DNA from: Dimorphilus gyrociliatus
Lineage: Eukaryota > Animalia > Annelida
Assembly (NCBI GenBank): GCA_904063045.1
Contig: CAJFCJ010000021.1
Location: forward strand, 186,001 to 250,000
Direction of reading: 5' to 3'
Length of the DNA: 64,000 bases
Of the stretch, positions 1 to 64,000 are shown piece by piece (the first letter of the stretch is position 1; each line of letters opens with the position of its first letter). A program made the position numbers and the translations under genes. The notes below the pieces were generated by a model. The model searched no databases and had not been told where the DNA came from. It was given only the letters and a program-made list of their open reading frames with translations.

Positions 1-313
1 CAATGCTGGTACATCAATTTATCTTCTCTTAGCGCTATTTTCTTTATTTATCAAATTGTTATTGTATAATATTTTTATGTTCAAATCTTTTACGTTCAAT
101 TTTAATCTTCTAGTAGTCTTTGCAAGTTCTTGTTCTTTATAGAATTCACTAATTATACAAAAATTTATGTCTAATTTAAATATCTTAATCGTTAACGCTA
201 CAAATACCAAGAATTTCCATTATAAAAGAAGGTTAAATAATCATCATTTATACATTAGTCTTTAAGGAGAATAGAAAAGACTTTAAAGGTAATTTTAATA
301 TTTAATTCCGTAG

Positions 314-620
314 AGAGATCTGAATGAAATTGGTGGAGGATATGTTCCATTTGGGTTACGAGATTTAGAAGGGATTGGCGGAGGATTTGTACCGTATAAC
401 GGAAAAAGAGCTTTAGACGAAATTGGTGGTGGTTACTTGCCTTCATACGGAAAACGAACGGTACGTAAAGAAATAAATAAAAAATGACGAGATAAGGAAG
501 AGTACGAAAAGAAGAAAAAAAATAGAACATACATCATTAATACTTATACCATTTTGTTGACAGGCATTCGCTGTGAGGAAATTAAGAGAGATGGCCAAGA
601 AACACGATTTAGTGGTATAA
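314..620 (+). CDS. 3' exons of a neuropeptide precursor (LDxIGGG-type repeats; pedal peptide/orcokinin-B-like or FCAP-like); 5' end unresolved
   Basis: Exon 314-460 (AG/GT flanked, phase 0-0) reads RDLNEIGGGYVPFGLR-DLEGIGGGFVPYNGKR-ALDEIGGGYLPSYGKRT: three similar peptides separated by R/KR cleavage sites, two with G-KR amidation signals. Next exon from 564 reads AFAVRKLREMAKKHDLV(V*). Not in the ORF track. Confidence 0.8.
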
Positions 621-3038
621 ACATATATTTATTAAATATGATTAATTAATTATTGCCTTTTTCTTTCCATTTATCTCATTTCTTTTTTATTTTCATTGAC
701 AGCAAAATTGAAGAGAACAAACGAAAGAAAGAAAAAGTAACAAACGAATATATTGGCTCTATTTGATTTCTTTTTTCAATGAAAAATTAAAAGATCAATT
801 ATATAACAATTTCATTTTCAAACTTATAAAAGTCATTTATCTTTATTTTATATGATTTTCTATATCCATACATATATACGTATTTATTATGAGGAAAAAA
901 TTGTGGATACATTAAAGTTCCGTGTAGTAAATGTATCTTCCTCTATTAGATAGACAAAATGATTATGTAATGATCATCCATTATAAACGATAAAGCTACT
1001 ATATTTTAAAAAATTTTTTGTGACACTTATATACTTTTTAATAATCCGGTTCAAAATATTTCCTTCCATATAAAAAGAAATAAATGGAAGTATTTGCATA
1101 CACGCCCTCTAGTTCTTATATAAAAAAAACCCCAGATATTAAATTTATATCATTAAAACTTAGATTTACAATACCAATAAATAATTAATAAAACAATTAT
1201 GATAGGTCACTGTTTAAGGTAATCTTTAAACAAATTGAAAATTCTTTAGTTTTGTAGGGTCTATCTACTCTGTCTAGACAGATAGATTGCAGTTTCACTA
1301 GTAATTATGCTAACATGTTTTGAATAAATCATTGCAAACTCTAAAAGGTAAAAGAAGCTCTAAGGAATGAAAATTTTTGCATAATTCGCAAGAAATAAGT
1401 AAATATTAACTAAAACGGTTAGCATACTTGGAAGTACTTTTAAAACGAAATCATTAAACAAACGTAGATGACTAAAAGTCACATCTCATCTGATTTTCAG
1501 GTAATTTGAGCTAAATAGAAGAATCTGCTGTAAAACATTACAGTTTTCAAGCTTGATGAAACTAAATTCATTCTTGACAGCTCAGATGGTTTATCTTACA
1601 GTTGGTAGAACCTCGAATACAAGAACATAATTTTCTTTTAAAGATTTTCTGAAGGATGTAGTATTATAAATTATAGAGGAATTTTCTCCGAAAGACAGAC
1701 CACGTGCGTTTATAAAAGCTAAGAATGAAAGTAAATGTAGGAGACTAGACTAGATACTCTAAAAGACCTATTTACCTTTTCCTGTCGTCTTCTCTATCGT
1801 GAAAACTTTCTTAACGTGGGCGTTAAAACTAAACTATCTTCTTGAACCGAGATTAATCGTATTTCTGAGTTGATCAATACGTAGTCTAGATTTAATATAA
1901 TTATTTTACAGCTTGGACGTTATAGGATGAGAGATAATTTAACAAAACTTCCAAATTTTAAACGATTAGAGACAGAGGAAAGAAATAGATGTAAATCCTT
2001 ATAAATCCTAAATATTATAGCTTACAGCATCAATTAAGGAAAAATACGAAAATATTTAATAAAAACACTTATGTATAATGTATAACTTATATTCTGTACA
2101 GTTTGAACAAGATTATTCAAAAGTAAAGCGTCACAATGACTTTTGAATTACTTCGACTTACTCTAGGACGGATTTACTTGTCGTCAACTACGACAATCAT
2201 CTAATTTATTATAATAAACAGTTTAGGTAACTTATCTCTTATAATTTTAATTTATAATGCAAAAAATTGAAGAAAAAAGGAAACTGAGTCTGCTATCTCT
2301 TTTTCAGTTGTTTTTCTTACATTTCCGCGTATGTGACTCCCTCTCTAGTCTTAAAATTACATTAGCGGAAGCGGAAATACATTTATCTATCTCTATTTGT
2401 AATATGCGCGTCTTTTATTTTATCCTTTGAATTATATTTGGATATTTCAGGAAATTTTCCAAATAACTTGATAGTTTTTATATAATAAAAAATTGATTTA
2501 TAAATTAAATAGACCTTTAGATATTTATTGAATAAAAAAATCAATAGCTATTTAATAATATACCGGCTCTGAAGAGTAGTCGTTAAAGGTAGGTAATATC
2601 TACTCGATTTCGGGTCATTTACCTAAATACCTTATATTTGTGACGGTATGTTTTTATAACTTATTCTCAAGAGATGAAATTCCATCGAATGTGAAATTTT
2701 ACGCTGATTACCTTCCGATCGTGAGAACATCAAATAAAATTCCCCACATGTACGTATGCTTTACTTTCTACTAATCTCTCGATTTCCGAAAAAAATTCAA
2801 ACTTCTTCCAAGTAATCTTCCCTTCTCATGATAACTAAAAACGAAAACGCTTTCGAAAATGTTTCTAAAATATCAAAATGAATATCATTTAATGTCAAAA
2901 CTAATTATGTGTCCTTGACCGTCAGAATGTTCTATTGGAAACATTCTTTAAAAATTTGTTGTTAACCTAATTATATACTATAATTTCAAAAGTATAAGCA
3001 ATAAAGAAAAAAATTAGAGAAAATTTTACAAAAAAAGC

Positions 3039-3111
3039 CGCCGGGACCCGGGATCGAACCAGGGACCTTTAGATCTTCAGTCTAACGCTCTCCCAACTGA
3101 GCTATCCCGGC
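3039..3111 (-). tRNA. tRNA-Phe (GAA), 73 nt, intronless
   Basis: Reverse complement GCCGGGATAGCTCAGTTGGGAGAGCGTTAGACTGAAGATCTAAAGGTCCCTGGTTCGATCCCGGGTCCCGGCG folds into a cloverleaf with GAA anticodon and A/B boxes, followed by a T-run Pol III terminator. Confidence 0.97.
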
Positions 3112-4127
3112 TTAAAAAATATTGTTCATGTATTCGTATATGAACGGTGCTAGTAGCGATCTTTCCTTTAGAAATATTAGAATTTATGAGAATACATAGA
3201 GAGGACGAATATAAAATAAAGCTTATGTATCAATTAGAATTGATTGTGGGTATTTTAATGAGGGATCTAGGGTTATAAAAAATATTTATTAATCATAAAA
3301 ATGATACATTAGCCCCAAAGAGCAGTAAATTTCCCTATCACTTCCTTAATCAATAGGCCTAATGTATAGATAAAACATATATACTGTATACATATAGCAT
3401 AAATACATTTAATACAATATACCCAACATATGCTGTTTCTTATTATGATTATTACTTGAATTATCTTTACTTTTTATTAATTCAATTTAATTAAGTGTTG
3501 AAACGCCAATAAGTGATTTATCCTATTTAATATATTATTTAACTTCATACGTGAAAACTATGAACACTACTTTACACTCTCTATATATTGATTATTTATC
3601 AAAAGGGAAAAATTTTCTTTTTGCATTAAATAAATCAATAATACACTTCAATAAAATATGCAAATGAACTAATAGAAAATTATATCCATTTTATATTCTT
3701 TACATCAATAAGCATCCTTCTCCTGAGTGCCAAGATTATTAAAACTCTCTCAAATATTGATTTCCATTCTACATGAATAAATTTGTGTAAATTAGCTACT
3801 TCTTGTTTGTTTACTAGTCAAACATTCCTTAGTTTGTTTAATATTGACTCAAGAAGATTCCCAAGACTTTGCATCCCTTCAATCGTTAAATAAGCAATAT
3901 AAAAGAGTTATAGAGGATAGTTAGCCAATTTTTTTTATAAAAAAATCTCCTCTTATACAAGTGTTTTATATAATAGTGTACTTGAAAAAAGAGCGGATGA
4001 CATAAGTAAATTGTATTTGAGGAGAAAAGGCTATCTTATCCAAATTTGTACAGTATGACATGTTATTGTACAGCTATAGATGTCAGCATTGATATGCATT
4101 ACAGATCGTTGCAGTACCAGGAAAATA

Positions 4128-5349
4128 ATGGCGGAAGAAATTCAAATGTTCTATGGATGTTATCTCTTAGTGAATAAGAATCCTAAATTTAAAGGAAGAA
4201 CATATATAGGATTTACTGTAAATCCTAATAGGAGAATACACCAACACAATACTGGAATAAAATCTGGAGGAGCATGGAAGACAAGTGGTAGGGGGCCTTG
4301 GTATATATTTAATAAATGTTTTATTATTTATATTTTTCCGTCTTTTACCCTACTAATATGTAATATGTTGTTCTCATTTATGGAAAAAGGGATATGGTCT
4401 TGATAATTCATGGATTTCCTAATAAAATTTCCGCTTTACGAGTAAGTTCTCGCTTTAACAATTTGCTAGTATTTTTTATACTAAATATGCTATTTGGGAA
4501 TAGTTCGAATGGGCTTGGCAGCATCCAGATAAATCCCGTCACCTCCGTGGTGTTCCTTTAAAGAAACGTCATAAATCGGCTTTGCATAAACAGTTTTTTA
4601 TCGTTTCTCATATGCTAAGAACAGAACCTTGGAGGAGATTACCCCTCACAATTAGATGGCTAAAGCAAGAAGAGTGTATAGAATTTGACGCCTTTTTACA
4701 ACCTCCTTTGCATATGTCTATTTGTTATGGACTGGTGAGGCTTTTGAATAAGAAAAATGAGAAATGTCAGACAAATAGTAACAGATTTATTGGCGAAAAC
4801 TGTTTTATCTGCCAAAAAGAATTAGATGAGGTAAAGGCAGAAGAAGAATAGATATTGAAATATTTGTAAATTACTTTTTTATGTTTTTTTATTTAGAAAA
4901 GCTTTGTTCAATGCATAAATTCGACATGTTCAACAAAATATCATACTATATGCCTGGCTGAATCCTTTCTCTCACAAGAATTTCAGTTGGGTAGTCAATT
5001 GATTCCGACAAAAGGAGATTGTAATAAATGCAATACGTTTGTTTTATTTATCATTTCTTTTTAGACTAATATGATCTATACTACTTTTCTGATTTATAGG
5101 AATATGTTATGGGGGGATATAATACGATATAAGCAGGGTTGTTACCAGCATTTGTCCACTTCTAATAATGTATGTAATATGTATTATTTATGCTCAATAA
5201 TATTTAGTAATAAAATGCTTATATATTCGTTTGATATTTTGAAGGGCCAAGAAGGAAAAGGAAATTACGAAGAGGAAATTGAAGAAGATTACAGCGTAAT
5301 ATCAGAGGAAGAACGTGTAACACTCGATTATTCATTATATGAAATTTAA
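4128..5349 (+). CDS. SLX1: Structure-specific endonuclease subunit SLX1 (GIY-YIG nuclease + C-terminal Zn/RING-like domain), 6 exons, ~288 aa
   Basis: Exons 4128-4300, 4390-4441, 4504-4830, 4897-5036, 5100-5169, 5245-5349 join in frame. Motifs [78 protein letters not shown]. Confidence 0.95.
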
Positions 5350-6944
5350 ATGAAATTAAATACATGGATAAGTAATTGAATACACTCGACAATATAGCTT
5401 TTATTATTATAAATAATTTAGCAATAATAAAAATCAAATCCCCTAACGATTTATATAATAAAAAGCTTATTTATTTCATAAATAAGTAATACAATATTTT
5501 TTAGCAGCGATATTTTAATATATTTATATAATTAAGCAGATTTTTCATAATAACGTTTACATAATAAATAAAATAGTATACAAATATATTTACTTTATTT
5601 CAATTTCATTTATCGATAGAGTGTTTCATTAGATAAAAAAGAATGCTGGTTTCTACTATCTACTATATGAACATTAATCATGTGAATGATGTAATACTTA
5701 TAAAGTAATTAGATAAAAGAGATAAACATGTTTGTATAGTATATCTGTTGTGTATGGTACAAGTATAAATGTGATAATAATAATAATGAAAATATATGTT
5801 TTTACTATTGTTTGGTATGTTAACGTTCGTATTGTACTTTATATACTATATACTGTATATTCTATATAATTATTATCATGTAAGTATTTAATCTTATTTG
5901 CTTGCGGATATATTAAAATCTACTAAATTGATAAGAATTGCAACTGTTTATTTGAACAAATCGAAGAGGATTTAAGTAAACGAGATTTCTAGAGTATATC
6001 TTATTGCGTAATTGTATATTATATAGCCTTAAAGGACAATAAAAGCAATATCAAAATTCACTATATTCGCTGAAATCATGGTTAATCGACATTGATGGAA
6101 TTGGCCTGTCGCTTGTTAATCTCTTACATAATCAATCCAGAAGTTAATAGAATAACCGTTTAAAGACTGTACGATAAATATCAGTCAGTGCATATTCTAT
6201 ATATATAAACTATACCATTTCTGATGAATACTCTTTATGAGAATATGTGTATATGTGTGAACAAATATACTATATATATATGTACTTGTATATTTATATA
6301 TATATACAGTATATATGCACATATATATAGCATATCTTATATAAATATATATCTACAAAATATATTATGATGATAAACGTGTAGTGTAGAATAGGCTTGT
6401 AGAGGAAATATATGAATATTATCCGATACACACTAAATCTCTTCTTCTCTTTCTCCTCCGTACCTAATAGCTATGTACCGTAAAACTAAAACTTGTAATT
6501 AAATCTTATTAGTTTCGTTGTTTTGTCACAGTGCGTAATAGTATATATGATTTATGGTGTCACACTAATGGATTATAAGGGAGATATTCATCCGAAACCA
6601 TCTGGATTTATTAATTGTAATCATTATATACATTTATAGCTTCGTCTCCTTTTCCAATTGTATTTATATAATAGAATGGATCTTCATGTCATTTGTTAAA
6701 CGCCTCTTCCAATTCCTTTGGAATACTGCTAAGTATCGCCAATAAATTGGAAGAGGTATCCATTTACGATATTTAAAGAAAATTCCTCCCCCATTCGACT
6801 CTCTCTTAATTTAACCATTTAAGTAGAAAGAATTGCATTAAATACTATTATTGATCTCTGTTCTATAAATATTCTTGTTGTTAAATATTAATACAGGATT
6901 TAATTATTATAATTTTACACACTTATAAAAGCTATAGACTTTAA

Positions 6945-6959
6945 CCGTCAGATGGCGTC
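6945..6959 (+). promoter_or_regulatory. CTCF-like site
   Basis: CCGTCAGATGGCGTC fits CCnnnAGRKGGCR. Confidence 0.45.
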
Positions 6960-9900
6960 CACTTTATTTCGAACGACATCCCTTATGGCCTATGACGACC
7001 ACCTCTGAACATATTTATGGGTCTATTAATTACAACTAACGTATAATTAAAACACCTTACTAACTGTAATGTAAAAGGAACAAAACTATGCACCTGAATG
7101 GGCGATAAAGAATTTTTCCCTTATAAATATAAGCAATAAAATACTACGTTTCGTTTGATAAAGGGGGCGAAAGAACGCGTAAAAAATACATAAAAAGGGA
7201 CAGAAACAAAAGAAATAAACTTTGTCCAATACGTATTCGTATATGTATATTTGTAGAAGGCTGCGCACGAATAGAATTGTATGCGTACAAAAAGGTTTGA
7301 GCGTCGGAATGGACGGCATTTCAGAATTCCAAAAGATACCTGTCGGCCATCCAAGAGGTGAGCGAACGTGAATAGACTAAATTGAAAGGTTGTAGAGAAA
7401 AGAGAAAAAAAGGTCGGGGCGAATTCTATATTGAAGAGCGTGTATACAACGCTCTACAACGTATGCAGGACGCGAGAGCTTTCGCTCTGTAGGCCACCAG
7501 ACGACATTCCAATGCATGACGGAGTTGCGCGCGCATATATACACTTTTATATACACACTTTTGCAGTAGCGTGTAACGCCTTTGGCCAGACGCTTCGTCG
7601 CTTGTTCTGAAGAAGGAAATTACCGTCATGTGAGATGTTTTAGGTTAGTCGCTTTTTTTCTTTCTTTTATTTGAAAGAATTTTTTCTTTTTTTTTCTATT
7701 CTGTGTCAGTCGCTATTTTTCCTGTTGTTGCTATTTATAAAGTAAATGTGGCACTCGCACACACGGTATCTGTGTATGTATACATTTATTTATATTTATA
7801 TATATATATATACATATTTATACATATACATATATATATCTATATATACATATGTATATTTATGGACGCTTTCTTTAACGCTCTAAGCTCCATACGCAGG
7901 AATGAGTAAACGCCTGGCAGAGATTTTTTCGCTTTTTTTCGAACACCCCTCTAGGCCTTCAGAGAAATTCGAACAGAAGAAAGCGAAAAAAAGAAAGAAG
8001 GGACAGAGTAGTGTACCTTATATTTAAAAAATATATTGTGTGCATATATATATATATATATATTGAAAGGTTGTTGAGAAATGTACATAGCATATTTCTA
8101 TATATGTATATATATGCCATTTGTAGAATATACCATATATAGTATATACAGTTTGTATGTATGTATATTTTCTTCTTAAGATTCTTATACAGTATGCCGT
8201 ATATATAATATGATATACATATATAAATAATATATCTATCTATATACATATAGATATTTATATAGAATAAAAATATTCAAAATATATATATATATATAGA
8301 TATATATATTAGTATATATATAAATATTTCCAGATATATGTGCACTACATATCTCTATATACTATATATAAGTTTTAAAGTAATAGAGAATAGAGAAGTA
8401 AACAGAAGGATAGAAACAGATATAGCAATAGACAGAGATATATTTGTGGACAGTGAGTGAGAGTGAGGGTGGGAGGAAAGAGGGAGAAAGAAGAAAGCGG
8501 CGGCGTCTATTTTTATGGCGTCTATCCTCTACACGTATAGTGCAGTTGCGCTGTTACGAACGAATGCAGGCCGGCGATCGATTTTTGCACGCATCTATAC
8601 AATTGAGATTCAGAGCGTCTACTCGGCTAGGCCTATGCGATAAACGCTTCGTATCGGAATTTTTTTTTTGGCGAAATGTTAAACAATACTTTTTTTAGTT
8701 GGAGTATTAATGAATATCTACCATCGATCTATTATCAGAAAGTGACGTTTTATAGGAATCTCCTAATGCTGTTTAATAATCTTTGGGATATTTTAAGCCT
8801 TTTCTATATGCATTTTCGATGACGCACTTCTCGTTTTCGATTACGCGTACACACGCGAGCTTTCTGCAGTAATTAAAATTGTCGGTAGCGTTTTCTTCCT
8901 TCCCTGAACTTTCCGTCTTCAACATCCCTGTATGTATAATACGGCATTAAGAGTATATTTATATACTACACATCGAATCCATACAATACACAATATAGAG
9001 AGTACATATTTATTTATTATGCAGTACACTATATGCATATACAGTAAATATATACTGAGAGTTTGTATACACACAAAAGTCTCTTTTCTTCAATTTGGCC
9101 ATCTCTTGTTGTCCCTTTAGCGAAGTCGCCGTTCGACTCCTAACGTTCCATTTTCTCAAACGATTTGTAAATACCATGTCATCGCAGTTGGATTTGTTTT
9201 TTTTGCTTATATACTGAATATTCATTTTTAATGCCCCAGGTATGTTTTTTCTATACACAAGGTGAATATCACATTGTATATTTAAAAACAACAAGCTATT
9301 CAATAATCTTGAACGATGCTTATTTATTGTTCTAAGCACGCAAAAACTGTATGAGAGAAAAAATAGAGAGAAACTACAATGTAAAGCAAAAGCTGTAAAC
9401 GTGTATCGATAAATATATGCAAAAGAGAGAGAAAGTGGTATGAGCGAGGGGGGTGGGGGGGAGAGCGGGGGGGAAAAGCTGACTGAGAGAGGTAGAGAGA
9501 GCCCTTTTGCAGTTCACCACACAATATACTCTAAAGGATATGATCACAACCGCAATTTTATCATTTGAACGTTGCAATTTACATAAAGTAATTTTTCTAA
9601 ATTTATCTTTTTTGTCTATTTTTTTTTAATAAAAAGAAGCTCGAAAAGTAACATAAGATGAGCTACAAACAGATCGGTCACGTTCTTATTAATTGATAAA
9701 AATAATAACTATATTATTAATAAAACAATCGAGAAATCTTAAAGAGTAGATGTATGAATATCTTAATTGTTTCTTTCCTTCTGGCTCTTTTTAGAGCTAC
9801 CAATCAATTAAAAGATAAAGACATAAAAGACATTGAAAATCAGATGTAGAATATAACGAAGTTTATAAATATGAATATATACTAATATATATATAAGAAC

Positions 9901-10142
9901 TGTGTGTAAAAACAACAATAGAATACTAGACTTAAAGTAGCAGATTTGATGTTTTTTAGTCATTTTTTATATACGAAAATTGCTAAAGTAATTAGAATTT
10001 TTAGTTTAGGTAAAAAAATGTTAGCTAAATGACAACAACAATAGTTCTAATAAACACATCCAGCTTATAAACTTCTTAATGAGATCAATGAAGAAAAAAA
10101 TATACTATATGCTTCTCTTCCTGTCTCTCTATGCGCTTTTCT

Positions 10143-10146
<4 letters not shown>

Positions 10147-10180
<34 letters not shown>
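10147..10180. repeat. (AT)17 microsatellite
   Basis: Read directly; part of a TA-rich low-complexity zone 7760-8360 and 10140-10870. Confidence 0.95.
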
Positions 10181-10183
<3 letters not shown>

Positions 10184-10907
10184 TACAGTATATATACATA
10201 CCTATATATATATATACTGTCTATATAAAAAGAACCTACAAAGCTAAACGCATTCTACGGTCTTTCACTGTGTTTCTATACGTTTTTTTAGTTCAGAATG
10301 AAACGATAGATTTCGTTAATTGTTTTTTTTAGCCAATCGATTGAACACGAAATGAAAAAAAACGCAAACCCTACTAAATCTATACAGTCGATACGAAACT
10401 TTATAGTCTTTCGCAAAGTCACAATAAACAATTGTATTTATGAATACATGAATATTTTAATGAATATGTATTCTATGTTTCAACATAAAGTATATGAAAT
10501 GTACACAGCGTAATAATAATATATGTATATTATAGAAATACTGCATGCATATATATACAGTATATATATAGTTATATTAATAGTTACCTTTATAGTGTAG
10601 GTCATTAATACGCATACCAAAGCATATCAATACATTTGCATTTTTAGGTTACATCCATAAATAAACATATAAAGTATATCATAGATATGTTTTTTAGGTG
10701 CTTGCTGTATTAAATTGTGTATATATATATATACAGAATATATATAAATATATATATATCTATATGATATGTCATATTCCCATACCTGTGCGTATTTTTA
10801 TGAAAAATACCTTAATATATACATATATACAATATATATATATATATATATATTATAATTATATGAACTATACATAGGAATAATGAACGTTTCTATCTAT
10901 CTTATAC

Positions 10908-10910
<3 letters not shown>

Positions 10911-10942
<32 letters not shown>
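10911..10942. repeat. (CT)16 microsatellite
   Basis: Read directly. Confidence 0.95.
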
Positions 10943-10945
<3 letters not shown>

Positions 10946-11934
10946 ACCACTCTTTACCTATCTCTCTCCCTCTTTTTCCGTGTTATCCCCTCTGTATATC
11001 TGCTTGTACGCTTGTCTTTCTTTCACTGTCAACATCCTTTTTTCTCTCTTTTCTTCCTTCTTCCCTTTCTCCTTGTATGCTGCGGCAGCTTCATAGGCCT
11101 ATTCTTTATCCCAAGTACATTATAATTTCATCACAAGATAATTATATTAGAAAAGAAGAATATAATTATTACTATGTACTTACGTTTATTTACGTTTATT
11201 TATTCTGGTAACTAACCGAATTAATCGGGTAAAAACAGAAAAAGTACCAGAAAAATGATCGCTTTTCGAACATAGTCGCTTTTAGTGTTTATACCGAACT
11301 ATATGCATGGTATAAAATATACATATATATTTACATATATATTTATATAAATATATACAACAGTAACGTTGATGTATTTTATTTCCACAAATCACACGCC
11401 AACTTGCCTAATTCTATTATCTACTTGGAAAAAACAACTGGATTACGACACTCTTGTCGTTGTGCTTATTTTTTTTTAAATCTGATAAATATTTGTATTA
11501 AAGTTCCTCCTAAACGTTACGAAAGAGGCTTCACTAAGGTATATTGTCTAGGAAACGTGCATTCCTTCTAATTTAGTCATAATAATATATATGTTCTTAT
11601 TTAATATACAAATATGTATATAGCTAGCTATAAATAGTAATAATATATAAGTATGTTTGCGCATATTATGCTGTATTATACATGTACTTTATGGGAATAA
11701 TGTACGAAATATCAGAAAAAAGATTGTATTTAAGAGTAAAAAAAGGGAAAGGGAAAAATTCTACAGTTAATTTCTGTATTTTAACAATGCACACACCAAC
11801 TTCGCTAATGGCTTTTATGGGAGAATCAATTCGACGAAAAAAAACACTACGTATAAAACTACCGCTGTTCCAAATCAAAGTCCGGAACTATTGCAGTATA
11901 TTGCAGAAAGGATGATAATGCGTATGCACGTAGC

Positions 11935-12310
11935 CGAGGCCTATTGATTGGCGCATATATGCAGGCTCAGCAATCGATTGGTGTGCGCAGACCAGGCGTT
12001 ACTGATGAGACGTCACATTGACGGCACGCACGTCATTCGCAAAAAATAGGCCTATAGGCTCCATCGCAAATTTTCCTAAAAAAAATATATACGAGTCCTG
12101 TCTTGTTTTTTTGTTTCATCCCTCCTACTTCGTTCTTTTTCTTTCTCTTTTTTACCCACTTCCTTCTATTTTTCTCCATGTTTTTCTGCAAGCTTTTATA
12201 CTACGTTCCTCAAGTTTCTTCTTCTTCTCTCTCCTTTCGCAGGGGCCCATTTGGCTGATCAATAATCGATTGCACGCGATTCCGCGGCCGCTAGGCCTGC
12301 GTGTGTAAGA
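11935..12310 (+). promoter_or_regulatory. CpG-richer promoter-like region upstream of the zinc-finger gene
   Basis: Locally higher GC/CpG, several ATTGG (CCAAT) boxes near 11947 and 11977, ACGTCA half-CRE sites near 12010 and 12030, TAGGCCTA at 12047. Confidence 0.5.
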
Positions 12311-12683
12311 AGTTGAACGGTATAATGAACAGTCAGCATGTAACAGCATGCATGACCTGTTACGTATAGGCTTATACGTTCGTCAGATTCTGCTCATACT
12401 GTTCAATACAAGCCGCGTATACAAAGGCCTCGTGCATGTATAAAGGTGTGCATATTTCTTATCAAATAGAATGTATTGATCTCCCGGTCGGTTTTTTACG
12501 AGCTGCGTATATATACGAGGCCCATATAAGTTTTTGATATCTTTTGCATATCTGTATATACATTCTCTGATAACGTACGTACGCGTTCGAATAGTTTGAT
12601 TTTTTTTCCCATCAGGTGCGAACACCGTAAGGGAAAAACTGCTGTTTTTGAACGTCTTCCGAAAATTTTACTCAGCATTCTCT

Positions 12684-15600
12684 ATGTCGTACGAAACAAG
12701 TTTAAGAACGAAGGAGGTTTGTATTTTATATACATTATACTCATATATATATATATATATACATGTAAATAGAATACTATTCTTTATATAAACTACCAAA
12801 AAAAAATACTACTAATTGATATGAAAAATTTATTGAAACATGTATACACGTCTCATGTAACTAGTATTTGTAAGTTGTATTATTCAATAGTATCCCTTAT
12901 TATAAAAGTGTCCATAATTATCTGATAAATAAGCTTATGGTATCGATCTGTTGTTAAAGGAATATTTAGCTAAATCGCCTTTAAATCCCAATCTAAACTC
13001 TCAAAACATACTTGGTGATGATATTTCAAAATTCAACAATGCTCTTTACGTACCTAATTTTGAAGAGGCGCCATCTATCTCTTCATTATCAATTAAATTA
13101 AACTAATATTTTGCATTACGTATAGGGAAAACGATATTGTTTGTCTTACCTAAAAAGGATTAAACTAATTAAGCTTAAAATAACGCAGGAATTCGATAAC
13201 GAAATTAAGAAGAAACATGAAGAAGAGGCGGTAAAAAGCAGAGGGAGGAAAAAGGCCTGCCCTAGAAAAGTTGTACAAACAGTACCGTCTGAAGGATATA
13301 CCTATGACGATTTAAGCGGTTTAACTAAGGAACAAGTCGAACTTATCGAATTATCACACGACGACGATGAAAAGGGACGAAAGGAATGTAGCGACTGTGG
13401 CGCCATCTTTTCTACTTCCAAGGCATTCTTATATCATTGCCACCGAGCTGCCCATTGTGCGAAATTACCGTTTATATGCAGAGAATGCGACCTAGCATTT
13501 GGCAATAGGAACGTTTTATATGAGCACGCAAGAATACAGCATTCTGAAGGAGTTAAGAAATTGCCATGTCCATTACCAGCTTGTGAGATTTTTAGTGGTA
13601 GCGTGGAACAGGTTAATAGGCATCTAAACGAAGATCATCGTACTCAAATTATAGTAAAAGAAGAAGATTATAACATCTTAGCAAATTTACAAAGTGCCAG
13701 TTTTAAATATACGTGCGAAAATTGCTCGGAATCGTTTCGGTAAGGTCTCTTCAAGTACCTATGTCGCATATTTTTCATTTTTTTCTATCTATCTACATAT
13801 CAATCTATCTATCTCTATCTATCTAAGTATCTAGCTATTTAACAATCTATTCGTTTCATTCTTTTCTTCTTCTGAGATATGTTGAAAGTATCTATAGCAT
13901 ACATAGTAAAATGTATTTATAAACGAAACAATAACAGCGTTTAATCAGTTAAAAATAAGTCGCACCTAAAAAACAAAATACACACAAAGACATTTAGGCC
14001 TAGGAGTATATTGTGTTTTTCTCTTTTTTTTTGAAATTAACGACATAGTATTGTACCACTTACTATGTACGAAAAAGAGATTTTAATAACAGCTTTAAGC
14101 TATTTGAATAATTGAATATTCATATAGAAAGATAATATAGAAAGAAGAAATAATTGAATAATTCCTACTAAATTTTATTAATAAAAGAACATAATTTAAT
14201 TGTGTTTACATGTAATTTTTTATTTTTTTTTTTGCTACTGGACAGAACTCAACTGTCATTCAACTTTCACAAGTATAAAAACTGCAAAACAATAGATGAA
14301 TCGAATCAACCTCATAAATCGTTCCAATGCAAAAGATGTGGATCGAAATTTAATTATAAAAGTCTACTAGTCCTACACCTGCGCAATAAACACAACATCC
14401 TAGCGACCGAATCGACCCTGGACGCCCTAAACGTGCCATCAAAAGCCCAACAATGCATCGATCAATTAGTCAACGTTGTACTTTCGTCGTCTAATCAAAA
14501 AGGTCCAGAGCTGCATAGTGCATTCCCTAGAAATAATATTACACAAATGGATTTTCCAGTGGCAAAAAAGTCGAAAAAGGATGAAAATTTTATGAATAGT
14601 ATAGATAATAATGACGATGCCAGAAAATATGTATGCGCCAAATGCGATGGAAAATTTAATACTATTGAAGAGTTTAAAGTTCACGCGCAAGCCCACACTC
14701 TATCACTAATGTACGAATGTCCTTTAAATAGCTGTGACAAGTATTTATCAAGGGTTAACAACGTGAATAGTCACCTGGTTACGATACACAACGAATTTAG
14801 TTTACAAGTAACCGGAATGGATTATCGATCCGGAAAATATCATATGATTAATCCCTTTAAAGGAGATTTGATGCTTAAGAAGAATCGAAACGAAAACAAC
14901 TCAGAACCAATTAAGCCAAAAAAGAAGCCAGAAGATCCTCAAGAAGGGGAAAAGGTTGGCCAATCTTACTTAATTAAACAGTCGCGCATGCGTATTGGAA
15001 AGGATCGTATTAATCAGAAGTACGAATGCAAAGTTTGTACTTTCAAGTCGTCAAGTGAAAGAATGGTCCTATTACACTTCAGACAGCGTCACAAGAAAAA
15101 TAAAAGGGTTTTCCGTTGCAACTTTTGTTCTAGTCAATTTAACCTCAAATTAACTTTGGAGCGTCATATTGCAACTATTCATTACGATGGTAGCGATATA
15201 AACGCAAATAACGTTAAGGCATCAGAAGGTAGGAGAGATGACAATTTAGCTTATAAGGAAGCCCTTAAGAATAACACAGCACTATGGAGTCTTTTATTCC
15301 AAAATCCGGTACTCACTTTGTCTCAACCAACTTTAGATCCTCTTGTCTTCCAGGATCTCGTATCACAGCAGCTAATGTCTATGTCGTTATTGAATGTACC
15401 GGGAACCCCACCAATTAAAACGAATGAAATCTCTGAAAAGAATCATTCATCGTCTTCCTCAAGCTGCTCTTCCGACTGTGCCGAATTTAAATGTGAAGAT
15501 TGTGGAGCAAACTTTAAACACAAGCCTCATTTACAATACCATCAACGAAAACAAGGACACGGTGGCTTAGAAGGCTTCAAATGCGAGGACTGTGGTATGA

Positions 15601-16212
15601 TATTTGGGGTCAAGGCTCATCTAATAAATCATAGAAGGAAGCATACTGGCGAAAAGCCGTACAGTTGCCCCATTTGTCAGGTGACTTTTAGCAGGGTTGA
15701 TATAGTTAACATTCATCTAAGGAATGTTCATAACTCGGACATTAAGCTATCTACAAAAGATACGTCGCCTCCTAGTGGAACTGTAGCTCCCATTTCGAAA
15801 AATATTACACCGGACAGCGCTGTTCAACCGGAAACTCCCAAAAAGAATCCAATAACACTCACGCAAACTAATGGTCACCCTATCGAAAATCGCTATAAAT
15901 GCTTTGAATGCGGTAAAGTCTTTGAGAGAAGTTATCAGCTCAGTCGCCATAGGTAGGCAAGTTTTATAAACTATATCCTAACAGGTGGCGCTCGATGGAA
16001 ATATCACTCTGATCTCTCGCTTTTTGCATGTTCTTTTAAATATACTTATTATTACAATTGTAATTTATCCACACAGAACTAAAGAAGGTCACGACGGTCG
16101 AGCTCGTCTTAGTTGTCCAATAGATTCGTGTGGGAAGTCATTTGGTCTGAAAAGTGAGTTACAGCGCCATCTCCTGGCACATCGCAACCGTTTGCATTTA
16201 TCTCGCCCATGA
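12684..16212 (+). CDS. Multi-C2H2 zinc-finger protein (~14 fingers in dispersed clusters)
   Basis: Confident exons ~13126-13739, 14246-15952, 16077-16212 (phase-consistent; two introns split fingers). Repeated CxxC/Cx4C...HxxxH units, one TGEKPY linker. 5' exons 12684-12716 and 12960-13049 are tentative. Confidence 0.88.
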
Positions 16213-17184
16213 TCTTAAAATTGAAGAAACTAGTAATGTAAAAAGAAATTTTTAATAAAATACAATGAAGGTCTACTACAAAAGAAGATAATACTAGAAG
16301 CAAGCAAAAGTATAGAAATCAAATAAGAATATCAAGAAAATTTTATGAACAAGATGCTTTTTAATGTGTAAGTGCAATATATTTAGAAACAAAAAATGGG
16401 CTACACGCGTGATCACTGGTTTTATATATACAGTATATATATATTAAATATATATCTATACATATATCGATCACTTTTAGGTTTCAATGATAACTTGTAT
16501 AATAGTAAAATGAAAAGAAACGGCTTTTTTTCCTTCTGTGCAAGTAAACTTTTTAATAGTGAAAAAGATGCTAAAGGTTGAACAAGTGAAAAGCATATAT
16601 TGTAAAAAGGGAAAAGTTTAATAATAATAATAATAAATTATTAAACTAGAAGAATAAATAAAGAAATTATGCTTATATTGATAAATAAGTCATATTTCGT
16701 ATATAAAAAGAAACATTAATTCACAAACTTTTAGAGTTTAGTTTTCTAGAAATTTTTTGACCGAAAAAAAGGAAATTTGCTTTAATTTAAAGAAAACTAA
16801 CCTAAAACAACGAAAAGATGATTTTTAAGCAAATTGTTTTTAATAATTTGTTAAACAATACTTCCTTTTTAGTTGAGTCTCTGCTAATAAATACACAGAT
16901 TATGTATATATGTATTAGAACTTGTTCAACTTTTGTTTGTATTCTATTTTTTCCTTGTTTTTTTTTTCTTTGTCTTTTTAAAGTTAATATTTTTCCATAT
17001 GCTTTGTAAAATCAACTACAACAACAACAGCAACCACAACAAAAATCAATTATTACTCAGCCATTCCTTTATTTGACTGTGATTTATTTCCTTTTCTAAA
17101 AGTATTATTAAGAAAAAAGACGGAAAAATTTTAATTAATTATGTTATTTTAAAGAGAAAACATAAGAAAGGGTTTATTATTGAT

Positions 17185-17215
<31 letters not shown>

Positions 17216-18125
17216 ATACATTCCGTTTGTTAAATTGTTTTTTTTCTTAATTTTCTACTTGAATTGACTAACTTTTTTTAGGTGTATCGTAATTGTTTAC
17301 CTTTTCTAAGTTAAATTGAACTCTTTTTTAAGTTCAATCTTATCTGTTGGATCATGCAAACAAGAAAGATACTTTGTTTATTTTTCTGCCTGCTTTTTGT
17401 TTTTCTTTTTTCATTCTAATTGTTTGTTCTTTGTATTTAAAAAAAAAAGAAAAAGAAACAATGAAAACTGCTAATTTCCCAGCATTCTTACATGTCTTCG
17501 TACTTCCGTAAAAAAAACTTCCACGAATGTTTTGTTCTTCCATTTACTGCTGATTGTCAGTATATCTTCCGATATAAAGTTTTAAGTAGAATGTCTTCAA
17601 AACGAAAAACCAATGATAGTTATGTTTTATTTTTGGGAACTCTTAAAAAACAGAAAGAGACAATTGAAGAGGCTGACGAAGCTGCCCATATTTGGTCACA
17701 AAAAAGTTATCTTTTGCAATGTTCGTTGTAATAGAGAGTGAATTATGATTAGGAGTTAGATTGTGAATAAAAAGAACATTGATGAAAAAACTATATTCTT
17801 CTTCTAATTTATATATTGATATAAAGATTTTATTATAAATTGATGAAACTGTAAAAGCTTCCCGCACGCTTTAAGAAAAAAGACGTCCACACAAACAAAA
17901 TTTTTCTTTGTTGATCAAGCAGATGGCGGTAGCGCAAAAAGTGTTTGTATTATTTACAAAATAATTCACGCTTCAAGACAAACAAACAACAAACGGACGA
18001 AAGAAAAAGAAAAGGAAAATAATAGGCTTTTGCCTGGTCATACACTTGAATTGGTTTTTTTTTAGATAAAGTTTATAATAAAAGATGGTGAGGAAAAAGT
18101 AATAGGTAAACTACTGGAGATCAGT

Positions 18126-18849
18126 CTATCTACATTGATGCACTTCGATGAGCTTAGTACATTTGCTACATTTGATGTAACAACACCAGTAATATTTGCA
18201 ATCGCATCGTTCGACAACTTTTATGCTTTCTGTCGTATAACCTCTTCCACAGCACAATGATTCACAGGAACCATCGCCAACTTCTTCGCAAGTTCTGTTT
18301 AAACGAAAAGAAATAGTTAACGAAACAAAGTAACAAATCTCTTATATAAAAAGATCTTTTATCAAAGAGTTTAAATAAGAAACATGCATAAGATTTTGAG
18401 AAGAAAAATTCCATCCTCGTCTTATTTTATCTCTTTGCGACTCGCACCGACATTTTTAGTTAAGGAAAGAAAAAAAGAGATTTCTTTTTTTATTTAAAAT
18501 TGATGTATACTTGGCAGTTTTCCAATAATTGGTGTATTACTTAGTAGAGGAAGGGAAATAGATAAAATAAATTTCATAATCCTATGTAACTTACCTTCCA
18601 GTCGTTCCCGGAGTTTCAAATCTTTCATCAGCTTTACAATAATCTGGCGATATTGTATAAAAGACAAGTTGGTCTGGTTTAACATTTTTATTGATTGGGG
18701 CTTTCTTGAATGGGTTTGTCACTTTAATCAAAACTCTCTTTTCCTTCTTTTTATTGAATTTTGCCCGAACCTGGATGCTTTCGCCGTACAAGACCTTTAA
18801 ATAAATGTTTGTCGATTAATACCAAACAAAACGCCTATATGTATAAACA

Positions 18850-18890
<41 letters not shown>

Positions 18891-21800
18891 TTTATTTTCA
18901 ATGAATTGTTTACTTGAATATGCTTGCCGATTTTTTCAAGCGATGGCACTATCCGCCAACAACTTTTGGCAGTACAGCTCCCGCTGGTACCGTGGCACCT
19001 ACACTTTTCTTGTACTAATTTATTTGCTACCTGTGAAAAAAAAAACAGGAAACTTTTATAAAAATTTTGAAGGAATTAGCAAAAAAATTGATAAGATGAA
19101 AAGTAAAAAGGTAAGTTAGGGGGAAAAGAAACTTTTTTCGGCTTAGGGATCGTATATTTTCTGAGTTAGGGCAACGGAGCGGAACTTTCCAAAAGGATGT
19201 TTGTAATCTCATCTTTCATTTACTTGGCATCGCTGATAGTGAAAGCCACACATGGCCACGTAGAATGGCGCTTAATCGTGATCGGGCGCATTCGTCTTGA
19301 ATGCTCTAATTCCTTTACAACAGACCGCGCCCGCTGTTTTTCTTTCCTCTCTTTTTCCTGTTTAACTTTACCATTCCCATCCCTTCTTCACCTACCTTTT
19401 TTCCTTCTTTATAAAGCTAAGATAAACAAGAATGTAGGGAACAGATAGAGAATCTTGACTACTCTACCCATTTCCTGCTCTCGATGATATCTATCGCTAA
19501 TATCTGGTTAGACAAGCTGAGCCGCATCGCATAACTTATCATTAGAATCACATTACGTACTACCTTTGCTTAATTAGATCATTCAACTTCTAACATATTC
19601 TTATCATCTTTATATTACGTAACGTACTTTCTTGTTACGCATTCAATAAATTTCCCTACTCTTTTTAGCGGGAAAAAGTTACGAACAGGAAGTTGTTCAA
19701 AAAGCCTTGAGGGGTACATCGGACGTGTTTAAAAGAAAATGGGCGATTACAAGAGCGGGGCGTCTTTCGCTATTCGATGTAAACAATTGTAATTGCTCGA
19801 ATAGGTTTAATAGTAAAATAAATAAAAGTAAAGAAATTGTACTCCCACCAATTTAACTCCTCCCCTACCACTTTTAACAAAGAAAAGAGTGAAGCTTCAA
19901 AGGATTCAAAACATCCAATTTAATATAAATTAATCAACAGCTTATGCATACGTAAATAATAACGAAAATCACCCTCCCAAAAAGCGAACTAAACGAAAGA
20001 AACACCTATAAAAAACAACCTTACAACTTCCGGTTAATCGAATCGAATTGCGTAGGCAACTACAAACAATATAATAGTGTATATACGCTGTATATATACA
20101 TAAATAAAGTACTAAATGCCTGTTGAGTAACTTATCAACTATTTATAATGATTTAGTAATCTTGTACTATTCTATTTACAACATTAAACAAGTGCATTCT
20201 ATTTAGATTACTCTGATATTGAAAACAAAAAACAAAATTGGCTACTTTTTTTTTATTAAAAAAAAAATTACTTTAAAAAACTTTTTTATTGATCCAAAAA
20301 GAAAAGCAATATTTCTAATTTTGTTAATATTTATATTAATCCTTTTAAGGATTCAGGGCTTTAAAAAATTTACGTATGCAAATGATTTATAAGCATTATA
20401 AAGCAATTATCTCCTATATGACCCTCTTAAACTTATTTTTAAATTTCGTAATGGGTTAAACTTACCTAAATATAGGCCTAATGTGCTTGCATTTGTTCGC
20501 TTTATCAACCCGATCTGGCCAAGTTCTTATTTTCTAATCAGCTAGAAATCTTTCGCAGACGGAACCTTCCCAATATTTTTTTGCTTTATTACATTCTTTT
20601 CTCACCGTTAGTTAGGTTTAAATTTTCCACTTTTCCTATTGTTAATCTATTAAATTAGACTAAGGATTTACTTTCCATTCAATTAAATTATCTTACGGGT
20701 CAGTTGGGGCAAAATTGACAAGTAAATAAATAAATAAATGTATAGATAACCAAAACAAAATGGAAAGCTTAAAGTGATATTAACTCACCTGACGTCCAAC
20801 TCTGTTGTTATGTAGATTAGTGAGACTTCTTTTATTTAATCTTAAATTCTTAGTAGGCCTTCTGGTAGTTTTTCGTAGACGTTTGTCCCAAGGAACGTCG
20901 GCGAAGTTTCTTGCAAACTTTGTAGCGAAGCGAAGATTATGACCACATCCTATGAAAGCGTGACGATTTTCCGTCGACATAGCATCGCGAGCTCGCTTAT
21001 CAGGTTCTAACTCCTTTCTTTTTCTTATCTGATTTGTTTAAGCAAAATAAACTGTTCAATAAGGGCTTAATAAAGGAACTATTCATAAAGATAAATAATT
21101 AGAGAAAGTAAGGAATTAACTGAAGAATGCTTTGGAAAAAGAAAAAAAAAACGCTCTTTACTCGAGTTAAACACTTCTTCTTTGTCACAATTCAATTCTC
21201 ACTCCATTTTTTACATTTTTTTCAAGTCAAAACGATAAATAGCTAAATAATTACAAAGGTTGATGGATTTAAAGCTTGTGCGATGTTTCCAACTATACCT
21301 ACCCGGGAGGTGTTACGCGTCATATTCAACTTTAATGGTAGGGTGCTTTTATCTAAACGGCCCCGGGCTCCTAAAATAAAAGAAAACAACCACCCTCCCC
21401 ACCGCCATAAAACCCGCTATATCGACCTAAATTTCGACGCCTATCTGATAAGGTATAGAAAGAAAAACAGTTTAAACGTTTACCGGCGTTCCACAAGAAC
21501 AGCTTGAAATTGACCCAGAAGCGCATGCTTGGGCGATTATTTGAATAAGGCTGGCCGTCGAAAATGCGTGAACGAAAGCCTGTTCTTTACTCCCTAGAAA
21601 AGAGTATAATATTTCAAAATTTATTAAGTTATTAAATGGATTAACTTAAAAAATATTATAAACTATTACAAAGTGCTCTACGTACTATATATATTAATAA
21701 TATTTACTTACCAATTGTTAAATCTCTCGATAACTTTGGAAGTTTTTCAATTGATGAACAATTCCACCGATTCCTACCGAATAGTGTCTTACAAGACTTG

Positions 21801-22462
21801 ATAACTGTTTCGGAAGAATGCTTTAGAACTGGAATAATATCGGCATTCTCTGTACACATTCGGCTTTGATCTTTTGTAAAAATTGTCTCCCTCTTCAAAC
21901 GCCGGCAATCCGACCGTCTCAAAGGGCCATTTTGTCGGCCTACAGCCCTGAAAAGTGTTCAAAAAAGCGTTTTAAAATTACTTAATTAACTTATAGCCGG
22001 CCTTTGATTTATTACGAAATGAGGGTAAATTTTAGAAAGGATTCGTTTACTCATAAAGAATAAAGGGTTCCGCTGAGAGACTTTAACGACCGGTATGTTT
22101 TTTTTCACACTCGAAACCCTTATACAGCCATCTGAGCAATCATATCCCCCACTCGGGCCCTCTTCTACGTATAGAAAGCTAGTTACACAAAGAACATTCA
22201 CATGCCACATTTATCTTATCTTGATTTTTGTGGATTCTTTATAGGCTTTATAATAGAACAATTGAGAGACTATGTAGTTTAGAATAGAGTAAATGAATAA
22301 AGTAGGGTGAATACTATCTTTGTTTTATAAATACATATAAGAATCAAGATAGTAATCTATAATAATAGTAATAATAAAATTTATATAAATAACTTACAGC
22401 CATTTGATAGCAGATGACGTGACAAGAAGATGAAATAATAAACAAGCTGATAGAAGCTTCAT
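18126..22462 (-). CDS. Wnt11: Wnt11-like ligand, 7 exons, 378 aa
   Basis: Exons 22398-22462, 21712-21947, 21484-21593, 20789-21028, 18914-19030, 18595-18794, 18126-18294 join in frame. Signal peptide MKLLSACLLFHLLVTSSA-IKWL with the Wnt11-typical IKWL phase-2 intron, RWNCSSIE, EQAFVHA, NLHNNRVGRQ, KCRCHGTSGSC, CCGRG, YYWCCYIKC; 24 Cys. Subfamily call is from remembered motifs, not a tree. Confidence 0.9.
18853..18886. repeat. (TA)17 microsatellite in a Wnt11 intron
   Basis: Read directly. Confidence 0.95.
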
Positions 22463-22938
22463 ATTATCTTCTCTTATTATAGAAATATTAAAGAAAAAGC
22501 AATATTCTTGAATCTTTCTCCTTTTAATTTTACCCCTTTTAAATTGTCAAAGTTTTTAAGGAGGTATTCTTTCAATGTTTCCTTTTCTTTCGATATCCAA
22601 TTATCGAAAAGTCCAACTTTTTCTTTGAGATAAGAAAAAAATGAGGCAAAGAGAGATAAATTTTCTTTTTTCCTTTTTTTCTTTTAAATTTCTTTCTGAA
22701 CCCGGCTTAGTCAAGTCTTGTCCAAGATAATATCCATTCTAAACAAAATATATAGAGTGTAATAGAAAAAAGCCTGCTCCGTAAACGATCTTTAATCCTT
22801 TGAGAATACTGCAAACAATGCTAATGAGGCAACCGCTCTTGCTAGAGATCCGAAAATGAATACGTAGTCACATAGCCATTCGATATTTTCGTTGTAGGCG
22901 GAGCTTACCTTTAATTTATGGCTTTGTTTTTTTTCTAA

Positions 22939-22956
22939 CGCCATCTGCAGAGGGCG
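22939..22956. promoter_or_regulatory. Palindromic double CTCF-like core between the collagen 3' end and Wnt11
   Basis: CGCCATCTGCAGAGGGCG gives CAGAGGGCG on + and CAGATGGCG on -. Confidence 0.55.
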
Positions 22957-23389
22957 CTTTTTACAATTAAAAGAAAAGCGAGAACTCGTCAGTTCGCAAC
23001 TATTCTTTCTTATATTCTAATATGTAAACCGTCCTTTTTATTAAGCTTTTGTCAACGAATTCATAAATATGCCTATATGACTACTAAATTGTTTATTTCC
23101 CTAAAAAGTGAAGAAGGATGAGGAAGTTTAACTCTGGTCTACAACGAAATTGTTATTAAAACTTGGAACGAGAAAAACTGATTGGTTTATTTGAGAAAAA
23201 CTAAGATACAAAATAATGGAATACACGAATCCGATAATTAATATTGCTTAATCATATTATCTAATTACATCCTTTTACAAACAAAAAGCATATTCGCAAA
23301 TAAAACAACAATCACACTAAAAATCCGAATAGAAAAAATTATTCTTTGGAAATTATTCTGCTTTCACCCCTTCCTGCCTTGCTTTCCGA

Positions 23390-26300
23390 TTAACCAAGTA
23401 ATGGATTACGGAATACGCTCTCTTGAATACAATAATAGCTTCCGTATGTGTTCAAGCATCTTGAGCCAGCTGGGCAAGCCTGATTATTCAGGCATTCGTT
23501 TACATCTATTCAATAAAAAAAGAAGGGGTTACATTAAATAATCTTTGAGATGTGGAGCAAACGGCGCCATCTACTGTTTTTATATAGCTTACCTCGGCAA
23601 GTTCTTCTATCACTTTGCAATTGGAAGCCTGGGTAACATGAACAGCTATATGGGTTATTCGCCGTATTGTCATTATTACATATATGTTGACATCTATGCC
23701 CTCGGTAATCCGTTAAGAGGCATTCATTAATTGCTGTTTTATAACAAAGAAAAATTTAAGAATAATATAAATTATTATTGCCAAGAAATATGTAATATCT
23801 GTATTTACCAACGCATTCCCTATGTCTTCTGGAAGGTCCCCAGAAATATAATCCCAAATTTCTATATTCATAGTAACATAGGGTTATTTGTCTTGGGCCA
23901 TAGAAATGAGGCTCTCTGATTCTAACAATTTGATTTTGAGGGCTGTTATCTCCGCAATCGAGGATTGTAGATGTACTAATTTCAAAGCCTTCGCGACAGC
24001 CGCAAGTGTATCCGAAATAACGATCTAGGCAATAGTGATCGCACGAATGATATGGATAATTATTTGGTCGGCTTGCTGATCCAAGACGTTGACACCAATA
24101 AATTGGTGAAAAAGCACCAACACCGCTGCCTCCAGGTGGACCGGGTGGACCCTGTCTTCCTGTTGGCCCTCTTGCGCCATTTATTCCGTTAATTCCATCA
24201 AGACCTCTTGGTCCTTGTGGACCAGTTGCTCCTTGTAAACCGAAACCAGGAGGTCCTCTTTCACCTGTAAATCCCATAGGCCCTGGGATTCCAGTATCAC
24301 CTCTGCCTGCACTTGTACCATCACGCCCTTTAGGTCCTGTAGGTCCTCTTAATCCGTCGAATCCTCTAGGACCTCGCTCACCAGTCCAACCAGGGGGGCC
24401 ATTTGGACCAGGAAGGCCATTAAATCCATCCCTACCATTTGGACCAGGTGCACCAGTATCTCCTTTAGGACCTTGTATACCATTGAAACCATCTCTACCG
24501 GGAGGCCCAGGTCGACCTGTCCAACCCTGAGGTCCTTGGTCTCCGTTTCTTCCAGGTAAACCGTCACTTCCTCTTTGACCGAGTTGACCAGGTTCTCCTT
24601 TAACACCTTTTTGTCCAAAACCATCTCTTCCTGCTAGTCCAGTATCTCCTTGAAGGCCTCTGGGGCCAGTGAAACCCCTTGGGCCTGTAAATCCTGTAAA
24701 TCCTGTAGGACCGGTTGGTCCTTGACGACCGTCAAAACCTCTTGGACCGGTTTCACCTATCAAAAAATAAGACATCATAAATAAAATCAAGCAGTGATTT
24801 TGGAAAACAGAAACTTTGGATATGTTACCTCTTATACCCTGAGAACCATCTCTTCCTGGAGGACCCCTTAATCCAGATGATCCAGTGTTTCCTGGGGGCC
24901 CTTGTCTACCTTCTCGACCGGGAGCTCCGGTAAAACCTGTGAAGCCTGTTGGTCCTGTTGGACCTGGGTTTCCTCGAGGACCGTCAAAACCTCTTGGACC
25001 AGATTCTCCTGTAGCGCCTAAGGGGCCAGAAAATCCTTGAGGACCTCTTGGTCCAGTCGGACCTCGAACACCGGTGTCTCCTGTCCAACCAGGTGATCCT
25101 AATCTTCCGGGTTGTCCTAAAAATTAAATATGATTATAAAGTTGAGACCCTAAATAAATGCTAAAATCTGTTACCTGTATCTCCGGGAGGTCCAGTCCAT
25201 CCTCTGTCGCCGGTCCATCCAGGACCTCCTGGAGGCCCTCTAGGTCCAGGATTGCCATCGAATCCTCTTGGTCCAGTTTCACCTGTTGCACCAAAATCTC
25301 CCCTAGGTCCTCGAGGTCCCGAAAAACCGATGGGTCCTGGTGGTCCGACAGGACCTTCTCGCCCACGTGGACCAGTTGAACCAGTAAATCCGGTGGGACC
25401 AGATGGTCCTTGACGGCCTTGAATGCCTTGACGGCCTTCTGGACCAATTTCTCCCTTACGACCCTGTGGACCTTCTCTCCCTGTGTCTCCGGGTCTACCT
25501 TTTTGTCCAGTTGCTCCCAAATCTCCTGGCGGGCCACTTATACCATCAGATCCCCTACCTCCAGCTGGACCTGTCGGTCCTGGTGGTCCACGAGCGCCAG
25601 TGAATCCAGTGAAACCAGTTGGACCAGTGGGACCGGCATTACCAGATGCTCCTGTTCTACCATCTTGACCAGGTGGTCCGGGACGTCCAGTTAAACCTGT
25701 AGGACCGGTTGCACCTGTTGATCCTGTTAAACCAGTTGGACCAGTTGCTCCAGTGCTTCCTGTTTCACCTTGTATACCGGGATCACCTCTGTTTCCTTGA
25801 GGGCCTAGAGGTCCTCTTGGTCCAGTAAAGCCTTGCTCACCTTTTTGGCCATCAAATCCTCGAGGACCTCTACTTCCGGCCTCTCCTTTATTACCAATTG
25901 GACCTATTAAAGGGGTATGATGTAACCATATATATATAATCTATTTCTGCTTTAAAAACTCAAACCTATTCTCCCAGTGTCTCCCTGAGGTCCACGGGAA
26001 CCGATTCCGGAATCTCCTCTGTTGCCTTTTGGACCTATTGGGCCAGTAAAACCTCTTTCTCCCTTAAGCCCATCCCTTCCATTATTACCCGGCTGACCAG
26101 TGAAACCTCGTGAACCATCAAGTCCCCGATCACCACGTTCTCCTTTAAAGCCTGTACTACCCATCTCTCCTTTGGATCCTTTGGTACCAGGAAGTCCATC
26201 TCTGCCATTACTACCATTACTACCATCAAATCCTCGTTCACCTTTTTGTCCAATCTCACCCTTCCTGCCTTGTGGACCAATTCTACCGGTATCTCCTTGA

Positions 26301-29300
26301 CGACCAGTCCAGCCTTGATTTCCTTGTGGACCAATTCTGCCGGTATCTCCTTGACGACCAGTCCAGCCTTGATTTCCTTGTGGACCAATTCTGCCGGTAT
26401 CTCCTTGACGACCAGTCCAGCCTTGATTTCCTTGAGGGCCAATTCTACCGGTATCTCCTTGAGGGCCAATTCTACCGGTATCTCCTTGACGACCAGTCCA
26501 ACCTGTATCCCCTCTTTCTCCCGGAGCTGCTGTTGTAGCAGGAACGCAAACGTATTGTAATACTCTCTCAGACATAAAGCTTTCAAAACGAGTAAATCCA
26601 TTTTCATTGTTTAGGTAGAGGAAGTAGTTCTTGTTTATTTCTCTTGGAGGATCAGAAAGTTCTCTTAGTTCATTTTCAGAAACTGTTCTAGAAATTCCAA
26701 CCGTGTAAATACTAATAGTATCATAAATACTGTTACTCGGGGGATTGCGTAAAAGATTTGCTTGATTCACTTGAGAGTTCTGATCCCTAGTAGCGCGATT
26801 ATGTGTAATGAGAACAATAGCATTCCTAGCAAAATTTCTTTCACCATTTCGGTTTCTTTCGAAAAAACCTTCACCAAGTTGCAAGGCTCTATAAAAGCTT
26901 CTGCCGGATCTACCTCCAGCATTGTTAATCGAATTAGATATTCCTGATATATAATTAGTTTTTAAGTTGTTCAAATCATCACCGTAAGAATTAAATCGCC
27001 AAAGTGTTTGAGTCCAACTATCTCCAGCAAAGAGAACAGCAGCTATACGGAAATTATTGCTACTAAATCGTAGCCTATTAACTGTATATAGGACATATTC
27101 TTGAACTCTTTGGGCCCAGTTAGTGGTGCTATCACCATTTTCAGGTCTAGAGGCGTCTATAACAAACAATAAGTCAATGCTGAGAGTCATACAGGGAATA
27201 AAAGGAGCAAGAGTTGGTGGATCAGTTGGGGCATTGGTAGTTGGTGGATTGCAGACGTATCTAAGTACATTTTCAGTCATAGCTCTATCAATGCTAGTGA
27301 ATCGATTGTCATTGCTAAAGAAATGGAAATAGTTTTGATTTCTAATTCTTGGAGGATTTGATAAACCTCTAAGTTCTGTTTCGGAAGCTGTGTTTGTAAA
27401 GCCAATCATAACGACATTTATAGCATCATAATTTCCACTGGTTGGATTTCTTAAAGTATCGGCTTCATTAAACTGTAAGTTAGTGTCAGCAGTTGCTCTA
27501 TTGTGTGTTAAAACAACCAGTACGTTACTAGCCGTACGTCTCTCACCGTTCCTATTTCTATCGAACATATTAAATTTCGAATATTGGAAAGCAGCATAGA
27601 AATTTCTTCCACGAGAAACTGCATAATTTCTAATATTACTTGCCAATTGATTAAGATAGTTCTGTCTTAAAGTTGGTCTTGAATTGCCATAACTGTTGAA
27701 ATTCCATAGAGTCCTGACTTCGGAAGAAGTAGTTCCTCTAAACAAGAAAGCACCTATTCTTATTAAGTCTCTGCTAACATCTATACGATGAACAATAGTT
27801 GAAATATAAGCTGAAACTTGATTTGCCCAATTGTCAATACTATCTCCATTATCGGGTATAGAGGCATCAATAGCGAATACAAGGTCCAAATCAACATTTG
27901 AACAAGGTGAAAATGGAGCATCTGTGGAAGCTGGAGGGGATGGTCTGTTGCACATGAAAAACATGTAGTTCTCATAAATGCTGCGCGAAATTGTGAGGAA
28001 AGTTGATCTATCATTATCCCATAGGAAATAGTTTTGATTCTGCGTTTGAGGTGAGTTTGAAAGGATCGACAATTCATTTCTGTCAACCCTGTTTCCTATG
28101 CCTATCGTAATAATATGAACAGGATCTGTGCTAGTACCGGCTTTAAGAGCATCTGCGGTACCCTGTTGTACACTTGTATCTAGGGTGGCTCTATTGTGCG
28201 TAATTATAACCAATACATTTTGAGCATCAGGTCTCTCTCCGAATCCATTCCTACCAAAAAGTCCAAGGGATTGAAGTAGAGCTGCATTAAAGCTTCTACC
28301 TTGATTATTTCTGTTGTTAATGTTTTGAGCTATACCCGAAATTCTCGCAAGTAAATTTTCTTTATTGTCGCCATAGCTTCCCAAAAACCAAACAGTTTCA
28401 GCACTGGTACTGCTGAATAATATTAAACCAACTCTGAAATCATTTGAAGATATTGTTAATTCATTTGTTGTATCCTCAATAACTTGTTGAACAACGCCTG
28501 CCCAATTACTTATCTCATCATTATCAGGCATGGAGGTGTCGATAGCGTATACAAGATCGATTCTTCTGTTTAGGCAAGGAGAATAGAGAGGCATAGGAGT
28601 TACTGTTGTGTCTGGTGGTGGACATGCTTGTGAGAGAATGTCTCTAACTAAAGTGTTTAAAATTTGAGTGAAATCAGTCAAAATGAAATAGTTTTGGTTT
28701 TCTTGATTTGGTGGTGAAGACATGTCTTTTAAGAGCTGGATGGCGTTTCTAATTTCATCCACAGTATATTTTGCGGGAGGATTATTCACGTTGAAACTCT
28801 GACCAACACCGATAACATATATTGCGACACCATCATCCTTTAAAAGTTGTGCATTTGGTACTGTTTTTTCGACTTCTCTATTGGGATGACCGTCAGTTAG
28901 AATAACTAAAATATCCCTTACACTTTGTCTAGAACTTCTTTGTCTCCTAAATACTTCGTCACGTACTATTTGCAAACCCTCTTGGGTATTTGTAAAACCA
29001 TTTGGGACAGGAAGACTATTAACTGCATTTTTTACTCCATCTCTTGTGTAATGAGCATCTAAATTAAATCGGAGTCTTCCAGCATTGGCAAAAGTTACAA
29101 CACCAATATTAACCTCATCTTCAGCAATATTGACTCTATCTACGAAAGAGTTAATAGAATTTTTAACATCCTCCCAAGCCTGCAGCGAACCGCCTTCATC
29201 TGGTTTTATTATAGAACCGGATCGATCAACAAGGAAAACGATATCAGCTTGACCACACTCTGAATTGATAAAAAATAATATTTTAATAATGTACGTTAAT

Positions 29301-31520
29301 TTGATTTGAATAAAAGATTTGACAAAAATACAAAAGAAATCAAAAACAGCTGATTCATTTTTTCACTTTTTTTAAACAAAAAAAAAGAATAAAATATACA
29401 TTTCTAGGAAAAACAGATATTCAAGAAAACATGAAAATTACAACTAATTATAAATAATATCAGTTTAATAAATGAATCTAACATTTTGTTTACTGATAGA
29501 TGTGCCATCTACAGTAAGAAAAAAAACGCATACGAAAGGGCGCGTGTCGTAAGAGGTAGAAATAGTGGAAATTACTCCTGTCTCTATTCAGGTATTGTAT
29601 TTCCACATTATGAAATCAAATTCATCGATGACTAAACAGTTTGTCACAAATGTTGTTGAAATATACAATATGTATTTATCTATAAACCTATATATATATA
29701 TGCATATTCAGACCTTTCTGTACGCATTGTATGCTTTAGGGTTAGGGAAATATTAGTTATACAGGTGAGAATATACTAAGGTTGAATGACTTTGAGTCAA
29801 AGTGATCACGTGATGTGTAATAATTTATAATTCGACAACCTTGATCTTTCAAAACTGTCTGGCAAAGATTTAAGCAAAGAGTCAGGCTCTATTCATCCGT
29901 TTATCAAGAATTCTAAGACGAAGGAATTTAAAGAAGAATAACACAAGGAAATATATATAACAAAAGAAATCTGGAGTAAAAGAGTGCCCCTCTAACAATC
30001 CGGTCATTTAGTACATTTTAAAGTAATTAATGCCTACAAATTTTTAATCTGTCTTTATATTTCAGTTTATGCCTAACTGTTTCATTAAAAGACTTAATTT
30101 AAGAAATAATTTATAGTCTTAAAGTAATCCGATCCTACAAAAAGATTTCAAACAGATGAATACAGAGATAGAATAAACGAATATATTTATGAGTATATTT
30201 AGTTAGTTATATGACCTACTTGCAAAAATTGATCTATTGAACTAATAACTATTAATAATAATAATACAATAAGTAGAATTTATAAGGAAAAACAATATTA
30301 GTTCTATAGTACAGAGTCTCATTTATAAAGAATTTTCATACTTTCGCTGTAACAATCTAAATGCCACTAAGACATGAGAATTGAATAGATACACCCACGT
30401 GGCTAAAAGTGTGAGATCTGCTATTTACGGAGTTACGTGACGATTTCATTTTTATACTAAAAAAAGAAATCTGGGGGTCTCTTTTTTACAAAAGTACTTC
30501 AATTGTATCATTCACGTTTATGGAAGAAAAATTTTTGCAAAAATCTATTTAAATAAGCTTGAATACAGATTACAGGAAAAGTGGGCGGCTGACTTCAATA
30601 TCATTGCGCTTCACCCCCTGGTCTACTGTACTCCCACAGCCACCCCCTCTTTAATATTGTTAAGTACAATATAAAAATATTTCAACAGCTTTTACCCTAA
30701 GAAATATGATCTAGAAAGAAATGTTGAGAATTTATAATAATAATTCATTCTCGATAAATAAAAGTGAACACTTATCTAAGAAGACAAAATACATTAATCA
30801 ACGCTTTTGCGCTCTTACCATTTGTTACATTTTCGGTTTCTGAATGAATATAATAAATAAGAAGTTTTAAATGCATATGTTTTTATAAGCATGCTTATGA
30901 AAGAATAAAATATCAGTGGACCTGAATTTTTTGTTTCTTGAAGAGAATACCAATTAATAGAAAATATATATTATAATAGAATAAATAGTATTAAACCATA
31001 AAATTTTAGAATTAATAAATGAGTGCATTCGAAGCGAAAAATTATTCCCATTAATCACCCTATCTCTCTTCTTAATCGTGTCAAAATATTTTGCCTTAAT
31101 CATATAACTTAAACTACTTACGGGCTTCGACTTGATTTAAGTTATTTAGAAGAGCAAACAATACTGCAAAGAGGAAATTTCCAACCTTCTGTAAAAAAAG
31201 AATTAAGAGCAATATAGTTCATATAAAGAGAAACAGGTAGAATCAATATACTGTATATTGTGAAAATACAAGAAAAAATGAGTTGGCCAATAACTAGACA
31301 ATTTCAACATAGTTAAACTAAGGAAAAAACGTAAGGGCGGCATCTACTGGACCACTCTACACATGACTGAACAGTCTAATTTGCATATGACTGCTTCTTT
31401 CAAAATCACGAACAGGTTTTACCAATATCAATGTCGGACATATTCATCAAACTTATTTCATATATTTAAGTATAATATGATATATAATAATTTGCTATAT
31501 ATATAGTAATATATATAATG

Positions 31521-31564
<44 letters not shown>

Positions 31565-32153
31565 ACCGTTTATAAATAGATAGAATGAAATATCTGGCCT
31601 AATGTCGAGGGGGGGAAGAATGTCTTATTAAAAGGCCATGAAAAATCGAGGGCGGCGCCCACGAATAAAAAAATCTTACTTTAATTTTGTCTTAAATAAA
31701 ACATATAAAAAATATCGCCAACTTGTAAAAAAAAAAATTCTACTTCAATGTTGACCAAACTTTTTGAATATATAAGTAAAGGGTAAACATAGTGAAGCAA
31801 ATAATACAACGCCTCCGTTCAAGTCGACGTTCTTTGGTGCAAAATAAAATTGACTTAGAATAACTAATACCTGCTAAAAAATGTTTGGTATTTGCGACTG
31901 TACCGAAAACACCAATTGTTAACATATTTCTTAGAAATTCAAAATTTCTATATATGATAAAAGTACGACGTATTATTTTTTTAAAGATATACTCTAGACC
32001 TATTGGAAAAAATGAGGCTATTAGAGAAATCTCTCTAATAGAGTCGCGTAAGGCGAGTCTGTTGAAAGTTATATAATTTAATTACATAGCTTTGACTAAT
32101 TTGATTACGTAAAACTACCGATTAAATTGTAATGTATTGCAAAAACTCACCAT
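23390..32153 (-). CDS. Secreted vWA-collagen-EGF protein (signal peptide, 4 vWA, ~730-aa Gly-X-Y, 3 EGF-like), ~1868 aa
   Basis: Exons 32151-32153 (ATG only), 31122-31188 (signal peptide [22 protein letters not shown]), 30819-30839, 25966-29259, 25175-25903, 24829-25116, 23809-24756, 23593-23733, 23390-23505 total 5607 nt in frame. vWA1 has DRSGS/TNTQ/LTDG. C-terminus has AINEC..CQHIC..CSCYPGF..C and [16 protein letters not shown]. The extreme 3' end and the two small 5' exons are less certain. Confidence 0.9.
23563..23577 (-). promoter_or_regulatory. CTCF-like site in the last collagen intron
   Basis: Minus strand AACAGTAGATGGCGCC. Confidence 0.55.
26271..26513 (-). repeat. Intragenic tandem repeat in the collagen helix: 3 x 54 nt plus 27-nt half units
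   Basis: Units at 26271, 26325 and 26379 are almost identical (protein [18 protein letters not shown]); 27-nt units at 26433, 26460 and 26487. Confidence 0.95.
31523..31560. repeat. (AT)19 microsatellite in collagen intron 1
   Basis: Read directly. Confidence 0.95.
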
Positions 32154-32634
32154 TTTTCGCACACGACGAGTGGGACAACTGCCCTTGTGCGAAAAAAATA
32201 AAAAAATAGAAGACGAAAAGGTGGTGGCTAAGCGGAATGCGGAGCCTCTACAAAAGCTTGAAACCGCGAGGAAAGGCTTTTATAAAAGTCGTTAGGCCTA
32301 AAATTTGATTTGAATAGGGGTAGTAGTGAATAAAAGTTTAATGCCTGCGATCTCCTACGCGTTTTTGTTCTTTTATATTCTAGAATATGCGAAAAGTAAA
32401 CGATCGTGGGTGAAAAGAGCTGAAAGAGGAATTAGCGACAATTCTCAAAGGGTTGCAAATATGGAGTTTTAGGTGACTGTTTTCAAACTGGAATTTTGGA
32501 TCCTATCTCTCGACTTTCTTGTTAGCATTGAGGTGGGGGGGAAATATCTTTAAAGTAAATAGCAACATCTGTAAACATTTGAACCAGATAAAGTCCTACC
32601 CTTTCACCGGTTGATTGACATGCTTACAAAGGCT

Positions 32635-32649
32635 GCACCAGAGGGCGCC
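32635..32649 (+). promoter_or_regulatory. CTCF-like site between the divergent collagen and FoxQ2 genes
   Basis: GCACCAGAGGGCGCC, close to the canonical CTCF consensus. Confidence 0.6.
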
Positions 32650-33539
32650 GTCGTTCAGGCGAGCTCAATGCACGCCAGCTCTCTGCAGGTGGTGTCAAGC
32701 TGTCTATACGTGCCAATTATTTGACCAGCATTTGTAAACAAACATTAGAAGAACGGGAAAAAGCGTTCGTGTTTAGATGAGAGAATAGTTGTTACAATTA
32801 GTTGGGAATTAATTTAGTTAAGCGAAACTGGAAAAGGGATTAATCCATGTGACGCGCCTTTGTTAAATACGATACCCAGCGTTTCGTATCGAAATGCTGA
32901 TAACCAGATGAAATTACCTAGAAGAGAAATTTTTGTTTCGATTCGAAGTCGCGTGACTTTACTTGCCCTTAAATTTAGATTGCGTACAAAGAGTTCATTT
33001 AGAAGACAACATTAAGCAAACCATATTTAATCGTGATATACGATTAAAAGCAGAATAATGAAAAGAAAAAAATAAGAAGATTATCTTTTTATACTATATA
33101 GATCCATTTTCAAATATTTGCATACATTGATACATCAATAAATTGACATAAAAAAGAAAGTTCTTCTGCCATATTTGTGACGTTTTAACAGTAATATTAG
33201 ATTACGGTTAAATAGAGTTAAATAACCTCCTCTATTGTTTTCACTACTTTCTCCTCGATTATTTGTTTGCCCAATACGGGAGCAAAAAACTGTGAAAATC
33301 ATTTACTTTCTCTTTCTTAAAGGAGCGTCGTATGCCAGCGTGCATCCATCGTCGAGAATTGTCAAACAATACACTGGCCATCTGTCAATCATGAACAATT
33401 AAAGTGTCAGTAATTAAAGCGCTGCTTGATAGTGGCCTAGCGCAATTTGCCTCGCTGGCAAATTACATTTTACGGTTAGTCTTGTGTATTCAGATCGCAC
33501 GTTTGACATCCGGACGTAATCAGGTCAACTCCGGTATTT

Positions 33540-33570
33540 TCAACCAATCAGCAACGAGCAGCATATAAGC
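33540..33570 (+). promoter_or_regulatory. FoxQ2 core promoter candidate (CCAAT + TATA-like)
   Basis: CCAATCAGC at 33544 and CATATAAG near 33560, 60-85 nt upstream of the ATG. Confidence 0.45.
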
Positions 33571-33628
33571 TCCACCTACTCGAGAGTCCGCACGTTGTTA
33601 ATATGAGTTAAATCATCGTTGTTGGAAC

Positions 33629-34528
33629 ATGTCTTCATCCGATATGACAAATACGAGTTTAGCGGCATCAAATGCTCTCGCAAATTCTTTCAAGTACACT
33701 CTTCCTGGACCATTGCCTCAAGCTACCCATCTAATGACGCAAGCTGCTTTGGAACTTCATAGAGCAAGATTAATTGATTACACCAGCAGATTGAGATACC
33801 CTGCACTCCCCTTGCCTCATCCTTTTAATCAACCAATAGAACAAAATTTGCATCTTTTTCATAAAGATAGAAGATTCTTTAATTTTCATCAGGAAGAACC
33901 AAAACCAGCTCATTCATATATAGGACTAATAGCTATGGCAATATTATCATCGAAAGACAAGAAATTAGTTTTAAGTGACATTTATCAGTGGATTTTGGAC
34001 AATTTCTCTTATTTTCAAACTAGGGGACCAGGCTGGAGGAATTCAATCAGGCATAATTTAAGCTTGAACGACTGTTTTATCAAAGCTGGAAGATCAGCTA
34101 ATGGAAAGGGCCATTATTGGGCTATACATCCTGCCAATGTAGAAGATTTCCAAAAGGGTGATTTTAGGCGTCGACGAGCGCAAAGAAAAGTTCGGAAGCA
34201 CATGGGTCTAGCCGTTCCCGATGACGAAGACTCACCAAGTCCTCCACCTGCACCAACACCCGCAGTTATTGAATGGCAAGCAAAAATGTTAGCTCAAAAA
34301 CGAGAAGAAGAACGAAGTAAAGCTATAAAAACTGTGTCGAAAAGAAAGAAGCGTCTCTTCGATGTTGAGAGCCTTTTGGCGCCGGATACACCCGATCAAG
34401 AGGAAAGTGATATCGAAATCGACGTCGATGATACGGTAATTAACAGCGATGAAGAGGAAAAGACGTTTTTGCGTGAGCTCTCTCCAGTGAGTAATTCGCG
34501 AACGGCGTCACCACTGGATAATATTTGA
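33629..34528 (+). CDS. FoxQ2: Forkhead transcription factor FoxQ2 (fd102C-like), single exon, with C-terminal EH1/Groucho motif
   Basis: Forkhead domain EEPKPAHSYIGLIAMAILSS..WRNSIRHNLSLNDCFIKAGRSANGKGHYWAIHPANVEDFQKGDFRRRRAQRKVRKHMGL is the FoxQ2 signature; EH1-like FDVESLL at 34358-34378. Confidence 0.93.
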   Translation: MSSSDMTNTSLAASNALANSFKYTLPGPLPQATHLMTQAALELHRARLIDYTSRLRYPALPLPHPFNQPIEQNLHLFHKDRRFFNFHQEEPKPAHSYIGLIAMAILSSKDKKLVLSDIYQWILDNFSYFQTRGPGWRNSIRHNLSLNDCFIKAGRSANGKGHYWAIHPANVEDFQKGDFRRRRAQRKVRKHMGLAVPDDEDSPSPPPAPTPAVIEWQAKMLAQKREEERSKAIKTVSKRKKRLFDVESLLAPDTPDQEESDIEIDVDDTVINSDEEEKTFLRELSPVSNSRTASPLDNI

Positions 34529-35407
34529 CAATGTAGTTGTATATTTTCATAATTTCGAAGACACGCATGATGCATTAAGGTACGTCTATACGTATTTATG
34601 AATATATTCGTATCTTCTTTGTTTTATATACATTCGTGCGTACGAGAAATTAACTGTTTTTTGTTTTCTATTTTGAATTTTTTATTATATATATATATAT
34701 ATATAAGTGTATATATACATATATATATATAAACGTGAAGCTTAAGGTTCATTAAAGGCGTCACTCAAACAAACAAAAATACTTTGACCTATTTACAAGA
34801 AACTTAAGTTGTTAATTAAAATTCTTTAGCATTTAGAAAAATTCTCTCTCTCCTTCTCTCTATCTCTCTTTCTTCTTCTCCCTCTTTCTCTCTGATTTGA
34901 AAATTTGACACAAAAGTAAAGAGAATAATTCCGACCAATTATTTGAAAACTCAGCTATATCATCCTATTAGAAAAGGAATATAAGAAAACGACAATAGCC
35001 TTAATAGAATTTAATTGATCCTGTCTACTAATAATTATAGTAATATAAGTTTATTCGAAAGACTTATTATATTAATCTTTTAACCGTTTTATGATACGAA
35101 ATAAACAAAGTTATAAGTTACAAAAGCATTGAAATTTATTCGGTTTGACATAATCTATTTTCACACCAAACTTAACGCTAATAAAAATAGATCGGAAAAG
35201 ATATGTTGAGTTGTCCTACTTCCTATTTGGGTTACTTGAGAGTACCTAATGTCTTGACTATAAAATCAATTTACTTTTCAATCGTTGAAAGTTTATTTCA
35301 AGAGTATTTTTTATGTACAGTATACAATTTATATTCTCGTTATAGAGTAAACTTTCAACATGTACATGAATAATAGTTATATATAGTATACAGTATGAAT
35401 TTATATA

Positions 35408-35443
<36 letters not shown>

Positions 35444-38400
35444 AAACTACATTTTAATATTTGCATATTCTTGCTTGATAAATAAAAAGATATAAGAGTA
35501 ATTATGTCATTTACCGCTAAAAGCTAATTATCATCGTAACTTGATATAAAATGGCAACAAAATTGGTAAATTGTAGTTGAAAGGTAATAAAAAAAATTAC
35601 ATAATGTGGAACTGAAATTAAAGTAGGTAATAATAATGAAGAGGCACTAGATTTTAATTTAAACTGTAGCGCGATCTTGTTCAAACGATTAAAATGGAAC
35701 GCTTAGAAATTTCTAGCTGCGCGCATGCGTCCTGACCTGTAATAGAATGCGACCGTTTGAACTTGAACAAAAAAAGAAGAGGAAATATTTTTTCACACCA
35801 AAAAAATACCTTACGATTTGACAACTGTTACTTTAATTGTTTATATACCTTTTTCCATTATTTCCTTAAATAGCCTCAAACATGAAATTATAACTGCAGG
35901 ACCATTTCGTATTTTATTAATATTTTTTATAAGTCAAGCAGAGCGCTTGAACAGCTGCGCTTCTGTTGTATACACGCATAGTCTCACGCACAGTTTTTTG
36001 TTCGTTGATAATTTGCCATTACGTCATCAAAAGTACACGCAACTTTCTTTTGCCCTGTCCATCTGCCGCCTCCCATATAAAATTGTGAAAAACAGAGGTT
36101 ATTTTAGAATTATTTTCGAATTAATATCCTTTTTGGTGAAGAAGACCGTTTATCTCGTTTCCTTCCCGAACACGTTTCAAACACACCGTTGCGAATACAT
36201 AATTTATTTCAAGTTGTCTAATTAAAAATCGAAGAAAGAATAGGCGTTCCTTTGAACGGAAGCGTTCTCTGTTTCTCATCTTTTAAATATGTTTCTACCT
36301 AATAGTTTTCACATCTAGAGGCGTCTTTTCGTGTGAATTGTCTACAGCTTTTTTCCCAACCCCCTCTGTCCCTGGAATTTTGATCATTTTTTCTTTCTCT
36401 GCTATAAAGGAAAAGTTTTAATGATTTTAACTGATGAAATATATATGAGAATAACAATAACATTTAATAGTTAAAAATATTAATTACCTCAATATACAAA
36501 ACTACAAAGTGCTCATCAAATAGGTATAACAATGCTAAAAGCATTTTGCGTTTGTTAGCATATCCAGACGAGTCACGAAAAAAAATGGGTCATTTTCCTT
36601 TGAACATCAATACCGAACGAAAAGAAGATAAAAGACACAATTTTTCAATTGATTTGTAAAACATATAGAATTATTGAAAAATATTTAATATATTAGAAAT
36701 TTCCCTTTTTTATTGGACAGGTTTTTGTTCTGCTGTATTTATAAATATTTAATAAAGAAATTGATAAATAAAATATAAAAGTTTGTCAAGTGAAGAGCAA
36801 ATGTGTTTCTGAATAAAAAAAAAAGTCGAAACAAACAGGTATTTACTTTTTAAACACCTTTTTTATTTATAACAATAATGTTTTTCTCAGCTTTTGTTTA
36901 TAACTGCTAACAATAATCAATTAACAATCTAATACCTGCTTTGTACAAGTGTTTTCTTTGATAATAATACAATTCTAAAAAGCTTCTATTCATAAAAATT
37001 TTAGTTAGCCATAATTTCGCAGTTGGTCCGTTGTAATTCGAGAATGAAAATCAGCTACTATTTGACTCAAATATCTCAACATAAAGAATAGACTTTGGAT
37101 GGTAACAGCTTAGGAAAAAGGAGAGAGAGAGGTGGGGGGGAGAGTCGTAGGGGAAGAAGGGATAGAATGCTCGTTCAAGATAAGTGGTTAAAGACTAGAG
37201 GGGAAGAGGGGGCAGCAGGATGAGGACTTTTTGTCCGCTCAAAGTACGCGGTCATCGCGCCTTTTCAACACCAACAAAAAAATGTAGAATGTCAATACTC
37301 AACGAAACTCAAGCGGCCGAAACCACTTTTGTGTGGAACGAAAAATGGATTAGGAACGTCTGAATAATTGAAAATTATTTTCGGAAGAGCACCGAACAAA
37401 CCCGATTTCGCCAAACAAAAACGTCGCCTTTAATCTCATTTCGACCCCCTGTAGTGCTGACGTCATAACTGAGACGTGCCAGGCGAAGTCTAGACGCCCG
37501 ATGTTTCTTTCAAGAGAAGTCTTTGAGTAAATATTTGACGACAACCCGCTGAGCTGATAATGACCCCGGTTTTGAGGGACAAAATGGCCGTCATATAGCA
37601 CTGACGTCTCTTTACGCTAGATCAGTCATGCGCTAATTTGTATAACGAAAAAAGACGCGCATCGCCGGATTCTACGGATTATTTTATTTTCGTTTGAAGT
37701 CTGGCCGACAAATTGCGCAGTTTTGGAATCGATTAACTAATTAGACGCCGACAGACGCCCTCACCTTGCTGTCGGAAATTAACGTTTGCGTGCGAACACT
37801 TTTTCTCTATAATATATATACGTGTATGTATTTACGTACATATAGATACAAGGCGAGTAACTGGGCGTCGAAATTACCTTAATAACGGCTGTGATTATAA
37901 AGGCTGGCGCCCTACTATCTCGGTCAGATCTCACCCTTCAATGGTTAGCGCAGCTGCCGTTTAATTGAGTGGCAAAACATTGTGGAATAAGAAGAAACTG
38001 CCGACTATATTAGCCACACTTGAAAATGGCGTTTAACATCTATAGTAGTGAGAACAACTCTTTAGATTTTTCTCTCGTTTGATGTTCTTATATTGATTTA
38101 TTCATAAGAGACTGAATGAAATAAAGAATAAAAGACGAAATATACATGAAAAAAATTTCTTTATCTCCCTACAACTACCAATCACGTGACTAATCTTCTT
38201 CGTTCCTTTTTTTTCTCGTTTTATGAATACCGTCTTAATTGAAGAGGGAAAAAAATGTCCCAAATGTTCTTATTGAGAGAACAATTACATCCTCAATATA
38301 ATTAAGACTTTCACTCTAAATACATTACAGATTACTTCTCCCTTAACTTGACTTCTATTGAATTTCAACAAATTGAACAATTAATTAAGTACTTTTTAGT

Positions 38401-39099
38401 TTCAATTGTCACTAATTCCTCTTTTATTAAAGTAAAGAAGTTTCTTTTCTTTAGCAGAGGAAGGAGATGATAAAAGGGAAATGATACAGAATAATCTAAT
38501 AAACATTATATCAATTAAAGAAAGAGAAGAATAAGAGCAAAGAAGAAAAGATAAGGCTTTGATATTTGAAAAGCTTATATTAACGTTTGTTTACGATTGA
38601 AATAGTTATACGGAAAATCTCCTATTAAATTTGCATTGCTAATCTTCTACAAATGAAAGCAGGCAACCTTATTACCCTCTCAATGATTTTGATAAGAAAG
38701 ATATAAAGATTTGTTTTCTATTTATAAAATCTCTTCACAATATCCTATTATATATCAAAGTTTTACGTAATTGTTGAAGTAAACTGTATTTCTATAGGTC
38801 TAGAAACTTCTTGAAAATTATTAATAAGTTTGAACTGTATATATCATTTTCTATAATTCGAATTGTATTGCGTAAATAAATAAATATAGAAATAAATACA
38901 ATTCTCGTTCATTTAGAAGAGACATTCCCCGATATAGTTGAAAGAAAGGGAAGACAATTAGAATGTTACGTGGGGAGGGAGAGCAGGAGAAAGAAATGAG
39001 AAATATATTTTAAATAAGAAAGGGAAAAATGTAGGAGTAGATTTAAAGAGGAAAAACCAGCCAGCTCCTCTCGAAAGCGGTTTCGAGAACATGTCGATT

Positions 39100-39185
39100 T
39101 CTATTGGATGTATTTAACGTAAAAAGACGCCATCACTCGGGGGAAATCACTCGTAAAATGACGTCATAATGTATATATAAGCTGC
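39100..39185 (+). promoter_or_regulatory. CCAAT-CRE-TATA arrangement downstream of ADSL-like, facing antisense
   Basis: ATTGG 39103-39107, TGACGTCA 39159-39166, TATATAAG 39174-39181. Confidence 0.4.
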
Positions 39186-39405
39186 TTGATTTTTGCCGTT
39201 CCAACCTCTCACTCAAGCCGCCCGAAAAAGAAATATATACTATAGGTGTAAACAGAAGACAGATAAAGGGATAAAAAAAGAGAAAGTTGCGGTATTAACG
39301 TTTCCAATATAACCAAATCATTTGTCTCTTTTTCACCCTGTTATGCAAATCCATTTTCTTGTTTCCCTCTCCCGGTTCATATTCCCGCCCTTCCCGCCTT
39401 ATTTT

Positions 39406-42400
39406 CTATATGTGCCAATCAACTGATGTGTGTAAATTGTGTTCGAAAGATTTTAAAACCGGCTTCACCTCTTGATGGAGGAACGTTGTAACTTGTTGAG
39501 GAGCTCTACCAATATATTTTGATGGATCCAGTAGTGAATCAAGTTGATCTCGGAGAGAAGAAAAGATCTGTGAGTGCCTTAAACGGCTAGGTAAATCGCT
39601 ATCGCTACCTTGTTCCTTTTATTAAAGTAAATCTGAAGTTTTCTCACAATTAAACTTAGGCCTAGCTTTTGCGTAATAGCAAATTATCTCTATCTGTTAA
39701 GAAAAGGGGTAAGAAGTCCCTGATTATATCTCTTTTCTCTCCCTCCTATCTTTTAAATGTTGCTGTAGACGCCTTTAAAGAAGGGCGTCAGCGTGAACAG
39801 ATGGTAAAGACTTAAAATTTCAAAAGAGTCGGCTAGTATATCAGATAAATCGAACTTTAACCAAAAAAATGAGGGAATGGGGGGGAGGGAAAAGAGAAGA
39901 TAAAATTCCTTTATATTCCAAATATTAATGGTGCTATAGCAATTTTGTTGTTAAACTTGGGAGTGAATAGCACGCAAGTAGTTTTCTTTTGAAAGGAATA
40001 CTAGGGGGATAAAAGACCTTTTTACAAAGGCTTTGAGATGTTTCTTGATCTATATGTTGCGCTCTTGTTTTAATTAACTTCAGAATTACTTTAACGACGC
40101 CGGCGGCTTCATTCTTTAATCTCTTAAACTCTTCGTTACACCTTCTCCTATCTTGCCCGTGCCTTACGGCAGCCATTACAATATTCTCTTGAGCCATAAA
40201 AGGTAACTCTTGCCGAATATGGCGATCAATAACTCTTGGATAGACAACTAAACCCTCTGTCAAACTACACAATGTGCTTAACAAAACATCCGCTGCTAAG
40301 AAGGCTTCCGGTATACAAATTCTTCGATTTGCGCTATCGTCCATAGTTCTCTCGAACCATTGTACAGAATGAGTGTTATACGCGTTTTGTACTAAGGATA
40401 CCAGATGGCGCGCAAAAGAGCAGCATCTTTCCGACCTCGTCGGGTTGCGTTTATATACCAGTGAATCACTGGAATATTCTTTTTCAAACGGTTCTTCCAT
40501 CTCTTTCATGTGAGCTAGTAGTCTTAAATCCGTGCACATCTATTGAAGAAAGAAAGAGATTATATTTATTAACGCCAACTGCAACAACAACAACAACAAC
40601 AACAGCAGTAACAATAGAAATTCTATTTTTGGGTGATATTTGTTTAATATCTTTTCTAAGGAAGGCATAGAAGAAAAGGTAACTACATTTTTCATTATAA
40701 TTAAGACTTTTTGATCGTAGATGATAATAGATTATTTACAAAAAAGATTTATCGATTGGTCATCTTTTGCCTTTAAATCGTATTCGTCAAATTATAAATA
40801 GTTATAACCTTTGTAAATATTTTCATATTTAATTAAAAGAGAAGAGGTTCTTCAATTTTATTTTGTTAAATTTTCTTTAATCAAAATGATACGGGCTAAT
40901 CTAAGTGTTGTAAGTAGAGAAAAATTGGTCCCATTTCATATGGGGTCAAGAGCCGTTGAAATAGCTGACAATGAATGAGAAAGGAAGAAAAAGGTAAAGT
41001 AGCATAAGGACCAAAGAATTAAAAGGGAGGATGAAGTATAGGAAATTGCTGCCAAGTTATATATAAAAAAAAGCATATACAAAACAACTTGTTAGGCCTA
41101 TATTTACTTTGTGAACGGTAGCTCCTAATCCAGCAAGAGCAGAAATACAATCGACGTCTAATTTCCTCGTATAGGTTTGACCACAAATTATGTAAGCACT
41201 ATTATTATTAGTTTAACAAGGTCATGGGTTAGTTTTTATGGAGAATAAATATTATTTGATTATAGTAACCTGCGAAATCCAGCCATTTCCGTAACCAATT
41301 TATCTAAACGATTGACTTTTTCGTGATTCCCATCGAAGAGCTCTAAAAAGCTTGCTTGCGTTCCAGTTGTGCCCTTAATTCCTCGAAATTTAATTCCGTC
41401 TCGTAAACGGCGAATATGTATTAGATCAGTTAATAAATCCTGAATCCACATACAAGCCCTTTTCCCAACAGTAGTTAGTTGAGCAGGTCTGTAGTTGATT
41501 GGTATACAGGTTATTAGTTACCTTAAATTGTTAAAAAAAGTACAGTCCCTGGTAGATTTGAATCAGGTATGCGTTACTCTCATTATATCCTTTCATATGC
41601 AAATATGTAAAACGATACCTTATTCATTTATATCTATGCAATTATACGATAGTATATGGCAGTTTTAAAGTAGTAATAAAGAATATTTTCATTGTTATGT
41701 TTACAATTATCAGTATTATCACGGTATCGGATAACTCTAACCAAATGTAAACTTGCCCTATCAAAGGAATAAATTAATTACACAGAAGGAAAAACTGAAC
41801 TGCAAAAAAATTTTTTTTTTACATATAAAGGAAAGGAAAAGTAAAATAAATCAATTAAAACTAGAAGAAAAAGAAGAGAATGTTAGATTTTTTTTCTTTT
41901 CATTCTATCTTTAAGACGATAATTTATAATCTTTAATTACGCAAAAATCACTGAAGCACAATGATAAATTACTGATATTTCTATTACTTTTTACCTCTTT
42001 CATTTGATTTATAACTTCTGACGAAGAAGGGAGAAAAAAATACAAACGCACATATTCTTTTATAGATAGATATTTTATCGTTCTTTTTTCTCTCTAACAT
42101 ATCTCTCTTTCCCTCTCCCTCCCCCCTCCTCTCTCTCCTCTATTACATCCTTTCAACCGGTCAAATTCTTGTTTATTACATAATCATTTAATAGGTTAAA
42201 AGTAATATATTAATATATAATTGTAAGAATGAGAATTAACTATATTATCCTTTTAGTTTACGTTGTGTTTAATAAAAATTAATTCAGCAGACAAGGACTG
42301 AAAGATGATTTACCATTGATGGTGACGCTAGCGTTTTATTCTGCAACACGAACAGATTTTGTTATTAACAGCAGATAGTACACTTGTCTTAACAAAATAT

Positions 42401-43736
42401 GGTGTTTTTATCGTTGTTTGCTTAGCTGCTTCGTCTATATAGTTCTAGATTGTAAAAAAAATTTTTTGTCAAATAGCAGATTGACAACGCCATCTGTAGT
42501 TTAGTTCTTAATCTCTCTCTCTCTCTCTCTCACTGTTATAGTGAGACTTATAAAGAGAAATTTTGCAATGTTTTTTTCCTTGCTTGCTTTTCTTTATCTT
42601 TAACATTTTAAACTGTAAATTTTATTGTTACTCTAATTTCAAAGCCTCGGTTTCTTTCCTTTCATGGAAAAAAGCCTTAAAGGTTTTTATGAAACCCTTT
42701 AAATGCATATAAAAAACTATATTTATATATGCATCACAATGTTTTGCAACACCACTATCAAATCAAGAAAATGACCACCTACTGCATATGTGTAAGTCCC
42801 AAAGTAGCTTGACTTTTCCATTTTTCAGCAAAACTACTCAATCGATCGATACATCTAGCTAGTTTAGGTAGCAGAATATCAAAAGCATCCCTTATCATTA
42901 TCAGATCTGTATTGTCCGTCACGAAAGCTGACGTCGCACCTAAAAGTAAATAGAAAGAGAATAAACGTCAGAACATTTACATAAGCTTTCCCACTTAAAT
43001 AGCGTATTTATTATCTTAGCTAATAGTCCCAATCAACTTCACAATCTTAACCAAACTATAATAAATAGAATGTTTCCGCAAGTAATTACTGATAGTAAAT
43101 TGCTTTAAGGAATATTTTTGCTGGATAACGTAGATGGTTTAATTGTTATCTTATGTTCTTAAGCGATTAGCTTTTTCAAGTTTGTAAGCTTATTTTGCAA
43201 AGGGTATTAGCTGCCGAATGTGCTTTAAGCCATTGCTTAGCGCAAACTTCTTTAACCCAAGTAACGTAAACATATTAATGTATTGTTAAGTAAATATTAA
43301 CCTGTAATGCTTCCATCTATATAAGTAGTAAATAAATGACCTTATATTACTTTATATATTTATGTTAAATGCATAACGGTCATCCTAATTTACCCGAAAA
43401 TCTAAATAATTAATTATTTCACAAACCCAAATGGATGACACCATTAGCCGACGGGCAAGCAGCGGTAAACGCATTCAAATGAGCTAAAACATCATGTCGA
43501 CACTTCCTTTCTTCAGCTGCGGCTTTCTCAAAATCAATATTTTGCACATTCGATTCCATTTCTCGGATTTGCTCATTAGTTATCTTTAACCCTAACGACT
43601 GCTGACCCTTAGCTAACCAACACCATAATTTCCTCCATGTCGAATAGCGATATTGTTCACTAAATATATTAGCCATAGATTCGGCTGCATAGTGGTAACG
43701 TTGTACGAGCGGGGTTCTAAAGACGTTTCTCTCCAT
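39406..43736 (-). CDS. ADSL: Adenylosuccinate lyase-like protein (divergent signature loop), 6 exons, ~478 aa
   Basis: Exons 43427-43736, 42783-42939, 41270-41488, 41108-41198, 40090-40539, 39406-39615 join in frame and align end to end with eukaryotic ADSL ([75 protein letters not shown]). An in-frame ATG at 43793 could add 19 aa. Confidence 0.93.
40581..40612. repeat. (CAA)n microsatellite in an ADSL-like intron
   Basis: gcaacaacaacaacaacaacaacagcagtaac. Confidence 0.85.
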
Positions 43737-45227
43737 TTCACCAACTAATGGAGACGCCTTTCCATCTAAAGTTCTTAAAGAATAGAACGACATGATAATG
43801 GCGCTGATCAAATCACCCGAATGCCATGACGATCCCCCAAAAGTATGCACAACGTGCAATTATCATTGAATCAACGATTTAAAAACCTTTACCAAGCACA
43901 AGACAAAAACTTCTATAGAAAAAGGCCGATTTAAATTAAATCTACCAATTTTATTATACCATTTTTTACTATATTAGGTTATTAATATAATTTATAGGCC
44001 CAATTTAAACTTAGACTACTAACAAAGTAAAGAAAACATGTTGTATTGTCTACGTATGTTTATAAAGCAGGGAAGATGAAAGAAAGCGAGAGAGAAAGAG
44101 AAAGAAAGAAAGAAAGAAAATAGGAAAAATAGAGAGAAAGATAGAGATAGAGACAACAGACACGGTGAGAAAGTGAGAGAGAGAAGGGGAGGGGGTGTTA
44201 GAAAAAACGATTATTTCAACCATAAAGGACAACTCGTTCAGTTGTGAAATAGCTGCTATTTTTCCATTCTCTTTCTTTTAATACTTTTATCTTTAGTATA
44301 AATTAATTTCTTTGAAATTTTTAGAAAAGGAATTATTAATATTTATAGTTCCTGTCTTTGTCGTAAGAAAAAAGACAATTCTTCCTCTTTTTGTATAATA
44401 GGTTGATTTTTTTCATCCCCTTGTTATCATTTTACGTCTTAGTTGTTATGCTTCCTATTTCTCTTGGAAACTATTAGACGTCATCGGTATTTTCATACTA
44501 AATGAGGAAGGAGGGTAGGAGGTAAAATTTCATTTATTTCCTATATAAGAAAATATGTACAGAACGTACGTTATTTTATGCTATTATTTTTTCTCTTATT
44601 CTCTCTTTACTCACGAAAGAGAAAATGAGGGAGAGATGGAGAGAGAGAGAGAGAGAGACGGAGAAAAAGAGAATTATAGATACATAAGAAGCAATAGGGG
44701 AAAAATAACAAAAACAAATATTTAATATAGTGTAGTTATACTAAAGAATAAGGAAAAATCGACCCTTAAAAATAGTATAAGGTCTATGTTTATTAAACCA
44801 TTGCGAAACAGTTCAATTAAGTCAACAGTAGTTCAAAAATAACGGCCATGTGTGAAGTGCCAAAAAAGTACTACAACTCCTTACTTAAAAGAGCTTTTTT
44901 TTCATTTCGCACGAACTCTACCCGTTTTTGATTAATATAAAATATTTTTTGTAGAAATTGTCTTATTTATTTAGGCCTAGATAATTTTATTTTGTCCAAA
45001 TTATATAATTATCGAAAGGAAAATTGGCATACATACACAAACTATATATTTTATATGAGGGCGCTTTTTATAGACTTAACGATGAGCTGCATTTACGTAT
45101 GTGTAACAGATTTTTAATAGGAATGTAATTAACCGGCAATATACTATACACTAATAGCCTTCAGCTACAAACGTGAGTTTCACAATTTTCACGGATAGAT
45201 TTTTTAAAAAAAGGTATTTTATAAGAT

Positions 45228-45242
45228 CCGATAGATGGCGTC
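45228..45242 (+). promoter_or_regulatory. CTCF-like site between ADSL-like and PKA-RII
   Basis: CCGATAGATGGCGTC; the same 12-mer CCGATAGATGGC recurs on - at 53561-53572. Confidence 0.5.
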
Positions 45243-45717
45243 AAGGAGAAAAGTTCTTTAAGCGTCCTCTATCTTGTTGGTACTTTCATTGTCGTAGAGA
45301 GAAGCGTACGAGTCGGTTATAAAGAAGCTTTTTTTCAACTGAAACGATAATTCTCTACTCAGATCCGATTGCTATAAATAGGTATAAATCCTCTACGTCG
45401 ATTCGACGTCAACAATGTCAAAGCTTTCCTTAATCGGCGAATAATCCAGTAAGTATCCCTATTTGAGAACTTGGAGATAAATTTGTTTTTTCCCTCTTGC
45501 TTTTCTCCTGTTACTCTCTTGAGAAGTAGTAATTTTTTATTGTGTTAAACAAATTTTTATACATGATTATAGGCCTATACATGTTGTAGTAAATATTTTT
45601 CCTAGGCGTCGAAATCAAATCGATTCGACATTTGCTAGTTTTCCCACCTATCCATTATGATTAAGAGGCGTCGGCTGACGTCTGTTTACACTGTTCTTTC
45701 GTCAGACCCGTCAGACG

Positions 45718-48700
45718 ATGATCGAAATGCAGACGTCGAATCACAGTATGAATTTGGAAATTCCCGAAGGTCTTGGTGATATGTTAAGGGATTTTACCGT
45801 CTCCGTCTTAAGGCAAAGACCGTCGGATTTATTTGATTTTGCCGCAGAATACTTTGAAAAGGCTAGACAACAGAGAAGGGCGAAGAGCGTTCCCATGTAC
45901 ATAATTGTTGATGACGAGAACGAGGCTCAGGAACCGGATCCGGCTTTCTTTAAGCCAAAATCTAATAAAAAGGGACGATTTGCTAGAAGGCAATCTGTCT
46001 CAGCGGAAAGATACGATCCTGAAGCGGATGAAGATGACGAAAAAGTTGTCCATCCAAAGACGGACGAGCAGAGGGATCGTTTGGCTGAAGCCGTTCAAGG
46101 TATCCTAATCTTCCGCTCCTTAGACACTGAACAGATGCAGGACGTCTTAGACGCCATGTTCGAGAAGCGAGTCGATTCTGGACAGAGAGTTATTGAGCAG
46201 GGAGACGATGGTGATAATTTCTACGTTATTGATCATGGCACTTTCGATGTACTTGTAACCAATGAGGGCCAGGAACGGAAGGTGCACGAATTTGTGGAAA
46301 AAGGTACGGATGTTTACCTTTTTGTATTATTTACATTGTATAAATACTTTATACTTAAACGAAAAATGAGATATGGTTTTATAGTTTACTCTTTTCACCT
46401 TTTCCCCTCCTTTTTTTCATTCTATCCTACAGTACTTATATCATGGCTTATTAATAAGACATAATTATAAATAGTTGCAGGAATTTTCGTGACATGATAT
46501 ACAAAATACGTTGATTTATAGGATGAATATGTATTTTAATTGATATACTGTATCCACTAGCTAGAACTGTGCATCTATATTTGGTACCTACGTATATATT
46601 CTCGTTTTATTGATATATAATTATTCAAGCCATCAAATGAGATTAAAACAGGAATTAATTCAGATTATTACTTGCCTCTGAAAACAAAAATATATATTCT
46701 TCTAAGATTATTAACTCTTCAAATCGAATTTATTCCGAATGAGTTTACGGTAGAGATTAGTAGTGGCAGTCAAAAAGATACTAGTCTTTTTTAGCGTCAC
46801 TAGATATAGTCCCGAATTAGACTTTGAAGAAAAAATTTGCAAATCATTGACATTTTTAAAACGAGACGACCCTGGTCTTAATTGTACCACTGGATAGACA
46901 AAATTAACTAAAACATCTAGACTTATTATACATTATTAAAGCCAGACTAACATTAAAGATAACAAAGAAAATGACGCTTTCTGTTCTATTTTATCTTTGA
47001 ACGCTCAAATAAGTATATATAATTTCTATAAGTTTCTTTTTTTATAATCTCTCCCACATAGCTAAGTTTAAAAAAGTATGAATAGGATTAAATTATAGGA
47101 TTAAAGCCATATGACCTTAACTCAGATAGAATATAGCATCATATAGAGATACCACTGTTTAAGGCCTCATAAACTGATAAATAACTTTAAAAGGCGAAGA
47201 AAAGTAGCAATTAGAGAAAATATTGTAAAAAAATCTAATACATGTTCGATAGATGTGATTAGAATAATAAATCGGTAACCCAAAAGTGATTGAACCAGAT
47301 AAGAACCAAAATAGGATCGAATATCTTTTCTTTCTCTCTCTGTCTCTCTCTCTCTCGCTCTTATTCTTATCATAAAACTGCTGTAATATAAGTAAAAAAT
47401 GGTTAAAATAAAGCAACATACGCTATTTGACATCAATTGTTCTTTGTAAGAAGTCTATAGTAATTATATGTTAAATTATTCATTTTTCCGATTATTTAAT
47501 CACATTTTATTTATGAGAATAGCAAAAATAATTATGAATCTTTATATCGGCTACGCTTCAGAATAATCAAACTGATACATAGGATTAATTGGTGTTAAAA
47601 TGGTAATAACCTTTAACACATATACACAGTGAGACAGAGAGAATAAGCGAATAAGCGACAGGGTGTGAGAAACGAGCAGTGTATAGAGCGACAGAGAGAG
47701 AGAGAGAGAGAGAAAATGAGAGAAAAAGAAGGAAGAGATAGATTTTTAGATAGATAGATGGATTAGGTCGAAAGAGGAATATCGACACTAATAAACAACA
47801 CGCTTACATTCTGACTAATATAGTGAGAGAAAGAGTGATTAATCAAAATTCTAATAGTAGTTTTGTTAATTTATGCTTCTCTTTAATTGGCTTCATTTTA
47901 CTTGCATTAGCCCAACGTTTCCGGTATGCTTATTTCTTTTTTCACTATCTAAAAAAAATAGGACAATATCGTTTCCACCTTCACCTTTTATTTCTAAACA
48001 AAGTAAATCTGTTGATCATCTACGAGGAAAGCATTTATGTATTAAATTACTCATGTTTTTCCCAATTGAACAAAAGAAAAGAATTGAAGAATAAAAAAGG
48101 GAGAAGAAGAACACTTTTTATTTTCGTTTTATACTGTTTTTCATTTACAATTAATTGTCATGTGCAAATTTTCCAGGACATATTCATTTAGTATCTTTTC
48201 ATTAACCATTTTAATTTCTACCTTCATTTCCTCTCATTTTATCATATTTAAAAAAAATAGACAATGTCTATTAGAACTTTCACAAGCAAAAAGTACTTAA
48301 TGATTAACGATTTATGCGTAGACTAATTAAAAGTATAACATAAATATTGTATAGAAATTTGAAATCAGTACAGTATAGGCCTGTTGAATTTAAGCACATG
48401 TGTATGAATTTTCAAATGACACGTGCTTTCTAGCTATTTGACAGATAAAAAAAGAATGTATAATAAAAATTCTGACGGAAATAATCCATATTTCAGATTA
48501 TTAATATATATTATATAAGAGTTTGTATTACATTTTTTAAGTATTTAATTCTTGTTTTACAGAATGTTTTCTTCCATTAAACCATATGTATATATCATTT
48601 AACAGTTGTATTGTTCACTCTACTTGTTGAACTGTACGTTGTATATCATAATCAAGAAATATTTACAACCCCTATCAGCCCATATCGACCGATCTGTTCT

Positions 48701-50405
48701 TTTAATGTTTTCTTAACTAATATATACCGAAAATTTTTTAATAGTATAATAGCTATATAGAAAGTATTATACTTTCTCTTTCGTATAGACAGGCTACCCT
48801 TTTTAGTGGTTTTTTGGTACCTATGTTATACCTAATCTAATATAATATATAAATAATCCACTTGTCATTCTAGAAGACGAAGCGTTCGGTTACGTGTAAC
48901 AATAGAAAAAATTAGAATAGGAGACTAGAAGAAAAAGTATGGTAGTGGGTAGGGATGAGACATGAAGTTGCATGTAATGTAAAGAGAGTGGGAGAAATAG
49001 TAGGAGAGCTGGAAAGCTTTGTTTTACTTAGTTCCTCCTTTCTGTATATTATTATTAAACGACATTCCAACTGAGTTGGCTAATTTGGAGAAATTGATTG
49101 AATTTGGCATACGGCCTACTCAATAAAGTCAAAAAATATAATCCATGATACTAGTCGATAATACATTGTTATACATTATTTGTTTTAGTCTCTACTTAGT
49201 GCTTTGGTTACACGCCCTATCTTTATTACTAAGGAAAGTGACGCTTTAATTATCATTTATCTCATCTATACTTAAGAATTTAATCTTAGTTCAGTCTAAG
49301 ATGTTATTAGTTTATTGGGTTTCCAAAATAGATAATTGGATTCTGTCTTTATAAGTATACAACTTTTTGCCTATTTAACAATTATTTATGTTGTTTTTCA
49401 TGCTATTTTCTATTTCTTTCATTTGTTTTACTAAGAAATTTAGAAACATTTGCAACTAATTAAAATGAATATAGACTTTAACCAAGAGAGAGTACTAAAA
49501 AAAATGAGTAAAATGAACTTTGAAACTGTTTTCTTCTCCTGGTTTGTAAATATAAACAAAAGGAAAAAAGCGATATCGTTTACACTTAATAATTTCGATA
49601 ATCGATTCCATTTTTAGAATGGAATTATTAGTTTCCATAGTGGGAAAGCGAGTGACGAAGAGCAGAATGGATTAAACGACTTGCTTTTCATCTTTGTGCA
49701 TTCTGTATACTTATATATCGACTATATACACACGCTACTAACGCTTTATATGGCAGACGAGGCTCGATTATTTCCTCTCGTAATCCAATCCATATTTGTT
49801 TCGATCAATTCCGTTAAAAGCCACTTTTTCATATATTTTTTATTCTATACTTTTTCTTTTATACTTTAACAGGTAGTTTTGGAGAGATGGCCCTTTTATA
49901 TAATATGCCCAGATCTGCAACTGTCGTAGCTAAAACTGTAGGATCACTATGGGCTATGGACAGGAACTCTTTCCGTAGAATAGTCCTCAAAAGTACATAT
50001 ATGAAGCGAAAATTGTACGAAGAACTCCTTGATTCGGTACCAATGCTTAAATCTCTAACGGAGTACGAACGTATGAGCTTAGCAGATGCTCTTGTAACGA
50101 AATCTTATAACGATGGCGATTGTATTATTAAAGAAGGTGATCAAGCTGATGGAATGTACTTTATAGAAGACGGTAAAGTTAAAGTTCTCGTCGATCACAA
50201 GGGTAAAGGCCCCGAAGAAGTCGCTCGTCAAAGCAAAGGCAAATACTTTGGAGAGATGGCTCTTGTTGAGCAACAACCTAGGTCTGCTTCAGTCTACGCT
50301 TTAGGCAAGGTAAAGTGCGCTTTCGTCGATCGGGATTCTTTCGAAAGATTATTAGGGCCTTGTTTGGATATAATGAAGAGAAATATTGAGCAGTATCAAC
50401 GTTAA
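45718..50405 (+). CDS. PRKAR2: cAMP-dependent protein kinase type II regulatory subunit, 2 exons
   Basis: Exons 45718-46303 and 49873-50405 (phase-1 join KG/SFGE). RII D/D domain (MNLEIPEGLGDMLRDFTVSVLRQRP), substrate-type inhibitor site RRQSV, two cyclic-nucleotide-binding domains (FGEMALLYNMPRSAT, FGEMALVEQQPRSAS). Confidence 0.95.
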
Positions 50406-50455
50406 ATTTCAGAAAGTTAAATACAATATGAAATCTTATAAATATAAATATATAT

Positions 50456-50489
<34 letters not shown>

Positions 50490-50749
50490 CTAAATACAAT
50501 ATGTACGTATGGTATTTAAAATATAAAATGTATTATATTCTATATAATACAGAAGAAAGATAACAAATTTAATAGAGTGTTATTTGAAGTAATAACTTTT
50601 TATTCTATATAAAAAGAAATGGAGAAGATTTAGGAACGCAATTTAATAATATAAGCGAAAGTAAGAAGGAGATAATGTCCATATAAGCTAATAAGACTGA
50701 AAAAGTTTTAATTCACTCAACATGAACCTCTCTTTTATATTAAAAAAAA

Positions 50750-50789
<40 letters not shown>

Positions 50790-53700
50790 CTGTATATTAT
50801 TATATATACAGTAAACAGTATATATACTGTAGATATGTTAACCTTGATGATTTAAACAAAAAACAATCATGCTGGCTGAATTATGGATGCCTATTTAATT
50901 TCAGCATGTATAGTATAGATAAACACTTAACATAGAGAAAGCTTATACAGAATATGAATATATACATATATACATTATCATATACAGTATGTTTACATTG
51001 CAGAATACACCCCATATGGTAAATTGTGGCTGATCTACATTTGTATGCATTTAGAGGCTATAAGCTTGTTTACAATTATATAATGATAAATAGAATAATT
51101 TAACTGTGTACAATGAACAAGGAAGATATATTAGTCTATTAAATTTTTACCATAAAAACTTTTAAATACAAGAGAGTAATTTCGTTTGAGAGATGTTATC
51201 AGTTACTTTGACGGACGATAGACGTTCCTGTCTCCTCTAATGTATTATTTACAATCGTACACTGATACTGTTGTAAAGAGGTCTTTGAAAAGTCTGATTA
51301 GGACAATTGTAAATTAAGGCCAATTTAAGAGCTAAAAGAGATAGGAAGCATATATTATAATATATATATATATAGTACAAAATATATCTTATTTTTCTCT
51401 ATGTTACAGAGAAAAAAAAAATAACATACAGTCGGTTGAACAGCAGCCAAAATCGATTTGTAGTTTATTTTTCTTCAACGGGAAATACTCAAGGGTCTTG
51501 TAAAAGCGACCGTGTAGAATAATCTCTTACTTATTTGTACAGTATATAATTTAAATATTACTATTGTACCGATGGAAATAAGGTTTCTGAAATATTATTT
51601 TGTTTGAAAACCCTCTCTATTAGGCAGTTGTATATGGAATATGACTAATATATATATATATATATATATATACTGATTTACTATACATGGTTCAATATGT
51701 AAACTATACTTAAAATTTTCTATAAGGCCTATACAAAATATATATTTCAATAACCAACGGCATATTAAGAACGTTTTGTAACGTAAGGAAATCATTTGCT
51801 AGAAATAACTACTACTATTAAAAAAAATAAAAACTATTACGTCACTAGATGCCATATCTTGACGGTATTATAATATCTCTTATTTCTTTTTGTGACTTAT
51901 AACATTTCGCTGAAATTTGATAAGTAAAGAATTTTTCCTCATTTCTTCGTACAGTTTGCCTATGATTAAAATTTGACGAGATTTGATATATAATTTAGCC
52001 TTTGTACACGTTTTTTTTACAGTTAAAAGAGTCATGTCAATTCTAATATCATACTATCGAAGGCAGGTCATAGAGTGGTTGAGGAAAAAAGAAGGAAAAT
52101 AATGAAATCTTTATTATCACTTTGATGAATAAGTAATAATATTACTAACAACCAAAATATTTGTCACAAATTACAAAAGAATACTGCTCTATTAATAATT
52201 AAACTTGATTAATTAACGGTTGCATTGGTTAGCTGAACCGTGCATTTGTATATATATATTGGTAAGATGGAATGAAAGGCAAGAATAGAATAAAACAAAA
52301 GAAGGAAGCAGAACAGTTGAAAATAATAATGAGAATGAGAAAATAGGCCTAAAATATTTTAAAAAAGGAATTTTTTTCCAAGATATTTTTCATACACTGC
52401 ATCCCAAGATTCGAGTAAATCTCTTTATCTAAGAAAAAAAAAAGAGTGTTAGAACCAAATATAGTAATAGAATATTGATTTTTTTCAATCCATCGCGTGT
52501 AATTATAATTTAAGACTTTCAATATCTAATTAATCTTACTCCGTCACTTTCCTCTTCCAACCCTCTCAGTGCTTTTTATTGTATAAGTAGTTTTTCCAGA
52601 AAGAAATTAAAAAATATAGAATTAAAGTACTGTAGGATTTTTTCATTATATTCACAATATACTATATACTATATATACAGTATATATATATACTGTATAT
52701 ATATATTTACAAATACTAATAGAATAAGAAAGCTCATATTCATTTTATTTAAAACTTAATACTTGGTTAACTTGATCGAATATACAGTATTAAATCTTTT
52801 AGTTAATATGATAATCTCTATCTTTTTTAATACACAGCCTTATTTAATAACACACATATACAGCATATATATTCATTTTAAACATAAATAATTAATTCTT
52901 GTTGATATATTAATTAATTTTATATAAAATGTGTGCATAGATACTTGGATTTGTCTTTTCCAATCTGTATTTATATAGTTTATATACTATGTATAAACAA
53001 TATATAATGGTTTTATAGGATATTGTCGAATGCTCTTGACGAAGGGCATAAATTGGTTTAAGGCCCTTTAAAGAGATTGGAAACTTTTTTTTGTTCAGAA
53101 TAACTTTTTTGTAGGCAAATATATAAAATAAAAAGAAAAAAAATTCTTCCCGCCTAGAGTTTTTATTGTATGATAAAGTATCTATCTTAAATGGGCAAAC
53201 ACAGTTAAAATATGTAAATATAAGTATAGAAGGAATTGTATCAAACAGTAAAAAAGAGAGTCGTGACAAACTTCCGTCTTTAAACAGGTAATACTAAACG
53301 ATTCTTAAAAGCTCGGTTGAAATGCAATAGTTTTTATTTCGTTTATGGAAAAAAATATCAAATATTAAACAATTAGCTGGCGGTTAAAGCTTAAAGAAAA
53401 AAAATGTAAAGTAGGTTAAACACCGAAATAAGCAGCAATAAAAATAGAATAATAAAGATAAGAACTACTACATTCGATTACCGTCGAAACGAGCCAGGCT
53501 CCGTATATTGATTAGCTAAAAAGCTTTGGCAAGTTTTTAAGACATTCTATCGATCTATATGCCATCTATCGGTAGTCGTTTTATTTCGACTTAGCAATGA
53601 CAAAGACGGTATAAGGAAAATATAGATAGATCTCTGAATGGGAAAGTGGCTCTGGGATAGAGTGACATCGGCGGTTCAATGTACCTAATTGGTCTCCTTG

Positions 53701-56700
53701 GGCTAGCACTTTGACTTCTTATTCCCAACTTGTAATTTCGTCTTGACCGTCGTCCAATTGTTCCACTAATAACTTTAGCATTGATGTATCTTCAGAGCTA
53801 TAGCTTGAATTATCAACGAATCTTTAAGAATGTCAGTCTTTCTAATAGCCTTTAAAAATAATTTAAAAAAGAGGATGGTATATAAACTCCTTAAAAAATC
53901 AACATTAATAATAAATTACATTGCTAATAAACGAATTTAGTATAAATAATTTAAGGAAGAATATCTAAAATAGCTTTTTAAGCGATGATGAAATAAGACA
54001 TTCGGATCCTTCTTCTTAGTATAATTGATAAAAACTAATCTTCCTTTAACATCTTTCAATCTTTTCCTTCCTTTCAAAATCACCTGCTCACTCAGTCTCT
54101 CTAAAATAAGTGAAATAATAATATATCTCCCTCTTAAATCCGTTTGAAAACATTCCCAACTGAATTCGAAGAAATGCTTTGTAAAAAACTGCAAAAAAGA
54201 GTGAACGTAAGCAGTTCCAGTTCGAGAATAAGTGAATTTCTAGGTTAAAAATAAAACAAAACGTCAATCTGTAAAATTGATTAAGCTTATGTACAAGGAA
54301 ATCATTTTTAAAATGTCAAAAAAATGATTGAGATCTTATTCAATAGGCCTATAAATTTCTAATAATACCTTTTAATAGAGCTTTTAAGTAAGTAATAAAA
54401 AAGTAAAATCATATTTTATTGAAAATATTGAAATTGTTTCTTTAAAGAGTAGCATCAATTAGTAATTATTTGCTATATATTAACTTTATTAATGTTCAAT
54501 AACAATTTAATTAAAAATATGAACGGTTTTCAATTAATATAGATTTACTAGTTTGTTACTATATAATAATTTATTAAGAAGATATGACTGAAATGAAATT
54601 TCCATGCTAAACAAATTACAACTTGAGGGTAGGAAGAGAGAAATTATCAACGTTACAGATTCTAGGTAGCTTTAGGCAAAACTTATACTAAAAAAAGAAA
54701 AATTTAGAACAGAGGATGATGAAAAAAGAAGAAAGACATGTCAGGAGAAATGGAGATTGAGACAGAGAGAAACAGAGATAGAACGGTACAGACAGGGACA
54801 TAGATATAGACTTTACAAGACCTATGAATGTATATATATATATATTAGTATATATGTGAAAGGGCGATTGAAAGAAAAAAAAGCTTAGGAAGAATAAAAA
54901 GAGAAGAGAGTAAGGATAATCAAAGAGAAAGATCTACCGCCTCTTTCCATTTGTTAGTTGAATGAATTAATTTTAAAGGGAAAATATTGACTTATGCCAA
55001 TTATTAAGTTATAATAAGATGAAAAGTGATTTGTCAAATATTTTTCTGTCAACTAATTTTATGGGTCACATCATTCTCTTTTTAAATATTCTAGTTTAAT
55101 GACATCTTTTGTCCGTCTATTTATCGATAGAAATACTTTTAATTTCACACACTCTCCTATTTAAACTATGAAATTCGAGTATGTATAGAAAACTCTTCCG
55201 TAATTAACAATATTCCTGGAATTGACAGTGGCTGCGGTGACAAATTTTACAAAAAATCTATTGCCCATAGGAAAGCATTAGGAGGAGAGATTTTGTTAGG
55301 GAATTGATAATATCTTCCATGAAAGAGAAAAGTATAGATGCTCTTGTCGTCATTGTACTCATTCACTTTCTTTTAGAAAACGTGTTAATCCGTTCTTGCC
55401 TGAATAGGTTTTTGGTAGGCTAAAAATATAAAATTTTTTTAAAGGTAATATTCCTCTGTTACCTTCTGATTCTAGGATATTAGACTTTGTTCTATTAATC
55501 GACATTTGTATGTCAACGTAAATTACTTGATCAACTAGAATAGTGTGCTTTAAGTGGATCTATCATATAGCCAAAGTGGGAAGAGAGAAAATGTACTTAA
55601 TGAATGGTTGTATACATATTTTGAAAATATTCACTATCTCAGTTTATATTTAATTATTAGTCATCACAAATATATCACGCAATGTTCCAATTTTGTTTAG
55701 TAAAACTTTTGGAATACTCTTTCGGTAGCCGTCTAATGCGGAAATTCAACGAATACTAACGGATTATTTCCAGTTTTCTACTCCAATACAATAAATACTC
55801 TCTTTTTTTCGGATCTATATCAGCCTAGCAGCTTCTTGATATCATTTGGTAAGTTATAAGAATAGAGACAGGTGGATTCTTGTTAATCGTTTTTTTATTC
55901 ACTCTGTCAATATATCAATCATTTTCTTCTATTGTTTTTTGTCAAATTAATCAAAATTTTCAAAGACAGAAAAGATGTTACGTTGACATTCTTCACTGCT
56001 ACTAATAGATATATTGGATGAAATGATTAATAATTTTCTTTTTGTTCGGATATCAAATAAAGGAGTAATAAATCTTTATACTTTAAATAAATCGTTAGAA
56101 TTAAAGTTATTGTAGAAACAGAGCGAAAATGGAGAATTTACCGAGATGGAATAGATGCGATATTTTGCTTGAAAATAACTGAAATTTTATTATTTTATAT
56201 TATTACTATTATAACTTTACTTAGTTGTGTTTAGCTGAAAAGGGTGTGACATTGAAATTTCTTTTAGCAAACAGTCAAGTAGAAAATGCGGGTGGCGGAT
56301 TATTTATTGCGTGCCATCCGTTTATTATGATATTCTTTGATTATGATTTATATGCTATAAAAATTAGTATGCAATTTACTCTATCATTTTCTTTGATTGC
56401 TATTGAACTTAATGAATTAACAGTTAAGAAAAGTCTCTTAAGAGGAAAATATATAATGTATAGATATATATAAGTTAACTTTTCTTCCTTTAAATTAGTT
56501 AGCAAAAAAACAGTCCTTTTATGATTAAGAGCTCAATCAGTTCTGTTTATACGATTATCATGACGTTCTATTTACTGTAAACTCGAAGCCAAGATACATT
56601 TTTCTCTTTTGTTAGCTCATTAAATATTCAGAAAATGATATCCTTATAAATAGCTTACACAGAAGGTAACCTCTTCTAAGGCAAAATTTAAACATACTAT

Positions 56701-57220
56701 ATATACAGTATATATAGTATAGTGTAAAAATAGTGTATACATGTTTTATTTTACTAAACTTGCTTTGTATATATTTAAAGACGATACATAGAATCAGTAG
56801 TAAATGTATAGAAGCCCATCTTATTCATATATATACAAATGAATGTGTATTCTTATACAAAGAAAAAAATAATTCTAAACTGTAGCTTTGTTCTTTTAGC
56901 AATAAAACGTTATGATCTTGGAAATATTCTGATCAGTTATAAGGCTTTCACGCCCCTTCCTCTTTATTAACCGCCTCTTAATTATAGTCTACGAATATTT
57001 CTTTTTCTTTTCGGATATATAACATGCCTATCTACTTTTTCTTTCCTTCTTTTCATACTTACATTTACTTTTGTGATAATTTTTTCTTTTTATCTTAGGA
57101 TACATTTACATTTTTTCTTTCATTATCTTTTATCCTTTCAATCCTTCTATTTATTAAATATTTTTTTATAAAAATTCAATATACTAATACACTGTGTTTT
57201 GTATTATAAATGTATCCTAC

Positions 57221-57298
57221 CTATTCCTTTTAACTGCAGACGATACTGTAGGTAAATTTGTTACATCATTTGCGCATAAATTGTCTTTAAAAGTATAT
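57221..57298 (-). other. Putative internal exon of an unrecognised gene
   Basis: Flanked by tgcattctgtag and AG/gtagga; 78 nt, open only in phase 2 (YTFKDNLCANDVTNLPTVSSAVKRN). Confidence 0.3.
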
Positions 57299-57935
57299 CT
57301 ACAGAATGCATATTTGCTTATAAATCTATTAAAATATTACGTAAATCAAAGATCTTTTATGTATTTAACATAACGGAGTGATATATTACTAAATTTAGGG
57401 CAATAATATAGAGAAAGTACTGTATTTTTAAGGATAGGGCAAACGCTAAACATATACTAATAAAGATATAGTTCTACAAATAGTTAACAGTTTGAATACT
57501 TTTAAAAGGCTAGAATAAACTGGAGATCAGTTGAAGTAAGATAGACAAAGGCAGAGATAATAAGAGTTATAAAGAATGAATTAGTGAAAAAATTTTATAT
57601 ATTTAGATGTCTAAGCGATCTTACTAAAGAAAATTAGTGACTATGTAGAAAGAGGATATGTTTCTTTTTAAGATAGTAGAAAAATGATGGCGTGTCAGTA
57701 GAGTTATAACGGTGCAATAAAAACGTTCCCTACTAGGCCTATGCTTAGACTTTTCCGAAATAGTATTCGTAAGCAGTTTCTTCTCATTTTTCGTATTTTT
57801 GGTTTTCCTAGGCAGTAGTGACGTATCTTAGCAAATATGGGTTTGAGTATGAGATTCCTGCTTCTCATATCTAATCAGTCTTATCCTATACCTAAAATAA
57901 AGCGTTCTCAGCGCAAGGTTCAACAACTCTGTGGC

Positions 57936-57949
57936 GTCCCTATAGCAAC
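57936..57949. promoter_or_regulatory. RFX X-box candidate
   Basis: GTCCCTATAGCAAC matches GTHNYY-AT-RRNAAC exactly and lies in a CpG-richer island. Confidence 0.55.
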
Positions 57950-60900
57950 GACGCTTATAGGCAAAAAAAAATCGACAATGTTAGACGGAGGTCAACTTTG
58001 TACATATCCCGATACTGAAAATCGATAAGCTGAACGGGTCAATCTATCTATCGACTATGGGAAATTAGACGCCCTTACGTCTTAATCGTTAGTAGCGTTT
58101 CCGTATGGATTTGTTTAGTGGTTAACTAAATCTTTGTAAAGTAGGAAATTGTTTCTCTTCGAATTATCTTTCAAAGTTATTGTAAAGAGAAAGATATTAC
58201 GACAAAAGCATGCAAAGTTTGTCAATATATTTATTTACTTAAAAGCATTATCGGCAAAGTTATTGTAAACGAATCAACATTAAAAGAGGGGAAAAAGTAA
58301 AGAGGATATTTTCCTCCTTAATATTATATATGTCTTTTTCTCAAAATTTTATCCTCTTCTTGATTATCTTTAATTAAAATTACCTTGATTACAATTTCAC
58401 TGATTAACTTGTAATAATTTTCGAAAAATCCACCTACTTAGGAGAAAAGGGTAACAGTTAAAGATACACGGAGGAAAGATAGGCAGAAAGAGAGAAAGAG
58501 AGATAGACAGATAGAGGGAAAGTGGGAAAGGCAGGGACAGAAAGAAAGAAGGTTAAAACTAGAAATTATGATAAAGAAGATAATAATGATAATAATTCAT
58601 AATGAAGAAAAATTCAATAACCTCCATTACTATAAAAAACGATTATTAGTTATCCCAGGTAAAACATTTAATTGCTTTAATTGAATATTTAATATATTTA
58701 AAAATGTCTACTCTTTTCCACTTTTCTCTTTTTTTGCACCTCTTCTCTCTAATGACTAATTTTTTTGTATAATGCAGTTTTAGTTGGAGGCCAAGCTTTA
58801 ATGTTTTAAGGTTAAGTCACATATAGCACGTCATACTATCACGCACACTTTAGAGCAGAAGGTGTTTATTATTTTACTAAACTGAGATGAATATGAGAAA
58901 AGGAGTGGACAAAGAAATGTACTTTAAATGTTTAATAGGAAATTACTTTATAAAATTACATTTGGTAAAATATACTGTTTTATTAATAGGTGAATAAGTA
59001 ATAATAAGGTGAAATTCAATCAAGAATAGTTCACTCTTTAGTCACGAGAATTGCAGTTGAACAGTAGTATATAAGTACTACTAAGACCATATAAAATCTT
59101 TTAAAAGTGTGGCTGAACTAATTGTGGGACGTTTATCGTTTTATCATTTACTGTCTAACTGTCTTAGTAGGAGGTACTTAGAAAGTGCAATTACTATTTA
59201 AAGTAGCATTAATTAACAAAACTGGTTGATGATACCTTTTATGAAATTTCGAAAACTAAAACGGTAATAAAAAAATGGCAACTATGTAGAGAGGAAGCTA
59301 CATAAATGTCGAAGTGGGGATTTTTTACTAAGTGCAAGTTGTCGTGTTGATTTGAAAGGGAATCAGTTGCCGACGTTCGGCTCTTTTCGTGACTGTCGAA
59401 AAACGATTCTAAATGCAATAGCTATTGTCTAACGGTTAGTAACCTCGGTAGATGGCGATCAAAAAGTGACTTAAGTTGCAGATTTTATTGCATTTATATA
59501 AAGAAAAATGAGTACATAGATATTAGGAGACACATATTTTACATGCTTAAGCTTTGATTTTTCTATGCGATAGATATAAATATTCCCTACAAGAACCTTT
59601 ATTTCTATTGACGTTATTACTGTCTAGATAACTATAAATTGCCATTTTCCTTTTAGAAGCATAGGGAAAGCGAGTTTGTCAAGTGAATCATTGATTCTTT
59701 TCACCAACAACTTTTATAATGTTTGTCTTATACTTTATTAGAAAAACCGTAAAATACAGCTGCCAGCTCCACTTTATGGAAAAGTCAATTATTATGATGT
59801 TATTCAGTATTACTCTTGCTTCTTTTATACTTTTTTTCTTGTTTTTTGATTTTTCTTTTATTTTTACCTTCATATTCTTGTATAATGAAAAAGTATAAGT
59901 TTAATATAGGAGAAATCAGTCGTTATGTTTTGCTAAACAATTAATAACTTGAGACTTAATTCTATTCGACAAGGTTTTTTATAGATCTTTTAGAAAGGAT
60001 TTAACTGGATATTTTGTAATCTACATTGATGTAGATTGGGAAAAGATGTGAGATTGCGCTCTTTAAACGTTTTGTCGATATCCTAAGGTAAACTTTCTTA
60101 TTCCATCATCTTTACAAGAGTAGGAAGTAAAAGCAATTTGTTCCAAAATGTTAGCATCTTATTCTGAAACTTGTTTCCATTTCTATCCTATAAGCTCGGA
60201 AGGGCATTTTACTAATAGTGATTCTAAAGAAGGATGTAAAAAGTCCATAGAGTTTTAAATAAAGGTGAATCTTCTTTCAATAATCCATTAGTCAGGATGT
60301 TAAATCGATTTTAAATATGCTAAGACACTGTATTCTCAAATAGATTACCAACAAAGATATTAATAGTTTAACAAATCCTTAAGGAATGATATCAATAAGA
60401 AAAACCCAACTAATACTGTCACTACCATTGACCTAGAACTTTTTCTATAATTTCTTTTAATAGCCTCGTAATTAACTCATCAAGAGCAAGGATTTGGAAG
60501 TTTTATATTACCACCTGTATGTGTTTTTCAATTGAAATAAACAAATATAACAATTGCTGATGACAAGTAAATAGTAAAAGGAAAATAAGAGAATCGAGAA
60601 GTAATTTCATTCGGGGAGAACCTCAAAAAGGAATACTTCTAAAAAGACATTTTGAAAAAAGAATATGTCGCTAAAAGGGTTGGAACATTAAGAGTAGAGA
60701 CTTGTGACGATGGTGCCATTGTGGATGGGAAATTGTATTTCCTGAGTAGATCCGATTTGTAGATTATAATAAGGTGACCATCTAGTTTATATTCATATTA
60801 TAAAAGACAGAACCGATTGGAGCGAATTCGACGGAAGTGGAATGAATATGAAAAATATCGAATGATTCAGTTTTCCCAATAAAGAAGGAAATTGAAAAGA

Positions 60901-61748
60901 AGAATTTTAGAGCTTTTACCCATTCAACAGAGATGCTAGATTGAGGTCAAAGATAATGAAAATTCTTTTTAATAGCATCAAAATTTTCACATTTGCAAAA
61001 AAGAAGCTCGTATCCCTGAAACAAAAGAAAAAATATACAAACGAGGTACTTCAAATAGTTTGCTCTTCCTACACTTAAGAAAAAAGAAGAAAAACAACTA
61101 TTTCTTTTATCTTTTTCTCTTTTTGCATCCTTTACCCAAGTATCATTAATATTCATGAACGGTTGGATAACTTTGAGAAATCTAATTTAAATTTGCAACC
61201 TTATGAACTGTATGAATTTACTAAGCAAAAAGCCAAATTATCAATTGGAAGTTGCGGTCAGATGGAAGTCAATGATTACGGATGCGGAAAATTTCAAATT
61301 AGTCGTTGACGCCAGTTAAGATAAATAAGAAAGAACCTAGCTCTAAGGGTATTTATGGTTGAGAGGCATCAATAAAACACCAAAAAGGCCAATATTTTAA
61401 TACATACAAATTATTCAATGTCAACATAGGAACTGATTTGAATAACATCCTTATACTGGAAGTAATTTTGAAACGTATATTTCTCATTGCTTGAATCTGG
61501 CCGAGAGAGATTTTCTTATCTTTACGGTTGTTTTACTGAAACTAAGCAGGATAAAAATCTCGTTAATTTGTAAATACATATGTCCAAGCAAACTTGACTA
61601 TCAAATAAGTGTAAGCTTTTAACATTACAAGTATTCCTTTAATCATTTCCTCGTATACGTCAATCGGAAAGGCAGTGAAAAAGCGAACAAAAAAGGTCTA
61701 TAATACGATTAAGTTAATTCATCCGCTTAAGGGAGCAATCCTGTACGA

Positions 61749-62393
61749 ATGAGTAGCAGGAAAAGAGATTTTACTAATACAATAGAGTGTACGCCACAGT
61801 CACTATGGGAGGTAACTATATATGTGCAGTATCATTTAATATTTAACAGCGAAGATTCTCACCGCTAACATTTCTTTTCCTTCATTCTTCTTCTTATGCT
61901 TTTCCCCCAATCTTCCTTTTACTGAAGAAAAACTAATTGTTAATGTCTAATAAGTGAAAAAGGAAGAGGAGTTGACCAAGATTAACTTTTTCCTTTCTCG
62001 CTTCTCACACATTTAAGTGACAGCTTTTATTTTAACTCTCATTTAAGAATAGGAATAATTCTTTGGCTTTCAATTACAAATTAGGAGCAAAAGAAGAAGA
62101 AAATAAATAGTAGAAGAAGACAAATAAGAACTAGATGTTGGAGATTAGGGGAAGAGGAGAAATTGTACTTCTATTCTGTGCTTATTCTAAAATACTGCTT
62201 ATACACTATCTTTCATTTTATTTTGGATATTTTACCAAGAAGAAGAAAAAATTCAAGACAAAAAGACATATCAAGAATAAAATTTGCATGATCGTAATTG
62301 ATTCTTGGTTTGAAATCAGTTGCTTTTGCAATCCAACGAGTTCGTGACTGTTGTTCGAAACTACGATTCTATAATTAATGGGAATTTGGAATG
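61749..62393 (+). other. Putative small exons of an unrecognised gene (possibly StART-like/VASt)
   Basis: 61749-61811 (MSSRKRDFTNTIECTPQSLWE, donor gtaact) joins in phase to 62320-62393 (LLLQSNEFVTVVRNYDSIINGNLEW). Confidence 0.25.
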
Positions 62394-62466
62394 GTTTTTT
62401 TTCTTCTTTCCATTTCCAGTGATACCTTCTTCTCGGTCAATAGATGGCAGCAGAAGATATACTTAT

Positions 62467-62469
<3 letters not shown>

Positions 62470-62501
<32 letters not shown>
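62470..62501. repeat. (AT)16 microsatellite
   Basis: Read directly. Confidence 0.95.
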
Positions 62502-62503
<2 letters not shown>

Positions 62504-63277
62504 ATAATTAATCTTTATTATAATAGTAATAATAATAATAATAGAGCCGAAGGTAATGAAAGTTTTGTAAAAACGACCAAATTCTTCGCAGACATAAAGT
62601 ATTAATCTTTCTACTTTTCTATTAAATAATGCTCCTGTAATTTTAAGATGCTAATAAAGGTTAATCGTTCTATGTTTATTAAAGTATGATTTTTGTCAAT
62701 GCTTAACTAATCAGTTAAAGACTATTTCGGCCATTTCTTTTAATCAATCAAATGTTTATTAACCTTTATTAGAAGTCTTCTAATAACATTTGAACTAAAG
62801 TAAACCAGCCAGGGCTAAGAGAAAAACTGTCAGTTTTAAGCAGAGTACAGTTTTCAATAGACATTTTTGTTTACAGAGGCATATCTCCTTCTCCCCTCTG
62901 CAAAATAAATGACAGTGTAAAAAACTGTAAAGCCATAAATATATATTATTACCAATGTTTACCATCCCTTAATTAACAGTTTGTCTTAAGCCTTCGGCCT
63001 AATAGTACATCACTTTTCCTCTTTTTTTAGCATTTGGTAGCCCCCTGACAATTTCTTGTAGTAGGTCAAATCAACCTAATTTTTCACTAGCTAAGCAAAT
63101 TTTCTATCTTTTAAAATCCTATTCAGAGAAAACAAACTCCGTTACCGATGTTGGGCAAAATAGGAAAGAGAGCTAGAGGGAGCCATAGTCTAACATAAAA
63201 GAAGGAAATTTTTTTTGTTTATCAAACTATAGAATGAAGTATAACTAGATTAACTCACAAAAAAGAGTAGAAAAAAG

Positions 63278-63281
63278 AAGC

Positions 63282-63312
<31 letters not shown>
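63278..63312. repeat. (GAA)n microsatellite
   Basis: gaagcagaagaagaggaagaagaagaagaagaag. Confidence 0.85.
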
Positions 63313-64000
63313 ATGAAAAAAGTATAACTAAACAATAAAAGTAGAGTAAAGTGGTGACGATAGTAACGAAATAGAAAAGAATTAAACGCTAATAATTGTA
63401 ATAATAATAATAATGTTAATAAAAAACAGATAAATAAGAGAAAAGAAAAGACAACGATTGAAAAAATATGAGAATAGAAAGCTGATACTTGATATTGTAG
63501 TATTTAAATTTAGTGCATAAAAATAATATTGCAGCATTCTGTAAACTTATTAGAGCGGTTATTGTAAATGAAAAGTAATCAAATATCTGACATCTGGCTC
63601 CATTTGCTCAGCCTTAATTATATTTTTATTAAAAGTAATTATAGATAATAAATATTTATCCATTTTTTGTTAAATTTGAACAAATCTGCTAATAAATTTT
63701 ATATAAACTTACAAAAACAATTGAGATTTTTGTACAATGCAAATATATACATTGGTCCTTTATTTATTTATCATACATACTTCATTTTATGTTACACATG
63801 TTCTATATATAATAACCTATGAGCATATAGATATACTTAGAACAACACCACTACTACTAATTATTATGATTACTCTGCTACAGTCATTATATAGTATAAA
63901 AATATAGCTATTTGTATCATTAGCGTTGCTACGCTTTCTTCATATAATATTCAAAAAAAGTAACAAAAAGAATTTTGGGAAAAAGGTTAGGAAGGTTTTA

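Follow-up and report, generated by a model that had tools for sequence, protein, structure and literature searches.

Adenylosuccinate lyase (PurB/ADSL) belongs to the class II fumarase/aspartase superfamily, whose GSSxMPxKxNP loop is, to our knowledge, among the most conserved of all enzyme signatures, and human Ser289 is the classical base of this loop. Another member of the superfamily, duck delta1-crystallin, is a duplicate that is kept beside an active delta2/ASL copy and that retains the SS loop. There is still no agreement on which of the two loop serines of human ADSL serves as the base (PMC6301967; 10.1101/2025.08.15.670494). In the closed structure of the human enzyme, Ser290 is hydrogen-bonded to the fumarate carboxylate, and the lid residues R396, H400 and R404 structure the C3 loop (PMC6301967). 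A deep mutational scan of human ADSL found both Ser289 and Ser290 to be intolerant of substitution, with only the S290T variant retaining about half of the activity (10.1101/2025.08.15.670494).

The window analysed here, a stretch of 64,000 nucleotides from the annelid Dimorphilus gyrociliatus (contig CAJFCJ010000021.1, positions 186,001 to 250,000), carries a six-exon gene of the same length class as animal ADSL genes (human; PDB 2J91, 5NX8). In window positions, its parts are the following:

39406-43736, minus strand: ADSL coding span, 478 codons plus stop, a spliced frame with spliced contigs in runs X2 and X9
43425-43736, minus strand: exon 1, coding part, amino acids 1-104, with R13-Y14 and RHD (His86 equivalent)
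43689-43697, minus strand: two-residue N-terminal insertion in the conserved R-Y-A-S motif, which reads R-Y-H-Y-A-A
42783-42937, minus strand: exon 2, amino acids 105-156, with ATS (T111/S112) and TH (T158/H159)
41270-41488, minus strand: exon 3, amino acids 156-229
41108-41198, minus strand: exon 4, amino acids 229-259, with GQTY (Q241)
40089-40539, minus strand: exon 5, amino acids 260-410, with the C3 loop, the R329/S334 region and the domain-3 lid
39406-39614, minus strand: exon 6, coding part, amino acids 410-478 plus stop, with a partial ADSL_C match

The reading frame is intact over 478 amino acids and is interrupted by five introns with GT..AG borders; transcript contigs extend the 5' UTR to at least 43808 and the 3' UTR past 39300. 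Frame, dN/dS, conservation and tree were all based on the joined six-exon protein, and the homology matches were run exon by exon. With phmmer, these single-exon queries matched ADSLs of known structure in the PDB at E-values of 1e-60 (exon 5), 4e-34 (exon 1), 5e-13 (exon 2) and 2e-7 (exon 4), and over the parts compared the protein is about 63-66% identical to other animal ADSLs. The Pfam ADSL_C domain (PF10397) is divided by the exon 5/6 boundary, so that single-exon queries see only part of it; exon 6 alone gave an E-value of 5e-6 and 27.1 bits, a partial match below the cut-off of 32.7 bits. Exons 1, 3 and 5, queried singly and hence as fragments, gave no Pfam match, and Lyase_1, which a canonical fragment does match, gave none over the worm loop. 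The two extra residues that follow the N-terminal R-Y, in comparison with animal ADSL, occur only in dinophilid sequences.

The departure from animal ADSL is centered on the C3 loop, for which four features have to be distinguished:

40441-40488, minus strand: C3-loop/signature segment F277-P292, of which E280-V287 is the rewritten part
40468-40470, minus strand: Ser283 (AGT codon), aligned with human Ser289, six residues before Lys
40465-40467, minus strand: Asp284 (GAT codon), aligned with human Ser290
40438-40440, minus strand: Thr293 (ACG codon), at the human M299 position, which is Met in 119/119 other sequences

The canonical form of this segment is FEKxQIGSSAM(A/P)YKRNPMR. In the worm, a stretch that reads x-Q-I-G-S-S-A-M-(A/P) in animal ADSL has given way to E-Y-S-S-D-S-L-V, one residue fewer than in the human enzyme: eight codons are replaced and one is lost, M292/P293 have become L/V, a new Ser follows the Asp, and M299 has become Thr. 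Measured against the signature G-S-S-x-M-P-x-K-x-N-P, the K-x-N-P part is kept, and the G, the second S, the M and the P/A are altered. Both HMMER and MAFFT place Asp284 in the Ser290 column, which holds Ser in 117/118 and in 37/38 other sequences. Both likewise place Ser283 in the Ser289 column, six residues before Lys295, a pairing that depends on the placement of the one-residue gap and was obtained by aligning from the fixed YKRNP side. The original prediction had described a loop one residue shorter in which MP was changed to LV, set in an otherwise retained active site (His86, Thr111/Ser112, Thr158/His159, Gln241, Lys295, Glu302, Arg329/Ser334) and in an ORF intact over six exons, and the alignments and the comparison with human ADSL bear this description out. 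Its exchange of Ser for Asp at the catalytic position is likewise present in the sequence (GAT at 40465-40467), but the Asp aligns with Ser290, one residue away from Ser289, which the prediction had named as the base and on which it had placed the Asp.

Q[IV]GSSAM[AP]YKRNPMR is found in 118/118 other eukaryotic ADSL fragments and GSSxM in 123 of about 130 loop-bearing 50%-cluster representatives; judged from these counts, the rarity of the worm loop is beyond chance. Human and ape proteins retrieved by a profile search (e.g., P0444) were set aside. The dinophilid loop has no precedent among the superfamily sequences that we examined, and a metagenome scan for the DNA of the variant loop returned no match. 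The residues G288, A291, M292 and M299 hardly vary across more than 230 other sequences; in the worm all four are altered, and the changes at Gly288, Ala291 and Met292 also weigh against activity.

The remainder of the active site presents a different picture. The equivalents of H86, T111, S112, T158, the acid H159, Q241, K295, N297, E302, R303, R329, S334 and R396 are shared with animal ADSL. Among the 61 columns conserved to at least 90%, the worm deviates at six and keeps 55, and five of the six deviations lie inside the loop. Changes were also found in the lid:

40123-40149, minus strand: lid segment R390-K398 (RRRCNEEFK), with R396 kept, Q397 changed to R, the next residue also R, H400 changed to N and R404 changed to K

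The first of these arginines stands in a column that holds Q in 116/116 sequences, the asparagine in one with H in 106/113, and the lysine in one with R in 104/109. The altered residues are among those that structure the C3 loop in the human enzyme (PMC6301967), and the lid has thus changed along with the loop. Several degenerate ADSL-like proteins (P0227, P0252, P0198/P0239) also have C3 loops that depart from GSSxM, and none of these has the dinophilid loop sequence. In P0227, the residues H86, T111, S112, T158 and R396 are missing as well, and the number of deviating conserved columns is 19, compared with six in the worm.

A loop without a counterpart in hundreds of ADSL sequences might be suspected to stem from an assembly or sequencing artefact or from a recently inactivated pseudogene. 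This uniqueness is the sole point in favor of such an explanation, which we consider exceedingly improbable and in effect refuted by independent contigs, by the occurrence of the same loop in relatives, by the intact frame and by the low dN/dS. An independent contig set assembled from the probable source run covers the whole stretch with 0 differences. For exon 5 (40089-40539), the spliced contigs of another, separate study likewise show 0 differences. A related species carries the gene on a spliced contig of 2186 nt, and two dinophilid contigs from other samples (L001 and L002) encode an identical loop, from which the worm differs by synonymous changes only. Over the whole CDS, comparison with L002 gives a dS of 0.75, a dN of 0.036 and a ratio of 0.048, and for exon 5 against L001 the ratio is 0.022; 29 of the 478 residues differ between the worm and L002 proteins, none of them inside the loop. 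In run X9, 33/40 among the differences listed are synonymous, a count that bears on selection over the gene and not on the loop itself. The new loop is under strong purifying selection.

The gene is live and selected: the canonical loop that the original prediction had named as a refuting result did not appear, the re-assembly and the contigs of the other study being identical, and the dN/dS ratios are low. The suggestion that the gene is a retained paralogue found no support. L002 retains both the PKA-RII neighbor and the exon structure, and we saw no closer canonical relative of the worm protein among the ADSL fragments compared. The shared PKA-RII synteny, the dN/dS of 0.048, the evidence for expression and splicing, and the lack of a closer canonical fragment together lead us to view the gene as the orthologue of its lineage. 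A second, canonical ADSL copy may reside elsewhere in the genome. In the tree, the stem branch of the dinophilids is long, at 0.76, where end branches have a median of 0.22; the tips of the dinophilids are short (0.04).

We are slightly more inclined to accept than to doubt that this gene encodes the dinophilids' own ADSL, whose loop would have been rewritten in the common ancestor of these annelids and conserved ever since, whose lid has changed, and which most likely still cleaves its substrates. Judged from the sequence comparisons, the worm enzyme is probably active through a co-adapted loop and lid. It would still bind SAMP and SAICAR and most likely cleave both, the retained or the new loop Ser would act as the base, and Asp284 would aid in proton abstraction or else form a pair with the new arginines of the lid. 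The lid has likewise changed since, with two new arginines beside R396 and the exchanges of H400 for N and R404 for K. In favor of activity are the 55/61 highly conserved columns that are kept and the fact that the lid residues clamping the loop changed in step with it. In the canonical enzyme, an Asp at the Ser290 position would be expected to be lethal to activity, since S290T is the only exchange tolerated there (10.1101/2025.08.15.670494), and its carboxylate should repel the fumarate with which Ser290 forms a hydrogen bond (PMC6301967).

These expectations lend themselves to a second reading, unlikely in our judgement yet deserving serious attention, in which the protein would be an ADSL that has lost all or much of its activity and persists in a non-catalytic role, such as the binding of SAMP/SAICAR, scaffolding of a purine complex, or the poisoning or tuning of tetramers, with adenine nucleotides supplied by salvage or by a second canonical ADSL. 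All Ser290 substitutions other than Thr abolish the activity of the human enzyme (10.1101/2025.08.15.670494), G288, A291, M292 and M299 have all been altered despite their near invariance, the changes at H400 and R404 of the lid can be read as the loss of the closing mechanism, and the local Lyase_1 signal retained by a canonical fragment has vanished over the loop. Among the catalytic residues whose loss would mark a pseudo-enzyme, Ser290 is the one essential position missing from the worm protein; the rest are still there. Against this reading stand a whole-gene dN/dS of 0.048 and the presence of all other catalytic residues, many of which the degenerate P0227 has lost. Moreover, the changes are limited to the loop and the residues touching it and are all conserved between species, a closer canonical paralogue was not seen among the fragments, and the gene families of D. 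gyrociliatus are reported to be the smallest among annelids (PMC7854359). Duck delta1-crystallin might serve as an analogy, as it resembles the worm protein in being a superfamily member of doubtful catalysis that has the fold and most active-site residues; in contrast to the crystallin, the worm protein has no known active duplicate, and in the worm it is the loop itself that is altered.

A third reading is a lyase with altered chemistry, in which Asp284 would act as the general base, or one acting on a different substrate that yields a succinyl group or fumarate. Carboxylates can serve as bases, and in the closed human structure this position adjoins the fumarate moiety (PMC6301967); the two new lid arginines and the N-terminal R-Y insertion change the charge and shape of the pocket, and an adaptive burst would fit a stem branch that is long and has strong constraint after it. 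Since the residues that recognize the nucleotide and the succinyl group are all unchanged, no known second ADSL could take over the housekeeping reactions, and the superfamily sequences examined offer no precedent, we consider such a switch in function rather improbable.

As to how the loop came to be rewritten, the rewritten stretch itself coincides with a further feature:

40453-40477, no strand assigned: near-perfect palindrome of 25 nt, with 12-nt arms, 1 mismatch and a 1-nt centre, over codons Y281-Y288

It is the only palindrome of its type in the CDS, and 74 of 5000 codon-order shuffles give any such palindrome. An oyster and two other annelids (L003, L004, L006) have a phase-1 intron within the codon for Gly288; it is absent in the worm, whose exon 5 spans four intron positions occupied in other animals. 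That the rewritten codons are palindromic and lie where this intron was lost points to a single complex repair event. On this model, one or two complex DNA-repair events would have rewritten the loop, not stepwise point mutation; we propose an imprecise intron deletion with fold-back templated fill-in, since a near-perfect palindrome is its expected product. Imprecise intron loss has been described in plants, flies and others, and there, as in the worm, a coding indel or replacement lies exactly at the lost-intron site (PMC4443532). The worm case would differ in that it hits the catalytic loop of an essential enzyme and in the added, palindromic and templated-looking fill-in; its link to intron loss is inferred. 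The sequence TATTCCAG could be a remnant splice acceptor; the oyster encodes Ser-Ser-Ala by TCC AGC G at the same place, so that the TCC AGT G of the worm may simply represent the old serine codons.

Other observations weaken this account of the origin. The overlap with a lost intron may be due to chance, with odds of about 1 in 5 for a single site. The clean loss of three neighboring introns is more in keeping with a cDNA-mediated process than with deletion, and the long stem branch may reflect a general fast evolution of the lineage. We considered whether the palindrome might form a functional RNA hairpin and rejected this, as the outer arms carry synonymous changes in relatives with no compensation. 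The most specific form of our proposal, a working ADSL that dispenses with the second loop serine, in which a Ser/Asp loop would be latched by lid arginines after a nearly one-step origin through imprecise intron loss with a palindromic, templated fill-in and a rescue by compensatory changes in the lid, is offered as a tentative possibility.

The worm ADSL offers a test, made by nature, of the loop residues on which the enzyme depends, in that one lineage has replaced a near-invariant loop, held the gene under strong constraint and altered the lid residues that hold the loop. If it works without the second serine, no natural member of the fumarase/aspartase superfamily would have departed from the GSS signature before it, and it would speak directly to the choice between Ser289 and Ser290 as the base. 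Its loop and lid could reveal which parts of the loop are indispensable and by what means a 'forbidden' exchange can be compensated. If it is inactive, central purine metabolism would contain a clean case of a pseudo-enzyme under conservation, and one would have to ask from where these worms obtain their AMP. The apparent origin at a lost intron, marked by a palindrome, would illustrate how, under genome compaction, an essential active site can make a multi-residue jump in one event.

Translation of all three minus-strand frames, followed by comparison with known structures, revealed the adenylosuccinate lyase (ADSL) homologue of D. gyrociliatus in six pieces. When joined, its exons form an open frame of 478 codons, from an ATG at 43736 to a stop at 39406-39408, and the rewritten catalytic signature loop (C3 loop) lies within exon 5.

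Introns of the window ADSL gene (all GT..AG; from spliced contigs of public runs)
42938-43424, minus strand, intron 1
41489-42782, minus strand, intron 2
41199-41269, minus strand, intron 3
40540-41107, minus strand, intron 4
39615-40088, minus strand, intron 5

An assembly error does not account for the variant loop. Contigs assembled independently by Logan from the probable source run show 0 differences across 39300-43900 (40569-40617 being left out of the read comparison as repeat), and spliced contigs from another study's run, with exons 4 and 6 attached, show 0 differences in exon 5 (40089-40539). A 2186-nt spliced contig from a third organism's run, about 6% divergent, spans all six exons; 33 of the 40 listed differences, which reach to 40456 and hence cover only part of that contig's loop, are synonymous. 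The intron immediately upstream of exon 5 carries a (CAA)n microsatellite at 40576-40606. The last intron (39615-40088) splits V-V-K / E-Q-G, a point uninterrupted in the three other species that cover it, Paralvinella, Ridgeia and Priapulus, whose nearest intron follows Gln397, about 18 codons upstream; judged from these gene structures, the worm intron may have been gained or relocated.

Codons 277-292 (40488-40441) encode [16 protein letters not shown] and continue into T-R-S-E, exactly as originally predicted. The same prediction had placed the Asp (GAT, 40465-40467) at the catalytic Ser289, but HMMER alignment to human ADSL, with a single gap after the Lys of F-E-K, pairs the worm residues S, S, D, S, L and V with human G288, S289, S290, A291, M292 and P293, so that Asp falls on Ser290, while the Ser289 column, six residues ahead of the Lys, still holds a Ser (the chain 5nx8_A numbering is native human plus 3, consistent with K295 and R303). 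MAFFT on 120 fragments gave the identical pairing, which hinges on the placement of one gap. The worm loop DNA TCC AGT G resembles the oyster TCC AGC G (Ser-Ser-Ala), and this likeness suggests an alternative alignment in which both old serines would have been kept, preceded by a two-residue loss and followed by a one-residue gain.

Among 61 columns conserved at ≥90% in 38 diverse full-length representatives, the worm protein deviates at six, five in the loop and a Leu-to-Met change near R329. It also has the equivalents of H86, T111, S112, T158, H159, Q241, K295, N297, E302, R303, R329, S334 and R396.

Changes specific to the lineage in exon 5 columns that are nearly invariant elsewhere (exon 5 alignment)
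T293 (human M299): Met in 119/119 other sequences
M325 (human L331): Leu in other sequences
S351 (human N357): Asn in other sequences
R391 (human Q397): Gln in 116/116 other sequences
N394 (human H400): His in 106/113 other sequences
K398 (human R404): Arg in 104/109 other sequences

R392 is altered as well, in a column that is variable elsewhere. In closed human-type ADSL, the C3 loop owes its order to hydrogen bonds that Arg396, His400 and Arg404 of domain 3 make with the Ser289/Ser290 backbone (Van Laer et al., PMC6301967). Since lid residues holding this backbone are altered, loop and clamp changed in concert: two acidic residues are new in the loop, and two arginines in the lid. A two-residue insertion (43689-43697) in the N-terminal P-L-x-x-R-Y-A-S-x-E-M motif, where the worm reads R-Y-H-Y-A-A-E-S-M, is confined to two dinophilid sequences among the 40 aligned. 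In ADSL the R-Y-A-S segment lies near the substrate.

The loop is rare. Exon 5 as a word-search query returned 120 fragments: the worm loop occurs in one of them, P0001 (97% identical), and 118/118 others, all animal or fungal, read Q-[IV]-G-S-S-A-M-[AP]-Y-K-R-N-P-M-R. P0001 and its cluster-mate P0121 derive from two other samples. When 1.84 billion cluster representatives were searched exhaustively, 123 of about 130 loop-containing representatives had the canonical loop, and a few unrelated odd loops also turned up. ADSL-like representatives with non-canonical C3 loops are P0227, P0198, P0239, P0226, P0252 and P0258.

In related dinophilids the loop is maintained. The 18.3-kb contig L002 holds a complete ADSL gene with the same six exons, adjoining the same PKA-RII gene; 29/478 residues differ from the window protein, 0 of them in the loop (dS 0.75, dN 0.036, ratio 0.048), and exon 5 against a second dinophilid contig, L001, gives a ratio of 0.022. 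Loop DNA differs among relatives at three sites, all synonymous; the loop was therefore in place before these lineages diverged, and purifying selection acts on it. The proposal of a retained paralogue found no support from this synteny, the constraint or the fragment search. The neighbour, a PKA type II regulatory subunit gene (RIIa and cNMP-binding domains; 45718-46290), stands head-to-head with ADSL, an arrangement maintained in L002 (2384-3004). Contigs of a public marine metatranscriptome run (X8) are 95-100% identical to 40140-40385, 43450-43705 and 39300-39440; the worm or a close relative therefore occurs in that environmental sample.

How the loop arose may be approached through gene structure. 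A phase-1 intron interrupts the Gly288 codon (Q-I-G / G-S-S-A-M) in oyster, Paralvinella and Ridgeia; Priapulus is without it. Worm exon 5 has neither this intron nor three more of the others, near residues 331, 361 and 391. Thus the rewritten codons coincide with the site of one lost intron, and the changed R391/R392 flank another, because an intron follows Gln397 in other species. Codons Y281-Y288 form a 25-nt palindrome (12-nt arms, one mismatch), the only one of such quality in the ADSL coding sequence; one appeared anywhere in 74 of 5000 codon-order shuffles. Imprecise intron loss, a described phenomenon (PMC4443532), at the Gly288 codon, with fold-back and self-templated fill-in during break repair producing the palindrome, would account for eight codons of an invariant motif changing at once. 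This origin is suggestive only: chance alone would place the rewrite on one intron site about 1 time in 5, and the clean loss of neighbouring introns better fits cDNA-mediated loss. Synonymous changes in relatives disrupt the outer arms without compensation, so a functional hairpin was rejected and the palindrome taken as a probable scar. In a 23-sequence tree with unresolved deep nodes, the dinophilid stem is 0.76 changes per site long; end branches have a median of 0.22, and the two tips measure 0.04. On this single-gene measure, the pattern looks like a burst of change, then stasis. In Paralvinella (L003, 144-1724) and Ridgeia (L004, 1-1028), only the 3' half of ADSL is annotated, and less than 3 kb separates the loop exon from an ankyrin-repeat (SOCS-box) gene on its upstream side; this reflects either a long intron with a nested gene or a split annotation.

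Ser289 is the classical base of ADSL. In the closed structure, however, it points away and Ser290 is bonded to the fumarate carboxylate, and the authors prefer Ser290 (PMC6301967). When >8,000 variants of human ADSL were scanned in a yeast-based assay, His159, Ser289 and Ser290 each proved intolerant, with only S290T retaining about half of the activity (10.1101/2025.08.15.670494). Taken at face value, Asp at Ser290 should inactivate a canonical ADSL, which weighs most heavily against retained activity. A conserved inactive protein, which this expectation favors, nevertheless seems rather doubtful to us: the multiple catalytic and binding losses of a degenerate ADSL are absent from the worm protein, in contrast to P0227, a candidate true pseudo-enzyme by its sequence, which lacks Ser-Ser altogether and is missing H86, T111, S112, T158 and R396 as well. 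Altered chemistry or substrate, the new lyase of the original prediction, we consider still more improbable, with the residues that recognise the nucleotide and the succinyl group unchanged. To a working enzyme with co-adapted loop and lid we would give about an even chance. The loop feature itself is real, rare, expressed and selected, and the window gene is best filed as a novel ADSL variant.
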